From assembly GCA_963699175.1 (NCBI GenBank), contig OY969418.1, forward strand, positions 1,666,791 through 1,730,790: 64,000 nt of DNA. Direction: 5' to 3'. The notes under the pieces are model-generated. The model did no database searches. It was not told the origin of the DNA and saw only the letters and a list, made by a program, of their open reading frames with translations. A program made the translations under genes and the position numbers. Positions 1 to 64,000 of the stretch are shown in pieces (within the stretch, counting starts at the first letter, position 1; each line of letters opens with the position of its first letter). Origin of the DNA: an uncultured Acidobacteriota bacterium (GTDB taxonomy: Bacteria; Acidobacteriota; Blastocatellia; RBC074).

Positions 1-749
1 AATTCGGGCACGACGCGGATGCCGCGCATGCGGGCGTATTCGATAATCTCGCGCATTTCCGCCTGCGTGTAGAAGTTGCCGTCCGAACCCATTTGATGCA
101 GCTTCGGATACTGCTTGCTCTCGATGCGGAAACCTTGATCTTCGGTGATGTGCAGGTGCAGTACGTTCAGCTTGACCGCCGCCATCCCGTCGAGGTTGCG
201 CTTGATCACCTCCATCGGCTGCCAATGTCGCCCGATGTCAATCAACAGGCCACGCCACGGAAAACGCGGCTTGTCCTGGATGCTGACCGCCGGGATGAAG
301 TAGCCGTCTCTATCGCCATTCAGCAATTGCAGGAAAGTCTCCAAACCGCGCAACGCGCCAACCACGGTCGGCGCATTGAGAGTGGCTTGTGCGCTGCTGA
401 CCTCCAGCGAGTAGCTCTCGTCTTCGTCCACTGCGGGGATTGTCTTGCCCGCATTCTGGCAGTTGATTACCAACGTCGCTTGTGTTGCGGCTTGCGCCAG
501 CCCGCGCTTGAAGGTCAAGCCGGTGCGCGCATCCAAGCGTCGCGCCATCCGCTCAATTCCCGCTTGCAAGCGCGCGTCGTTGTGGCCGCGCACGCCGACA
601 GCGAATTGTTCGGTGATGCCCAAGCGTCCTTCCCGAAATTGTAAGGAAGCGGGCACGGGCATCAGATTGTGTCGAGGTTTGGCGTCCTGCGCCCACACGG
701 CCAGTGGCATCAGCAGTAGCAGCACGAGCAAGCGTCGTTGATGATTCAT
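1..749 (-). CDS. beta-N-acetylhexosaminidase (GH20 family), C-terminus cut by window edge
   Basis: Minus-strand translation from ATG (complement of 747-749) gives MNHQRRLLVLLLLMPLAVWAQDAK... (signal peptide) followed by GH20 N-terminal/catalytic-start motifs (DKPRFPWRGLLIDIGRHW, NVLHLHITEDQGFR, EIIEYARMRGIRVVPE). It runs off the window so it is absent from the ORF track. Confidence 0.8.
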   Translation of the reverse strand, partial: MNHQRRLLVLLLLMPLAVWAQDAKPRHNLMPVPASLQFREGRLGITEQFAVGVRGHNDARLQAGIERMARRLDARTGLTFKRGLAQAATQATLVINCQNAGKTIPAVDEDESYSLEVSSAQATLNAPTVVGALRGLETFLQLLNGDRDGYFIPAVSIQDKPRFPWRGLLIDIGRHWQPMEVIKRNLDGMAAVKLNVLHLHITEDQGFRIESKQYPKLHQMGSDGNFYTQAEMREIIEYARMRGIRVVPE

Positions 750-828
750 AGGAGTCCTCTGTTTGTGATTGTTGGAAGCTGGTACAAAAACAGCAGGAGA
801 GTAACGGCTGAGGCTGACCACGTCAATC

Positions 829-1677
829 TTACGGCTGTGCCGGTGGCCCCAATTCTTCGGTGCGGTAGCCATCGGGATAGCTGCGATGTTTCAGGCCGCT
901 GCGCAACAACGGCTGCCCGCGTTCCGGCAAGAGGCGCACCAGGCGCGCGCGTGTACGCAAGGCGCCTTCGACCAAGCTGCGCATTGCGGCAGACGGTTTG
1001 GGAAAGCCGAACGCTTCGAGCAAGCGGTCATCCATCAACGCATAAACAAACGGCTCGCCCAACTTCCACAACGGCTTTGGCAACAACCAAGATAAAAACA
1101 GATTGCGCGTTGCTACGGCGGTGCGGTTTGCGGCGTCAGAATAGCGAAAGCGCGTCTGCTCGTATTCGATGTTGAATTGTTCGTAGGCTTCATAGCTGGT
1201 TGGGATGTCCTGGATGTTCATCCGCTGGCCCACTGCGCGCCAGAAATAGAACAAACCCAGCCGCTCTTGCTCGACCATACGACGCCAACCGAAGCGGTCA
1301 ATCCAACGCGGCGGCTCGAAGATAAAAGTCGAGAGCACGTAGCGGAAATCATCGTTGGCGATCTTGAAGCGTCCGTGAATGCTGTTCATGTGTTCGAGCG
1401 CCTTTCGCCCGCGCTCGCTGTCGTAGCCGTATTCGTAAATCTGGCTCAGGATCAGATCGGTATCGTCGTAACGCTTCTGCGCGCGCTTCAGAAACTCGCC
1501 CGTGCGGTCGAGCAGCGCGCCAATGCTGGGTACGGCGTAGGTACGAAAGAGCGCGAATTCGAGCGAGCGCACCATGTCGAACGGGAATTCGTAGGCGGCG
1601 CAGAGAAACATAATGCGCTGGTGATCGCGCTCAGGGTCGAGTTGAGTAATCTCGGCAAGGGCTTGGTGTTTTGGCAT
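829..1677 (-). CDS. MpaB/DUF2236-family (ER-bound oxygenase-like) protein
   Basis: 282-aa ORF. The N-terminus DPERDHQRIMFLCAAYEFPFDMVRSLEFALFRTYAVPSIGALLDRTGEF and overall length fit MpaB/DUF2236 oxygenase family proteins. Confidence 0.5.
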   Translation of the reverse strand: MPKHQALAEITQLDPERDHQRIMFLCAAYEFPFDMVRSLEFALFRTYAVPSIGALLDRTGEFLKRAQKRYDDTDLILSQIYEYGYDSERGRKALEHMNSIHGRFKIANDDFRYVLSTFIFEPPRWIDRFGWRRMVEQERLGLFYFWRAVGQRMNIQDIPTSYEAYEQFNIEYEQTRFRYSDAANRTAVATRNLFLSWLLPKPLWKLGEPFVYALMDDRLLEAFGFPKPSAAMRSLVEGALRTRARLVRLLPERGQPLLRSGLKHRSYPDGYRTEELGPPAQP

Positions 1678-2068
1678 AGTGATCGTCTGATTGAATGGGT
1701 ATTGATGACTACAGCAGCCATCGAGAGCTTCCGATCCCGTTTCGTTTGATCTCCAATCTCAAATTTGAAATTGATCGGCCAATCTATGTTACGCGCCCTG
1801 ACTGTCTGTCAGATTTACCGCTGCACGTCGCTCGATCAATAACCGATAATGAACGACAAACGCTAAATAACAAATCGCTCGCACGTCTGCTTGACCACTT
1901 CATGCCCCTTTGCTACTATCCCGCGCGATTCCGGGCATTCCAATTTTCCTATTCTTAAACTGAAGCAACTTCTGCGGATTCGTCCAAGCGCAAGGCGTAG
2001 TGTGCCGGTCTATCAACCGGCGCAAAGCGCTTGGCTGCTCCGCCTCAACCGAGGTCTGACATTCAGCA

Positions 2069-3267
2069 TGAAATGCGAAAAGTGTGCTGGCGTATTGCCA
2101 GACAATAAAATCATCTGTCCGCAATGCGGCTTCAATAACTGGCATCTGCGGCGTGGCGCGGCATTATCCTCAAGCGCGCCGCAGACAAAGGATAAACCGG
2201 AAACAGCGGTTAAACCGTCTGCGCCTATAGCGGCCAAAGTCCGCGCGCGCTACAAGCCGGAAGCCAAGCTGCTTCACTTTCCCGTCGTTGCTAAACCGGC
2301 TGAAGAGGCGGCGGCAGAAGAACCGCCCAATGAGCCAGCCTGGCGCGCCCAAACCAAGACTAAAGTGCGCGAACACATGGAACGCCGCAAAACCGCGGCG
2401 GAAGGGGGCGATGCATCAGCCGCCTCTGACGATCCAACCAGACAGTTGCTGGTCGAATCGGCACTGAAGCGGTTGCGCAAACCAGCCGCGCCGCCGCCCG
2501 TCATTTCCACACCCATCCGCAGCAGCGGCCAGTCACAAGCCTTGGCTCGCGCCTTGGATTATGACGAGGAGCCGCTCGCAGCCGAGCCGGTTATCCAGCC
2601 ACACAAGGAACTGCCTGCCGCGCCGCAACAGCAACCAAGCGCCCGTGCGCCTTTTGTCGAATCAGACATCATACAGATAGACACACCTGTTGGCCTTGCC
2701 ACGCCTGAAGTCGAGGAAGAAATCGCTGTGGCGGAATCAAGGCTTGCCGAAACAGAGCAGGCGACAGAGCCTTTGGACTACAGCACTGAATCGTTAGTCA
2801 ACCCGGCTGAATTGCGCGCAACCGAAGCCGCTAAGGTTAAGCCCTGGATCGGCAAGCCTGCCCCTGTCTGGCTACGCACGCTGGCCGGATCGGTTGACCT
2901 GGAAGCGGCGCTGCTGGCCTATCTGCCCTTCTTCGCGGCCTACACTTCGCTGGACGGGCCGCCGGAAGGCGCCGATCTCTACTTGATGGTGGCAATGCTA
3001 GCGGCGGTGATTTATCTCTATCAACTCATCACCTACAGCCTCAACGGACGCACCTTTGGCATGGCCATCTGCGGTTTGCGTTGCGTGGTGATGGAGGAAG
3101 CTAGCCAATCCATCAGCTTCAAACGCCGCTTGTGGCAAGCATTGGGTGGCATGGTGGCGCTGCTTTGCCCGCCACTCAATTTCTTCGTCACGCGTGTGAC
3201 CGAGCATCAACGTGGCTTAGCCGATGCGTTGGCTGGCACGATCACATTGCGCCGCGCTCAGGATTGA
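2069..3267 (+). CDS. RDD-family membrane protein with N-terminal zinc-ribbon
   Basis: Starts MKCEKCAG...CPQCG (zinc ribbon), then a long Pro/Ala/Glu-rich linker and a C-terminal RDD-like TM domain (LYLMVAMLAAVIYLYQLITYSLNGRTFGMAICGLR). The 2069 start follows a GAGG. The track ORF begins earlier at 1891. Confidence 0.6.
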
Positions 3268-3274
3268 GCCTGAA

Positions 3275-3360
3275 GTACAGTACGGGGAGCGGTAGCGATC
3301 TGGTGTTCCGTTTTGGACGCATTCGAAGTAACCAGGTCGATACCGCTCTCTGTACTGTAT
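3275..3360. repeat. palindromic intergenic element, family D copy 1
   Basis: Arms GTACAGTACGGGGAGCGGTAGCGATCTGGT / ACCAGGTCGATACCGCTCTCTGTACTGTAT form an imperfect inverted repeat. They are closely related to the element at 33738-33820. Confidence 0.7.
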
Positions 3361-3417
3361 CCGCTCTTCAGCCTGCCTTGACAGATTAGCTCAGCGAGTT
3401 GAATAGATAGACCCTGA

Positions 3418-5175
3418 ATGGACAATTTTCTGTTGCAGGCTATTACAAACGACCTTGCCACCACACTCACCGGGCTGCGGCTCGGCAAGGTCTATCAACT
3501 TGGCGCGACCGACCTCGTCTTGGATTTTCGGTTGCGCGATGGCCGTCAGCTCTTCATCTCAACCGATCCGCAACGGTTGGCGCTCTATCTGACTGCGCGC
3601 TCTGTGCGACAGCTTGAGCGTGAAGCGCGCGGCGATCGGGCCTTTCCGGCGCTAATCAAAAAATATCTGAGCGGCGCGCGACTAACGCAGATTGAAAAGC
3701 TCGGCTATGACCGCGTAGTGAACTTCGATTTTCAAGCAGAGAGTGAAACAGGCGAGTTGATCGAGCGACGCCTGGTCGTCTCACTCATTGGGCGCGGCGC
3801 GAATATTTTCTTGCTCGCAGGCACGCAAATCCTCGCGTCCTTGCGCACCGCTGCACAGGAAGACCCATCGCCCGCTGTCAGCTTTCAGGAGCCGCCGCCG
3901 CCAACCGACAAGCTCGACCCTTTCTTGCTCTCGATTGAGATGTTGGACAAGTTACTGGCAGAGAGCGGTAATGATTTGGCCAACGCTGCGCAAAAGCACC
4001 TACTCGGCTTCACCTCGCTCTACGCCCGCGAACTGGCCGCGCGCGCCGAGCAACAAAACGCGCACGCAGCTTTGCAGGGCCTGTTGCAAGAAATCTTCGC
4101 GTTGCCGCCGCAGCCTCTGATTTACACAGCAACCCCGCTTGATGAGTTGCAGCGTGAGCCTGGCAAGACAGATTTTTCGCTCACCCTCTCGCCCATACCG
4201 CTTGTTCATTTGACCGACCAAACTCCTATTGCTTTCCCGAACATCAATCAAGCGGCGGACGCCTATTTCAGCTTGCTCGACGAGCGGCGCAGCTTCACAG
4301 CCTTGCGCCAGCAGCTTCAATCACACTTGAACAGCCAACTCAAAAGGCAGCGCACGCTCAGGGATAATCTGCAACGCGAGCGCGAGAAGTACAGCCAGGG
4401 CGAGACCCATCAGCGTTATGGCGAACTGCTGCTGGCCAATCTGCAACAGGCAAGCAAGACCGCCACCGCCTTTCGTGTGACTGATTTTTATGACGCGGAC
4501 TTGTCGCAGATTGAAATCCCCGCCGCCGACAAAGCGACGGCGCAAGAGGCCGCTGAGCATTACTTCAAACTCGCGCGCAAAGCGCGGCACGGCTTGCAGA
4601 GCATCAACGAGCGGCTGCCTCTGGTTGAAGCCAGCTTGGCCACGCTGGAAGATCAGCTCGCGCAGCTCGCGCACATCACACGCCGTCCTGAGCTTGAAGC
4701 GCTGGCCGCGCGCTGCGGCTTGCGCCCGGCGCCAGTCGCGACCGATAGCCAGGCCGTGCGCAGCAAGCCTACAAAGCCAAAAGCCAAGGAAGAAAAAATC
4801 TCCGGCGTGCGGCGTTATCGTTCGAGCGACGGCTACGAAATCCTAGTGGGCCGCACCGACCGCGACAACGACGTGCTGACTTTCCGCGTGGCGAAATCGA
4901 ATGACCTTTGGTTTCACGCGGCGGATTACCCAGGCTCGCACGTCGTGCTGCGTAATCCGCAACGCCGGCCTGTGCCGCCGCGCGCTATCACCGAAGCCGC
5001 GCAACTGGCGGCGCAATTCAGCCACGCGCGCCACGATGCCCGCGTAGCCGTCAATTATTGTGAACGGAAATTCGTGTCGAAACAGAAAGGCTTTGCGCCA
5101 GGACAGGTGCGGCTCTCTTCTTTCAAAACCATTTTGGTCGAGCCGCAAGAGGCGGGGGAAAGAGTGTTGAGTTGA
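3418..5175 (+). CDS. rqcH: ribosome quality control protein RqcH (NFACT / FbpA family)
   Basis: 585 aa. N-terminal NFACT-N (MDNFLLQAITNDL...GKVYQL), central coiled-coil, and C-terminal NFACT-R/DUF814 (YRSSDGYEILVGRTDRDNDVLTFRVAKSNDLWFHAADYPGSHVVL). Confidence 0.75.
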   Translation: MDNFLLQAITNDLATTLTGLRLGKVYQLGATDLVLDFRLRDGRQLFISTDPQRLALYLTARSVRQLEREARGDRAFPALIKKYLSGARLTQIEKLGYDRVVNFDFQAESETGELIERRLVVSLIGRGANIFLLAGTQILASLRTAAQEDPSPAVSFQEPPPPTDKLDPFLLSIEMLDKLLAESGNDLANAAQKHLLGFTSLYARELAARAEQQNAHAALQGLLQEIFALPPQPLIYTATPLDELQREPGKTDFSLTLSPIPLVHLTDQTPIAFPNINQAADAYFSLLDERRSFTALRQQLQSHLNSQLKRQRTLRDNLQREREKYSQGETHQRYGELLLANLQQASKTATAFRVTDFYDADLSQIEIPAADKATAQEAAEHYFKLARKARHGLQSINERLPLVEASLATLEDQLAQLAHITRRPELEALAARCGLRPAPVATDSQAVRSKPTKPKAKEEKISGVRRYRSSDGYEILVGRTDRDNDVLTFRVAKSNDLWFHAADYPGSHVVLRNPQRRPVPPRAITEAAQLAAQFSHARHDARVAVNYCERKFVSKQKGFAPGQVRLSSFKTILVEPQEAGERVLS

Positions 5176-5180
5176 AGTTG

Positions 5181-5284
5181 ATGTACCGTGGACTGTCCAG
5201 TCTGCGGAGGATTCGGCGTCTTGCCTTCGGTTCCAGCGGGTAAACGACGGAGACCACCGCAGACTGGACAGTCTACGGTACATT
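5181..5284. repeat. palindromic intergenic element, family A copy 1; probable rqcH terminator
   Basis: 27-bp arms ATGTACCGTGGACTGTCCAGTCTGCGG / CCGCAGACTGGACAGTCTACGGTACAT with 1 mismatch. A TTTTT run follows on the plus strand. A second copy lies at 26568-26667. Confidence 0.75.
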
Positions 5285-5297
5285 TTTCGTTGCAGTA

Positions 5298-6644
<1,347 letters not shown>

Positions 6645-6650
6645 TCATTT

Positions 6651-6741
6651 AACCACGGGGACACGGGGACAGACATTGGGATAAAGACGGTCACTTTCTT
6701 TCCAAATGGTTCTTCCCCGTGTCCCCGTGCTCCCCGTGGTT
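6651..6741. repeat. imperfect hairpin built from CACGGGGA octamer repeats (trxB-purA intercistronic)
   Basis: AACCACGGGGACACGGGGACAG ... CTTCCCCGTGTCCCCGTGCTCCCCGTGGTT. It lies between the trxB stop and the purA start on the same strand. Confidence 0.6.
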
Positions 6742-6767
6742 GGCTTCTCGCTTAATACCGGTTAAGT

Positions 6768-7721
6768 CTATTTTTGTTTCAGACTATCGAGATACTTCTC
6801 GACCGAGACGGCAGCTTGCACGCCGTCCGCTACGACGTTGGCCAATTGGTAGATCGGCCGCACACACAAATCGCCTGCCGCAAACAAACCCGGCACGCCT
6901 GTTTCCATCAGTTCGTTGACGTGCACGCGGCCCTGGTCGTCGAGGTTGACCATATCCTTGACTAAATCCGAATTGGGCAACCAGCCGATGAAAACGAAGA
7001 CCGCATTGACCGGGAACTCCTCTGTCTTATCGGTCTCCACATTGCGCACGCGGATGCCCGTGACTTCTTTTTGCGTGCCGTTGGTCTTGCCGTAAATTTC
7101 TTCGACGACTGAATGCCAGACGGGTTGAACGTTGGGCGCGTGCAGGTACTCTTCGATCAAAATCTTCTGCGCAGTAAATTGGTCGCGGCGATGGATGGAT
7201 TTGATGCCGGAGGCATAACGCGTCAGGAAGAAGCCTTCTTCGACCGCTGAATTGCCGCCGCCAACGACGGCGACCGGTTGGCCTCTGAAAAACGCACCGT
7301 CGCAGGTCGCGCAGACGCTCACGCCGTAGCCGAAGTAGTCCTGATAGCCCGGCACTTCCAGCGGGCGCGGGTGGCGGCCCATCGCCGCAATCACCGTCTT
7401 CGCTGTGACCGACGAGCCGTCGCCCAGGCCAATCGTGAACGTGTTATCTTCGTTGCGTGTCAGTTTTTCCGCGCCCACGCCGATGCGCACTTCCGCGCCG
7501 AAGCGTTGCGCGTGTTTCAAAAAAGCCTGCGCAAAATCGTAGCCGGTAATGCCATCCGCAAAGCCCGGATAGTTATCAATTGCCGCCGAGAAGACGATCT
7601 GCCCGCCGGGCACGCTCTTCTCCAACACCAGCGTCTTCAGCAACGATCGCCCAGTATAAACGGCGGCGGCCAACCCTGTTGGCCCACCGCCGATAATCAC
7701 TACATCGTAATCTGTGGTCAT
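6768..7721 (-). CDS. trxB: thioredoxin-disulfide reductase
   Basis: [22 protein letters not shown]... with the CATCDG redox-active motif and a second NAD(P)-binding GGGNSAVEE. Confidence 0.95.
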
Positions 7722-7728
7722 AAAACCT

Positions 7729-7817
7729 AGTTGGCAGTTGGTAGTTGACAGTTGTTAGTTGGCAGCGATGTGCAGCAACACTTCTACTGCCAACCGCCAA
7801 CTACCAACTGCCAACTG
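7729..7817. repeat. hairpin with tandem-heptamer arms (trxA-trxB intercistronic)
   Basis: Arm 1 is GTTGGCA GTTGGTA GTTGACA GTTGTTA GTTGGCAG (5 tandem GTTGNNA heptamers). Arm 2 is CTGCCAAC CGCCAAC TACCAAC TGCCAAC, which pairs with arm 1. Confidence 0.7.
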
Positions 7818-7820
7818 AAA

Positions 7821-8177
7821 TTACAGTTGCCGATCAATCATTTGCGCCAATTCCACGCTCGCATCGCTAGGGATGCCGACGCGGCGTTCGACCTCTTGGC
7901 CTTTGTTGAAAAGAATCAGCGTCGGGATGCCGCGAATGCCGTACTTGGCTGGATTTTCCAGGTTGTCATCCACGTTCATCTTGAGCACCTTGGCTTTGCC
8001 CTGAAACTTCTTGGCCACTTGTTCGACAGTCGGCGCAAGCATCCGGCAGGGCGCGCACCAGGGTGCCCAGAAATCCACCAGCACCGGCTGGTCGGACTGC
8101 AAGACTTCTTGTTCCCATTCCGTATCGTTCACTTCAGCCACAAAATCATTCATTGTCTTCTCTTGTAAATCCGCCAT
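7821..8177 (-). CDS. trxA: thioredoxin
   Basis: The WAPWCAPCRM active site and ~110 aa length fit thioredoxin. Alternative start MNDFVAEV at 8153. The 5' end carries a 24/27-bp tandem duplication. Confidence 0.9.
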   Translation of the reverse strand: MADLQEKTMNDFVAEVNDTEWEQEVLQSDQPVLVDFWAPWCAPCRMLAPTVEQVAKKFQGKAKVLKMNVDDNLENPAKYGIRGIPTLILFNKGQEVERRVGIPSDASVELAQMIDRQL

Positions 8178-8339
8178 TGTCTTCTCCTCTTGTAAATCCG
8201 CTGTCGCGGAAATTGTTTACCTCCCGCTCGGTCAGGCTACGACGCCAGACAAGCGGGAGGGATTATAGCAAACGACTGTCTAGATTGGCACACCTTCCCG
8301 GATGAAGTAAAACCCATTTTTGCCCACTATGTTGTATGC

Positions 8340-9806
8340 CTAGCGTCCACTCGCCACAATCCGTTCGTAAGCGTCCAGGTAGTCGTGCGCCGTGTGCTCC
8401 CACGAATGATCGGCGCGCATCCCGTTAAGCTGAAGGCGCTGCCACGTCTCGCGGTCGTAGTAATTGAGCAACGCCTCGTAATATCTCTCCAACAACCGCT
8501 CTGCTGAATAGGCGTAAAACTTGAAGCCGTTGCCGCGCCCTGTCGTGCGCTCGAAGTTGTGGATCGTATCGTCAAGTCCGCCCACGCCACGCACCAGCGG
8601 CACCGTGCCATATTTCAAACTGTACATCTGATTCAAGCCACACGGCTCATAGGCCGATGGCATTAGGAACATATCGGCGCCTGCTTCGATCAAATGCGAC
8701 AGTTCCGTGCTGAAGCCGAAGTAGACGCCAACCTGTTGCGGGCGCGCGTCACGCACTTGTTGAAAGAAGCCCTCGTAGTGCGAATCGCCTGAGCCTAGCA
8801 GTACGAAGTACGCGTTCGAATCCAAGATGCGCCCCACCGCCTCGGCCATCAAGTCAACGCCCTTCTGCACCGTCAAGCGCGAGACAACGCCGACGATAGG
8901 TCGCTCCAAATCCACTGGCAAGCTGTAACGTTCCAGCAAGCGCCGCTTACATTCGAGCTTGCCGGACAGGTCGTTGATCGAATAATGCGCGGACAAATGA
9001 TGATCGGTCTCCGGGTTCCACTCGCCATAATCCACGCCGTTCAAGATGCCAAGCAAGTCGCCCCGCCGCCAACGCAGCAGCCCGTCAAGCTGATTGCCGA
9101 ACTCCGGCGTTTGAATCTCCTGCGCGTATTTGCGGCTGACGGTCGAGAGCGCCGTGGAAAAATACAAACCACCCTTGAGCGCGTTGGCCGCTTTATGAAA
9201 CTCCATTCCGTGCTGAAAGACATCCCAACCCAGCCCAAACTTCGGCAATAGCTTCGGATCGAACAAGCCTTGATAAGCCAGATTGTGAATCGTGAAGAGC
9301 GTCTTGGTTTGCTGGTAGTAGGGATCACCGGCAAAGGTCGTTACCAGGTGCGCCGGGATAAAACCCGTCTGCCAATCGTTGCAGTGAATGATGTCGGGCG
9401 GTGGGCCAATGCGCTTGGCTAACTCCAAGACGGCGCGACTGAAGAACGCAAAGCGTTCGACATCCCAATCGCCCGAACCGTAGATGTAACCCTGGCCGAA
9501 GTATTCCGGGTTGTCTATGAAATAAACGGGCGCACTATCATCAATGCCAGCGGGCCAATCGCGCCACACGCGCGCGCTTTTCAGCGTCCCATCAAAAGGC
9601 ACTTGCAAGTCATCGAACAAGAGTTCGCCCGTCTCTTCTCTGACTACATCGCCTTGCCGTTTGCCCGGGCCGGTGTAACGCGGCGTGACGACGTTTGCGT
9701 CACAACCACTGCGTTTGAGCGCCTTGGGCAATGCGCCTGCCACATCAGCCAAACCACCAGTCTTCGAGTATGGCACGACTTCGGACGAAGCGAGGATGAC
9801 GCGCAT
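8340..9806 (-). CDS. glgA: glycogen synthase (ADP-glucose type)
   Basis: [30 protein letters not shown] matches the canonical GlgA N-terminus. 488 aa. Confidence 0.9.
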
Positions 9807-9985
9807 AGCGGTTGGTTGGGTGATGAGCCTTTCAGTTCGAGATCGGTTGTGCCAATGAATGGCGGATAGTAAGTGTGCGCTTGAAAAGTTGTCAAGCTAC
9901 TCTGACAATGTGCCGCCCCTGCGCTGAATGGCCCAGTCTCGTGCTGTTGGCTGATATGATGACGCTCGCTTGAAGGAGGCAAAAG

Positions 9986-10801
9986 ATGCAATGGCGAAAG
10001 TCAATCTCGCTAAGCCGGATAAGTTTGGCCGCGTTTTCTGTCTGCACTTTGCTACTCACACTGATGGCAGAGGCAGCGCAACCGCTCAGTTATGTTTGCT
10101 ATCGCGCTAGCGGCAAGATTCGGATTGATGGCCAACTCAACGAGGCCGCCTGGCGGGCTGCGCCGTGGACAACAGCATTCGTAGACATCGAAGGCGACGC
10201 CAAGCCGCGCCCACGTTTTTTGACGCGCGCGAAAATGCTCTGGGATGAGCAATATTTCTACATCGCCGCCGACATGGAAGAGCCGCACGTTTGGGGAACG
10301 CTGACCCAACGCGATTCGGTGATTTTTCATGACAATGATTTCGAGGTTTTCATTGATCCTGACGGCGACACCCGCGAGTACTACGAATTTGAAATCAACG
10401 CCTTGAATACGGGCTGGGATCTGTTTTTGCCGCGCAAGTACAAGGAGGGCGGCAAGGCCGACAACAGTTGGGACATCGTCGGCTTGCAAACCGCCGTGCG
10501 CGTCGCGGGCACGCTCAACAATCCGAACGATCAAGACAAGGGCTGGTCAGTCGAGTTGGCGCTGCCGTGGACAGCCTTGGCCCAATATGCTCATCAACCG
10601 ACGCCGCCGCGCAACGGCGACCGTTGGCGCGTGAACTTCTCGCGCGTCGAATGGCAGCACGAAGTAGTCGAGGGCCAATACCGCAAGAAAGCCGGATTGC
10701 GCGAAGACAACTGGGTCTGGTCGCCGCAAGGCGTGATTGATATGCACCAGCCGGACAAGTGGGGCTACGTGCAATTCTCCACTGAGAAAAGAAAGCAATG
10801 A
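9986..10801 (+). CDS. secreted carbohydrate-binding family 9 (CBM9/DOMON-like) protein
   Basis: Signal peptide, then IDGQLNEAAWRAAPWTTAFVDIEG...WDEQYFYIAADMEEPHVWG...HDNDFEVFIDPDGDTREYYEFEINALNTGWD. This is the typical CBM9-like pattern. Confidence 0.55.
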   Translation: MQWRKSISLSRISLAAFSVCTLLLTLMAEAAQPLSYVCYRASGKIRIDGQLNEAAWRAAPWTTAFVDIEGDAKPRPRFLTRAKMLWDEQYFYIAADMEEPHVWGTLTQRDSVIFHDNDFEVFIDPDGDTREYYEFEINALNTGWDLFLPRKYKEGGKADNSWDIVGLQTAVRVAGTLNNPNDQDKGWSVELALPWTALAQYAHQPTPPRNGDRWRVNFSRVEWQHEVVEGQYRKKAGLREDNWVWSPQGVIDMHQPDKWGYVQFSTEKRKQ

Positions 10802-11410
10802 ATCTTTTGTTCCCTGCCGCTGCCCTTCAGAGGCTTTTCTGCTCTCCTCATTCTCCCAACTCAGTCACTGCCTGACTACGCACGTCATAGGTCGAAATTA
10901 GGTAGTGATAAAAATCTAAGGCTCAGACGCTTTTGCCGCGTAGCGGCAATTGAATTTAGCCGTGGGTTGCAACCCACGGTAGTTACAAGCAGCAAGTTCC
11001 GCATCGCGTCAGCGATGCCTGATTCAAGCGTCGCTAACGCGACGCGGGAATTTTGACGCTCTTCCCCGGCGTTGAAAACGCCGGGCTAAACTCAGGTCGC
11101 CGCTACGCGGCTGCAAACCACCGCCTTACATTTTTAGCGCTACCCGAAATTATTCGCTGGGTTGAGCCGATTTCGCGCTCGAATCCGCATGGGTACGTGG
11201 GCAATGAGCCAGGCGGCTCGCCCCTGACCTGTAGCGAGGCTAGCAGTGCTAAGGCCGCTCGGATCAGTGTGCCTGTGCGCTGCCTGGCTCGCGGCGAGAA
11301 GGCGTGGATTCAACCTGTCTGAGCAGGCAGACAGACAAACATTGAATTTGGATGACGCTGATCGAGTGATCACGAAGTCCATACAAGGAGATCGAAATTG
11401 GAGGAAGGCT

Positions 11411-13792
11411 ATGTCTATTACACCTAAACAAGTTTACGCCCGCGTCTGGCTGGCAGCATTCGTTATCTGTTTGGCGCTTGCCAGCCTGGCGCCAATCGTC
11501 AGCGCGCGCTTGGCTGTGAGCGCCAACTCGCATCACGCCGCGCCAAACCCCGCCCCGCCGGCTGGGCTTGCACGCGCGCAGGACGAGCTGGCGGCGCCGG
11601 ATGCGCACACGCTCTTACTGCTCCACTTCAATGGCTCGCTCACCGGCGTCCAAGGTGAGCAACCAACGCAAGCACAGGGAACCTCCTTTGTCAGCGGAGT
11701 GGCTGGGCAAGGCGTGCTGGTGGATGGCGCGGATGTGCTCAAGTACGCCACCCTGAACAATTTCAATGCGGCGGCTGGCAGCTTAGAGTTTTGGCTCAAG
11801 CCGCTCTGGAACGGTAACGATGGCGCCAGCCGTTGTCTTTTCACCGTCGGCAATAATGAGTTCGTGCTGGTCAAGGATGGGGGTAATAACTTCCGGTTCA
11901 TCATCAAAGGCGACGATTCGGAAGCCTACCACAGCTACCAGCTTGCTTCCTGGGTCGCCAATCAATGGCATCACATCGCTGTGACCTGGACCATTCCCGG
12001 AGAAATGAAGACCTATTTCGACGGCAAGCTGGCCATCTCCCATGCAGCCTCCCAGCAAGACTTGCTTTCCCCGCTGCCCGCCGAACTGATTTTAGGCGGC
12101 AACAATGGCGCTTGTCGGGCCGAAGCGGTGCTCGACGAGCTGCGGATCAGCGACATCGCACGCTCCCCGCAAGAAATAGCTAAGCACCTGAAGCAGGGCT
12201 TGACGATCAATGGCTGGTCTTTCGACCCGCCAACTATCAACATCAAGATGTATCCGGGCTGGTCATGGTGGGCCACGCCGGGATTGATTGCGAACACGCC
12301 AGCCGGGACTTTGACCCTTCCCACGCTGGCCGCTAACTGGGTCAGTTCCAATCCGGGCGTGGCCTCGATGGAGGCAACCGGACGCATCAAAGCCGAGGCG
12401 CCTGGCTCAGCTACCTTAACCGCTGCGCTGGGAAGACAGTTGCACAGCCTCGCGGTGGAGGTGCTGGCGCCAGCCCGGCCACCCACAGTAGAAACGATTG
12501 ATCCTTACCTGGCGACACCAGCCCGCGACTATCTTTACCGCATGCCGGTCGCGATCATCCGGTACTTGCCAACCCGGAACGGCGTTGATGTTGATGCCGA
12601 AGTGTCGGGTTATGTCGGCACCTTAGCCGGACTCAAAAGCAGGCTCGAAAATAGGGAAAAGCAGAAGAAGTTTATGCTGGAAGAAGGCAGCCGGTTCCGC
12701 GGTTACAAAGCCTTGCGCGACCCCACAAACCCACCGGCGCACCCTTCCCTCGGTTATCAGGTCGTCAAGATCATCACGGTCTATGAGGACCTACCGCCTG
12801 GACCAGACTTGAACGGGGACGGCATCTCCGCCCCGGACTACCATCAAATCTTGACTCGCTGGGGCGGCGCGCAGTTAGTCAACGAGCTGGGCGTCAAGGA
12901 GTTTTGGCTCTGGCAGTATCATTACGGTCGCCTCGCGCCGATAGAATCGAATATGTCCAGCCCGACCACGAATGATATTTCCAATGGTGGTGGCGGTAAC
13001 GACGATATGCCGATCTACAATCGCACCTACGTTGTGTATGGTCTTAACTTCGGAACCGGAGCTAACGAAGCCGTCCACGATCATGGGCATCAGCTCGAAA
13101 GGATCTACGGCTTCGTGAGCCAGCTACAGGATGGCAATCCCAATCTGTTCTGGCGTAAGTTCTCGGGCCGCGATGATAATGATCAAACCATCACCGGTCG
13201 CTGTGGCAACACGCACACTCCGCCCAATACCCTGGCGGACTATGACTATGGCAACGCTACCGAAGTCTTGAGTGACATCGAAGACTGGACGCCAGCCAAT
13301 CTCGGAGAAAAGAAGTCGGTGAGCGCGGCCACCTGGCGAAGCATCCCCTATGCTTTCCCCTACGATGGCGAGCCAGTCGAACCGTGGTACGTCTACTGGA
13401 TGCAAGCCATGCCAGGCCGGGGCAACCGGATTCCGCACGGCGGCAACCAGATGACCAACTGGTGGCATTTCACCGGGGATTGGGATGCGAGTATTAAGGC
13501 AGGTTTGGGGCTGTATGAGCCTGGCTCCTGTAATTACACCCTCTCCGCCACCACCGGCCACCCCGCCTCCACCAATGGCGGACCGGGCAGCGTCAATGTA
13601 AGTAGCGGCAGCGGGTGCAAGTGGATCGCTTCGAGCAATGTGCCGTGGATTATCATCACCTCGCCAAGCTTCGGTAACGGTGACGGCACGGTCAGGTTCA
13701 GCGTCGCTGCGAATGCTGGCACACCGCGCGCAGGCACGATTGCGATTGCCGGCAAGCTCTTTACTGTCAAGCAGGCAGGCACTTTTGACTAA
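11411..13792 (+). CDS. secreted LamG (concanavalin-like) / Big_2 / BACON-like domain protein
   Basis: The start at 11411 is preceded by GGAGGAAGG. Signal/TM MSITPKQVYARVWLAAFVICLALASLAP. A LamG jelly-roll (GSLEFWLKP...WHHIAVTW...LDELRISD) and a Big_2-like stretch (NWVSSNPGVASMEATGRIKAEAPGSATLTAAL) follow. C-terminal BACON-like motif (GCKWIASSNVPWIIITSPSFGNGDGTVRFSVAANAGTPRAGTIAIAG). The track ORF starts upstream at 11246. Confidence 0.6.
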   Translation: MSITPKQVYARVWLAAFVICLALASLAPIVSARLAVSANSHHAAPNPAPPAGLARAQDELAAPDAHTLLLLHFNGSLTGVQGEQPTQAQGTSFVSGVAGQGVLVDGADVLKYATLNNFNAAAGSLEFWLKPLWNGNDGASRCLFTVGNNEFVLVKDGGNNFRFIIKGDDSEAYHSYQLASWVANQWHHIAVTWTIPGEMKTYFDGKLAISHAASQQDLLSPLPAELILGGNNGACRAEAVLDELRISDIARSPQEIAKHLKQGLTINGWSFDPPTINIKMYPGWSWWATPGLIANTPAGTLTLPTLAANWVSSNPGVASMEATGRIKAEAPGSATLTAALGRQLHSLAVEVLAPARPPTVETIDPYLATPARDYLYRMPVAIIRYLPTRNGVDVDAEVSGYVGTLAGLKSRLENREKQKKFMLEEGSRFRGYKALRDPTNPPAHPSLGYQVVKIITVYEDLPPGPDLNGDGISAPDYHQILTRWGGAQLVNELGVKEFWLWQYHYGRLAPIESNMSSPTTNDISNGGGGNDDMPIYNRTYVVYGLNFGTGANEAVHDHGHQLERIYGFVSQLQDGNPNLFWRKFSGRDDNDQTITGRCGNTHTPPNTLADYDYGNATEVLSDIEDWTPANLGEKKSVSAATWRSIPYAFPYDGEPVEPWYVYWMQAMPGRGNRIPHGGNQMTNWWHFTGDWDASIKAGLGLYEPGSCNYTLSATTGHPASTNGGPGSVNVSSGSGCKWIASSNVPWIIITSPSFGNGDGTVRFSVAANAGTPRAGTIAIAGKLFTVKQAGTFD

Positions 13793-13836
13793 CAATCCTG
13801 GTCCGGCGCGCAATGCCACTGCCGCGCTTGGCTGAG

Positions 13837-13871
13837 GTGGGTGGGACAATTTGGCAAATTGTCCCACCCAC
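13837..13871. repeat. perfect 15-bp-arm palindrome downstream of the LamG gene
   Basis: GTGGGTGGGACAATT-TGGCA-AATTGTCCCACCCAC. No T-run follows. Confidence 0.6.
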
Positions 13872-13979
13872 GCAATTGCAAACCGCTCCAGGCTACAGCT
13901 TTGCTTGACCAAATCCAGTCAGCCCGCTCCGCCCGTAAAGCCGTTTGTCACTTCGTTCGATCTGCCGAAGGAGGTTTTT

Positions 13980-14228
13980 ATGCCCGATCCCAATCTGGCG
14001 CTCAACGCGCTATCGTTCGATGCGTTGCAGGCGCTGGCTCTCATCTTCACACTGCTCACCGCGACACTCTTTGCGCTGCTGCTGACGGCGCTGGCGTTGG
14101 CGGCGGGAGCACAAACACACGCTGTACGACAAAGCGCGCAAGCGCCGCGCCGACGCTTTGCGCGCGCCCAAGCTTTAGCGCCAGTAAATCGCCGGAGCCA
14201 TCCGCTCAGGCTGTTATCGCGTCAATAG
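13980..14228 (+). CDS. small (82 aa) single-pass membrane protein, hypothetical
   Basis: Strong RBS GAAGGAGG 6 nt before the ATG. MPDPNLALNALSFDALQALALIFTLLTATLFALLLTALALAAG then an Arg-rich tail. No homolog recognised. Confidence 0.3.
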   Translation: MPDPNLALNALSFDALQALALIFTLLTATLFALLLTALALAAGAQTHAVRQSAQAPRRRFARAQALAPVNRRSHPLRLLSRQ

Positions 14229-14268
14229 TCTTAGCCTCGTTTGTTCAGCGCCCGCTCTTCTTCGAACC

Positions 14269-14405
14269 TGTTTCATTGGTAGTGGCGCACGCGGGCGAGA
14301 AGGTTTGGAGTCCCGCCTGCACAGGCGGCAGCTTTGGTTGACCAGCCCGGCCGGCTGCAGCCGGTACTCCAAACTCACCACCTTGCGCCACTACCGTTTC
14401 ATTTA
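14269..14405. repeat. long imperfect inverted repeat upstream of giant beta-helix gene
   Basis: Arms TTTCATTGGTAGTGGCGCACGCGGGCGAGAAGGTTTGGAGT / ACTCCAAACTCACCACCTTGCGCCACTACCGTTTCATTT, about 40 bp each, separated by ~55 nt. Confidence 0.55.
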
Positions 14406-14773
14406 CGGCCCCACCTCACTTACCGCTCAAGTCTGCGCAGAATCATTCGGGTCTTCCGGCCAAACCCTCAGTCGGCGAAAGCAGACGCAGCACCCGGGGC
14501 GAGTTGCCAGGCTCACTCTAGCCTTTTGTTCAACCGCGCCTTGCTTGATTGACAGTCCGCGCACGCATGCATACAGTGACGGCGAGTCAGCGCGGCTTTC
14601 TCACACAGTAGTAACTACCAAAAGCCGCGCTCACCTGATGGCGAACAAGACCTATTGGCGGCGACCGAGTCATCACTCACACAATGATGCTCGTTGGCCG
14701 CACTACTGCATCGGCAATTCAACTCAAACAAAAAATCGCGCACGTCACAACGCGTACGCGGCGATACTACATA

Positions 14774-17700
14774 ATGAGACTACACACACGCAGAACGATT
14801 TGTGCGCTCAGCCTATTGCTGGGCGCAGTAGGCTTAAGTTGGTTGGGTTGGGGCGCGCAAGCTGAGCACGCAGCATTGACGCAGCGCGGCAGCCTACTGC
14901 GTGCAGCGAGTGCCACTGCGCCCGCAGCCACGCTCGCCTTCGCCTCGACCATCACTGTCAACAGCACGGATCAGGAAGTCACCAGCGCCAATCCTACCGG
15001 CATCGCCAACGGCAATTGCACACTGGGCGAAGCGATCCTCTCGGCCAATACGAACAGCAATGTCGGCGGCTGCACGGGCAGTGGTGGCGGCGCGCCCTTC
15101 ACCATCGTGCTCTCGAATGCTGCTTACACACTCACCGCGCGCGGCGATGCGAACAACAATTTCGGCTTCAACGGGCTGCCTCCAGTCACGAGCCAGATCA
15201 TCATTCAGGGCAATGGGGCGATCATCGAGCGCAACAGCGCGGACGTCACGCCTAGCTTCCGACTCTTCTACATTTCGCCAGCGGGCGACCTGACGTTGCA
15301 AGATCTGACCTTGCGCAATGGGCTGGCGCAGGGCGGCGCGGGCAACGGCGACACTACTTCAAACGGCGGCGGCGGCGGCGGGGCGGGCTTAGGCGGAGCG
15401 ATTTACAATCGGGGCAAGCTCAGCGTCATACGTAGCACACTCACCAACAACACGGCGCGGGGCGGGCAAGGCGGCAACGGCAGCGGAAATGAAGCCAGCG
15501 GTGGCGGCGGTGGCGGAGGACTGGGTGGCAACGGTGGCAGCAGCAGCGGAGCGGGCGGCGGCGGCGGCGGCGGGTTTGGCGGCAATGGCGGCACGAGCGG
15601 TACGGGTGCTGGTGGTGCGGGCGGCGGCGGCACGATGACTGATGGCGCGACCAATGGTGGCAGCAGCGGTGGGGCGGGCGGCGTTGCGAACGGCGGCAAA
15701 GGCAGCGATTCGCCTGGCAGTGCTGATAGCGGCGGTTTCGGTGGTGGCGGTGGTGGCGGTGCTACGGAGGGTGGTAGTGGTGACGGCGGCACTGGTGGCG
15801 GTGGTGGCGGTGGCGGGGCCAGCGCTGGGGGAGGCGGCTTTGGCGGTTTCGGCGGCGGTGGCGGTGGCCAGGCGAAAGAAGGCCAAGGCGGGTTCGGCGG
15901 GTTCGGTGGTGGTGGCGGCGCCGGCTTCGGCGGCGGCAGCGACTTTGGCGGCGGCACTGGTGGTGGCGGCACTGGTGGTAGCGGCGGTGGCGGCGCAGGA
16001 TTGGGCGGCGCAGTCTTCAACGATGGCTACAACATTGAAGGAGACGCTACTGTCAGCTTCAGTAACAGTACTATCTCGGGCAACTTTGCCATCGGAGGCG
16101 CGGGCGGAACGCGCTATAGTGGAAACGCCAGCGGCGGCGAGGCAGGAAAGGGACTGGGCGGCGGCGTCTTCAACCTCAACGGCACGCTCACCGTCAACAA
16201 CTCCACACTCGCCAACAACACTGCCGCGCAAGGTGGCGGCGGCCTCTACAATCTCGCAGCCTTTGAAGGTTCGGCAACCCTCAACCTCAACAGCACGATT
16301 GTCGCCGACACGGCGGGCGGCGCGACTGATTGCGTCAGCGCCGACGACTTTAGCAGTTTGACAAATACCGGGACGAACAACCTGATTGAGAAAAACGATA
16401 GTGAGGGTGCTTGCCCCGGCGCGCTCGTCACCACAGATCCACAGCTTGGAATGCTGCTAAACAACGGCGGACTGACTGCCACCCAGGCACTGTCATCGAG
16501 CAGCCCCGCATTGGACAAGGGGAAGAATCTAGACAGTCTGATGACTGACCAGCGTGGCACCGGCTTCGCGCGCAAGGTGGACCTGCCCGTCGCAAACGGC
16601 ACAGGCGATGGCACTGACATCGGAGCTTTCGAGCTTCAGGCGCTGGCTTCACCACCAACCATCAGCAAAGCTTTCAACCCAACCGGCATACAACTCAACA
16701 GCAGTTCGACGCTGAGCTTCATCATCACCAATCCCAATTCAGAAGCGGCGCTAACCGGAGTGAATTTTACTGATACTTTACCAAGCGGTTTGGTAGTTGC
16801 GACACCCAACGGTATAGGCGGCACCTGCGGCGGCACGATCACGGCCACTGAAGGCACGGGCACGGTCAGCCTGATGGGACTGAACATGTCAGCCAGCGCC
16901 TCCTGCACCATCAGCATTGATGTCACCGGCACGACTGTTGGCAGCAAAAACAACAGTGTGACGATCAACTCTGACCAGGGCCAAGGCAATACCGCCACTG
17001 CCACACTGGCTGTAGTCGCTGCGCCAACCATTGCCAAGAACTTCAACCCGACCTCCATCAATGTCGGCGGGGTAAGCCAACTCACGCTCACTTTCAGCAA
17101 CCCGGCTGGCAACGTGGCGCTAACCAACTTGGCCGTGACTGATCCGCTACCGCCAGGATTGACTGTGGCGGCCACGCCTGGACTGACGAATACCTGCAAC
17201 GGCACCGTGACGGGCGCGACAGCGGGCAGCAACTCGATCAGCTTGAGCAATGGCTCACTCGCTGCCGGGCCGAGCAGTTGCCAGGTGAAAGTCAACGTCA
17301 CCAGCGCCACGTCTGGCTCGGCGGTCAACACAACCGGCAATGTCACGGCGACCGGCAATGGCGTCAATGTGACGGGCAACACGGCCAGCGCGACACTCAC
17401 GGCCAACGTCGTAACCAGCACACCCGGCGTCACCATCGTTGACCCGTTCGGCTGCACTGGCCCTGGCGACGCGCTGACCGTGACGGTGGTCATCACCAAC
17501 ACAGCCGCCGCTGCGCAACCTGTCACCTTCAGTTCGACCCCGCTACCGGCAGGACTGGTCGGCTTGCCCGGCACCGGCACGAGCACAGTCGGCGCAGCGC
17601 CCACCGTGTCGTCCACCGGCGCGAACTTCGGCCCGGTCACACTTGCAGCGGGCCAGAGCGCGACGGTGACTTACCAAGTGCAAGTCGGCGATGTCGCCAG

Positions 17701-18706
17701 TGGCACGACGCTCTGCATCAACACTACCAGCACCTTCAGCGGCGTAGCAGGCCCGCCGGTGCAAGCCTGCGCGACGATCAATTGTCCAGCCGTCGGCCCC
17801 GGCCAGCTTTTCGGGAATGGTGAAGTAAGCGATCAGAAGGCAGGCAGTGTGTTGTTCTACAACCTCTACTCGTCGAGCATCGCCGCGCCCAACGCGCAGA
17901 ACACGCGTATTGCAATTACCAACACCAATCCCGCGCTGCCCATCGCCGTGCACTTGTTCTTCGTGGATGGAGCAACCTGCTCAATCGCCGATAGCCTAAT
18001 CTGCTTAACGCCCAATCAGACCGCCAGCTTCCTAGCTTCAGACATTGATCCGGGCACAACCGGTTACATTGTCGCGGTGGCTTCAGACTTGCGGACTGGC
18101 TGCCCCATCAATTTCAACTACCTGATTGGTGATGAGTATGTGAAGCTCTCCAGCGGCCACGCGGCTAACCTAGCGGCGGAAGGATTTGCGGCATTGGCTG
18201 GTGGCTTGCCCGCTTGCAACGGGCTCTCGGTGACTGCGCTGCTGAGCTTCGATGGCGCAAGCTACAACCGCGCACCGCGCGTACTAGCGGCCTCGAACGT
18301 ACCATCCAGGGCCAATGGCAACGACACACTGATCGTGTTGAATCGGGTGGGCGGCAGTTTGGCAGCCGGAGCCTCGACGCTCGGCGCGCTCTTCGGCATT
18401 CTCTACGATGATGCAGAGAATCCGCTGAGCTTTACTTTCACCGCAGGCCTCTGTCAGTTCCGCTCATCATTGAATAGCAGCTTCCCGCGCGTGGCGCCGC
18501 GCTTCGAACAGTTCATCCCGGCTGGGCGCAGCGGCTGGGCGAAGTTCTACTCGCAATCGGACATTGCGTTGTTGGGCGCGCAGCTTAACTTCAACACGAA
18601 TGCGGGGACGGCGGCGAATGCCTTCAATCAGGGGCACAACTTGCACAAGCTGACCTTGACGACGGCAGCGACCCTGACTATCCCAATCTTCCCGCCCAAC
18701 TGCTGA
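14774..18706 (+). CDS. giant secreted protein: beta-helix, Gly-rich repeat region, DUF11 repeats and a conserved C-terminal domain
   Basis: Start at MRLHTRRTICALSLLLGAVGLSWLGWGAQA (signal peptide); the track ORF starts at 14684. NCTLGEAILSANTN beta-helix entry motif. About 220 aa of GGxGG low-complexity. DUF11-like repeats (TISKAFNPTGIQLNSSSTLSFIITNPNSEAALTGVNFTDTLPSGL). The last ~310 aa are ~85% identical to the C-terminus of the 19060-23388 protein and end IFPPNC. Confidence 0.7.
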   Translation: MRLHTRRTICALSLLLGAVGLSWLGWGAQAEHAALTQRGSLLRAASATAPAATLAFASTITVNSTDQEVTSANPTGIANGNCTLGEAILSANTNSNVGGCTGSGGGAPFTIVLSNAAYTLTARGDANNNFGFNGLPPVTSQIIIQGNGAIIERNSADVTPSFRLFYISPAGDLTLQDLTLRNGLAQGGAGNGDTTSNGGGGGGAGLGGAIYNRGKLSVIRSTLTNNTARGGQGGNGSGNEASGGGGGGGLGGNGGSSSGAGGGGGGGFGGNGGTSGTGAGGAGGGGTMTDGATNGGSSGGAGGVANGGKGSDSPGSADSGGFGGGGGGGATEGGSGDGGTGGGGGGGGASAGGGGFGGFGGGGGGQAKEGQGGFGGFGGGGGAGFGGGSDFGGGTGGGGTGGSGGGGAGLGGAVFNDGYNIEGDATVSFSNSTISGNFAIGGAGGTRYSGNASGGEAGKGLGGGVFNLNGTLTVNNSTLANNTAAQGGGGLYNLAAFEGSATLNLNSTIVADTAGGATDCVSADDFSSLTNTGTNNLIEKNDSEGACPGALVTTDPQLGMLLNNGGLTATQALSSSSPALDKGKNLDSLMTDQRGTGFARKVDLPVANGTGDGTDIGAFELQALASPPTISKAFNPTGIQLNSSSTLSFIITNPNSEAALTGVNFTDTLPSGLVVATPNGIGGTCGGTITATEGTGTVSLMGLNMSASASCTISIDVTGTTVGSKNNSVTINSDQGQGNTATATLAVVAAPTIAKNFNPTSINVGGVSQLTLTFSNPAGNVALTNLAVTDPLPPGLTVAATPGLTNTCNGTVTGATAGSNSISLSNGSLAAGPSSCQVKVNVTSATSGSAVNTTGNVTATGNGVNVTGNTASATLTANVVTSTPGVTIVDPFGCTGPGDALTVTVVITNTAAAAQPVTFSSTPLPAGLVGLPGTGTSTVGAAPTVSSTGANFGPVTLAAGQSATVTYQVQVGDVASGTTLCINTTSTFSGVAGPPVQACATINCPAVGPGQLFGNGEVSDQKAGSVLFYNLYSSSIAAPNAQNTRIAITNTNPALPIAVHLFFVDGATCSIADSLICLTPNQTASFLASDIDPGTTGYIVAVASDLRTGCPINFNYLIGDEYVKLSSGHAANLAAEGFAALAGGLPACNGLSVTALLSFDGASYNRAPRVLAASNVPSRANGNDTLIVLNRVGGSLAAGASTLGALFGILYDDAENPLSFTFTAGLCQFRSSLNSSFPRVAPRFEQFIPAGRSGWAKFYSQSDIALLGAQLNFNTNAGTAANAFNQGHNLHKLTLTTAATLTIPIFPPNC
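17780..18706 (+). repeat. paralogous conserved C-terminal domain module, copy 1 (~85% nt identity to 22459-23388)
   Basis: CPAVGPG...VLFYNLYSSSIAAPNAQNTRIAITNT...IFPPNC versus CPLVGPG...VLVYNLYSSSISAPNQQNTRIAITNT...IFPPNC. Confidence 0.85.
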
Positions 18707-19059
18707 AGCAACTGGGTGAGGGTGACTTGAAGATACGCGGCGGCAGGACTGACATCAGATGCCGTCGCGTTTTTATTTACTTAAAAGTTTAGGTTGATTG
18801 ATCTACTCTGCGGATTGCATTACACTTACGCCCGCAAGCGGTTTTCTTCACAGCCAACCAGAGCAATCCTGAATTGGTCATTCACTGGTAGACCAGGTTT
18901 CAGGTGCACCGCCGGCAGTCCCAGGCAGTATTGGCGGACTCGTTAGTTACGACAGACTTAGTTTGAGCAGCCCGTCGTGTTTACCGGACGGTGACGCTGG
19001 TTGACGCGGGGTTTTGCCTACAGTTTTTCTGCGTGGACGCTAAGCTGATTGACAAGTAG

Positions 19060-22000
19060 ATGATGACTAATCGGAAATTACTTATGACTACTACACACAA
19101 ACACACATTCTTTCTAAGCAAACAATCCTTCCGCTCTTCAGCAATCAAACAAACTTGTGGGCAGGCGTTCAGGTGGTTGAGCGCTCACCGTCGTTTATCT
19201 TTCTTGCTCGCGGGCTTGCTCGTGGCTGTCTTCACGTTGGCAAGTGTGGCCGTTCGTGCGGCCAAAGATGGCGGGGTGAGGCCGGGCAATTTTTCTGCCG
19301 CCTCACCGGCTGCTGCGCCTGTCGCGCCTAAAGTTGCGATGGGTACAAACATCGTCGTCAACAGCACGGCGGATGGCACGCTGGTGACGCTGGCAGGCAA
19401 CGCCACCTGCGATCTACGCGAAGCGATTCAGGCGGCCAATACGAACGCCATTGTCGGTCAGTGCCCGGCGGGCATGGCAGGGATGGACACCATTACCTTC
19501 AGCGGCGCTGGCGTCGGCACCATCACCGTCAGTTCCGTGCTGCCGACGATCGCGGAGCCGGTGACGATTGACGGCTTTCAAGGCATGAATACCTGTCCGG
19601 CGACGGGGTTGCCCGCGCCTGCGACAATGCAGGTTATTCTCAACGGCAACAATGGCAACTTCGACGGCCTGACTTTCAATGTGACCAGCGGCACAGGGCC
19701 AAGCATCGTGCGCGGGCTGGTCATACGCAATTTCAATCTGGACGGCATTCAGGTCAACACGACGAACGCAGCAAACTTCCTGACCTGCCAGTGCAACTAC
19801 ATCGGCACGGCAGCCGATGGCGTGACCGGCACGACTACCAACCGGAACGACGACAACGGCATCGAGATTGACAACTCGCCCAACAACATCATCGAGCGCA
19901 ATCTCATCTCAAATAACGGCTCCTCAACCCTCATCCCACTCGCCGCCATCGGCAGCGGCGTGGCGATTTTGAACGCGAGCGCGACCGGTAACATCGTGCG
20001 CGGCAATTACATCGGCACGGATGTTACGGGCGCGGCAGACCTGGGCAACAACCTCCAGGGCGTTAATATCAACAACGCGCCCAACAACACCATCGGCGGA
20101 ACAACAACCACTGACCGCAACGTCATCTCCGGTAATAATGCGAACGGGGTGCTCATCACTGGCGCGGGCGCTACGGGCAATAACGTGCGCGGCAATTACA
20201 TCGGTCTGGCTGCAGACGGCACGACGGTCCGCAACAACAGCATCAATGGCGTGAGCATTAGCGGCGCAGCCAACAACATTATCGGTGGCGCGACGGCAGG
20301 GGCGCGCAATGTGATCTCCGGCAATGGTTCGCTCATCGTTGGCAACGGCGTTGATATGATAGTCGCCGGCACGACCGGGAATCAGGTGCTCGGCAATTAT
20401 ATCGGCACGGATGCGACCGGTACGCTCGACCGCGGCAATGCGGTGTATGGGGTGAACATCACTGGCTTATCGGGTAACTTCGTGGGCGGAATCAACGCTG
20501 GCGAAGGCAATGTGATTTCCGGCAACGGGGGCAATGGCGTACAGCTCACCGGCGGTGGCGCAAGCAACAATAGCGTGCGCGGCAATTACATCGGCACCAA
20601 CGCCGCTGGCACTGCCGCCATCCCGAATGATTTCTTTGGAATCGGTATCGTGTTGGGCGCCCACGACAACACCATCGGTGGAACGGCCGCTGCCGCGCGC
20701 AACGTCATCTCCGGCAATGCCGGTGATGGCATCCAGATCAGCGCGGCTCTCAACAACAGCATCTTCGGTAATTACATCGGCACAAACGCCGCGGGCACGG
20801 GCGCGGTCGCCAATGGTGATGACGGCGTGGACATTCAGTTGGGTTCAAACGGCAACATGGTCGGCGGCACAGCGGCGGGCGCAGGCAACTTGATCGCCAA
20901 CAACACCTCCAATGGCGTCGAGATCAATGCCGCGGCGGGTACCACCAATTCCGTGCTCGGCAACTCCATCACCGCGAATGGTGCGCTAGGCATAGATCTG
21001 TCAACAACCGGTGTGACACTCAACGATACGGACGACCCCGACTTAGGCGCCAATAATAGGCAGAACTTCCCCGTGCTGACTTGCGCGGTCAGCAGCAATG
21101 GCCAGACCACCGTGAGCGGCTCGCTCGACAGCTTGGCCAGTACCGATTTCCGCATCGAGTTTTTTGCCAATACTGCTTGCGACGCTTCGGGCTATGGTGA
21201 AGGCCAAACCTTTCTCGGCTCGGTCAATGTCACGACCAATGCCAGCGGCGATGCGGTGATTAACACTACCCTGCCGGTGGTAGTTGCTGCCGGGAGTTCC
21301 ATCACGGCTACGGCCACCCGCCTGAATGCAGGCACTCCGGCTGAGACATCCGAGTTTTCGCAATGTCTGGCGTCGTTCGCACCGACACTGACGATCAATG
21401 ACGTCAGCTTCGCGGAAGGCAACGCCGGGATGACAGCGTTCAATTTTACGGTCACGCTCGCGGGCGCACAGGGATTCCTCTGCCCAGTCACGGTCAATTT
21501 CGGTACGGCTGACAATACGGCGACAATCGCCAACAACGATTACGCAGCGAATAGCGGGATGTTGACGTTCAATCCGCCGTTTGCTTCCAACACCGTGACG
21601 CAAACCGTCACGGTGCAGGTCAATGGCGATACGACCGTCGAAGCCAACGAGACGTTCTTCGTTAATTTGACGAACGCCACAGGGGCAACCATTACCGATG
21701 CCCAGGGACAAGGCACGATCACCAATGACGACTTCGCCACCATTGCCATCAACGATGTCAGTGTCGTCGAAGGCAACGCGGGCACTACCAACGCGACCTT
21801 CAATGTCACGATGAGCCATCCGAGCGCCGAGCAGGTAACGGTCAATTTCACTACTGCGAACGGCACGGCGACAACCGCTGGCAACGATTACGTAGCAACG
21901 AACGGCACGGTCACTTTTGCACCCGGCGTGACATCGCAAATGATCACGGTACAAGTCAACGGCGACACGACGCCGGAGACGAATGAAACTTTCTTCGTCA

Positions 22001-23388
22001 ATTTGAGCAACATTGTGGGCAACAATGCTGCCGTCCCCGATCCGACCTTCGCCAACAATGACAATCAGGGACAAGGCACGATTCTCGACGACGATTTCTT
22101 GCGCTCAAGTTTGAGCGACCCGTTGAGTTGTACGGGGCCGGGCAATGTCATCAACGGCTTGATTCAAATAACGAATCCGAACGCCGCTCAGCAATCATTC
22201 TCGCTCACGACGACTTTCACCAATCTGGTCGGCGTGCCCAACACTTGCAGTGTGACGGGGGCGCTCCCCGGAGCGCCCTGCAACATTACGGCGAGCGGAC
22301 TCACCATTCTGACTGGTATGGTCGCAGGCAACGCCACAGTCAACGTGCAATTTCAAGCACAGGTCGCTGATGCCATCAACAGCGGCACGGTCAGCACGTC
22401 TTCTGTCGCCACTGTCGGCGCATTAACGGTAGGGCCAGTCGTCGCCAGCCTCGCCGTCAATTGTCCACTCGTTGGCCCAGGCTTGCTGGCAGGCGCACAA
22501 AACCAAATCGGCGATCAAACGGCAGGCTCGGTACTGGTCTACAACCTCTACTCGTCAAGCATCTCTGCGCCTAATCAGCAAAACACGCGCATTGCGATCA
22601 CTAACACCCATCCAGGCTTGTCCATCGCTGTGCACTTGTTCTTTGTAGACGGCGCGACCTGCTCAATCGCTGACAGCTTGGTCTGTTTGACGCCAAATCA
22701 GACGGCGAGCTTCCTCGCTTCGGACATTGATCCGGGCACGACGGGTTACATCGTCGCCGTGGCGTCGAATTTGGTGACCGGCTGTCCAGTGGACTTCAAT
22801 TACTTGATTGGCGATGCGTACGTGAAGCTCTCAAGCGGGCACGCAGCCAACTTGGCTGCCGAGGGGTTTGCTGCGCTGGCCGGTGGCTTGCCCGCCTGCG
22901 ACGGTCTTTCGGTGACGGCGCTGCTGAGCTTTGACGGGACGAGCTACAACCGCGCGCCGCGTGTGCTGGCGGCCTCGAACATCCCAGCCAGAGCCGATGG
23001 CAATGACACACTGATCGTCTTGAATCGCGTGGGCGGCAGTTTGGCAGCAGGTGCGGCGACACTCGGTGCGATCTTCGGCATTCTCTATGATGATGCCGAG
23101 AACCCGCTGAGCTTCAACTTCACCGCAGGCGTCTGTCAGTTCCGCTCATCGTTGAGTAACAGCTTCCCGCGCACCGCGCCACGTTTCGAGCAGTTCATTC
23201 CAGCAGGGCGCAGCGGTTGGGCGAAGTTCTTCTCGCAATCGGACATCGCGTTGCTGGGCGCGCAGCTCAACTTCAATGCGAACGCAGGGACAGCAGCGAA
23301 TGCCTTCAATCAGGGGCACAATCTGCACAAGCTGACGCTGACATCAGCGGCGACGTTGACTGTTCCGATCTTCCCGCCGAACTGCTAA
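19060..23388 (+). CDS. giant secreted protein: right-handed parallel beta-helix repeats, 3 Calx-beta domains and the conserved C-terminal domain
   Basis: Signal-like RRLSFLLAGLLVAVFTLASVAVRA. CDLREAIQAANTN entry motif. Many NxISGNxxxGVxI beta-helix repeats. Calx-beta repeats (NDD...GDTTVEANETFFVNL, three times). C-terminal ~310 aa paralogous to 17780-18706. Confidence 0.7.
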   Translation: MMTNRKLLMTTTHKHTFFLSKQSFRSSAIKQTCGQAFRWLSAHRRLSFLLAGLLVAVFTLASVAVRAAKDGGVRPGNFSAASPAAAPVAPKVAMGTNIVVNSTADGTLVTLAGNATCDLREAIQAANTNAIVGQCPAGMAGMDTITFSGAGVGTITVSSVLPTIAEPVTIDGFQGMNTCPATGLPAPATMQVILNGNNGNFDGLTFNVTSGTGPSIVRGLVIRNFNLDGIQVNTTNAANFLTCQCNYIGTAADGVTGTTTNRNDDNGIEIDNSPNNIIERNLISNNGSSTLIPLAAIGSGVAILNASATGNIVRGNYIGTDVTGAADLGNNLQGVNINNAPNNTIGGTTTTDRNVISGNNANGVLITGAGATGNNVRGNYIGLAADGTTVRNNSINGVSISGAANNIIGGATAGARNVISGNGSLIVGNGVDMIVAGTTGNQVLGNYIGTDATGTLDRGNAVYGVNITGLSGNFVGGINAGEGNVISGNGGNGVQLTGGGASNNSVRGNYIGTNAAGTAAIPNDFFGIGIVLGAHDNTIGGTAAAARNVISGNAGDGIQISAALNNSIFGNYIGTNAAGTGAVANGDDGVDIQLGSNGNMVGGTAAGAGNLIANNTSNGVEINAAAGTTNSVLGNSITANGALGIDLSTTGVTLNDTDDPDLGANNRQNFPVLTCAVSSNGQTTVSGSLDSLASTDFRIEFFANTACDASGYGEGQTFLGSVNVTTNASGDAVINTTLPVVVAAGSSITATATRLNAGTPAETSEFSQCLASFAPTLTINDVSFAEGNAGMTAFNFTVTLAGAQGFLCPVTVNFGTADNTATIANNDYAANSGMLTFNPPFASNTVTQTVTVQVNGDTTVEANETFFVNLTNATGATITDAQGQGTITNDDFATIAINDVSVVEGNAGTTNATFNVTMSHPSAEQVTVNFTTANGTATTAGNDYVATNGTVTFAPGVTSQMITVQVNGDTTPETNETFFVNLSNIVGNNAAVPDPTFANNDNQGQGTILDDDFLRSSLSDPLSCTGPGNVINGLIQITNPNAAQQSFSLTTTFTNLVGVPNTCSVTGALPGAPCNITASGLTILTGMVAGNATVNVQFQAQVADAINSGTVSTSSVATVGALTVGPVVASLAVNCPLVGPGLLAGAQNQIGDQTAGSVLVYNLYSSSISAPNQQNTRIAITNTHPGLSIAVHLFFVDGATCSIADSLVCLTPNQTASFLASDIDPGTTGYIVAVASNLVTGCPVDFNYLIGDAYVKLSSGHAANLAAEGFAALAGGLPACDGLSVTALLSFDGTSYNRAPRVLAASNIPARADGNDTLIVLNRVGGSLAAGAATLGAIFGILYDDAENPLSFNFTAGVCQFRSSLSNSFPRTAPRFEQFIPAGRSGWAKFFSQSDIALLGAQLNFNANAGTAANAFNQGHNLHKLTLTSAATLTVPIFPPNC
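22459..23388 (+). repeat. paralogous conserved C-terminal domain module, copy 2
   Basis: See 17780-18706. Confidence 0.85.
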
Positions 23389-23411
23389 AGCGAGCGGGCG
23401 AATATGAAGTG

Positions 23412-26009
23412 CTAGCGGATTTGTCGTGTAATCGTCGGATCGGTGATCTGCCGATCAGCGGCGAGCAGGAAGGCTTTGCTCAGAATGATGGCCAGCATGT
23501 TGTCGCCTTCAAAAGGAAGAAAGACTTTGCCATTCAATCCCTCAGCCGTGCCGCGCCCAGGTACGATGCACAAATACTGATCGTTCGGCTCCATCAAAAT
23601 ATTGCCGCTGCCCAAGTGGATTTTGTAGGTGCGTAACTCGCCGCGCACAATCAAAAAGCGTTCGCTGAGACGGCAACGCTCGGCAATTTTCAAGCGCGGG
23701 ATCAAGCGTTCCAACACCTGCTTGCGCGTGGCTGCTGTCGCCGTTAGTTCACCAAAGGAATACGATTGCCAGTAATCAACATAGCGCCCTTGCGGCCCGC
23801 CATCCGCCCAGTTGGGATCATTAGCCACGCTGGCCACGCCGACGAACAGATCAACATCGCGCATGATTTCGCTAAAGACGAGCGGCGGAATCTCTGCGAG
23901 CGGTAGCGGCTCAACGACCTCTCCTACACCGCGAAAAAGATTCAAGTGATACCCGCCGCCGCCCACGTGCGCTGCATTCTGCCGGGCATTGAGTGGATAG
24001 AAGCGCACCTGATCGGTCGTCAGATAAAGAAACGTGCCCGTCTCGTTCGTGTCTACGCCAAAGTTGTCGCCGACGCTCTCGACCCAAAATTCAGCGCGCA
24101 GATTACAGGCCGCCAAGTGGCGCTGCGCGGGCGGGCATTCATCATCCACCATCAGCCGCAGCTTGTTCTTCCACGCGCGATTGGCACAAAGCGCGTTGAA
24201 TTGATGCTGCTTGATGACGTGCGCGGCAAAGCGATTGGAATAGGTGTGCGTGTTGCGCTCGGCGTCGGTCAGCACGTAAATCTCGCGGTGCGCCTGTTTG
24301 AACGGCTGGCGCAGTTCATGCTCGCTCAACCATTCGCGCCAAGCCAGCACTCGCTCAGTCGGCTCATTCAATGGATGCCACAACTCAACAGTAGCGGCTT
24401 CATCTAGCCCGTCCAATGGCAACCAAGCCAACGGTGCACCGTGCACGTCAACTATCTGCCCGTCGAACCAGATGCCCGATGCCTGCTGTTCGCCCTGGCT
24501 GAATTGCCAGATCAACCGCCGCGCCAAGCTGCCGACCAATGGATGATCCAGATAACGTGCGCGCCAAACAGCGAACGGCCAGCGTCGCAGTTCAAGATAT
24601 AGATTCTCAATGCGGTCGCGTTGCGCGGGTAGCATCTTGGCAACGTCTTTGGCCGCTTGCTGCAATTCTTTCAGCTCTTCGGAGTGCTCTTCTTTGACCG
24701 CTTTGGGCACGGAGGCTTGCGCTTTGCCATCGGACTTGCGCCAGTGCAGTTCTACGTCGTGCGTGCCATTGACCACGAGTTCAGCCGTGAATTCGCCAAG
24801 CTGTTCGCGCGCGCAACCGACTTCTTGTAAGCCATAGGTCGGCACGGCAAGCTCCTCGATCTCGGCAGGCGGCAAGCCCGTGCGAGTAGCGGCGGCCAGC
24901 AAAGCCTTTTCAATTCCCTTTTGCGCCGTGCCGAATTTAACTTTTAGTTTGAGCAGCGCAAGTTGCGCGATGCCTTCCATGCCAGGCATATTGCCGAGCG
25001 CCCAGACGCAGGCATTGCCCACGCGGACGCAACGCGGGCCAAGCATCGGCACTTTGCGATAGGCCGAAACGGCTAAGGCCAGTAACGCGCGTGCCAACTC
25101 TTTATCCTCACGTTGCCCGCACAGCCAGGCCAGCCCCTTGAGGATGTCGGCATTGGTTTCTATCAACACTAAGTTGGGATTAGCTTCCCATTGCGACCAA
25201 CGCTCAACCGCTTGCGTGCGCGGTTTATCAACTAGCGGCAGCCAGCGGAGCAGCGCCGCTTTGAAATTATCGAAGCCGATAATTTCAAGCTGGGCGGTGG
25301 CGGCTTTGAGCCATTTGGGGCTTGGCGCTGAGCCTGACGGTTGCGAACAATGATCGAGCAGTTCGAGCCAGGGCTGGCGCGCCTCGGCGGCCAGCATCTC
25401 CAGTTCAACCCGCGCCACGTCGGCCCACGCATCACCCGGCACGAGCGGGCTTTTCATCGCCCGCTCGCCCAACAATTCTCTCAGTCGCTTCGCCCAGTTG
25501 CGATGCTCCATCGTTTGATAACCCTTTTCCACACGGGCCAACTGCTGTTCAATTTTGGCTCTGACAGCCGCGTCCAGTTCAGACTCCTGCGCGTAATATT
25601 CCAACTGCCTGATGACCAGCCCGGTATCGCAGTAGTAGTCCCCATCAAAATAGTCCAGCAGTCGCAGCATCTCCGTTGGCGCAAACGGTAATTTGCGTTT
25701 GAGCAAGGCGCGCATGATTTGCCGTGACGCCCAGTAAGCCGTGCTGCCGCCGCATATCATAAAAACCGCGCTCCCGGCGGCCTGGTGTTCCAAGCTCGCA
25801 TGCGACACCTGCGGCGCTGCGCTAGAGCGTTTAGTCGCAGCGGTGATCGCCAGGACAACCTGCGCCTGTTCCTGCGGCGACAGCGTCAGCAATTGACGGC
25901 CACTCGCATAGTCCTTCAAATCGTACCAATAGCTATTGCTAGCTTCGCTGCTGAGCTGCTCGATTAAGCTGTGATATTGCGTCGCGCGCTCGCGCGTTAA
26001 AACTTCCAT
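23412..26009 (-). CDS. large cytoplasmic protein, possibly DUF4132 (MolR-like) family
   Basis: 865 aa with no signal peptide. The family assignment rests only on overall architecture and the C-terminal region (..YLCIVPGRGTAEGLNGKVFLPFEGDNMLAIILSKAFLLAAD); my recognition is weak. Its start codon is 1 nt after the stop of the upstream Ubl gene. Confidence 0.45.
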   Translation of the reverse strand: MEVLTRERATQYHSLIEQLSSEASNSYWYDLKDYASGRQLLTLSPQEQAQVVLAITAATKRSSAAPQVSHASLEHQAAGSAVFMICGGSTAYWASRQIMRALLKRKLPFAPTEMLRLLDYFDGDYYCDTGLVIRQLEYYAQESELDAAVRAKIEQQLARVEKGYQTMEHRNWAKRLRELLGERAMKSPLVPGDAWADVARVELEMLAAEARQPWLELLDHCSQPSGSAPSPKWLKAATAQLEIIGFDNFKAALLRWLPLVDKPRTQAVERWSQWEANPNLVLIETNADILKGLAWLCGQREDKELARALLALAVSAYRKVPMLGPRCVRVGNACVWALGNMPGMEGIAQLALLKLKVKFGTAQKGIEKALLAAATRTGLPPAEIEELAVPTYGLQEVGCAREQLGEFTAELVVNGTHDVELHWRKSDGKAQASVPKAVKEEHSEELKELQQAAKDVAKMLPAQRDRIENLYLELRRWPFAVWRARYLDHPLVGSLARRLIWQFSQGEQQASGIWFDGQIVDVHGAPLAWLPLDGLDEAATVELWHPLNEPTERVLAWREWLSEHELRQPFKQAHREIYVLTDAERNTHTYSNRFAAHVIKQHQFNALCANRAWKNKLRLMVDDECPPAQRHLAACNLRAEFWVESVGDNFGVDTNETGTFLYLTTDQVRFYPLNARQNAAHVGGGGYHLNLFRGVGEVVEPLPLAEIPPLVFSEIMRDVDLFVGVASVANDPNWADGGPQGRYVDYWQSYSFGELTATAATRKQVLERLIPRLKIAERCRLSERFLIVRGELRTYKIHLGSGNILMEPNDQYLCIVPGRGTAEGLNGKVFLPFEGDNMLAIILSKAFLLAADRQITDPTITRQIR

Positions 26010-26010
26010 T

Positions 26011-26412
26011 TCACCCTCCTACCAAAGGCACCAGCCGCAAAAAGGTCACTTCCGTTTCCGGCTGCACCTCGATCCAATCATCCAGATTTTCCACCTGCCG
26101 CTCATTCACCAGGATGACAAAGCCGTTGCGCTGAAAAGCTTCGACGGCCTTGTCGTACTGTTCCTGCCCATCGAGCGGTTGGAATTTACGCGGACGAGCT
26201 AGGTTAAGCCTTTGCTCCATCGTTTGAGGTTGGAGCAGGCCGCGAATTTTGTCGGACTGCTGTGTGTTGTGCTCCACCACTTCACGCTCGACACGCGTGC
26301 GGATGAGTTCGCGCACGGTCAGGCGGTTGGACTTCAGCCAGAGTTTGAACACGTGCTGATCACCAAAACTGCTGTAAATTGTTTCGTCTTTGATGGTCAA
26401 GGTAGTAGACAT
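26011..26412 (-). CDS. ThiS/MoaD-like beta-grasp (ubiquitin-like) protein ending Gly-Gly, with ~45-aa internal insertion
   Basis: The C-terminus NGFVILVNERQVENLDDWIEVQPETEVTFLRLVPLVGG aligns in pattern with the ThiS/MoaD C-termini (..VN..V.......DGDEV.F.P.V.GG). The N-terminus TLTIKDETIY...HVFKLWL...LTVRELI fits beta1-beta2-alpha1. RBS AAGGAGAG. Confidence 0.45.
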   Translation of the reverse strand: MSTTLTIKDETIYSSFGDQHVFKLWLKSNRLTVRELIRTRVEREVVEHNTQQSDKIRGLLQPQTMEQRLNLARPRKFQPLDGQEQYDKAVEAFQRNGFVILVNERQVENLDDWIEVQPETEVTFLRLVPLVGG

Positions 26413-26567
26413 ACTGCACTCTCCTTGAGCTGCTGGCGCAGGTGGGCTGCGCGATTTAGGACCAAAGGAAGGATCAGATTAGCGCGCTGTTTATACGTGA
26501 GAATAACGGCAAAAGTTTACAGCCGGGCTGAAATAATTATTGCTGTAACAAAACGAGGGCAGAAGCT

Positions 26568-26667
26568 GTACCGTAGACTGTCCAGTCTGCGGAAGATTCG
26601 GCGTTATACCCTCTGGCCACAGTAGGTAAACGACCAAGTCTTCCGCAGACTGGACAGTCTACGGTAC
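26568..26667. repeat. palindromic intergenic element, family A copy 2
   Basis: Perfect 28-bp arms GTACCGTAGACTGTCCAGTCTGCGGAAG / CTTCCGCAGACTGGACAGTCTACGGTAC. The loop shares GATTCGGCG and GGTAAACGAC with copy 1 at 5181-5284. Confidence 0.75.
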
Positions 26668-26676
26668 GGTGCGGCG

Positions 26677-28080
26677 CTACCAAATCAACTCAAACTCGTA
26701 ATCCGCCGCATCGCCTTGCGGATCGCGGATGCGAATCACCGCCGTCCAACCGTTCGACAACGCAGGCTGTTCGACAAGCTCGACTGAACCGCGCACTTTG
26801 AGGTTGCGGATGCGCAAGTTGAGTTCGCGCGCGGGCAGCGGAGTAGTGAAAGTGTATTTGCCATTGTTGAACGCGCTACCCGCTACATTGCGTTCCGTTA
26901 CTTTATCGCCACGCACATTGAGTAGCACTTCGATGTCTACGCGCCCGCGCCAACGCATGCTGCCCGGCGTGTAGGACGATTCCGGCGCAGGCGTAGTTAT
27001 TGCGCCGCGCTCGTTACGCACACGCCCACCAGTATAAGTCTCGGCCTGCTGTGTGGCGCGCGTGAAGCGGAAGCGTTGATTGGGCCTACCATTCTCGCTC
27101 CACACATACATTCTGACATTGTCTTCGGTGCTGCTGTTTGGCAGATCAAGCGCCTTGCCGAGCCGCGAGACGATGGTGAATTCGCCGTTGCCTTTCGGCG
27201 CTATGCGCCACTTCTGCTGGTCGCTATTGTTGAGAATTCTGCCAAGCACGACTGAGCCATCGCGCACACGGCGGTCTGCCACCTCCAACGCTTTGCCGTT
27301 CGCGGCAGAGCGAATATAGAAGTAGCCACCGCCCGCGTCTTCAATGTCCCACTGTTGATTGCGTTGGCCGTGTGGCGGATGTTGGATCAGCGATTCACTG
27401 TCGCGTCCATCCAGGTCGAGCGCCTTGCCGCTTGCGACAATCTGAATCGTGTAACGCCCAGGGCCGTTGAAGAGCGCGTTACGATCAATCGGAGCGGGCG
27501 TAGGCGTTGGCGTAGGACGCCATTCGATATTCCGTTCGCGCGGGCGCGGGACGTTGGCTACCGGTAGATCGCCAAGGCGATAAAAGCGGAAACGCTGGTT
27601 CTCCAGCCCGTGCAATCCCATCACCTGTAGTCGCGCGCCGTCTTGCGTGCGGTTGCTGGCGGGCACGTCCAAGGCTTTGCCAGCTCTGGCCACGATGGTG
27701 TATTGCGCGCTGCCCGTCTCGCTGATCCTCCACTTCTGATAGTCACTGTCGCGTTTGTCGGCCACGATCACACCGCCGCCGTCGCGCGCGCGGTTTTCGG
27801 CGAAGTCCATCACCCGGCCATTCTCGACTGAGCGGATAAAGTAGTAGCCGCCGCCCGCGTCTTCGACATCCCACTGCTGATTGCTCGCGCTGCTCGACGA
27901 CCATTGCTGCACTGTGCGTCCGTCCTCGCGGCGCAAGTCGAGCGCTTTGCCCGATGCGACATTCTCAATGCGATAACGGCCGGAACCACGAAAGCCTTCG
28001 TTTTGTGCATTGACGCTGTGATTGTGTGCGACGGCCCAGCCGCATAGTGCGGCAAGCGATAAGAGCATCCATCTGCGCAT
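26677..28080 (-). CDS. secreted ricin-B (beta-trefoil) lectin-domain protein
   Basis: Start MRRWMLLSLAALCGWAVA (signal peptide) with RBS AAGGAGA. Two ricin-B-like modules with QxW motifs (QQWSS..NQQWDVED, DYQKWRI, NQQWDIED, DQQKWRI). C-terminal ~110 aa unassigned. The track ORF starts at 28161. Confidence 0.7.
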   Translation of the reverse strand: MRRWMLLSLAALCGWAVAHNHSVNAQNEGFRGSGRYRIENVASGKALDLRREDGRTVQQWSSSSASNQQWDVEDAGGGYYFIRSVENGRVMDFAENRARDGGGVIVADKRDSDYQKWRISETGSAQYTIVARAGKALDVPASNRTQDGARLQVMGLHGLENQRFRFYRLGDLPVANVPRPRERNIEWRPTPTPTPAPIDRNALFNGPGRYTIQIVASGKALDLDGRDSESLIQHPPHGQRNQQWDIEDAGGGYFYIRSAANGKALEVADRRVRDGSVVLGRILNNSDQQKWRIAPKGNGEFTIVSRLGKALDLPNSSTEDNVRMYVWSENGRPNQRFRFTRATQQAETYTGGRVRNERGAITTPAPESSYTPGSMRWRGRVDIEVLLNVRGDKVTERNVAGSAFNNGKYTFTTPLPARELNLRIRNLKVRGSVELVEQPALSNGWTAVIRIRDPQGDAADYEFELIW

Positions 28081-28096
28081 AAGGTCTCCTTGCAAA

Positions 28097-28184
28097 GTGT
28101 CCGACAGGCTGCCAGAGCTTGTCGGGGTCTCGCGAGTACGCCAAATCGAAGTTGGCGACAAGCTCTGGCAACCTGTCAGACAAC
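28097..28184. repeat. palindromic 5'UTR element, family C copy 1 (upstream of the lectin gene)
   Basis: Arms GTGTCCGACAGGCTGCCAGAGCTTGTCG / CGACAAGCTCTGGCAACCTGTCAGACAAC. It begins 17 nt upstream of the start codon. A second copy lies at 58167-58253. Confidence 0.7.
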
Positions 28185-28278
28185 GGCGCTTTTGAAATCT
28201 GGCCCGATTTATGTGGAGTGTAAAAGGTGGGCGAATTGTAGCAACCGCTTTAGTAGAGCGTCAAAGCAACAGCTTGCT

Positions 28279-29133
28279 TCACAATCTTTTGCTGGCTTCA
28301 GTAAAGTAGTCGCGCAAACGTTGTTGCCCATACGCAGGCGCCACGCAATCTACCTGCGTCACGGCAATCCCGAAATCCATCAGCGCGTGGATGCGCGGAT
28401 TGATGAGCTTCAATGGGCTGATCAACGCTTTGAACACGCCCGGCGATACATTCATCAAGCGCGGCGGGCGTTGCAACACGTCAAAGGCCAACTCGGTAAT
28501 CTCCTTGCGTGTAAACACCTCCGGCCCGCCAATCGCCAAATCTTTCTCTGCGCCCGTCAAGGCTTCGACGCAAGCACGCGCCACCTCGGCCTCGTGAATC
28601 GGGTTGGTGCGGACGTGGCCGTCGCCAACGACGAGGCCACGACCTTTTTGAGCGAACTTCAAAATTTCCAACAAGAAACCAAAAAAGCCGGTCGGCCTGA
28701 TCACGGTGTAAGGCAAGCCGGATGTTTGCAGCGCCTCGCCGAAACGCTCGTGCGCGTCGGCATACTCGACGTGGCGCAAGGCTTGTCCCCCGGCCAGTGA
28801 AACGTAGACGAACTTTTGAAGTTGCCGCTTGCGCGCTTCGGCGAGCAGATTTGCGTTGCCTTGCCAGTCAACTTGATTGAACGTCTGCCGGTTGCCGAAA
28901 GAGTTGATGTTCATTGAAGCCCCGGCGCAAGAGATCACCGCATCCATATCCGCGCAGACACCGTCCAGCGTTTCAACCCGCGTCAAATCGGCCTGCACGG
29001 CTTCGTCTGCGCCCGTGTCATTCACTTTTGTTGAACGCACGAGGCTGCGGACGTGATAACCGCGCTGCTTCAATTCGCGGATGACGTGTCGGCCTAATTG
29101 CCCGGTAGCGCCTGCTACCAATACTTTTTGCAT
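28279..29133 (-). CDS. NAD(P)H-binding NmrA/SDR-type epimerase-like protein
   Basis: MQKVLVAGATGQLGRHVIRELKQRGYHVRSLVRS is a Rossmann GxxGxxG N-terminus. 284 aa. Confidence 0.7.
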   Translation of the reverse strand: MQKVLVAGATGQLGRHVIRELKQRGYHVRSLVRSTKVNDTGADEAVQADLTRVETLDGVCADMDAVISCAGASMNINSFGNRQTFNQVDWQGNANLLAEARKRQLQKFVYVSLAGGQALRHVEYADAHERFGEALQTSGLPYTVIRPTGFFGFLLEILKFAQKGRGLVVGDGHVRTNPIHEAEVARACVEALTGAEKDLAIGGPEVFTRKEITELAFDVLQRPPRLMNVSPGVFKALISPLKLINPRIHALMDFGIAVTQVDCVAPAYGQQRLRDYFTEASKRL

Positions 29134-29146
29134 TGTTTCAGAAAAT

Positions 29147-29255
29147 CCCTGGGAGCGCAGGCATCCTTGCCTGCTAGCGTGGAGCAGCGCGCCCCTTAAT
29201 CCGGCAGGCAGTTCCCTTCATCGGGGCAGGCAAGGATGTCTGCGCTCCCAGGAAA
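29147..29255. repeat. palindromic intercistronic element, family B copy 1 (thrC-epimerase)
   Basis: Arms TCCCTGGGAGCGCAGGCATCCTTGCCTGC / GCAGGCAAGGATGTCTGCGCTCCCAGGAA. A second copy lies at 54584-54710. Confidence 0.75.
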
Positions 29256-29263
29256 GCATGTCT

Positions 29264-30580
29264 TCAAATTGAGAGCGCCTGCATTATCGCGTCGCGCTCA
29301 GCCGGGACTTTGACAAAGGCATTCGCGAAACTAGAAGCAAGTGTGTGCTGCGTACCTTGTTTATCTTTGTAACTCAGCGCGCCGCTGTGATAGCTGACCG
29401 TGTAATCTGGGTCTTTCAGCAAGTGTCCCGTTAGAATTGCAACGACATCTTCATCCGGTTTAATTGCACCAGCGGCCACCAACTTCTTGATGCCCGCCAG
29501 CGTGACTGCCGAAGCCGGTTCGCAACCAATGCCGTCGCGTCCGATCATCGCCTTGGCGTCGGCAATCTCCTGCTCGCTGACCTGCTCGACCGTCCCGCCA
29601 GTCCATTGCAAACCGCGCAACGCCTTTGGCCACGAGACGGGATTTCCGATCTTGATCGCGGAAGCAAGCGTTGTCGCCCCAATTATTGGCTCAAAGCTTG
29701 ACGATCCCTGTTGTTCGATTCGTTGCCACAGTTGATAAAGCGGATTCGCTCCTTCGGCCTGAATGATGGTGAGCTTCGGCAACGTTTCGATCACGCCGCA
29801 TTGCTGCAATTCGTGAAGGCCCTTGGCAATCGCCGATGAATTACCCAGGTTGCCGCCCGGCAAAACGATGCGGTCAGGCACGCGCCAGCCGCGCTGTTGC
29901 AGCAGTTCAAAAGCAATCGTCTTTTGGCCTTCCAGCCGGAACGGGTTGACTGAGTTGAGCAAATAGACCGGCGATTCGTTCGCCACTTCGCGCACCAAAC
30001 GCATCGCGTCGTCAAAATCGCCTTCGAGCTGCAATACCTCGGCGCCATAATCCAAGGCTTGCGACAGCTTGCCCAACGCAATCTGTCCCGAAGGAATAAA
30101 GACAAAGGCTTTCATTCCGGCGCGCGCGGCATAAGCCGCCATCGAAGCCGATGTGTTGCCCGTGCTCGCACACGCGACCGCTGTAGCGCCCATGCGTTTC
30201 GCCTGCGTGATGCCGGTCGTCATGCCCAAGTCTTTGAACGAGCCGGTCGGGTTCATACCCAAATGTTTGAAGACTAGCCGCTCCATCACAGCGTAGGCCG
30301 CCGAACGTGGCGCGTCCCACATCTGCGTGTTGCCTTCAGTTAAGGTGACAATCTCGTCTTCGTTGGCCTCGGGCAATAGTTCGCGGAAGCGCCAGACGCC
30401 GCTCTGCTCAATCGCTTTTGATGAAGCACGGCGCGCGTCCCATATACTCACCAATTCACTGCCAGGCAGTGCGCTCAAGTCATACACGACATCGAGCAGA
30501 CCGCCGCATTGCGGGCAGGTGTAGAAGCGTTCAGTCGTGGGAAATGCGGACTGGCAATTGATGCACTTGAGCGAGGTCAT
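29264..30580 (-). CDS. thrC: threonine synthase
   Basis: N-terminal zinc ribbon (CINCQS...CPQCGG), then the PLP-binding region (GMNPTGSFKDLGM). 438 aa. Confidence 0.9.
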   Translation of the reverse strand: MTSLKCINCQSAFPTTERFYTCPQCGGLLDVVYDLSALPGSELVSIWDARRASSKAIEQSGVWRFRELLPEANEDEIVTLTEGNTQMWDAPRSAAYAVMERLVFKHLGMNPTGSFKDLGMTTGITQAKRMGATAVACASTGNTSASMAAYAARAGMKAFVFIPSGQIALGKLSQALDYGAEVLQLEGDFDDAMRLVREVANESPVYLLNSVNPFRLEGQKTIAFELLQQRGWRVPDRIVLPGGNLGNSSAIAKGLHELQQCGVIETLPKLTIIQAEGANPLYQLWQRIEQQGSSSFEPIIGATTLASAIKIGNPVSWPKALRGLQWTGGTVEQVSEQEIADAKAMIGRDGIGCEPASAVTLAGIKKLVAAGAIKPDEDVVAILTGHLLKDPDYTVSYHSGALSYKDKQGTQHTLASSFANAFVKVPAERDAIMQALSI

Positions 30581-30584
30581 AATT

Positions 30585-30680
30585 GAGTAGACAGTAGACA
30601 GAAGCTAGTAGACAGAAGACAGTAGGAAGTTTCTTCACGAATGGCTTTTCTACTGTCTACTGTCTTCTACCTACTGTCTA
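30585..30680. repeat. hairpin with GTAGACA heptamer-repeat arms (lysC-thrC intercistronic)
   Basis: GAGTAGACAGTAGACAGAAGCTAGTAGACAGAAGACAGTAGG ... CTTTTCTACTGTCTACTGTCTTCTACCTACTGTCTACT. The arms pair with 4 mismatches in 33. It sits exactly between the lysC stop and the thrC start. Confidence 0.65.
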
Positions 30681-32096
30681 CTATGATGAGGGTTTCTCCA
30701 ATTCAAACGCCCGATGGATGGCGCGCACAGCTTCTGCTGCTTCATTTTCGTGAACGATGAGCGAGATGTTGCGTTCGGAGGAGCCTTGCGAGATGGCGAT
30801 GACGTTGACGCCCGCCGTGCCGAGCGCGCCGAAGACTTTGCCGGCTATACCCGGGCTGCCTTGCATGCGGTCGCCCACCACCGCGACCACCGAGATCGAA
30901 TCGTCTGCCTCGATCTCTTCGATGTGGCCTTGCAACAAATCGAACTCAAGCACAGCGCGCAATGCCTTCACCACGCGTGGGGCTTCCGTCGCGCCGACCA
31001 CAAAGCAGATATTGTTTTCCGATGAAGCTTGCGAAATCATCAAGACATTCGCCCGCTCATTGGCCACCGCCGCAAAGGTTTTCGCCACGATGCCCGGAAT
31101 GCCCTGCATCCCCTTGCCGCTGATCGAAACCAGGCTGACTTGCCGAATCGAGGTCACGGCCTTGACGCCGCGCGATGAAGGATGCCCTTGCACCGACACG
31201 CGCGTGCCGTAACTGTCGGGCTGAAAGCTGTTCAAGATCAAAACCGGGATGTTCTGTTTGAAGGCGGGCAGGATGGTTTTGTGATGCAGCACCTTCGCGC
31301 CGTAGTAAGCCAACTCTGACGCCTCGCTGTAGCTGATCTCGTGCAGCGTACGCGCTTCGGGCACTTCGTTCGGATTGGCCGTCATCACGCCGTTCACATC
31401 CGTCCAAATCCACACCTCGTCGGCGTCGAGCGCCGCGCCGATGAGCGAAGCCGTGTAATCCGAGCCACCGCGTCCGAGCGTCGTTTGTGCGCCCTCTTTC
31501 GTCGCGGCGATGAAACCGGTGATGACGGGGATTTCGCCCTGTTCGAGCAGCGGCAAGAGCTTGTCACGCGTTTGCTGGCGCGTTTCCTTCATCAGCGGCT
31601 CAGCCTGGCCGAATTGATCGTCGGTCACGATCAACTCGGTGGCTTCGATGGAATGCGAGGCGCCGCCGCGTTCAGCGATAGCGCCCGACAGGATCGGCGT
31701 ACAGAGCATCTCGCCCAGCCCGGAGATGGCGTCGAGTGTGCGCGGCGTCAGTTCGCGCACCATCGTCAACCCTTTGCACAAGGTCTCGAAGCGTTCGACG
31801 CGTTGACGCAGGATTTCGAGCGCCTCACGCCGCCGCGTCGCATCGTGCGACACCAACAGATGCAGCGCCTGACGGTGTGGCTCGTAGAGTTCATCGCTGA
31901 CTGTCTTGTGCCAATAGCCATCATTGACGGCATTTTGCGCCGCCGCGATCAGCTTGTTGGTCACGCCGCTCATGGCCGACGTGACGACGACAACCTTGTG
32001 GCCTTCTTTCGCACTCTTAACGGCGAGGTCAGCCGCTTGGGCAATGCGTTCGGCGTTGCCGACGGAAGTGCCGCCGAATTTCATGACTATCAACAT
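30681..32096 (-). CDS. lysC: aspartate kinase
   Basis: MLIVMKFGGTSVGNAERI matches the aspartokinase N-terminus. C-terminal ACT-domain region. 471 aa. Confidence 0.9.
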   Translation of the reverse strand: MLIVMKFGGTSVGNAERIAQAADLAVKSAKEGHKVVVVTSAMSGVTNKLIAAAQNAVNDGYWHKTVSDELYEPHRQALHLLVSHDATRRREALEILRQRVERFETLCKGLTMVRELTPRTLDAISGLGEMLCTPILSGAIAERGGASHSIEATELIVTDDQFGQAEPLMKETRQQTRDKLLPLLEQGEIPVITGFIAATKEGAQTTLGRGGSDYTASLIGAALDADEVWIWTDVNGVMTANPNEVPEARTLHEISYSEASELAYYGAKVLHHKTILPAFKQNIPVLILNSFQPDSYGTRVSVQGHPSSRGVKAVTSIRQVSLVSISGKGMQGIPGIVAKTFAAVANERANVLMISQASSENNICFVVGATEAPRVVKALRAVLEFDLLQGHIEEIEADDSISVVAVVGDRMQGSPGIAGKVFGALGTAGVNVIAISQGSSERNISLIVHENEAAEAVRAIHRAFELEKPSS

Positions 32097-32124
32097 ACGC
32101 GAAAAGTCTAAAGCCCCCGACTGA

Positions 32125-32604
32125 TCAGTTTTGAATCTCCACCGTTGCTTCGCAGACTACAGGAGGTGGCAACCGCATCCATTGATGACGGCCAATCGCG
32201 GTGGCCCGCAGCATTGCTGGGCCCGCTTGAAAACGAGCCAGCATTCCTGGCGTAATCACGATTGTCTGGGTAGCCTGTCGCCACCTTGGGTCAAGCGCCG
32301 CAAAATAGTTACTCGACACAAATTGCACGGCTAACGTCTCGGAAGCTTGCCCCTGGATTAACTCGACTTTTACGTCAACGGGCGTACGCCCGTAACTGAC
32401 GACCTTAGTTTCGACGCTGCTTCCGGCGCGCAACATTTGATCGGTGGAGCGAATATCCAAGCTGTGCACTTGGTAATAAGCTCGATAGCTCGATTCCAGG
32501 CCAGACACCAGGTAAAGCGCGAGCAGTATCTGAACGCCCCTTTTCAGAAATACCAACGGCCTCGCCTCGCGCCGCAATGGGTTTTCGAACAATCCGCTTG
32601 TCAT
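32125..32604 (-). CDS. hypothetical membrane-anchored protein (159 aa) embedded in the asd-lysC cluster
   Basis: One N-terminal TM (VQILLALYLVSGL). No recognisable domain. Tightly packed between asd (30-nt gap) and lysC (28-nt gap). Confidence 0.4.
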   Translation of the reverse strand: MTSGLFENPLRREARPLVFLKRGVQILLALYLVSGLESSYRAYYQVHSLDIRSTDQMLRAGSSVETKVVSYGRTPVDVKVELIQGQASETLAVQFVSSNYFAALDPRWRQATQTIVITPGMLARFQAGPAMLRATAIGRHQWMRLPPPVVCEATVEIQN

Positions 32605-32633
32605 AAACCGACTCTATAGGCCGCGCTGGACAA

Positions 32634-33692
32634 CTACAGCAGATTTTTTGAGACAAGCAGTTCGGCATTCAACAGCGCCGCGCCCGCCGCTCCGCGAATC
32701 GTGTTGTGACTAATCAACGTCAGCTTGAAATCGAAGATCGTATCCTTGCTGATGCGCCCGACGACCGTTGCCATCCCGCCTTCGGCATCACGATCCAGGC
32801 GCGGTTGCGGGCGGTCTTTCTCACTACGCACGATGATGGGACGCGCCGGAGCGGTCGGCAGCTTCAACTCTTGCGGCAAGCCGGTGAATGAAGCCAACGC
32901 TTCGGCCACGGCTTCGACCGTCGTTTTCTTTTGCAGCTTCACGCGCACGGATTCAAGGTGGCCGTCCTGCACGGCCACGCGGTTGCATTGCGCGCTCACC
33001 AAGAAGGGCGCGGAGACAATCTTGGTGTCGGTGAGCTTGCCCAGTATCTTTTGCGGCTCCATTTCCACCTTCTCTTCTTCGCCACCGATGTGAGGCACGA
33101 CGTTGTCAATGATGTCCATCGAAGCCTCGCCCGGATAGCCCGCGCCAGAAATCGCCTGCATCGAGGTCATCATCACAGCTTCCAAACCGAAGGCGCGCTC
33201 CAACGGCGCAAGCACCATCACCAAACCGATGGTCGTGCAGTTGGGGTTGGTCACCAAGTAGCCTTTGTCGTAGCCACGCTTCTTCCGTTGATAGGGAATG
33301 ATGTCCAGATGATCGGGGTTGATCTCCGGCACGACGAGCGGCACGTCATCGGGCATTCTGTAAGTAGACGAATTGCTGATGACCGGATAGCCAGCAGCGG
33401 CAAAGGCGGCTTCGGCTTCGACTGCGATGCTTGAAGGCAAACTCGAAATCACCACGTCGCAATCGAGTGGCGGTTTGCAAGCGAAGACCTTCATCTCCTT
33501 GACGGCTTCAGGCATTTCAAAGGGCAGCTTCCAACTGCATACGTCCACGAAGCGCTTGCCTTCGGAGCGGTCGGAGGCGGCCAGCGCAGTCACTTCGAAA
33601 TAAGGATGATTGCGCAGCATGTGAATCAAACGTTGCCCGACGGTGCCCGTCGCGCCGAGTATGCCTACACGTCTCTTGGCTTGCATAGTCAT
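32634..33692 (-). CDS. asd: aspartate-semialdehyde dehydrogenase
   Basis: MTMQAKRRVGILGATGTVGQRLIHML is the NAD(P)-binding N-terminus. The active-site region is SAQCNRV. 352 aa. Confidence 0.9.
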   Translation of the reverse strand: MTMQAKRRVGILGATGTVGQRLIHMLRNHPYFEVTALAASDRSEGKRFVDVCSWKLPFEMPEAVKEMKVFACKPPLDCDVVISSLPSSIAVEAEAAFAAAGYPVISNSSTYRMPDDVPLVVPEINPDHLDIIPYQRKKRGYDKGYLVTNPNCTTIGLVMVLAPLERAFGLEAVMMTSMQAISGAGYPGEASMDIIDNVVPHIGGEEEKVEMEPQKILGKLTDTKIVSAPFLVSAQCNRVAVQDGHLESVRVKLQKKTTVEAVAEALASFTGLPQELKLPTAPARPIIVRSEKDRPQPRLDRDAEGGMATVVGRISKDTIFDFKLTLISHNTIRGAAGAALLNAELLVSKNLL

Positions 33693-33737
33693 TGCTTCCT
33701 ATCAATCTGAATTGAGTGCCCGGAATGGCGTGCGGTG

Positions 33738-33820
33738 CGGTACAGGGAGCGGTAGCGGCTTGGGGACGTTAGGTACGCAGAATTTTGCAGTTACCAGGTC
33801 GCTACCGCTCCCTGTACCGC
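33738..33820. repeat. palindromic intergenic element, family D copy 2
   Basis: GCGGTACAGGGAGCGGTAGCG ... ACCAGGTCGCTACCGCTCCCTGTACCGC. Nearly the same arm sequence as 3275-3360. Confidence 0.7.
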
Positions 33821-33933
33821 AACAAAGTCACCAAGTCGCTACCACTCGCGTGTACCGCACAAATTAACAAAGCCGTGATGGTATGAGGTGCAATGAGTGA
33901 TGTCAACCACAGGTTGCGAGCAACCAGAAGCGT

Positions 33934-36861
33934 TCAACAATGAGATTGCTCTGCGGTAGATTGCTTGTGTAGTGGACGAACAAATCTTCTCCGTAAGACA
34001 ATTCCCGCAAGTATTAATAACGTAACCACCGAAACGATACCCCCCTTTGCTGCCGCTGGGGCGGTGTAACGCATTTCTATGTAGTGCGATCCAGCAGGCA
34101 ACGCAACACCCTGAAGAAAATAATCTGTCGTGTAGATTTTTGCAGGCACACCATTAATCCTGGCTATCCAACCCGGATAGCTCATTTCGCTAACAACCAA
34201 GAGTGTAGGAGTAGGAGCAAATGTCCTGATTGCCAATCCGTTTGGCTGATAAGTCAGGCTCTGCACTGCAGCTTCCGGTGGTAAATTCCCGCCAGGCAGC
34301 GCAGGCAATCTTTCCCCTGGCGGTATTTCAAGCAAAGCGGTCTGCCGGGGATCAAATGGCTGATCGGTCTCGCCACGGATTTTGTGCAGAGCCTCTTCTT
34401 CGCTCACCGCTTCGGCTTGTGTCACTAACCAAGCACGCGGTAGCGCCGTCAAGTTGCGGAGGATCAATGCGCCTTGTTGATCGTAAACGGGCTGCCAGCG
34501 TTTTTCGTTTTGCCAGGCCGGCTGGGCAAGCCCCGTAATAAAGGGGAGTGGAGTTGAACGTTGTGTTGAAGAATCAAATAACGTGGCTTTCCAGACTGTG
34601 AGCTCCGCAAGTTTGATCACTTCGACCTTCTTCAGCGGAAGTGTTTGTCCTAATGAGATGCGCGACCAATAACGGCAGGCTGGAAAGCTATTTCGGGCGT
34701 CCCCGGGGCGACAATCGAAGGTCGGAGCCAGCGCGTGTTTGATGACCGGGCGTACATCTACTCGCGCGTGTGCCCACTCGGCTGAATCAATTCCAGCCCG
34801 CAGTTCATATTCAGTAAGACGATCATCGGCGGTGTGGACACGTACTTTTGCGACTGGAGTTCCTTGCTCAATTCCAGCAGCATTCGCCAGAGTCGTGACG
34901 ATGATCAATGTATCACCTTCGCCCTTGCGGATATTGAGCGTAAAACTAGCGCCAGCTTGCGCAGGAAAGTCTCGTCCACTGAACTGCACATTCTCCTTTT
35001 CAATCAGCGTATCGGGCAAATCATTGAGATCAGTAAAAGCAGCGACAAACGTGGTATTCAAGATGTTCAATACCTGCGAGCGCGGCTCAAACAATGTCTC
35101 ATCTGGTGCGCCAGCATAGCCGGGATGCACGGCATCCCGTCCGGCATTGCCCAAAGCGCGGCTGTAACGTCTCAGCATCAGCGGCTCATAACCAGCGACA
35201 TTGTGCAGCCCGTGGAGTGTTGTCAAATTCGGTGGGTCGAGCCGTGGTGTGGCTGTAAACTGTTCGATGCCTCCATGTACACGTGTGTAGATGCGATTCT
35301 GTTCGGGAGGGTAATTGCGCAGGAACTGAGTCACCGGTGAGACTGCACTCGGCCGGCTCGCCGGGACAGAAAGCTTGCCCCACCAGCGTGACATCAAGAT
35401 ATAAGGTTCAACCAAACACAGCAGGGGCAGCGCGATTAACAACAAGCCCGCCTGCCATTTTGCTGAATGAACTTTCAGTGTTAGCCAGCTTCCGACAATC
35501 AGCAAAAGCGCGAAGCTCACTTTCCAAATAATGTAAGCAGCCTCCGCAGTGGTATGCAGCAACAATGCTTGCGCGGGATTGTCCGCCATCGCCAACCACC
35601 AAGCTATGCCAATCAGACTGGCGCAGATCAACAGCATCAAACTGGCAAATGAGTGGCGGCGAGCACGGCTCAGTTGCCAGGATTGCCCTATTTCTTGTCG
35701 AGTCTGCCAAGCGGTCCTCAGGGAGTCCCATCCATACGCCGCGAGTATGCTAAGCGCAAGTGACCATTCATAAGCGTGGCGCGAAGGCGCCCGAAACTGA
35801 TTAATGAGCGGAATATGGTAAAGCAGCCTGTACAGCGGTGTATTGCCGCCTAGCATCAAGATGAACGCTGCTCCCGCAGTGATTACCCAAAACAATACCT
35901 CTGCTTTGTGCTCTGCTTTTATACGCCCACGTATGGCCTTAACGACCGCGAGTAAAGAGAACAGCGCAATGGGCAAAGGAACAAAGGTGGTGACTTCAAT
36001 CCAATCCTCGTGATGAAAAAGTGGCGCAATAAAGGATTTCCAAATTAGTAATGGCGTAAAGGACATCTCTGTGAAGGTTTCGTAACTGAGGCGGGCGCGA
36101 ATGCTCTGACGTACTACCTGCGTCGTTTCCAATAACTGGAAAGCGCCGATCCCAGAACTAGCCACCACCGCGCCAATTAGCGTTGCCAGCGGGGCCAATC
36201 GCTGACTCCACCCACGCTGTGCATTATTGCCAATCGGCAGCACTTGAAAAAAAGCCCAGGCGAAGCCCAGCAAAATAACTAATAGAAACGCTTGCCCAAC
36301 TCCGGTGAATAGTGACATCAAAGAGATTGCGGTAGCACTCAACAGACAGGCTAAGAAGTTTTCTCGCCGCACGCGTTTGAGTGGGATGAGCAGCAGAGGC
36401 AGCCACATCATGGCATTAGTCAGCATGCCAGTGCTAAGCAAGCTTGCCATCATTCCACCGTAACCAAAGCTCAGCCCGGCCAACAAGGCGGCACTCCTGC
36501 TAAGCCCTGACTCGCGTAGCCAGGCATACGTAAAAAGCGGAGCGAGTAAGAATGGGGCAAGCACATAAATTTGCTCTGCAATATGATTCGGGAGGAATAG
36601 ATACCCCCAGGTCAATGGATAGGTCAGTCCAATTAGGGACATTGATAACAACGGGTAGCCAGATAGGATGAGTGGTGTCCACAGTGGTAAGGAGCCTTGT
36701 TGAAGCATATTCCAGGCGACAGTGCGCAATGGCAAGGAATACATCAGCGGATCTGCTGCCAGTAACAATTCTCCACCCCATACACGATGGAAAAACAGAC
36801 AGAAGCAAATAGAAACAAAAAGAATGACACCTACCGCGTTTCTCAATTTAGTGTTCAACAT
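33934..36861 (-). CDS. YfhO-family polytopic membrane protein (glycosyltransferase-like)
   Basis: 975 aa. About 14 N-terminal TM helices in a YfhO-like arrangement, then a large C-terminal extracytoplasmic domain and a final TM. Confidence 0.5.
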   Translation of the reverse strand: MLNTKLRNAVGVILFVSICFCLFFHRVWGGELLLAADPLMYSLPLRTVAWNMLQQGSLPLWTPLILSGYPLLSMSLIGLTYPLTWGYLFLPNHIAEQIYVLAPFLLAPLFTYAWLRESGLSRSAALLAGLSFGYGGMMASLLSTGMLTNAMMWLPLLLIPLKRVRRENFLACLLSATAISLMSLFTGVGQAFLLVILLGFAWAFFQVLPIGNNAQRGWSQRLAPLATLIGAVVASSGIGAFQLLETTQVVRQSIRARLSYETFTEMSFTPLLIWKSFIAPLFHHEDWIEVTTFVPLPIALFSLLAVVKAIRGRIKAEHKAEVLFWVITAGAAFILMLGGNTPLYRLLYHIPLINQFRAPSRHAYEWSLALSILAAYGWDSLRTAWQTRQEIGQSWQLSRARRHSFASLMLLICASLIGIAWWLAMADNPAQALLLHTTAEAAYIIWKVSFALLLIVGSWLTLKVHSAKWQAGLLLIALPLLCLVEPYILMSRWWGKLSVPASRPSAVSPVTQFLRNYPPEQNRIYTRVHGGIEQFTATPRLDPPNLTTLHGLHNVAGYEPLMLRRYSRALGNAGRDAVHPGYAGAPDETLFEPRSQVLNILNTTFVAAFTDLNDLPDTLIEKENVQFSGRDFPAQAGASFTLNIRKGEGDTLIIVTTLANAAGIEQGTPVAKVRVHTADDRLTEYELRAGIDSAEWAHARVDVRPVIKHALAPTFDCRPGDARNSFPACRYWSRISLGQTLPLKKVEVIKLAELTVWKATLFDSSTQRSTPLPFITGLAQPAWQNEKRWQPVYDQQGALILRNLTALPRAWLVTQAEAVSEEEALHKIRGETDQPFDPRQTALLEIPPGERLPALPGGNLPPEAAVQSLTYQPNGLAIRTFAPTPTLLVVSEMSYPGWIARINGVPAKIYTTDYFLQGVALPAGSHYIEMRYTAPAAAKGGIVSVVTLLILAGIVLRRRFVRPLHKQSTAEQSHC

Positions 36862-37612
36862 AAGGCAGATTGATGTTGTCCTAAACTTTAGTTCGGAGTG
36901 CGTGCGCGATGCTCAATCAGGGCGGCTGCCCGGCCTGTTCCCAGCCAAGTTGAAAGACAATACCCCTGTGAACGAGGCCGTGATGGTAGGGGCTGCGCTG
37001 AATGATGTCAACCAGAGGCGGCGAGCAACCCAAATCATTACCGCAGCAATCAAAGGCGCGGCAATTCGTCGGTCATAAACACAAAATCAGTTGCCCCACA
37101 CCCCGATAAGTCCTTGCAGGAAAAAGCCTGCCGTGAATTTTATAGTTGACGGCTATGCGGGCGGAGCGTTAGATTACGCCTGCCTTCACCCCGTAAAGTT
37201 TTCATCATTCCCAGAGACAGTAGGACTAAAGGTGATTCCTGAACTGCCCTGGCAATAATGCATAAGAACATTCCGTTTATCGCCACATTGAAATCATTCT
37301 CGTTTTACCCCGGTCAATATGGTGCTGGTGTTAGCGAAAGGCGTGCTGATTCCGCGCAATGTGCAACTGCAGTGAGTCCCCACTTCTACTCTATCGTGTG
37401 TTTCCGTTGGGCGAATCTGCTCTAAAGCAGCAGCCCGTAGCGGCGCAACACTCGACGAGCTTGGCCGTGCGGCCAAGCCAGGGGACGTACAGTTTGCGCT
37501 CGGCACGCAGGTGCGACCGGACAAAATCTAGTAACTATACCCACGTGGAAGACTGCCCGCCCAGTCTCTCCCCCAACGACGCAAGTCTGCGCAGGACTTT
37601 TTGGAGGTGCCT

Positions 37613-40600
37613 ATGTCGTTGCCGAGCGGCAAGTCTTTGGTAGCATTCTTTAGCAATCTCGTTCGCAATTACCGTCTACAAGTTTTCATTCTCTTCATCG
37701 CTGCAACGTTACTCAGCGTCCAGCCTATGCATGCGTCTTTGAATCAAGCGGGCAACCCGCCCGCCAAAGCGCAGCATGAGATCAACGCGAGCCAACCAAG
37801 TGCACGCGGCCTTTGGCAAACGCTCAAAGGCCACTTCAACTCGAGCAGGCCCGTGCCGATCAGCGCAGCGCCTGTGTTGCAGGGCTTGCCGGTCACAGTA
37901 GTCTCAGCGGCTACCTTCGAGATAGCGCCGGTTGCGCCGGATTCCATCGTAGCTGCCTTTGGCGCCAACCTAGCAACGCGTGTTGAGGTGGCGACCTCGA
38001 CACCGCTGCCGACTTCGCTCGCCGGGACAACGGTGCGCGTGCGGGATAGTCAGGGCGCAGAGCGCTTCGCACAGCTCTTCTTCGTCGCGCCAACGCAGGT
38101 CAACTTCCTGGTGCCGGCGGACACAGCCACCGGTAATGCGACCGTCACAATCACTACCAGCGAGGGCCTGGTTTCGACTGGGCAGGTGCAGATCGCACGC
38201 GTTGCGCCGGCACTTTTTACAGTAAATGCTTCAGGCAAAGGCTTGCCTACTGGCTTCGCGTTACGCGTAGCGCCCAACGGCACGCAGTCGCAGCAAGTGT
38301 TCTCGCGCTTCGATGCGGCGCAGAACCGGTTTTTGCCGGTGCCGGTTGATCTACTTACCGAAAACGATCAGGTCTTTCTGGTGCTCTTCGGCACGGGCTT
38401 TCGCGGGCGCAACAGCTTGAATGATGTGACGGTGCGTTTGGGCGGCTTGGAAGGCGCTGCCGTGCCGGTTCAATTTGCGGGGCGGCAAGGCGGCTCACCC
38501 GGCCTCGATCAGCTCAACGTCGGCCCGATCAATCGCGGCGAAGTGCGCACGCGGCTGGCCGGGCGTGGACTCATCAACCTGACACTGAGCGTGGTTGATC
38601 CGAGCAATGGTACGCAGAAACTTTCCAACCCAACAGAGCTTGAACTGGCCGGAGTGAGCCAGGGAGCGCCGCCGACCGTGGGCGAGCCTTCCCAACAAAA
38701 TTTCACCACCGGGCAAACGGTCACCATCACTGGCGGATCATTTGTCGCGGGCAGCACGACAGCCAATCGCGTGCGCATCGGCAGCCAGCTGGCGCAGATC
38801 ATCTCGGCGACCAGCAACCAGTTGACGATTCAGCTTCCTTACGGCGTAGGGACTGGCAGAATCACCGTCACCACACCGACGGGCGAGGCTTCGACAAACA
38901 ACTCTTTGCAAATTACCACCTCGGTCAGCGGCATCGTCGAAACCAGCGACCGCCTGCCACTCAGTGGCGTGGTCGTGCGCGCGCTCATCACTGGCGAGCA
39001 AACGACGACGCGGCCTGACGGTTCATTCATTCTGCCGATCAACATCAACCCGCCACCCAACACCTTCTTCACCACGCTGCAAATTTCGCCGCAAGGCGTG
39101 CAGGGCTTCCAGAACTACGGCACGCTCTCCATCCGCGTAGAGGTCGCTACACGGCGCGACAATCGTTTGTCCGCGCCGATCTCGTTGAATCCGCCGAACG
39201 GGCGCAGTACTGGCGCTGGCGGCGAAATCAATCTGAGCATACCAACCTTCGCCTGCGGCGCGAGCGACACTGCCACGCCGAGCAATGTGACGTTCCACCT
39301 AGATGCGGGCGCGATCATGCAATTCCCTGCCGATGCGCCCGTCAGTCAACTAACGCTTTCACAAGTGCTGAATTGCCGCACGCCCAAGCCGCTGCCACCG
39401 AGCGTCTACAGTTCACGCATCGTGCAACTCACGCCGCTGGGCACGCGGTTCATTCCGGGCGGGCAGTTGATCTTCCCGAACCCTGAGAATTTTGCGGCGG
39501 GCACGCAGTTGCGGCTCTTCCGCCTGGATCAGCGCAGCGACAGCCCGACGCTGGGCAGTTTTATTGACATCGGCGCGGCCACCGTCTCCTCCGACCGGCA
39601 GCGCATCGAGAGTGGAGCGCAGGCCATCACTGAAGGCGGCATCTACTTAGTCGCCTTGCAGCCCGTCAGCGTGACCAGCGTGACTGGCCGCGTAGTCGAG
39701 CGCATCAGCGACACGTTGAGCGTTCCCGTGCCCGGCGCGCTGGTGCAAGTGCGCGGGCAAGCGACCTTCACTGACGGCGATGGCGCTTTCGTACTGCGCA
39801 ACGTCCCGCTCAACAGCGAGCCAGTCACGGTCGAGGCCAGTTTGCTGCGTCCGGACGGGCGCGCGGATGCGGTCTTGCGTGTGCTGAGCAGTGGCGTCAT
39901 CAGGCCGGGCGGGGTAACAATGGTTACGCCTGACCTCTTCTTCGCTTCGCTCAGTTCACCTACGAACCGCGCGCCAATCGCCACTTCGCAGACGGTTACG
40001 CTCGACGAGAACACCTCGAAGACGATCTTCCTGAGTGCGGGTGATCCCGATGGCAATCCGCTTCGCTACATCATCACGCCGCCTCAGCGCGGCACGTTGA
40101 CCGGCGCGCCGCCGAATGTCATCTACACGCCGAATCAGTTTTACAGTGGGTCGGACAATTTCACCTTCAGAGTCAATGACGGCAAGGCGGACAGCAACAC
40201 CGCCGTAGTCGCAATCACCATCAATCACATCAACCACGCGCCTGTCTTGACTGTCCCCGGGCCACAGACGGTCAAGAAGAATCAAAACATCACGTTTGAA
40301 GTTTCGGCTACTGATGTGGATTTGGGCGACACCATCTCGATCACCGCGCCGAACCGTCCGCCCGGTTCGAGCTTCATTGAATCCACCCGCCGCTTCACCT
40401 GGACGCCGAGTTGTACACAGGTGGGCACGTTCACTGCCACCTTTGCGGCGGTGGATAGTGGCAGACCGGCGCTGAGTGATGTCAAATCGGTGCAGATCAC
40501 GGTGCTCGACGACAATTGTTCGCCCACGCTGATCCTGCCTGGGCCGCAGACTGTCAACCAAGGACAACTGCTCGCCTTCACTGTTGGAGCTAACGACCCC

Positions 40601-43600
40601 GAAGGACAGGCGGTCACGCTTTCGGCAGCCAATCTGCCGTTGGGCGCAAACTTCAATTCGGCCAATGGACAATTCACTTGGACGCCGACCTGCACGCAAG
40701 CCGGTGGCTTCACGGTGAGCTTCACTGCGACGGACAGCGGCAATCCGCCGAAGAGCGACACACGGACGCTTTCGATCTTGGTCAACAGCGTCACCACGCC
40801 GCCAAACATCAACACGCTGCAAAACGTGTACAACATTGCCGAAGGCCAACAGTTGATCTTCAATGTGTCGGCCTCGCCGAGTTGTCCGAACCAGAACGTG
40901 GTGCTCAATTCGGCCAATCTGCCGTCCGGTGCGACCTTTGGGCCGCCTAGCACTACCGCAGGCACGGTCACGCGCGAATTCCGCTGGACGCCGAGCTTCA
41001 CGCAGGCGGGCACGTATAACGTCACTTTCACGGCTAACGACACGGTCAATCCGAACGCCGTCGCCACCCGCGTTGTGACCATCAACGTGGTTGACTTCAA
41101 CCTCGATCCGAGCCTGAACGTGCCCAGCCCCTCGCCCACCGTCAACGTCGGCTCGCAGCTTGTCTTCAACGTCACTGCCACCGACCCCGACTCAGGGCAG
41201 GTAGTTACGCTGACCGTACAAAACATACCGGCGGGCGCGCTCTTCAACACCACGCCCGGCAATCCGGCGACGGGCCAGTTCATCTGGACGCCGAACTTCG
41301 CGCAGTTGAGCAATTTCACCGTGAACTTCGTGGCGACTGACAACGGTCAGCCCGCGCGCAGTGTGATCAAACCCGTCACTATCCTCGTCACCGGTGATTG
41401 CCAACCCGTTCTCAACGTGCCCAGCCCGCAGACCGCGGTCGAAGGGCTGCCGCTCACGTTCTTCGTGCAGGGGTCGCCGAAATGTCCGGGTCAGGTGGTG
41501 ACGCTCGGCGCACCGAGCTTGCCGCCACGCGCGACCTTCAACCCGCTGACCGGCGAGTTTAGCTGGACGCCGAACATTGGCGAGGCTGCCGTCTACACGG
41601 CGACCTTCACGGCCACCGACAACAGCACACCGCCGCGCGTCACGTCGAAGCCCGTCGTGATCACGGTCGTGCCCAACCGCGCGCCGATAGCCAACAACCA
41701 GAGCGTGACACTCGACGAAGACACGCAGAAGACGATCACGCTGACGGCGGTTGATCCTGAAAATCAGCCGCTCACTTTCGGCATCGTCCAACCGCCTGCG
41801 CACGGCACGTTGATCGCCACGGGCACTAATGGGGTGTTCATCTACACGCCGGTCGCTAACTACAATGGCCCAGACTCATTCACGTTCAAGGCCAACGACG
41901 GCAAGCTGGACAGCACGCCCGCGACCGTTTCGATCACGGTCAATCCGGTCAACGACACGCCGACGGTCACTTCGCAGAATCTCGCCATCAGCGAAGACAC
42001 GCCAATCAGCGTTACGCTGCAAGGCAACGACGTGGACGGCGACCCGCTGACCTTCGCCATCACGAAACAGCCGAGCCACGGCACGCTTTCCGGCACTGCG
42101 CCAACGCTGATCTACACTCCGGTGGCGAATTACTTCGGCCCGGATGATTTCAGGTTCAAGGCCAACGACGGCAAGGGCGATAGCGCCGAAGGGGTCATCT
42201 CAATCACGATCACTTCGGTCAACGACACGCCGAACATCACGGTGCCCGGCCCGCAAACCGTCACCACCAGCTCGCCGGTCAACTTCACCGTGACGGCTTC
42301 GGACGTTGACGTGAACGACGTGTTGACGATCACAGCAACTAACCTGCCGACTGGCGCGACGCTCACGCAGACCAACTCGACGGCGGCGAACGCCTCCGCG
42401 CAGTTCGCGTGGACGCCCACCGAGGCTCAGGCTGGCAGCTTCACCATCACCTTCACTGTCACAGACAACGGTTTGCCTGCGTTGAGCCAGAGCAAGACCG
42501 TCACCATCGTGGTCAATCCGGTCACCACACCGATCACGATTGACGCGCCGATGGAGGTGACAGTCGCCGAAAACCAGCCGGTCAGCTTCACTGTCACGGC
42601 TAGCGGCGGCACGATAGGTCAAACCTTCACGCTCAGCGCTTCCAACCTGCCAGCGGGCGCGACCTTCCCAGCAGCGACCAACAGCGGCAACTCGGTCAGC
42701 CAGACCTTCAACTGGACGCCTACCTTCGCCCAGGCGGGAACGTATGACATTACGTTCACCGCTCAGCGTGGCGCGACGCCGGTGAGCAAGGTCACGCGCA
42801 TCATCGTGACCAATGTCTGCCGTCCACCCGTGTTGACCCAGCCCAGCACTCCGGTCAACGTGCCAGAAGGTCAGGCGATCAGTTTCACCGTCACGGCCAC
42901 TGATCCTGACACGGGCGAGACGCTGACCTTGTCCGCCACCAATCTGCCGACTGGCGCGACCTTCCCGGTCGCCACCAGCACCAACGGCACGGTGACGCAA
43001 ACCTTTAATTGGACGCCCTCCGGCACTCAGGCAGGCACTTACACTGTCAACTTCGTAGTGACAGATAATTGCTCGCCGACCACGGGCACCGATACGAAGA
43101 GCGTCACGTTCAACATCAGCAACATCAACCAACCACCGGTCGCCAACTCGCAAACTGGCGATCAAAAGGTAGTCACGCCCGAAAACACGCCGAAGCCGAT
43201 CACCTTGACCGGCAGCGATCCCGACGGCGATCTGCTCAGCTTCATCCTGGTCACACAGCCACAACACGGTACGTTGTCGGGCACGGCGCCCAACGTTACC
43301 TACACACCCAACACGGACTTCAACGGCACCGACTCGTTCACCTTCAAGGTCAACGACGGCCAGGTGGACAGCAACACTGCCACGGTCGAGATACTCGTCT
43401 CGTCCGTGTGTAGCGCGCCCGTGTTGACCGTGCCTGGAGCCCAAACCATCTCACTGACCTTGCCGCAGGATTGCAACCAGCCACCCGTCGCCCAACCGCT
43501 GACCTTCACCGTCACGGCCAACGACGCGGACACTGGCGACATCATCACGCTGGCAGCGCAGAACCTGCCGTCGGGCGCAACCTTCACGCAGACCAACAAC

Positions 43601-44668
43601 ACGGCGGGTGCCGCCTCCGGCACCTTCACCTTCACGCCGTCACCCTTCAACGAAGCGGGCCAGTTCACGGTGACCTTCACCGCTAGCGACAACTGCACGA
43701 CGCCGCAAACGGTGATGAAGACGGTCAACATCACGCTGACCATCCCCAACTCGCCAACGCGCTGGGTGCCCACCAACATTCCGAAGGCGGGCGCAGTCAC
43801 CACACTGTTGCGCAACGGCAACAACCTCTACGCAGCAATCGCCGGTGGCGGCTTCTTCCTCTCGACCAACAACGGCTTAACTTGGCCGCGCATTGATCAG
43901 TCGGGGTTGAACGGCGCAGACATCCGCGCGCTGGCGCTGAAGACTGTGGGCCAGAGCGCCTTCATCTTCGCCGGCTCGGCGGGCGGTGGCGTCTATCGTT
44001 CCAACGATAATGGCGTCACCTGGACGCAGTTCTCCAACTTGGGCAACAACTTCGTGCGGGCGCTCGCGGTCAGCAGTGATGGCACCGTCTTCGCCGGCAC
44101 GCAAGGCGGCGGCGTCTTCTTCTCGACGAACGACGGCTCAAGCTGGACGGCGTACAACGGAGGCTTAGGCGGTGATCTGAACATCTACGCCTTGCTCGTT
44201 ATCGGCACTGGCGCGAATGCCCGCATCTACGCCGGTACGGAGGCCAGCGGCGTCTTCTCGCTGCCCGTGAACGCACTCAACGGCAGCGGCGATCCCTGGG
44301 TCGCCGTAGGCACAGGCTTGCCGGCGATTCGTATCAACACGCTCGAAGTCAGCGCGGATGGCAATACGCTCTACGCCGGAACAAATGGCAACGGCGTCTT
44401 CCGCGTTTCGGTCAACAATCCGGGCAGTTGGCAGAACATCAGCACGGGCCTCGATAACACAACGATCAATGACCTGCTCGTTGTGAGCAACACACTCTAC
44501 GCAGCGACGGGCGGAGGCGTCTTCCGCTTCGACGAAGGCTTGGGCGTGTGGCTGGCGATCAATGAATGCCTGCCAAACACCGAGATCAATTCGCTCGCCA
44601 CCAGCAGCGCCAGCACGAAGCTGTTTGCGGCGACGAATGATGCGCGGGTGTTTATCAGGCCGCTGTAG
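37613..44668 (+). CDS. giant surface adhesin-like protein: TIGR03437 (Soli_cterm)-like domain, IPT/CarbopepD_reg-like, ~12 Ig/cadherin-like (He_PIG/VCBS) repeats, C-terminal BNR/Asp-box beta-propeller
   Basis: RBS GGAGGTG. N-terminal TM/signal. VVSAATFEIAPVAPDSIVAAFGANLA...FAQLFFVAPTQVNFLVP...GNATVTITT fits the Soli_cterm pattern. Repeats of the form APVLTVPGPQTV...TFTAT.DSG.P.LS and NRAPIA..QTVTLDE...TPN..Y.G.DSFTF.ANDGK.DS. The C-terminus carries SxDxGxTW Asp-box motifs (SNDNGVTWTQ, STNDGSSWTA). The track ORF starts at 37601. Confidence 0.75.
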   Translation: MSLPSGKSLVAFFSNLVRNYRLQVFILFIAATLLSVQPMHASLNQAGNPPAKAQHEINASQPSARGLWQTLKGHFNSSRPVPISAAPVLQGLPVTVVSAATFEIAPVAPDSIVAAFGANLATRVEVATSTPLPTSLAGTTVRVRDSQGAERFAQLFFVAPTQVNFLVPADTATGNATVTITTSEGLVSTGQVQIARVAPALFTVNASGKGLPTGFALRVAPNGTQSQQVFSRFDAAQNRFLPVPVDLLTENDQVFLVLFGTGFRGRNSLNDVTVRLGGLEGAAVPVQFAGRQGGSPGLDQLNVGPINRGEVRTRLAGRGLINLTLSVVDPSNGTQKLSNPTELELAGVSQGAPPTVGEPSQQNFTTGQTVTITGGSFVAGSTTANRVRIGSQLAQIISATSNQLTIQLPYGVGTGRITVTTPTGEASTNNSLQITTSVSGIVETSDRLPLSGVVVRALITGEQTTTRPDGSFILPININPPPNTFFTTLQISPQGVQGFQNYGTLSIRVEVATRRDNRLSAPISLNPPNGRSTGAGGEINLSIPTFACGASDTATPSNVTFHLDAGAIMQFPADAPVSQLTLSQVLNCRTPKPLPPSVYSSRIVQLTPLGTRFIPGGQLIFPNPENFAAGTQLRLFRLDQRSDSPTLGSFIDIGAATVSSDRQRIESGAQAITEGGIYLVALQPVSVTSVTGRVVERISDTLSVPVPGALVQVRGQATFTDGDGAFVLRNVPLNSEPVTVEASLLRPDGRADAVLRVLSSGVIRPGGVTMVTPDLFFASLSSPTNRAPIATSQTVTLDENTSKTIFLSAGDPDGNPLRYIITPPQRGTLTGAPPNVIYTPNQFYSGSDNFTFRVNDGKADSNTAVVAITINHINHAPVLTVPGPQTVKKNQNITFEVSATDVDLGDTISITAPNRPPGSSFIESTRRFTWTPSCTQVGTFTATFAAVDSGRPALSDVKSVQITVLDDNCSPTLILPGPQTVNQGQLLAFTVGANDPEGQAVTLSAANLPLGANFNSANGQFTWTPTCTQAGGFTVSFTATDSGNPPKSDTRTLSILVNSVTTPPNINTLQNVYNIAEGQQLIFNVSASPSCPNQNVVLNSANLPSGATFGPPSTTAGTVTREFRWTPSFTQAGTYNVTFTANDTVNPNAVATRVVTINVVDFNLDPSLNVPSPSPTVNVGSQLVFNVTATDPDSGQVVTLTVQNIPAGALFNTTPGNPATGQFIWTPNFAQLSNFTVNFVATDNGQPARSVIKPVTILVTGDCQPVLNVPSPQTAVEGLPLTFFVQGSPKCPGQVVTLGAPSLPPRATFNPLTGEFSWTPNIGEAAVYTATFTATDNSTPPRVTSKPVVITVVPNRAPIANNQSVTLDEDTQKTITLTAVDPENQPLTFGIVQPPAHGTLIATGTNGVFIYTPVANYNGPDSFTFKANDGKLDSTPATVSITVNPVNDTPTVTSQNLAISEDTPISVTLQGNDVDGDPLTFAITKQPSHGTLSGTAPTLIYTPVANYFGPDDFRFKANDGKGDSAEGVISITITSVNDTPNITVPGPQTVTTSSPVNFTVTASDVDVNDVLTITATNLPTGATLTQTNSTAANASAQFAWTPTEAQAGSFTITFTVTDNGLPALSQSKTVTIVVNPVTTPITIDAPMEVTVAENQPVSFTVTASGGTIGQTFTLSASNLPAGATFPAATNSGNSVSQTFNWTPTFAQAGTYDITFTAQRGATPVSKVTRIIVTNVCRPPVLTQPSTPVNVPEGQAISFTVTATDPDTGETLTLSATNLPTGATFPVATSTNGTVTQTFNWTPSGTQAGTYTVNFVVTDNCSPTTGTDTKSVTFNISNINQPPVANSQTGDQKVVTPENTPKPITLTGSDPDGDLLSFILVTQPQHGTLSGTAPNVTYTPNTDFNGTDSFTFKVNDGQVDSNTATVEILVSSVCSAPVLTVPGAQTISLTLPQDCNQPPVAQPLTFTVTANDADTGDIITLAAQNLPSGATFTQTNNTAGAASGTFTFTPSPFNEAGQFTVTFTASDNCTTPQTVMKTVNITLTIPNSPTRWVPTNIPKAGAVTTLLRNGNNLYAAIAGGGFFLSTNNGLTWPRIDQSGLNGADIRALALKTVGQSAFIFAGSAGGGVYRSNDNGVTWTQFSNLGNNFVRALAVSSDGTVFAGTQGGGVFFSTNDGSSWTAYNGGLGGDLNIYALLVIGTGANARIYAGTEASGVFSLPVNALNGSGDPWVAVGTGLPAIRINTLEVSADGNTLYAGTNGNGVFRVSVNNPGSWQNISTGLDNTTINDLLVVSNTLYAATGGGVFRFDEGLGVWLAINECLPNTEINSLATSSASTKLFAATNDARVFIRPL

Positions 44669-44693
44669 GGTTGTTTTGGTGATTAACTGAAAT

Positions 44694-44726
44694 GGGGAGC
44701 GCAAAGATTGCGCTCCCCATTTTTTT
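44694..44726 (+). terminator. Rho-independent terminator of the giant adhesin gene
   Basis: GGGGAGCGC-AAAGATT-GCGCTCCCC followed by ATTTTTTT. Confidence 0.8.
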
Positions 44727-44798
44727 GCAGCCAACACTCAGCGATGGATAGAAAACGTGGGACGATCACTTTCCAATCAGCGAATTGGATTCCTTGGC

Positions 44799-45200
44799 TC
44801 AAATAAACAGTTCAGATGAGACGTGAAAGAAGTCAGCCAGTTTCTTGGCTTGCGCCTTGCTGATGGCGCGCACCCCGTTGACGGCTTCAGCCGCCCGTTC
44901 GCCTGAACCGAATAACGGCGCCAAGACTTCCTGCTGCAACCCGCGGGCTTCCAGCAAATGCTGTATGACTTGATGCGGCGCTGTTGGTTCAATCGGATAG
45001 TGTTCTTCTTCGTAGTCCTGAATCAGTTTCACGAGCAGATCGAAGAGCTTTACTTCTTCCGGCGACAGGTCGGCTTCACGGCTCATCATTAGCTCAACGA
45101 CCGCCAGCAAGCGTTCATATTCAGCTTCGCTCTCGATGATTTGGGGAAGCGTCGCAGCCAACCAGTCCGCATACTTCTTCGGGCTATATTTAGCAGTCAT
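44799..45200 (-). CDS. HigA-family / Xre-type HTH protein (COG5499-like antitoxin)
   Basis: 133 aa. The C-terminal HTH (LQQEVLAPLFGSGERAAEAVNGVRAISKAQAKKLADFFHVSSELFI) is typical of HigA-like antitoxins. It lies directly downstream of a 460-aa nuclease-like protein instead of a HigB. Confidence 0.6.
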   Translation of the reverse strand: MTAKYSPKKYADWLAATLPQIIESEAEYERLLAVVELMMSREADLSPEEVKLFDLLVKLIQDYEEEHYPIEPTAPHQVIQHLLEARGLQQEVLAPLFGSGERAAEAVNGVRAISKAQAKKLADFFHVSSELFI

Positions 45201-45270
45201 CTTTCCACCTCTCTCGGTCGTATTCGGCGTGGGTTAAAACGTATTTGATGAAGATCGTTTGACGCAAAAT

Positions 45271-46653
45271 CTACCGCAACACCCGCTCCCGCATCCGCCA
45301 CAAACTCTGCGCCGTGAAAGGCTCGCCGTCAAAGACGATCTGCTTCATCCCTTTGCCCTGCCGCTGCAAATACTCCGTCACGTTCATCCACTGGATGCGC
45401 CCGTCGCCGTCACGCACAACTAACATCACGGGGTGAACGCTGGCCCGCCACTGCTCAGCATAATCCGCTTTGGCGATGGTAAAGACCCACCGTTCGCCCT
45501 GCTTGGACAGCGTGAAGTATTCGTCCGATTTGAATTGCAAGTAGACGCGCCGACCGCTCGGTTCGCCTTGGTCGTTCTTGAATTCGATCTCACCGTCAAT
45601 GCCCCAATCGGCCCCGATGGTTGGCCTGAAAATCTGCCCGGCCTCTGCGGCAATAGCCAGGGCGTGCGCTACCAGCAGCAATTCACGGCTCTGGTTATCA
45701 ATCGTGAGGCGGGACTTCTCCTCCAAGCCGCGCACCTCTTGCTGGATTCGCTCCGAAGCAAATTTCTCTTCAATCAGGTCGCGCAGCACAATCGGCTTAC
45801 TACAAAACTGGCAAGGAATTTTCTTCTTGCCGCTCTCAACCGCTTTCTGAATCGCGCGGGTGCTTTCCACCGGCTCACCGCATTTGGGATATGGGCAAAC
45901 GTAGTGGCGCAGGCGGACGACGTGCGGATCCTTCGCCTTCAAATGGTCGTGGATGTAGCGAATGAAAGTTACCTTGGTATCTTCGTTCGCGTGCGGCTCG
46001 CAATAAACCGTGAGTTCGGCGGCTCCTTCGGCCTTCTTGGTCATTTTGAAACCGACGCGCCGGTTGGCATGCGTTCTGAAATCAGCCGCGAAGCGCCAGA
46101 GCCACTTCTCGCCCGTCTCGAAAGCAGCGGTGTGCCGCAGTTTCACCACCAGCGTCGCGTAAATCTCGTCGAGCGGCCCGCTGAATTGATACGTCACCAG
46201 CGCCGACGGATGATCCGGCTGATCGGGCCGTTCGCGCTTGAAGTAGGAGGGAAATACCAGCAACGTGCCAGCCTCAGTATGTTCGCGCAGGCAGAGGCCA
46301 TGATCCACGAGAATTTGGTGCATGGCCCGCAAGACGATCTGCTCTTCGTCGGCTGGCAACCGCTCCATTTTCTCTTTGTCAGCTTTCTGATAGTCGAGGT
46401 CTCCGACCAGCACGCGCTCTTCAGAAATACAGCCGATCTCATCCGTGTGAGCGCGCACGGAACGAATCACTGCCGCCGCGTAAGCGTTGATGCGTTCGGG
46501 CTGAAGCAGTACGAAGTCACCGAACTCCAATTGCCAGACGATGCCTGGCCCGGCCAGCAAGCCCACCACCGCCCGCAACTCTTCCGGCGTGAAGCTTTCG
46601 CCCGGCAGCCGCATTTCAAGCTGCTGCTTCAACTCGCCCATCCGCAGCAACAC
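45271..46653 (-). CDS. 460-aa protein: unknown N-terminal region, C4 zinc ribbon, C-terminal DUF4365-like PD-(D/E)xK nuclease-fold domain
   Basis: CPYPKCGEP...CQFCSKP zinc ribbon. C-terminal GADWGIDGEIEF...RRVYLQFKSDE resembles the DUF4365 signature (D..IDG.IE ... QxK). The start is GTG at 46653 or ATG at 46641. No P-loop seen. Confidence 0.5.
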   Translation of the reverse strand: MLLRMGELKQQLEMRLPGESFTPEELRAVVGLLAGPGIVWQLEFGDFVLLQPERINAYAAAVIRSVRAHTDEIGCISEERVLVGDLDYQKADKEKMERLPADEEQIVLRAMHQILVDHGLCLREHTEAGTLLVFPSYFKRERPDQPDHPSALVTYQFSGPLDEIYATLVVKLRHTAAFETGEKWLWRFAADFRTHANRRVGFKMTKKAEGAAELTVYCEPHANEDTKVTFIRYIHDHLKAKDPHVVRLRHYVCPYPKCGEPVESTRAIQKAVESGKKKIPCQFCSKPIVLRDLIEEKFASERIQQEVRGLEEKSRLTIDNQSRELLLVAHALAIAAEAGQIFRPTIGADWGIDGEIEFKNDQGEPSGRRVYLQFKSDEYFTLSKQGERWVFTIAKADYAEQWRASVHPVMLVVRDGDGRIQWMNVTEYLQRQGKGMKQIVFDGEPFTAQSLWRMRERVLR

Positions 46654-46785
46654 GCGGCCTTCGTCCCTGAGCTTGACGATCTCTTCCTTGATATGTCACA
46701 TGTCCGCGCGGCAGGCGACAAGGAACAATCTACTCATTGTGTCCAATTTGATTTTCAGGACTTCCGATTCGGAGATAAGTTCAAC

Positions 46786-49134
46786 ATGTCTATCAAACGC
46801 CCAGTACCGCATTCTTGGCCAGTGAATGTGCTGTTTGCTTTGTTTTTTGCATCTCTGAGCTTGTCGAGTTGTTCAGAGCAGCCGCGCCAAGGACAGTCAT
46901 CATCTGCCTCACCGAGTCCCCGCATTGAATTCATTTGGCAAACTAAACACGGCAATACTGTTAATTCAGTTGCTTTCTCACCCGATGGTAAAACGATTGT
47001 AAGCGGTAGTGATGACGGAACAGTCGCACTACTTGATGCAGACAAGGGAAAACTCAATCGGACTCTCACGCATAACAATGTTGTTAACTCAGTCGCTTTC
47101 TCACTTGATGGAGGCCTAATTGCGAGTGGCAGCAGTGACAAAACTGTCAAGATTTGGGATCCACATACAGCAGAGGTAAAGCGGATTCTGACTCACGATG
47201 ATGTTGTAACAGCAATTGCTTTCTCGCCGGATGGGAAGACGTTGGCAAGTGGAAACGACATTGACGAGACAGTTGTCGAAACAGTGAAATTATGGGACGT
47301 AGACACAGGTAAACAAAAACGAAGTTTAGTAGAAGATGATCTTAGCCGTGTACGACATTCTTCTGTAGTGAATTCGATTGCTTTTTCACCAGACGGGAAA
47401 TTGCTAGCACGAGCATTTACTCAAAACTGGATAACACTTTGGGAGGCACAAACAGGAAGGCTGGGGCAGCGGCTCGTGCGCCATGGCGCTACAGTGAATT
47501 CACTGCGTTTTTCCCGAGACAGCAAAATGATTGCGAGCGGAGGGAAAGACAGTTCAGTGATTCTGTGGGATGCGCAAACAGGAGAAGTGAAACGAGTTCT
47601 TAGACCGCGCAGGGCACACTGGGTTACTTCAGTTGCTTTCTCACCAGATAGCAAGACGGTGATGAGCGGAGGGCGTGATAAAACAATTAAGTTTTATGAT
47701 GTTGGAACAGGGGAGCTAAAAATGACCCTAACCAGCAACAATGCTGTAACCTCAATTGCGGTTTCGCCTGATGGGCAGGCTTTGGTAAGTGGCGATGAAG
47801 ACGGAATGGTAACGCTGTGGAATGCACGCATTGAGACACGACTAGCGACTTTGACCGGCAGCAAAAGCCCTGAAGTGACCGAAGGTTTTTGGGAGAGCGG
47901 CAGACAATGGATTCAAGCCCATAGAACATTTGCTATTGTTGCTACCCTTATTCTCCTTTGGTTAATTTCTGAAGCCATAGTTAGAAGACGGCGCTCATCA
48001 AATGCTAAGGTGAAGTCCCAAGAGCGTGATGCTTCGCCACACAATTTGAAGCAAACCTTTGATAAGGCTCGCGAAATCCAGAAATTAATTCGTAAGCTCT
48101 TGTCTGAAACCTCCTACGTAACTCCTGAGATCGTCTTGCGGGGCCACGATAAGGCGGTATATTCAGTTATTTTTTCCCCGGATAGCAAGGTAATTGCAAC
48201 TGCAGGTGATGACGGAAAAGTAATTCTATGGGATGTAGCAACAAAAGAGAAAAAATCCGTCTTGGATCATGGCCGGGGAGTTTTAGCACTTGCATTTTCA
48301 CGCGATGGGAAAGTCATAGCCAGTGGATCTATTGATGGCTTGGTGATCGTGTGGAATGCGATAACAGGTGAAGAAATACAGCCGTTCGACACGCAAACGG
48401 AACGGATTCTTGAAAAAGGAGCGAGAAAAACATGGCTGCAGGATGACGATATTCATAGGTGGAATAATGTTACCTCGCTTGCCTTCTCCTCAGACGGAAA
48501 AACGATTGCGAGCTGCGTCAATGGCGGGACGGTGAAGCTATGGGATTTGCAAACGATAAAGGCAAAAAAGACATTAGCTACGAAGACGCCGTTGTTCACG
48601 GTGGCATTCTCCCCTGAGGGAAGATATTTGGTTAGCGGGGGACACGAAATATCATCAAGGGAGGATGACATAGCATTGATATTGTGGGAGGTGCAAACCG
48701 GGGAAGAAAAATGCTCATTAAACGTGCGGAACGCCGGTGGCGTATTTTCCGCAGCGTTTTCGCCAGATGGAAGGGTGTTGGCGCTTGGCAATGACAATGA
48801 TTATGGCAGCGACCAAGCCAATGATGATAATGATGGCGACGCATCAGTTAGGTTGTATTCTCTGCAAAATGGGACTCTTACACAAAAGATGACGCTGAAC
48901 GGCCATAGCCAACCCGTGCGATCAATCGCCTTCTCACCAAATGGTGAGGTAATAGCTAGTGGCAGCGCTGATTGCACAGTGACATTGTGGGGAGTACAGG
49001 GGGTAAAGTGGCAACAGACGCTAAAACATGACGACACAATTACTTCTGTCACATTCTCACCAGACGGAAGTAGACTAGCTTGCGCAAGCGTAAATAAAAC
49101 AGTGAAAGTATGGCGAGTTCAGAGTAAGACCTAA
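46786..49134 (+). CDS. WD40-repeat lipoprotein with two 7-blade propellers separated by a TM helix
   Basis: MSIKRPVPHSWPVNVLFALFFASLSLSSC (lipobox LSSC). 7 WD40 blades (FSPDGKT...GSDDGTV...). TM TFAIVATLILLWLISEAIV plus RRRRSS. 7 more WD40 blades. GC (~45%) is far below that of its neighbours. The track's 45433..49134 ORF is an artefactual upstream extension. Confidence 0.75.
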   Translation: MSIKRPVPHSWPVNVLFALFFASLSLSSCSEQPRQGQSSSASPSPRIEFIWQTKHGNTVNSVAFSPDGKTIVSGSDDGTVALLDADKGKLNRTLTHNNVVNSVAFSLDGGLIASGSSDKTVKIWDPHTAEVKRILTHDDVVTAIAFSPDGKTLASGNDIDETVVETVKLWDVDTGKQKRSLVEDDLSRVRHSSVVNSIAFSPDGKLLARAFTQNWITLWEAQTGRLGQRLVRHGATVNSLRFSRDSKMIASGGKDSSVILWDAQTGEVKRVLRPRRAHWVTSVAFSPDSKTVMSGGRDKTIKFYDVGTGELKMTLTSNNAVTSIAVSPDGQALVSGDEDGMVTLWNARIETRLATLTGSKSPEVTEGFWESGRQWIQAHRTFAIVATLILLWLISEAIVRRRRSSNAKVKSQERDASPHNLKQTFDKAREIQKLIRKLLSETSYVTPEIVLRGHDKAVYSVIFSPDSKVIATAGDDGKVILWDVATKEKKSVLDHGRGVLALAFSRDGKVIASGSIDGLVIVWNAITGEEIQPFDTQTERILEKGARKTWLQDDDIHRWNNVTSLAFSSDGKTIASCVNGGTVKLWDLQTIKAKKTLATKTPLFTVAFSPEGRYLVSGGHEISSREDDIALILWEVQTGEEKCSLNVRNAGGVFSAAFSPDGRVLALGNDNDYGSDQANDDNDGDASVRLYSLQNGTLTQKMTLNGHSQPVRSIAFSPNGEVIASGSADCTVTLWGVQGVKWQQTLKHDDTITSVTFSPDGSRLACASVNKTVKVWRVQSKT

Positions 49135-49164
49135 GATCATAGACGACGCGCCGACCATCCGGCG

Positions 49165-49665
49165 TCACCGCCACTCCATACACACTGTCTGTATGCCATC
49201 TGAAACCTCGCTTGATCGCGCTTGGTCTTTCCGCTCGATCACACGCTCAGTCTCGGCTGCCGCCGGTCGGCAAGCGGCCAACAACCGGGCATACTGCTCC
49301 TCGGAGCGCTGCCGCCAATCCACATACGCGAATTGCTTGAGCGTATACGGGATCTCGGCGTCATCCAGGCGCACGGGGATGAAGCGGCCTTGCTGATTGG
49401 TCGGGTCGTTGAAAAGCGCCGACTGATGCTCGAACCTCACCCATTCCGACGCCGAGGCGTGCTGCGACATCATCAGCACGAGCGTCCGCGCCTGCTCCAA
49501 GCCCTCATGAATCCTGCGCAGGATCGCATCGCCCGGCTTGATCTCCGCTTCGTCGAACCACACGCGCAGCCCGTCCCGGCGCAACCGCTCGGCCAACTCG
49601 CGCACCGCCGGTTTGTCTTGGCTGCTGTGGCTGATGAAGACATCGTATTTGAATTGTTCGGCCAT
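49165..49665 (-). CDS. stand-alone TIR-domain protein
   Basis: MAEQFKYDVFISHSSQDKPAVRELAERLRRDGLRVWFDEAEIKPGD... is the canonical TIR N-terminus. A conserved Glu lies in SASEWVRFEHQ. 166 aa. Confidence 0.8.
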   Translation of the reverse strand: MAEQFKYDVFISHSSQDKPAVRELAERLRRDGLRVWFDEAEIKPGDAILRRIHEGLEQARTLVLMMSQHASASEWVRFEHQSALFNDPTNQQGRFIPVRLDDAEIPYTLKQFAYVDWRQRSEEQYARLLAACRPAAAETERVIERKDQARSSEVSDGIQTVCMEWR

Positions 49666-49752
49666 AGGCTTTGTCAGGTTGGTTTGGCAGTAAATTGAAG
49701 CCGGTGCTTATTTATCTCCGAGACTAGCAACACTTTGAACTGGCGCAGCCTG

Positions 49753-49894
49753 TGGAGTGCGGCGGCTTGACGCCGCTTTGGTATCACCTCAAGGTGCTCC
49801 ACCAGGCGGGCAAGGCTGGCCACGCCGTCTTGGCTTTCCGCTGGCGTCTGCAGCCAAAGCTGATACCAAAGCGGCGTCAAGCCGCCGCACTCCA
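49753..49894. repeat. perfect 34-bp inverted repeat with 74-nt spacer
   Basis: TGGAGTGCGGCGGCTTGACGCCGCTTTGGTATCA ... TGATACCAAAGCGGCGTCAAGCCGCCGCACTCCA, exact reverse complements. It lies between the TIR gene start and the mazF stop. Confidence 0.8.
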
Positions 49895-49934
49895 AAGACG
49901 TTGCGCGTCGAAATAAGCACAGGCTTCAGTAAAT

Positions 49935-50282
49935 TCACAGGCCGAGACAGTAGCGAACCGCGTCCTCGACCTGATTCAAAATTGCGCCGGAGATTTTTCC
50001 AGCAGGCGTCGGCGGAAAACGTGAAGCATCGAGCGAGCGGACTTGGAAACACAGAAAGACAGTTTCCAGCGGCAGCCCGCTGTCGGCAGCAACAACGCGA
50101 ACATTGGTCGGGTAGTTCTGCGGTACGTTCTGGCCTTTTGTCCCTACGACGACTGTAACGACCAGCGGCAGCCGATTGATGGCATCAATCGAAAGCACCA
50201 ACACCGGGCGCTGGCCTGCTTGTTCGCGCCCTTGTGCCGGGTTCAAGTTGACGAAGTAAATCTCGCCGCGCTGAATGGCCAT
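49935..50282 (-). CDS. mazF: MazF/PemK-family type II toxin (mRNA interferase)
   Basis: MAIQRGEIYFVNLNPAQGREQAGQRPVLVLSIDAINR is the PemK/MazF signature. 115 aa. Confidence 0.75.
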   Translation of the reverse strand: MAIQRGEIYFVNLNPAQGREQAGQRPVLVLSIDAINRLPLVVTVVVGTKGQNVPQNYPTNVRVVAADSGLPLETVFLCFQVRSLDASRFPPTPAGKISGAILNQVEDAVRYCLGL

Positions 50283-50285
50283 CAG

Positions 50286-50525
50286 CTATCCTCTTTCTTC
50301 GGTGAGCAGCCCGTCCGTTTCCGTCCCGGCAAATTCAGCTTCGATTTCCCGCAATTCGCGTTGAATATCCGGGTCGGCGGCCATCGCGGCCAACTGCTCT
50401 TCAATGCGCTGTGGCTGGTCGGCGCGTCCGAGTAGATCAGCAACGCGCTTGATGATTTGCAATTGTTCGTTAGGCGAAAGCTGTTGCACCTGGCTCATAA
50501 TCAAATCGAGTTGATTGGCAACCAC
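50286..50525 (-). CDS. type II antitoxin (TIGR02574-like addiction-module component)
   Basis: 79 aa. LSPNEQLQIIKRVADLL motif. GTG start with RBS AAGGAGG. The gene lies 3 nt upstream of mazF. Confidence 0.55.
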   Translation of the reverse strand: MVANQLDLIMSQVQQLSPNEQLQIIKRVADLLGRADQPQRIEEQLAAMAADPDIQRELREIEAEFAGTETDGLLTEERG

Positions 50526-50580
50526 CGTTTTACCTCCTTGTTGGCAGCATCCGGATTATACGCAACCGTAGCGCAATTCA

Positions 50581-50690
50581 GCCAGCCGCGCCGGGCAGTT
50601 CCAAGGCAACCGCTCGGCCAACTCGCGCACCGCCGGTTTGGCTTGGCTGCTGTGGCTGATGAAAACATCGTATTTGAATTGTTCGGCCAT
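50581..50690 (-). pseudogene. duplicated 5' fragment of the TIR gene
   Basis: 50606-50693 matches 49581-49668 (88 bp, 2 mismatches). It encodes MAEQFKYDVFISHSSQAKPAVRELAERL and then diverges to a stop. Confidence 0.75.
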
Positions 50691-50768
50691 AGGTTTCCCC
50701 CTCGACGCTAGCAATCAATCCCTCAGCCTGCGGCAGCAGGCGACAGCATAAAGCCTGGGGTGGAGCGC

Positions 50769-50802
50769 GGCAGCGCGGAACCCCAGGATAGCGGATGATG
50801 AA
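50769..50802. repeat. REP-like palindrome 1
   Basis: CCTGGGGTGGAGCGCGGCAGCGCGGAACCCCAGG. Confidence 0.7.
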
Positions 50803-50908
50803 TTACGCAAGCCCGTGAAACGGGCGGCAGCTAAGCGTTGCTAAGCGCGCCGTATTGTACACGCTGTCGCTCGCTCCGCGAGCTTGTGTGTTCGTGTGCG
50901 TGCGTTTC

Positions 50909-50948
50909 CTGGGGTTTCGCTCCGCTGACGCTGTGCTCCACCCCAGGC
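50909..50948. repeat. REP-like palindrome 2
   Basis: CCTGGGGTTTCGCTCCGCTGACGCTGTGCTCCACCCCAGG. Confidence 0.7.
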
Positions 50949-50995
50949 TTTAGGCTGGCACCCGCTTCGCGGGTTGAGAGCGCGGCACTTAGGCG

Positions 50996-51417
50996 TCAAA
51001 TGTGCCGCTCGTCATATTCGATGCCATTGGCTTTCAAAAATCCGATGAATTCGTCACGAAACGATTGTTTGCGATGATGCGCTTGTTGGCGCGCAATGTA
51101 TTCCTGCACAGCTTGTACATTGGATTGGCTAACGGTGAATGCGCCATAACCACGTTGCCACGCGAAATCTTGCGCGTCGGGAAAGATGTCGTGCATCCAG
51201 CCGCTCGCATTCGCCTTGAGATCGCGCAGCACATCCGACACTGACTTATCCGGTCGCAGCTTTGCCAGCAGATGAACGTGATCTTCCGTGCCGTTGATGC
51301 CGAGCGACATTCCGCCCAGTCCGCGTAGAGTCTGGCTTGATAAGCCTCGGTGATAATCGGTTGGCGCTCTTTGGTCGAGAAGATGATGTGATAGAGCAGA
51401 TTGGCGTAAGACGATGA
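50996..51417 (-). pseudogene. tnpA: IS200/IS605-family TnpA (REP-associated tyrosine transposase-like), frameshifted
   Basis: N-terminal part MSSSYANLLYHIIFSTKERQPIITEAYQARLYA with RBS AGGAGGAAG. The frame shifts near 51310. The C-terminal part GGMSLGINGTEDHVHLLAKLRP...FAWQRGYGAFTVSQ... is in another frame. HxH and GY motifs are present. Confidence 0.7.
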
Positions 51418-51478
51418 CATGGCTTCCTCCTGGTGGCTGTCGCCTGTGAGCGCGGGCTGGTGTTGTTTGTTACGTAGG

Positions 51479-51510
51479 CCGGGGTGAAACGCGGCAGCGC
51501 GGGACCCCAG
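51479..51510. repeat. REP-like palindrome 3
   Basis: CCGGGGTGAAACGCGGCAGCGCGGGACCCCAGG. Confidence 0.7.
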
Positions 51511-51617
51511 GAAACGCACGCCCGCAAACACGCAAGCTCGCGGGGCGAGCGACAGCTTGATAGAAAACAACTGGCTGTCGCCCGTTTCACGGGCTTACAC
51601 AATTTACCATCCGCCAA

Positions 51618-51652
51618 CCCTGGGGTTGCGCGCTATCGCGCTTCACCCCAGG
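51618..51652. repeat. REP-like palindrome 4
   Basis: CCCTGGGGTTGCGCGCTATCGCGCTTCACCCCAGG. Confidence 0.7.
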
Positions 51653-51688
51653 CTTTACGATTTCGCCTGCTGTCGCAGGCTGGATCAG

Positions 51689-54511
<2,823 letters not shown>

Positions 54512-54583
54512 TTTTCAGGGTGGGTGGATTGCTTACGACGCGCGGGATTGTAGGTTTGGCTGCGAGACAAGTCAATTAGCACA

Positions 54584-54710
54584 GTTCCCTGGGAGCGCAG
54601 GCATCCTTGCCTGCTAGCCTGGCATTCATAAAACTAAGCCCGGAGGATACGCCTTAAATCAATGTCGTCTTAAGCCACGCCAGCAGGCAAGGATGCCTGC
54701 GCTCCCAGGA
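54584..54710. repeat. palindromic intergenic element, family B copy 2 (divergent promoter region)
   Basis: TTCCCTGGGAGCGCAGGCATCCTTGCCTGCTAGC ... GCCAGCAGGCAAGGATGCCTGCGCTCCCAGGAA. Confidence 0.75.
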
Positions 54711-54755
54711 AAACTGCTATTGATCTTCGACGGGATGCTTTAGGATGACGCCGCT

Positions 54756-55697
54756 ATGTTGCAAACCCCTGTCGCCCTCATCATCTTCAATCGCCCACAA
54801 ACTACGCAGCGCGTGTTCGCCGAGATTGCGCGCGCCAAGCCGCGCCACTTGTTGATTGTCGCTGATGGCCCACGCACTTCGGAAGAAGCAGAGCGGTGCG
54901 CAGCCGCACGCGCAATCATCAACCAGGTTGATTGGGATTGCGAGTTGTTGACCGATCTGGCCGACAACAACCTCGGCTGCAAGCAACGCATGTTTTCAGG
55001 ATTGAACCTCGCTTTCACGCACTACGAAGATGTCATCATTCTGGAAGACGACTGTTTGCCGCAGCCAAGCTTTTTCCGCTTTTGCGCAGAGCTGTTGGAA
55101 CGTTACCGCCACGAGCCGCGCGTGATGGCCATCAGCGGCAACAATTTTCTCCCGCCCAGGCTACAACGGCGCATGCGCGACAGTTACTATTTTTCGCAGA
55201 TCCCGCACATCTGGGGTTGGGCCTCGTGGCGGCGCGTGTGGGAGCTTTACGATTGGGAGATCAAACGCTGGCCAGCGTTGCGTGCAACTGATTGGCTGGC
55301 GCGGCGTTCGCGCAATCCACACTTCAAAACCTACTGGGAGCACGTCTTTGACGAAAGCTTTCGCCGCGAAACCAACGCCTGGGATTTTCAACTGACCTTC
55401 ACTTGCCTGCTGCACGAGGGCTTGTCGGCTATGCCCCGCGTCAATCTGGTCTCGAACATCGGCTTTGGTGATGACGCGACACACACTAAGGACACGCAGA
55501 GCCTTTTTGCCAACTGGCCGGTGGGCGAGTTGCAATTCCCGCTCAACCATCCAACAAAGTTGGAACACAACGTCGCCGCCGATGAATTTACCTTTCGCCA
55601 GAATTTTCTGGGCCAGTCGGAGCCACCGCCTCTTTGGCAACGTGCTTTGAACAAAGCGCGCCGTCTACTTCAAACCTCTTCAGCCAAAATCTCCTGA
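54756..55697 (+). CDS. GT-A fold glycosyltransferase-like protein
   Basis: N-terminal VALIIFNRP...LLIVADGP and DxD-type motif VIILEDDCLP. 313 aa. The 3' end overlaps the convergent GT4 gene by 28 bp. Confidence 0.45.
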   Translation: MLQTPVALIIFNRPQTTQRVFAEIARAKPRHLLIVADGPRTSEEAERCAAARAIINQVDWDCELLTDLADNNLGCKQRMFSGLNLAFTHYEDVIILEDDCLPQPSFFRFCAELLERYRHEPRVMAISGNNFLPPRLQRRMRDSYYFSQIPHIWGWASWRRVWELYDWEIKRWPALRATDWLARRSRNPHFKTYWEHVFDESFRRETNAWDFQLTFTCLLHEGLSAMPRVNLVSNIGFGDDATHTKDTQSLFANWPVGELQFPLNHPTKLEHNVAADEFTFRQNFLGQSEPPPLWQRALNKARRLLQTSSAKIS

Positions 55698-56998
55698 TAC
55701 CAGGCGAGATAGGCATCCACTTGCCGGTCTAAGCTGAAATGCTCGCGTGCATGAGCTGCCGCCGCATGTCCTAGCCGCACACGCAAAGCTTCATCGTTGA
55801 AGAGCAACTCCAACCGCTGCGCCATTGCTGCGCCGTCGCCTACTGGCACGAGGAAGCCTGTCTCAGCTTCTACTATCTGTTCGGGAATGCCGCCGACCGC
55901 TGTGGCGACGACCGGCGTGCCGCAAGCCAAAGCTTCGAGCACTGTGTTGGGGAACGTATCGGCGCGCGCCGCGTGCACGTAAACATCGGCGGCTTGATAA
56001 AAGCGCGCCACGCGTGCCGGGTCGCGTTCGAAATCGAGAAAGCGCAGCGTGACCGCGCCCAACCGCTCTTCCTGCGCAACCTCACCCAAACAAATCAGCA
56101 AGACCTCGCGCTGCAACGAACGCGCCGCCAACTGCCGCACAGCGGCTTCCAGCGTCGCGTAATCTTTGAATGGATTGCGGCGCGTGCTGCTGCCGGCAAA
56201 GAGCGCGATGTCGGCAGCAAGTGGCAAGCCTAATTCCTGCCGCGCAGCGGTTTTGTCAAAGGGCTTGAACTGCGCGAGCGGCACGCCGTTCGGGATATGG
56301 CGCGCTTCAATGATTGCCGGTTGCAAGATAGATGCGCGCGCTTCATCCAACAGCCAGCGACTCGGCGCAGCCACATAAAATCGGCAGCGTTGATAGAGCG
56401 CGCGTTTGCGCCGCCAGTTCTGCGCCGTCGTGTCGCGTCGCAGCGGCGGATGGACTTCCAGATCAGGGCAATGCTCGCAACCGTGCAGCCAGCGCTCGCT
56501 GCCAAATGAGTGTGCGCAATGGCCGGTGAAGAGCCATTCGTCGTGCAGCGTGATGATAATGGGAAGTTGCCGACTGAGTTTGGGCAAGACGCGCAAGTCA
56601 AAATACTCGCCGTGCAGATTGTGCGTGTGCAGCAACTGTGGCGGCTGCGGTGTCAGTTCAAGCAAGCGCCGCGAAGCCGGGAAATCGAAATTCTCCAAGC
56701 CGCGCTGCCGCTCCCACCACGCGTGCGGTTCGACCACATCGGCCAGCCAGCCCGCCAACACAGGCGCGAAGCGTATGCGCTGCTGACAAAGCGCCAGTTG
56801 CTGTCGCCGCCAAAAACGTGTCCAAGCCGGACGTTGCGCCGTGTGATTCAACTCGAACACGTTCACGTCGTCGCGCGTCTTTTGCCCGACTGCTAGAAAG
56901 GATTCGTGGCCGCGCTGTGCGTAGGCTTTGAAAAGATCGTAGGCGACCTTTTCCGCGCCACCATATTGATCGGCGGTGCTGAGTTGCAAGATACGCAT
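55670..56998 (-). CDS. glycosyltransferase family 4 (GT-B)
   Basis: MRILQLSTADQYGGAEKVAYDL N-terminus. C-terminal motif FPNTVLEALACGTPVVATAVGGIPE. Confidence 0.8.
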   Translation of the reverse strand: MRILQLSTADQYGGAEKVAYDLFKAYAQRGHESFLAVGQKTRDDVNVFELNHTAQRPAWTRFWRRQQLALCQQRIRFAPVLAGWLADVVEPHAWWERQRGLENFDFPASRRLLELTPQPPQLLHTHNLHGEYFDLRVLPKLSRQLPIIITLHDEWLFTGHCAHSFGSERWLHGCEHCPDLEVHPPLRRDTTAQNWRRKRALYQRCRFYVAAPSRWLLDEARASILQPAIIEARHIPNGVPLAQFKPFDKTAARQELGLPLAADIALFAGSSTRRNPFKDYATLEAAVRQLAARSLQREVLLICLGEVAQEERLGAVTLRFLDFERDPARVARFYQAADVYVHAARADTFPNTVLEALACGTPVVATAVGGIPEQIVEAETGFLVPVGDGAAMAQRLELLFNDEALRVRLGHAAAAHAREHFSLDRQVDAYLAWYQEILAEEV

Positions 56999-57009
56999 CG
57001 GCGCTCACT

Positions 57010-58152
57010 TCAGACCGTCCAAATTTGACTGAGCACGCGTTTGAAATTGCCGCCCAGAATACCTTCGATTTCCTGGTCGCTGTACTTGCGACGCAGCAAG
57101 CCTTCCGCCAGATCGTACATCCGCTTCGGATGATCCAAGCCTTCGACATCAATCTTCTCGCGGAAGCCATAGCTGCCTTTGTAACTCGCGCGCAACCGCC
57201 GATTCTCTTCCGGCGGCATCTTGTCGTAGCCGTCCAGATCAATGTCGCTGCCGACGCCGAGATGCTCGCTGCCGATCAATTTGCGCACGTGGTCGAAATG
57301 GTTGAGCACGTCTTCAATCGTAGTCGGCTCTTCATTCTTGACGAACATGCGCACAGCAGTGATACCCATCACGCTGCCTGCCGCGCCGACCTTCTTGATC
57401 GCCTCGTCGGTCTTGCAGCGCGGATGACCAGGCGCGAGCGCGCGACAGTTGGAGTGCGTAATCAACACAGGCTGCTTCGACAGTTCGAAAGCATCGAGCG
57501 TGGTGCGGTCGCCACAATGCGAAACGTCTATAGCCATGCCGACCTTGTTCATCTGTTGAATGATCGCCGCGCCGAAATCGCTGATGCCCTCGTCACGCCG
57601 TTCGGTCGAGCCGTTGCCGATCAGGTTGCGCGTGTTGTAAGTCAGTTGCGAGACGCGCTGGCCCAAACTGTGAAAGAAGTCCACGTCAGCAGGCGTGCGA
57701 AAGTGTTCAGAGTTTTGCACGCCGATGAGCACGCCAACTTTGCCAGAAGACTTTACGCGTTGCAGATCATCGGCGCTGTCCACACGCATCAACCACTGAT
57801 CGTGATTGGCGATGAAGCCATCCCAGGTTGCGACAAAGCGCAGCGTCGAGTTGTACGCCTCTGGCCCGCCCATCCCGACGGCGATGTGAAAGACGTTGAT
57901 GCCCGAATCCTTGAAGCGTTGCCAATCGCTTTGTTTGAAAGTGTCCGGCTTGCTCAACCACGGTGAGGAACCTAGCTTGAACACACCAAGCATATCAATC
58001 ACGGTTGAGCGCGCGACTAATTCGATAGCGCGCGCCGAGTATTCGACGGATGAATTGGCAAAGATGCGATAACGATTGCGGTTGATGAAAGGCGCGCAAA
58101 ACAAAGCCACGCCAGCTTGGGAAAAAGATTTGAGTAATTGGCGACGATGCAT
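57010..58152 (-). CDS. membrane dipeptidase (peptidase M19 family), Tat/Sec-exported
   Basis: MHRRQLLKSFSQAGVALFCAP signal. Renal-dipeptidase motif EHLGVGSDIDLDGY. Confidence 0.75.
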   Translation of the reverse strand: MHRRQLLKSFSQAGVALFCAPFINRNRYRIFANSSVEYSARAIELVARSTVIDMLGVFKLGSSPWLSKPDTFKQSDWQRFKDSGINVFHIAVGMGGPEAYNSTLRFVATWDGFIANHDQWLMRVDSADDLQRVKSSGKVGVLIGVQNSEHFRTPADVDFFHSLGQRVSQLTYNTRNLIGNGSTERRDEGISDFGAAIIQQMNKVGMAIDVSHCGDRTTLDAFELSKQPVLITHSNCRALAPGHPRCKTDEAIKKVGAAGSVMGITAVRMFVKNEEPTTIEDVLNHFDHVRKLIGSEHLGVGSDIDLDGYDKMPPEENRRLRASYKGSYGFREKIDVEGLDHPKRMYDLAEGLLRRKYSDQEIEGILGGNFKRVLSQIWTV

Positions 58153-58166
58153 GCGATCTCCTGAAA

Positions 58167-58253
58167 ATGTCCGACAAGCTGCCGAGCTTGTCGCAGGCTT
58201 CCGGTGTGGCGCAACCCAAAGTCACCGACAAGCTCTGCCAGCTTGTCGGACAT
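58167..58253. repeat. palindromic 5'UTR element, family C copy 2 (upstream of the dipeptidase gene)
   Basis: ATGTCCGACAAGCTGCCGAGCTTGTCG ... CGACAAGCTCTGCCAGCTTGTCGGACAT. It begins 15 nt upstream of the start codon. The flanking RBS context TCTCCT..AAA.TGTCCGACA is shared with copy 1 at 28097-28184. Confidence 0.7.
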
Positions 58254-58269
58254 CAGAACGGCACGCTCT

Positions 58270-59928
58270 TTATTGTTCCGTTGACCTACGCCCTGGCCCA
58301 TAAAGCACCTGTCCGGGCCGCGCGCCCGTGTGCCGCCCGTGATCAATCACGACCTGCCCGTTGACCAACACATAATCAATGCCCTCGGGCGCGAGCAACG
58401 GCTGTTCGTAGGTCGCGCGATCCTGAACTTTATCGAAGTCGAAGATCACCACGTCGGCCCACTGGCCTTCTTTGATCGTGCCGCGATTGGCCAAGCGCAT
58501 CCGCGTCGCAGGCCACGAAGTCATTTTACGAATCGCTTCTTCCAGAGTGAGCACTTTACGCTCGCGCACGTAGCGCGCGATGAAGCGCACAAAGTTGCCG
58601 TAAGCGCGTGGATGCGGCAAGCCGGTCGCGTCTTGTGAGCTGGTATTGAGCGCCGCGCCCGCATCGCTGCCAATGCTCGTCCAGGGAAAGCGCAAGGCGG
58701 TTTCGATGTCCGGCTCGCTCATCATGTGATAGATCGCGGTGACGCGGCCTTCACCCTGCGCGACCAAATCGAAAGCGGCGTCGGCAGGCTCTTTGTTCAA
58801 CTCTTTGGCGATCTGCGTCAGGCTCTTGCCGTTGAAGCGCGCGTTCTCGGCGTTACGCGCGTTGGCCAGCACTACGCCATCCCAACCGCCCGCCGCTTCG
58901 ATGATATTCCACCAGCCGGGCGAGCCGGTCTTGATCTCCCCTTTCAAACGCGCGCGCGTCGTCGGGTCGGCCAGGCGTTTGAGCAACGCCTCGCGCCCGC
59001 CTTCGTGCGCCCACGACGGGATGGTCGCTTCCAACCCTGTGCCGCCAGCGGTGTAGACGTACAAATCCGCCGCCACATCCACGCCGCGCGCCCGCGCCTG
59101 TTCGATCACTTTGCCGGCCTCGCGCATCAGCGTGCCCCAGCCCGGTTGGTACGCTGCCTTGAGGTGAAAGACTTCGACGGGCAGGCCGCCGCGCTCGCCG
59201 ATTTCAATCGCCTCTTTGATCGAATCCACCAACTCCTTGCCTTCGCCGCGAATGTGGCTGGCATAGATGCCGCCGTAACGCGCCGCGACCTTCGCCACTT
59301 CGATCAGTTCTTTGGTGTTGGCGTAACTGCTTGGTGGATAGATCAGCGCCGTGGTCATGCCCAGCGCGCCCGCGCGCATCGCCGTCTCCATCAGCGCCTG
59401 CATCTTCTCCAATTCTTCGGCCTTCGGTTCGCGCCATTCCATGCCGAGTACGACGCGGCGCGCTTGAGCCTCGCTGAAGTAGGTGCCGAAGTTGATGCTG
59501 ATGCCCTTCTTTTCGAGGTCGGTAAAATACTCAGTGATTTTTTCAGCAGGCACGGGCGTGCCGCCTTCGCCGCCGATGGCCGTCGTCACGCCCATGCGCA
59601 GCTTGTTTTCGGCCAGCCCGTTGACCGGCAGCACACTGCCCGACTGATCCATCATGTCAACCCAGCCGGGCGAAACGTAGCGGCCCTTCGCGTCCAGTTC
59701 CTGCTTACCTCTGCCTTCAATCTTGCCGATCTTGACGAAGCGGCCTTGATTGATCGCCACGTCGGCGTTGATCCACGGATTGCCTGCGCCATCGAGCACG
59801 CGACCATTGCGGATGACGATGTCGTATTGTGGCTGAGCTTGAGCTTGCGCAGCGCGGGGCAACCGCCACGCACCGAACGAAAGCAAAGCAGCGATGATGA
59901 AAACCACTGGGCGATTGAAGTAGCGCAT
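58270..59928 (-). CDS. N-acyl-D-amino-acid deacylase (D-aminoacylase) family amidohydrolase
   Basis: Signal peptide, then YDIVIRNGRVLDGAGNPWINADVAINQGRFVKIG, the typical D-aminoacylase N-terminus. 552 aa. Confidence 0.75.
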   Translation of the reverse strand: MRYFNRPVVFIIAALLSFGAWRLPRAAQAQAQPQYDIVIRNGRVLDGAGNPWINADVAINQGRFVKIGKIEGRGKQELDAKGRYVSPGWVDMMDQSGSVLPVNGLAENKLRMGVTTAIGGEGGTPVPAEKITEYFTDLEKKGISINFGTYFSEAQARRVVLGMEWREPKAEELEKMQALMETAMRAGALGMTTALIYPPSSYANTKELIEVAKVAARYGGIYASHIRGEGKELVDSIKEAIEIGERGGLPVEVFHLKAAYQPGWGTLMREAGKVIEQARARGVDVAADLYVYTAGGTGLEATIPSWAHEGGREALLKRLADPTTRARLKGEIKTGSPGWWNIIEAAGGWDGVVLANARNAENARFNGKSLTQIAKELNKEPADAAFDLVAQGEGRVTAIYHMMSEPDIETALRFPWTSIGSDAGAALNTSSQDATGLPHPRAYGNFVRFIARYVRERKVLTLEEAIRKMTSWPATRMRLANRGTIKEGQWADVVIFDFDKVQDRATYEQPLLAPEGIDYVLVNGQVVIDHGRHTGARPGQVLYGPGRRSTEQ

Positions 59929-59945
59929 AAGCTTTCTCCTGCTGT

Positions 59946-61061
59946 TTAACGTTTCCGCCCCAGCCCGAACTGATCGCCAGCACGCACCGGCTTGCCGTCA
60001 GCGAAATCAATCTGCACGATCTTTTCGCTATGCACTTGGCGGCCAGTTTCATCCGAAAGCGTGGTGATGATTCGTTTGGTCTTCACGCCAATGATCTCGC
60101 CAGTCGAGGGCCAGGCGTGTTTGCCATCCAGACTGAAGGTGATCCAGCCGGGCTGTTCGCGTAGCTTGAGGCTCTTGATCTGTTTGGGCGGGGTCGCGGT
60201 GTTGTCAAAGACGTGCAGCATTTCGTTGTGCCCGTCGCACAACCAAATCTCCTTCTCATCCGGCGTCAACCCGATGCCGTGCGCCGGACAGCCGTGGCGT
60301 TTGACCGGGCCTTTCTCGACGCCTTGCACTTCGACTCGTTGCAGCATCTTGCCCGTGCGCAAATCTCCAATCTCAAAGCCGAGCAATTCGTTGATGTTGA
60401 TGTAACAGAGCGTCTGCGCGCCGTTGATCGTAAACGGGCGAATCACGTTGCTGAACGGGCCAATCTCTTTCGCCACCTCGTGCGTCTTCGTATCGGTCAC
60501 GCGCAGCAGCGGCGATTTCAAGCCCGCCAGATAAGCGTGTTGGCCGTCGAGCGAATAGATGGTGTTGTGCGCGCCCGAATTGAGCACGAGCTTTTTCAAC
60601 ACGTCGCCCGTCAGCGCATTGACCACCAACCAATGCGGCCCTTCAAGCGATGGCACATACATCGTTCGGCCATCGGGCGAGAGCGCCATCCGGTCGCTGC
60701 CGCCTTCAAACTCTTTGTCCCAGACTTTCTTTTCGCTGAGCAAATCAATAGCGGCGATACGTTTGGTCGTGCCCACATAAATCCTCGCCGTCTGGGCATT
60801 GGCCACAACGCCTTTGACGTTTTCGGCGGGCTGGCCAGCGGGCACCTCCCAAGTCGGGATGCGTTTGACGAACTTATAGCCTGCGTCAATGTCGAAGACC
60901 ACAATGCCGACGCCGCCGAACTCGACGTAGTTACGGATGCCGGGTTCAGCGACATAGAGATAGTGTTTGGTGGTAACAGCAGTTGAGCGGTTGACGCTGG
61001 CCAAAGCGGTGAACAAGCCGACCAGCAGCAACACGAGTGCGAAGAGTTTGCGTAGATTCAT
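59946..61061 (-). CDS. secreted 7-bladed beta-propeller protein (YncE/lactonase-like)
   Basis: Start MNLRKLFALVLLLVGLF (signal); the track ORF starts at 61106. Repeated strand pattern consistent with a beta-propeller. Family assignment is tentative. Confidence 0.45.
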   Translation of the reverse strand: MNLRKLFALVLLLVGLFTALASVNRSTAVTTKHYLYVAEPGIRNYVEFGGVGIVVFDIDAGYKFVKRIPTWEVPAGQPAENVKGVVANAQTARIYVGTTKRIAAIDLLSEKKVWDKEFEGGSDRMALSPDGRTMYVPSLEGPHWLVVNALTGDVLKKLVLNSGAHNTIYSLDGQHAYLAGLKSPLLRVTDTKTHEVAKEIGPFSNVIRPFTINGAQTLCYININELLGFEIGDLRTGKMLQRVEVQGVEKGPVKRHGCPAHGIGLTPDEKEIWLCDGHNEMLHVFDNTATPPKQIKSLKLREQPGWITFSLDGKHAWPSTGEIIGVKTKRIITTLSDETGRQVHSEKIVQIDFADGKPVRAGDQFGLGRKR

Positions 61062-61183
61062 TGGGAGCCTCCAGGAAGGTTGGTACAGTACCGCGCGCGT
61101 GAGCAAGCGGAGCCATTACTTTGCAATCATTGACCAGTAACGTCAAGCCTACGCTTGCTCACGCGCGCGGTACTGTCGCGGAG

Positions 61184-63751
61184 CTACTCCGACCGCAAAA
61201 TCCCCAACGGCTTTTTCACTAACACATCCCAACTCGACGCCACCCCGACCGCCATCACCAACACCAACGCCGCCACCACGCCCAACAGATTGACCGACGG
61301 CACAAAGCGCCAGGTAATCTCCAATCCGTACTTACTCACCGCCCAAGTCAATACAATCGCCGCTGACGAGCCGAGCAGCCCGGCCAGCAAGCCCAGCACG
61401 CCATATTCGACCAGCAGCGTCGCTACGATCAGTTTTCGCTTCGCGCCAAGCGTCTTCAAGATGGCCGATTCGTAGAGCCGGTGGAACTTGGTCATCGCAA
61501 TCGAGCCGACCAAAATCAACAAGCCGCTCAAAAAGACGAAGCCGCCCACGAAAGTCACGGCCAGCGAGACGTTGCCGACGATGCCCCGCACGACTTCGAG
61601 GATGTCGTAGACGTTTATCACCGAAATATTGGGAAAACGATCTACCAAGTCGCGTTGGAATTGCGCGCGGGCGTTGCTGTCGCCTGAGCCAGGCGGCGGG
61701 CCTTTGAGCGCGCTCACGTACATCGTCGGCGCTTTGTCGAGCGCGCCGGGGCGAAAGACGATCAGGAAGCCCGTGCGCGCGTTGCGCCAATCTACGCGAC
61801 GGACGCTGGTGACGCGCGCGGTGATCGGCTTGCCCAAGATGTCGAAGGTCACGCGGTCGCCGAATTGTAAGCCGAGTTCTTTGTTCAACAACTCTTCAAT
61901 CGAAATCTCCGGCTCTTCGCCCGGCGCGGTCTCGCCGTCTTTGGGCCAGAACTTGCCCGCAATGAGCGTCTCCGACTCGTCGAGTTTCGGGCGATAGGTC
62001 AGCACGTATTCGCGCCCCAGCAAACCGCGATTGTCGCTGACAGGCACGCGGTCGGGGTTTACGTCGCGCCCATTGATCTGCGCGATGCGTGCGCGGATAG
62101 TCGGAATGAGTTGAGGCGCGGTGCCAATCGCTTCTCTGATAAATCCGCTGAGACTGACCAATTGGTCACGCTGAATGTCTACCAGGTAAATGTCTGCGCG
62201 CTCCGCGTTGTTCAGATCAACGCTGAACTCGTCGAGCAGGTTGATCTGCAACAGGCGCACCGAGACGACGAAGAATACGCCGAGACCGACAGCCAGCAGG
62301 ATAATGCGTGACTGATTGCCTGGACGATAGAGGCTGTTGACGCCTTGCCGTAAGGCGAAAGATGGCAGGCGCCGCAGCCCGCTCAAGCTGCGCATCAACA
62401 ACCACGCGGCCAGATTCAACACGACGGTCATCGCCGCCAAACCGGCCAGAAAGATCGAGCCGATTTTGAGCGAACCGGCTTGCCAACTGGCCAGCGCGAG
62501 TAGACCTAAGCCAACGGCGATGCTGACCGCGATGCGCGTGTAATCGCGCCACCAACTGGGGCGGCCACCTTCCAATGCCGCGCCGCTGCGCAAAACCAGA
62601 ATCGGTTTGATGCGGCGAATTTCCAGTAGCGGCACCAGCGAGAAGAGCAGCGAGATCAGCAGCCCGATGCCCAAGCCTTGCAACATCGCCGACCAGGTCA
62701 ATTTGAATTCGATGTCGAGCGGCAGCCGCCCTTTGAAATAGACTGGCAAGGCCAACATCGTCAGCTTGGCCAGCAGCAGGCCGAGCAAGCTGCCCAGCAA
62801 TCCCAGCACCATCACCTGCGTCAAATATGCTCCCAGCACACGCCGGTTGTTGCTGCCCAATGTCTTCAGAATGGCAATCGTCTTCATCTTCTGCGTGATG
62901 AAGACGCGCGTGACGCTGGAAATGCCGATGCCGCCGAGCACCAAAATCACCAAGCCGATCAAGCTGAGGAAGTCTTCGACCTGCGACAACGAATTGCTCA
63001 GCCGGTCTTGCGAGTAACGGTAGGAGCGGACGGAGATGAAGGATTGCGACTCGAAGGCGCGGCGCAATTGCAGGTAAAGTTCGTTGACCGCGCCTTCACG
63101 CGCTTTGAAGAGCACGCGATGACGCGCGCGGCTGCCGAAGCCAAGTAAGCCCGTGTTCGCTGCATCGGCGTAATCAATCAACACACGCGGCCCAAAGCTG
63201 AAGGTGAGCGTATTGCCCGGCTCTTTCTCGATCACGCCGCGAATGGTGAAGGGTTGATCGTTGATCAGGATGCGGTCGCCAACTTTCAGGTTATACGCAG
63301 TCAGCACGGCTTGGCGTACCAGCGCGCCACGGTTTTTTAGCAAGTCGTGCGAATAACTCACGCCGTCGCTCAGTTCCAGCGCGCCGTAAAATGGGAACTG
63401 CTCCTGCACGGCTTTCAACTCGACCATCTTGGGCGTAGCGCGGCGGTTGTTGGCTGGCCTGACCATCGTCGCCGTTTCCAGCAGTTCAGTGTGCGCAGCG
63501 GCAGCAGGCGATGCGTAAAATTGCTTCAGCGTCTTCTGCGTCGCTTCGTCGAAGGGCGCGTTCGACGAGACTTGCACATCCGCCGTCAGTAACGCGCGCG
63601 ACTCTTTGGTGACTGACGCTTTTAGGTTTTGCACCAATGAGCGCAGCGCAATGATCGAGCCGACACCGATGGCGATGCAGATGAAGAAGAAGAAAAGCCG
63701 CTGCCAGGAGGAGCGCATTTCGCGGCGCGCGAGGTTGAAGACGAATCTCAT
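61184..63751 (-). CDS. ABC transporter permease, MacB/FtsX-like with two FtsX domains
   Basis: 855 aa. N-terminal TM, large periplasmic domain and 4-TM FtsX module, duplicated. It overlaps the upstream ATPase gene by 4 nt. Confidence 0.8.
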   Translation of the reverse strand: MRFVFNLARREMRSSWQRLFFFFICIAIGVGSIIALRSLVQNLKASVTKESRALLTADVQVSSNAPFDEATQKTLKQFYASPAAAAHTELLETATMVRPANNRRATPKMVELKAVQEQFPFYGALELSDGVSYSHDLLKNRGALVRQAVLTAYNLKVGDRILINDQPFTIRGVIEKEPGNTLTFSFGPRVLIDYADAANTGLLGFGSRARHRVLFKAREGAVNELYLQLRRAFESQSFISVRSYRYSQDRLSNSLSQVEDFLSLIGLVILVLGGIGISSVTRVFITQKMKTIAILKTLGSNNRRVLGAYLTQVMVLGLLGSLLGLLLAKLTMLALPVYFKGRLPLDIEFKLTWSAMLQGLGIGLLISLLFSLVPLLEIRRIKPILVLRSGAALEGGRPSWWRDYTRIAVSIAVGLGLLALASWQAGSLKIGSIFLAGLAAMTVVLNLAAWLLMRSLSGLRRLPSFALRQGVNSLYRPGNQSRIILLAVGLGVFFVVSVRLLQINLLDEFSVDLNNAERADIYLVDIQRDQLVSLSGFIREAIGTAPQLIPTIRARIAQINGRDVNPDRVPVSDNRGLLGREYVLTYRPKLDESETLIAGKFWPKDGETAPGEEPEISIEELLNKELGLQFGDRVTFDILGKPITARVTSVRRVDWRNARTGFLIVFRPGALDKAPTMYVSALKGPPPGSGDSNARAQFQRDLVDRFPNISVINVYDILEVVRGIVGNVSLAVTFVGGFVFLSGLLILVGSIAMTKFHRLYESAILKTLGAKRKLIVATLLVEYGVLGLLAGLLGSSAAIVLTWAVSKYGLEITWRFVPSVNLLGVVAALVLVMAVGVASSWDVLVKKPLGILRSE

Positions 63752-64000
63752 CGCGCCGCCTCCTTTGCTTCAGGGAAAGGAGCATTAGCTTTTGCGCTCA
63801 ACTCGTCGCTGACAATGCGCCCATCGCTCAGCGAAATCTTCCGGTCTGCCAGTCCGGCCAATTGATGATCGTGCGTGACCAGCAAGAGTGTAGCGCCGCG
63901 CTCGTGATTGAGATTGAGCAGCAATTCAAAAATGTGCGCGCCGTTCTTGGAATCCAAGTTGCCAGTTGGCTCGTCGGCCAGCAGTATTTGCGGCTCGTTG
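63748..64000 (-). CDS. ABC transporter ATP-binding protein, N-terminus beyond window
   Basis: LLADEPTGNLDSKNGAHIFELLLNLNHERGATLLLVTHD (ABC signature, Walker B and H-loop region). Confidence 0.75.
   Translation of the reverse strand, partial: NEPQILLADEPTGNLDSKNGAHIFELLLNLNHERGATLLLVTHDHQLAGLADRKISLSDGRIVSDELSAKANAPFPEAKEAAR

What the first reader, a model, noticed from the sequence alone, without database searches (positions are those of the whole stretch)
49581..50693. 88-bp duplicate of the TIR gene 5' end brackets a mazF/antitoxin cassette
50606-50693 repeats 49581-49668 (TIR start codon plus first 28 codons) with 2 mismatches. Between the copies lie the antitoxin gene, mazF and a perfect 34-bp inverted repeat. 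This looks like the footprint of a cassette insertion or duplication that carried the TIR promoter-proximal segment. Alternatively it is a recombination hotspot for swapping effectors behind a constant 5' segment.
Basis: seen in the sequence. Interest (0 to 1): 0.5.

Follow-up and report, generated by a model that had tools for sequence, protein, structure and literature searches.

The report
TIR gene fragment beside mazEF cassette
The 88-bp repeat is real, but it is a recombination scar: a dead copy of the start of a TIR immune-type gene at the edge of a toxin-antitoxin cassette that habitually sits in front of such genes, not the footprint of a fresh insertion.

Summary
The repeat is confirmed: 49581-49671 and 50606-50696, 91 nt with 3 mismatches, and only two copies in the window. 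All genes lie on the minus strand, in this order:
- a TIR 5' fragment (copy B)
- an antitoxin gene
- mazF
- a 231-bp MITE-like palindrome with an 8-bp target duplication
- the TIR gene (copy A), itself a truncated TIR-WD40 gene

In relatives, the order mazE, mazF, a ~30-nt spacer, then the TIR start codon recurs in five contigs, representing about four distinct genomic settings. The mazF-TIR junction is therefore old and was not created here.

In four loci, the 30 nt just upstream of the conserved mazE promoter block match TIR nt 85-114. The cassette family thus carries a short, decayed TIR relic at its left border.

In the window, copy B abuts this relic in register. Identity to copy A falls from 97% to about 56% at exactly that point (p = 6e-7).

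Most likely, B was copied from gene A, 1 kb away, by recombination primed by the relic. That could be ectopic gene conversion or unequal exchange followed by deletion.

It is not a target-site duplication. Nothing shows that the 88-bp segment is a hotspot for swapping effectors.

The feature is ordinary in kind and of modest interest.

The parts
49581..49671 (-). Copy A: positions -6 to +85 of the intact-start TIR gene (start codon 49663-49665).
   Evidence: Repeat family D5; unique pair in the window.
50606..50696 (-). Copy B: a dead duplicate of TIR -6..+85, 3 mismatches to A. It carries the derived change D17A (GAC to GCC; every other TIR compared has GAC).
   Evidence: Identity of A to B over codons 1-28 is 97.6%, against 81-89% for either copy to the TIR genes of L001, L003, L004 and L090 and 93% for A to L094.
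50576..50605 (-). Decayed TIR relic (TIR nt ~85-114) that continues copy B in register. It is the ancestral left border of this mazEF cassette family.
   Evidence: It matches TIR nt 85-114 at 18 of 30 positions in fixed register (26/5000 shuffles). The same segment in L094 scores 20/30 (2/5000), in L088 23/30 (0/5000) and in L096 19/30 (1/5000). See alignment A3. The identity break lies at site 91 (Fisher p = 6e-7; 0/5000 permutations).
50526..50575 (-). Conserved mazE upstream block: TGCGCTACGG-TTGCGTATAAT (TATAAT at 50555-50560) and the Shine-Dalgarno AAGGAGG (50533-50539). This is the presumed mazEF promoter/operator.
   Evidence: Conserved in the window, L004, L088, L094 and L096. The function is inferred: the sigma-70 consensus scan found no full promoter.
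50286..50525 (-). Antitoxin gene (79 aa, GTG start) of the mazEF-type pair.
   Evidence: No Pfam family. Homologues lie immediately upstream of MazF in 57 of 80 genome loci. Close relatives are 70-96% identical.
49935..50282 (-). mazF/pemK-family toxin gene (115 aa).
   Evidence: PF02452, 82.4 bits against a cut-off of 23.1. NCBIfam ChpB/MazF hits fall below the equivalog cut-offs. Relatives at 70-83% aa identity occur across many phyla.
49689..49935 (.). MITE-like palindromic insertion. The body is 49697-49927 (231 bp, terminal inverted repeats GAAGCC...GGCTTC). The 8-bp target-site duplication AGTAAATT lies at 49689-49696 and 49928-49935; the latter overlaps the mazF stop codon.
   Evidence: Hairpin of -84.7 kcal/mol, z = -9.6. 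Absent from L004, L090 and L094. Removing the element and one duplicate restores a 30-nt spacer, the same length as in L090 (30) and close to L004/L094 (31). Each arm contains a terminator-like hairpin.
49141..49665 (-). TIR gene (ORF 49165-49665, 166 aa), the frameshifted and truncated 5' part of a TIR-WD40 gene. A WD40 relic, VYGVAVTPDGRRVV, lies in another frame at ~49141-49183.
   Evidence: Pfam TIR_2. P0164, a member of the same cluster at 90% identity, continues into the WD40 repeat FKGHTGTVWGVAVTPDGRR. Homology to the L094 TIR-WD40 gene runs to 49141.
50556..50714 (-). 52-aa ORF through copy B. From the ATG at 50690 it encodes 28 TIR residues plus 16 unrelated residues. Its stop codon lies inside the TATAAT box, and a purine-rich GAGGGGG precedes the ATG.
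   Evidence: No Pfam hit. The start-codon part is absent from L088, L094 and L096, so the ORF is not conserved.
50722..51682 (-). Neighbouring element. REP-like inverted repeats (50722-50966 and 51436-51682) flank a frameshifted IS200/RAYT-type Y1 transposase gene (~50996-51420). Its nearest repeat starts 27 nt (50697-50723) from copy B.
   Evidence: Inverted repeats I1-I3. PF01797, E = 2.6e-17. NCBIfam IS200 and REP-tyrosine-transposase hits. A related REP copy lies upstream of mazE in L090.

Best explanation
Copy B is a non-functional fragment of the 5' end of the TIR gene. It lies at the left border of a two-gene mazEF toxin-antitoxin cassette. In this acidobacterial lineage, that cassette habitually sits about 30 nt in front of a TIR or TIR-WD40 gene.

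Shown:
- The cassette family carries, fused to its mazE promoter block, a short decayed relic of TIR nt ~72/85-114. An older rearrangement therefore joined a TIR 5' end to mazE.
- In the window, a nearly identical copy of TIR -6..+85 abuts this relic exactly in register.
- Identity to gene A, 1 kb downstream, drops abruptly at that point.

Inferred: the relic acted as the homologous primer for a recent recombination that copied the start of gene A into the position upstream of mazE. Two routes fit. One is one-ended ectopic gene conversion, meaning break repair that uses gene A as template. The other is unequal exchange giving a tandem duplication, followed by loss of the upstream cassette copy. 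The far end was joined illegitimately at position -6, 27 nt from a REP/RAYT element that could have supplied the break.

Later, a 231-bp MITE inserted between mazF and TIR.

Inferred consequences:
- B encodes no working TIR domain.
- The relic contributes the sequence just upstream of the mazE -10 box.
- The two 91-bp direct repeats are long enough for RecA-type recombination to delete the 1,025-bp segment carrying mazEF and the MITE. The addictive toxin-antitoxin pair would oppose that loss.
For: - The repeat is real and unique in the window.
- mazE, mazF, spacer, TIR ATG recurs in L004, L090, L091-93 and L094, with a conserved spacer.
- No TIR lies beside MazF in 80 other genomes, so the linkage is specific to this lineage.
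- The 30 nt upstream of the conserved promoter block match TIR nt 85-114 in four loci: 26/5000, 2/5000, 0/5000 and 1/5000 shuffles. The next 30 nt upstream are unrelated in L094, L088 and L096 (alignment A3).
- A and B differ at 3 of the first 91 sites but at 12 of the next 27. Fisher p = 6e-7, and the maximal chi-square breakpoint falls at site 91 (0/5000 permutations).
- A to B is 97.6% identical, against 81-93% to all other TIR genes.
- The window's cassette (MazF 92-94% to L090, L086 and L096; 85% to L094) is nested among cassettes that carry only the short relic. B is therefore most simply a re-acquisition.
- B shares only 6 nt of the mazF-TIR spacer type upstream of its ATG.
- The TIR genes of this family are mosaics, so recombination among them is common.
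Against: - Each relic is only ~30-40 nt. A profile search (nhmmer) gave non-significant E-values (0.4 and 3.1), and one control scored 2.2.
- The relics in the four loci are homologous to one another, so they are not four independent tests.
- The window tail is the weakest of the four (18/30).
- The source genome and its closest strains could not be retrieved, so no cassette-free or B-free allele of this exact locus was seen.
- The route (conversion, duplication plus deletion, or insertion into a resident gene) cannot be told apart.
- The role of the REP/RAYT element is conjecture.
Confidence: 0.6

Rival explanations
1. Old duplication kept alive. The original event duplicated ~120 nt (-6..+114) of the TIR 5' end around mazEF. 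The window lineage kept the whole fragment, and repeated gene conversion from gene A kept its first 91 nt fresh. The other lineages lost nt 1-~80.
For: The in-register relic and the identity break fit this as well as the main model. L004 shows that long upstream TIR copies can persist.
Against: It needs loss of the same 5' part in L088, L094 and L096, including L096, whose cassette is close to the window's. L004's upstream copy has a different junction (TIR nt ~357 joined at mazE -44) and the native upstream flank of the L001 gene, so it is a separate event.
Confidence: 0.15
2. Cassette integration into a resident TIR gene. A mazEF unit carrying TIR-derived homology entered a cassette-free TIR gene by homologous or Campbell-type recombination. 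The unit could be a circle or a linear fragment from a near-identical donor. The result would be the resident 5' end (B, with its own ribosome-binding region), then the cassette, then the gene.
For: B is preceded by a purine-rich GAGGGGG, while A has none. In L004 the upstream TIR copy carries the native upstream region of a TIR-WD40 gene (L001 type). The cassette occurs in front of TIR genes with different 3' partners, WD40 versus the ABC-3C genes. The relic travels with the cassette even where no TIR follows (L088, L096).
Against: No recombinase lies between the repeats. Donor and recipient would have had to be ~98% identical over nt 1-85. The mazF-spacer-TIR junction is older than the window lineage. 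No empty site was found. The cassette is absent from the plasmid, phage and viral collections.
Confidence: 0.12
3. Functional element. B encodes a 52-aa leader or decoy peptide, or acts with A as a programmed excision switch controlling mazEF and TIR expression.
For: There is an intact ATG preceded by a purine-rich stretch. The ORF's stop codon lies in the -10 box of mazE, and the repeats are direct.
Against: The start-codon part is missing in L088, L094 and L096. B carries a derived D17A change at a residue conserved in every other TIR compared here. The ORF has no family match.
Confidence: 0.05
4. Assembly artefact that duplicated the gene start.
For: None specific. Repeats can in principle be mis-assembled.
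Against: The copies differ at 3 positions and have different flanks. A related two-copy layout occurs in an independent assembly (L004). The TIR protein is recorded on a 9.5-Mb contig.
Confidence: 0.02

Closest known systems
Chromosomal type II MazEF/PemIK toxin-antitoxin cassettes in variable or defence islands
   Same: The pair is compact: antitoxin first, a 3-nt gap, a PemK/MazF-fold toxin, and its own ribosome-binding site and conserved upstream block. Very close relatives are scattered across phyla and genomic settings.
   Different: The antitoxin matches no described family. This sub-lineage is repeatedly placed ~30 nt in front of a TIR or TIR-WD40 gene and carries a TIR-derived relic in its promoter region. 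I did not find this described.
Ectopic gene conversion or unequal recombination between a gene and a nearby fragment (own knowledge: tufA/tufB concerted evolution, pilS-to-pilE conversion)
   Same: Identity within the genome is much higher than between orthologues, and there is a sharp tract boundary inside continuing homology.
   Different: Only one side has pre-existing homology, a ~30-40-nt relic. The other junction, at position -6, is illegitimate. The recipient is a dead fragment with no evident variation function.
Integrative elements that insert into the 5' end of a gene and supply a replacement promoter and N-terminus (dusA-specific elements, SXT in prfC; PMC8409611)
   Same: An insert sits in a gene's 5' end, is flanked by repeated gene-start sequence, and leaves the gene with an intact start.
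   Different: Those elements are 20 kb or larger, encode a tyrosine integrase and an excision factor, and have ~21-bp att repeats. Here the insert is ~0.7 kb (1 kb with the MITE), has no recombinase, and has 91-bp repeats with homology-type borders.
Homology-facilitated illegitimate recombination (own knowledge: de Vries and Wackernagel 2002)
   Same: One junction is formed in homology and the other by illegitimate joining.
   Different: The classical cases replace or delete resident DNA during transformation. Here the outcome is a duplication, and whether uptake of foreign DNA was involved is unknown.
Miniature inverted-repeat transposable elements (MITEs)
   Same: The 231-bp palindrome has terminal inverted repeats, an 8-bp target duplication, no ORF, and a matching empty site in relatives.
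   Different: Only one copy is visible in the 64 kb and none in the fetched loci. No partner transposase was identified.

Membership tests
Type II toxin-antitoxin pair of the MazEF/PemIK kind | Toxin with a PemK/MazF fold | tested here: met
   PF02452, E = 3.3e-23, 82.4 bits against a cut-off of 23.1, covering 107 of 109 profile positions. NCBIfam MazF/ChpB equivalog cut-offs were not reached, so it is a family member, not an equivalog of E. coli MazF.
Type II toxin-antitoxin pair of the MazEF/PemIK kind | Small antitoxin gene immediately upstream, co-oriented and conserved as a pair | tested here: met
   The 79-aa ORF ends 3 nt before mazF. Homologues occupy the same position in 57 of 80 genome loci and in L004, L086, L090, L091, L094 and L096.
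Type II toxin-antitoxin pair of the MazEF/PemIK kind | Antitoxin belongs to a known antitoxin fold (AbrB/MazE, RHH and others) | tested here: inconclusive
   No Pfam, NCBIfam or PADLOC match. One distant homologue (P0162) carries PF18929/DUF5678.
Type II toxin-antitoxin pair of the MazEF/PemIK kind | Toxicity that the antitoxin neutralises; autoregulated promoter | not testable with these tools
   Needs expression experiments.
   TIR-derived sequence continues 30 nt past the 3' edge of B. On the A side, the spacer next to mazF is continuous with that of relatives.
   No empty site was found. Relatives have mazEF-TIR without a recognisable upstream copy (L090, L091-93, L094), or with a different, diverged upstream copy (L004). 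The closest strains could not be retrieved.
Ectopic gene conversion / homology-primed copy | Abrupt change of identity within a continuing alignment | tested here: met
   3 differences in 91 sites against 12 in 27. Fisher p = 6e-7. The maximal chi-square falls at site 91, 0/5000 permutations.
Ectopic gene conversion / homology-primed copy | The two copies in one genome are more alike than orthologues in other genomes | tested here: met
   97.6% against 81-93%. In L004 the two copies are 82-89% identical, so there is no conversion there.
Ectopic gene conversion / homology-primed copy | Pre-existing homology at the recipient site | tested here: inconclusive
   A relic of TIR nt 85-114 is supported by the fixed-register tests but not by nhmmer E-values. 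It lies on one side only.
MITE | Terminal inverted repeats, target-site duplication and no coding capacity | tested here: met
   Terminal repeats GAAGCCGGTGCTTATTT / AAATAAGCACAGGCTTC; the 8-bp AGTAAATT occurs twice; 231 bp.
MITE | Empty site in relatives | tested here: met
   The reconstructed spacer is 30 nt, against 30-31 nt in L090, L004 and L094.
MITE | Multiple copies in the genome | not testable with these tools
   There is one copy in the window and none in the fetched loci. The rest of the genome was not available.
Integrase-driven element in the 5' end of a gene (dusA/prfC type) | Element-encoded site-specific recombinase and short att repeats | tested here: not met
   Only mazE, mazF and the MITE lie between the repeats. 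The nearby Y1 transposase lies outside the repeats and is frameshifted.
Bacterial TIR-domain defence proteins (Thoeris ThsB-like, TIR-WD40) | TIR domain | tested here: met
   PF13676, E = 1.8e-31. The best PADLOC hit is PDC-S66, E = 1.4e-22, and there are ThsB-like hits.
Bacterial TIR-domain defence proteins (Thoeris ThsB-like, TIR-WD40) | Complete system partners (for example ThsA) or an intact sensor domain | tested here: not met
   No ThsA-type partner was found among the neighbours screened. The WD40 part is lost: there is a frameshift, and homology ends at 49141.

The most novel reading that the evidence does not exclude
This mazEF cassette lineage may carry TIR-derived sequence at both borders: the relic fused to its promoter, and the start of the TIR gene after a fixed 30-nt spacer. 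It may use these as built-in homology arms to place itself, without any recombinase of its own, in front of TIR-domain immune genes of different architectures (TIR-WD40, TIR plus ABC-3C genes). The result would be a toxin-antitoxin-guarded, and possibly co-regulated, three-gene mazE-mazF-TIR module. Copy B in the window and the long upstream TIR copy in L004 would then be two independent footprints of that targeting.
Probability: 0.15. Interest if true: 0.6.

Novelty: new member of a known kind. Interest (0 to 1): 0.3.

Why it matters
Taken alone, the repeat is a local rearrangement scar in a decaying defence-type island. That island holds a truncated TIR-WD40 gene, a MITE insertion and a frameshifted transposase.

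Its value is as a worked example. Short gene relics at cassette borders can seed new duplications, and near-identical repeats around a small cassette should not be read automatically as insertion footprints.

The side result has more potential: a mazEF sub-lineage is repeatedly linked to TIR genes, with a conserved spacer and a TIR-derived promoter region. If that linkage is functional or self-targeting, it would connect toxin-antitoxin modules to TIR-based immunity in a new way.

Tried and rejected
- The metagenome scan with the antitoxin returned only one distant relative.
- The plasmid and phage collections gave no match to the cassette.
- The viral-contig scan with the antitoxin found nothing. 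The single promoter-block hit in a viral contig has no mazE and is a chance match.
- Rfam found nothing relevant in 44-56 kb.
- The sigma-70 consensus scan found no promoter, so the promoter assignment rests on conservation only.
- nhmmer with a TIR 5' profile did not give significant E-values for the relics. I relied on fixed-register tests instead.
- I considered and rejected a giant target-site duplication, because the borders do not fit.
- I rejected an integron cassette: there is no attC-like site or integrase, and the hairpin is a MITE with a target duplication.
- I rejected the idea that the + strand WD40 gene is an inverted part of the TIR-WD40 gene. Its GC is 47% against 59-64%, and it shows only generic 25-35% WD40 similarity.
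- A test for mosaicism in the cassette-linked TIR genes showed mosaics, but no clean pattern in which the 5' part follows the cassette.
Full report
**1. The observation**

The window contains a direct repeat, 49581-49671 and 50606-50696, 91 nt long with 3 mismatches and 1025-nt spacing. Sub-patterns of 35 and 49 nt occur exactly twice in the window, and no shuffle gave two matches. tblastn finds no further TIR-like sequence in the 64 kb.

All relevant genes are on the minus strand. In transcription order they are:
- a 52-aa ORF through copy B, 50714/50690 to 50556
- a 79-aa ORF, 50525 to 50286
- a PemK/MazF-family toxin gene, 50282 to 49935 (PF02452, 82 bits)
- a long palindrome
- a 166-aa TIR gene, 49665 to 49165 (PF13676, E = 1.8e-31), whose first 28 codons plus 6 upstream nt form copy A

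**2. The pieces between the repeats**

The 79-aa ORF has no family match. Its homologues nevertheless sit directly upstream of MazF in 57 of 80 genomes recovered with MazF, so it is the cognate antitoxin by conserved pairing. MazF relatives at 70-83% aa identity occur in Chloroflexota, Cyanobacteria, Planctomycetota and Acidobacteriota. That spread is typical of a horizontally mobile toxin-antitoxin pair. None of those 80 loci has TIR sequence nearby.

The inverted repeat is the core of a 231-bp palindromic element, 49697-49927 (hairpin -84.7 kcal/mol, z = -9.6). It has terminal inverted repeats and an 8-bp duplication, AGTAAATT, at 49689-49696 and 49928-49935. Relatives lack the element. Removing it together with one duplicate restores a 30-nt mazF-TIR spacer, the same length as in L090 and one nt shorter than in L004 and L094. 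It is therefore a MITE-type insertion that arrived after the mazEF-TIR arrangement existed.

**3. Relatives**

The TIR protein is recorded on a 9.5-Mb contig, and its closest homologues come from Acidobacteria MAGs. Many homologues are TIR-WD40 fusions. I fetched contexts for TIR relatives and for close antitoxin relatives at 70-86% identity.

The order mazE, mazF, ~30-nt spacer (CCTGACAAARCCT), TIR start codon is present in:
- L004
- L090
- L091-93, where an IS110 element interrupts the TIR gene after ~57 codons
- L094, where a TIR-WD40 gene follows

The nucleotide identity to the window is 78-87%. These loci have different flanks:
- L004: YdjC, DUF2975 and an HTH gene upstream, and ABC-3C genes downstream
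- L090 and L091-93: a GMC oxidoreductase gene upstream
- L094: an MqsA/HTH-like gene upstream and DUF4365 downstream

L094 shares the downstream DUF4365 gene with the window, so those two are the same kind of locus.

The same cassette lineage also occurs without TIR (L086/87, L096). In L088/89, mazE is paired with a Tox-REase-2-like gene instead of mazF.

The junction between mazF and gene A is therefore ancestral. It was not created by an insertion in the window lineage.

**4. What copy B is**

An upstream TIR fragment that includes the start codon exists only in the window and in L004, and the two are not the same event. L004's copy runs to about TIR nt 357. It joins the mazE region at about -44 and is preceded by the native upstream region of the TIR-WD40 gene seen in L001 (90-92% identity to that gene). 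It is only 82-89% identical to the TIR gene downstream of it. The window's B has 6 nt of the mazF-TIR spacer type (AAACCT) before its ATG.

The multiple alignment of TIR starts showed that B does not simply end at 50606. The next ~27-30 nt still align with TIR genes but are much more diverged. To A the match is 15 of 27, and to the L094 gene it is 18 of 27, including a shared 1-nt insertion. The mazE-upstream regions of the window, L094, L088 and L096 align in register with TIR nt 66-114. They then switch together to a conserved block, TGCGCTnCnn-TTGCGTATAAT ... AAGGAGGT.

I ran a fixed-register test anchored on that block. It compares the 30 nt just upstream of the block with TIR nt 85-114:

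| Locus | Matches of 30 | Shuffles reaching this score |
|---|---|---|
| window | 18 | 26/5000 |
| L094 | 20 | 2/5000 |
| L088 | 23 | 0/5000 |
| L096 | 19 | 1/5000 |

The preceding 30 nt (TIR nt 55-84 register) are unrelated in L094, L088 and L096. Free local alignments had pointed to the same place.

There are caveats. nhmmer E-values for these short segments are not significant (0.4 and 3.1, with a control at 2.2). The four relics also share ancestry, so they count as one old event seen four times.

Between A and B there are 3 differences in the first 91 sites and 12 in the next 27. Fisher's p is 6e-7, and the best breakpoint is at site 91, reached by 0 of 5000 permutations.

**5. Interpretation**

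The cassette family ancestrally carries a short TIR relic (about nt 72/85-114) fused to its promoter region. The window's cassette is nested among cassettes with only that relic: its MazF is 92-94% identical to L090, L086 and L096, and 85% to L094. The nearly identical block -6..+85, which abuts the relic in register, is therefore best explained as a recent homology-primed copy of the start of gene A.

Three routes could produce it:
- one-ended gene conversion or break repair that uses gene A, 1 kb away, as template
- unequal exchange at the relic, giving a tandem duplication, followed by deletion of the upstream cassette copy down to position -6
- less likely, entry of the cassette into a resident TIR gene from a near-identical donor

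The left junction at -6 is illegitimate. It lies 27 nt from the REP-like repeat of a frameshifted Y1 (IS200/RAYT-type) transposase, which could have been the source of a break. That last point is conjecture.

B carries a derived D17A change at a residue conserved in all the other TIRs compared here. Its start-codon part is absent from the other cassettes. I therefore regard it as non-functional.

The following consequences are inferred, not shown:
- The relic supplies the sequence just upstream of the conserved TATAAT of mazE.
- The stop codon of the B ORF lies inside that TATAAT.
- The two 91-bp repeats could recombine to delete mazEF and the MITE. Toxin-antitoxin addiction would counter-select that loss.
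- The MITE, with a terminator-like hairpin in each arm, now separates TIR from mazEF.

**6. State of the locus**

The TIR gene is itself a remnant. P0164, a member of the same cluster at 90% identity, reads on into a WD40 repeat. The window has a frameshift after ...KDQAR and a WD40 relic in another frame. Homology to the L094 TIR-WD40 gene stops at 49141, 7 nt from the stop codon of an oppositely oriented WD40 gene with 47% GC. That gene is a foreign replacement, not an inversion. Neighbouring genes give defence-type matches in PADLOC. Overall this is a rearranging, partly decayed island.

**7. Comparison with known systems and verdict**

The parts are all of known kinds: a MazF/PemK-type toxin-antitoxin pair, a MITE, a REP/RAYT-like element, a TIR-domain gene and a recombination scar. 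The nearest documented case of an element in a gene's 5' end that supplies a new start is the dusA- and prfC-targeting integrative elements (PMC8409611). Those are large and depend on an integrase, which this locus lacks. A literature search found no description of a mazEF lineage linked to TIR or TIR-WD40 genes.

There is a duplication footprint tied to the cassette. It is not an insertion edge, and the arrangement is old in relatives. The novelty is low: this is a new member of a known kind. The recurrent mazEF-TIR linkage, with its TIR-derived cassette border, is the one aspect worth following up.

Noticed in passing
window 49689-49935: A 231-bp MITE-like palindrome with an 8-bp target duplication (AGTAAATT) is inserted in the 30-nt mazF-TIR spacer. 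One duplicate overlaps the mazF stop codon. Each arm carries a terminator-like hairpin, so the element probably uncouples TIR from mazEF transcription.
   Followed up: yes
window 49141-49183 and 46760-49134: The 166-aa TIR gene is a frameshifted, truncated TIR-WD40 gene. Its WD40 part has been replaced by an oppositely oriented WD40-repeat gene with 47% GC (neighbours are 58-62%). That gene's N-terminus looks like a lipoprotein signal (…FFASLSLSSC). It is a foreign replacement, not an inversion.
   Followed up: partly
window 50722-51682: An IS200/RAYT-type Y1 transposase gene is split by a frameshift near 51310-51325. It is flanked by ~250-bp REP-like inverted repeats. A related REP copy sits upstream of mazE in L090 (5099-5173).
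   Followed up: partly
L004 7392-8510; L090 5201-6163; L091 6001-6780; L094 1249-2506; window 49165-50525: mazE, mazF, a conserved ~30-nt spacer and a TIR or TIR-WD40 start codon recur in five contigs representing about four distinct settings. This suggests a three-gene operon-like module. No TIR lies beside MazF in 80 other genomes.
   Followed up: partly
L088 6001-6800 (also L089): A close antitoxin relative (78%), with the same promoter block and TIR relic, is followed by a Tox-REase-2-like gene instead of mazF. This looks like a toxin swap behind a conserved antitoxin.
   Followed up: no
L003 7211-11437 and L004 8001-11441: In these relatives the TIR gene heads a set of ABC-3C-type genes (a 300-aa protein with a weak CTD10 match, MC6, and DUF2326/CTD10). 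In L003, the position that mazEF occupies in L004 is taken by a DUF5678-like gene plus a weak retropepsin-like gene.
   Followed up: no
L091 6231-7589 (also L092, L093): An IS110-family transposase gene interrupts the TIR gene ~57 codons after its start, directly downstream of mazEF. The gene caller fused MazF and the transposase into one 452-aa product.
   Followed up: no
window 44799-46653: A 133-aa HTH protein matches PD-Lambda-2_B (E = 6.6e-19). The 460-aa DUF4365 protein matches restriction-endonuclease-like domains of PADLOC 'Aga' models. The surroundings look like a defence island, and L094 shares the DUF4365 gene downstream of its TIR-WD40 gene.
   Followed up: partly
window 33793-33821 and L096 2-30, 57-84: A 29-nt sequence in the window matches L096 perfectly in one orientation and at 96% in the other. 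It is probably a small palindromic repeat shared by related genomes.
   Followed up: no
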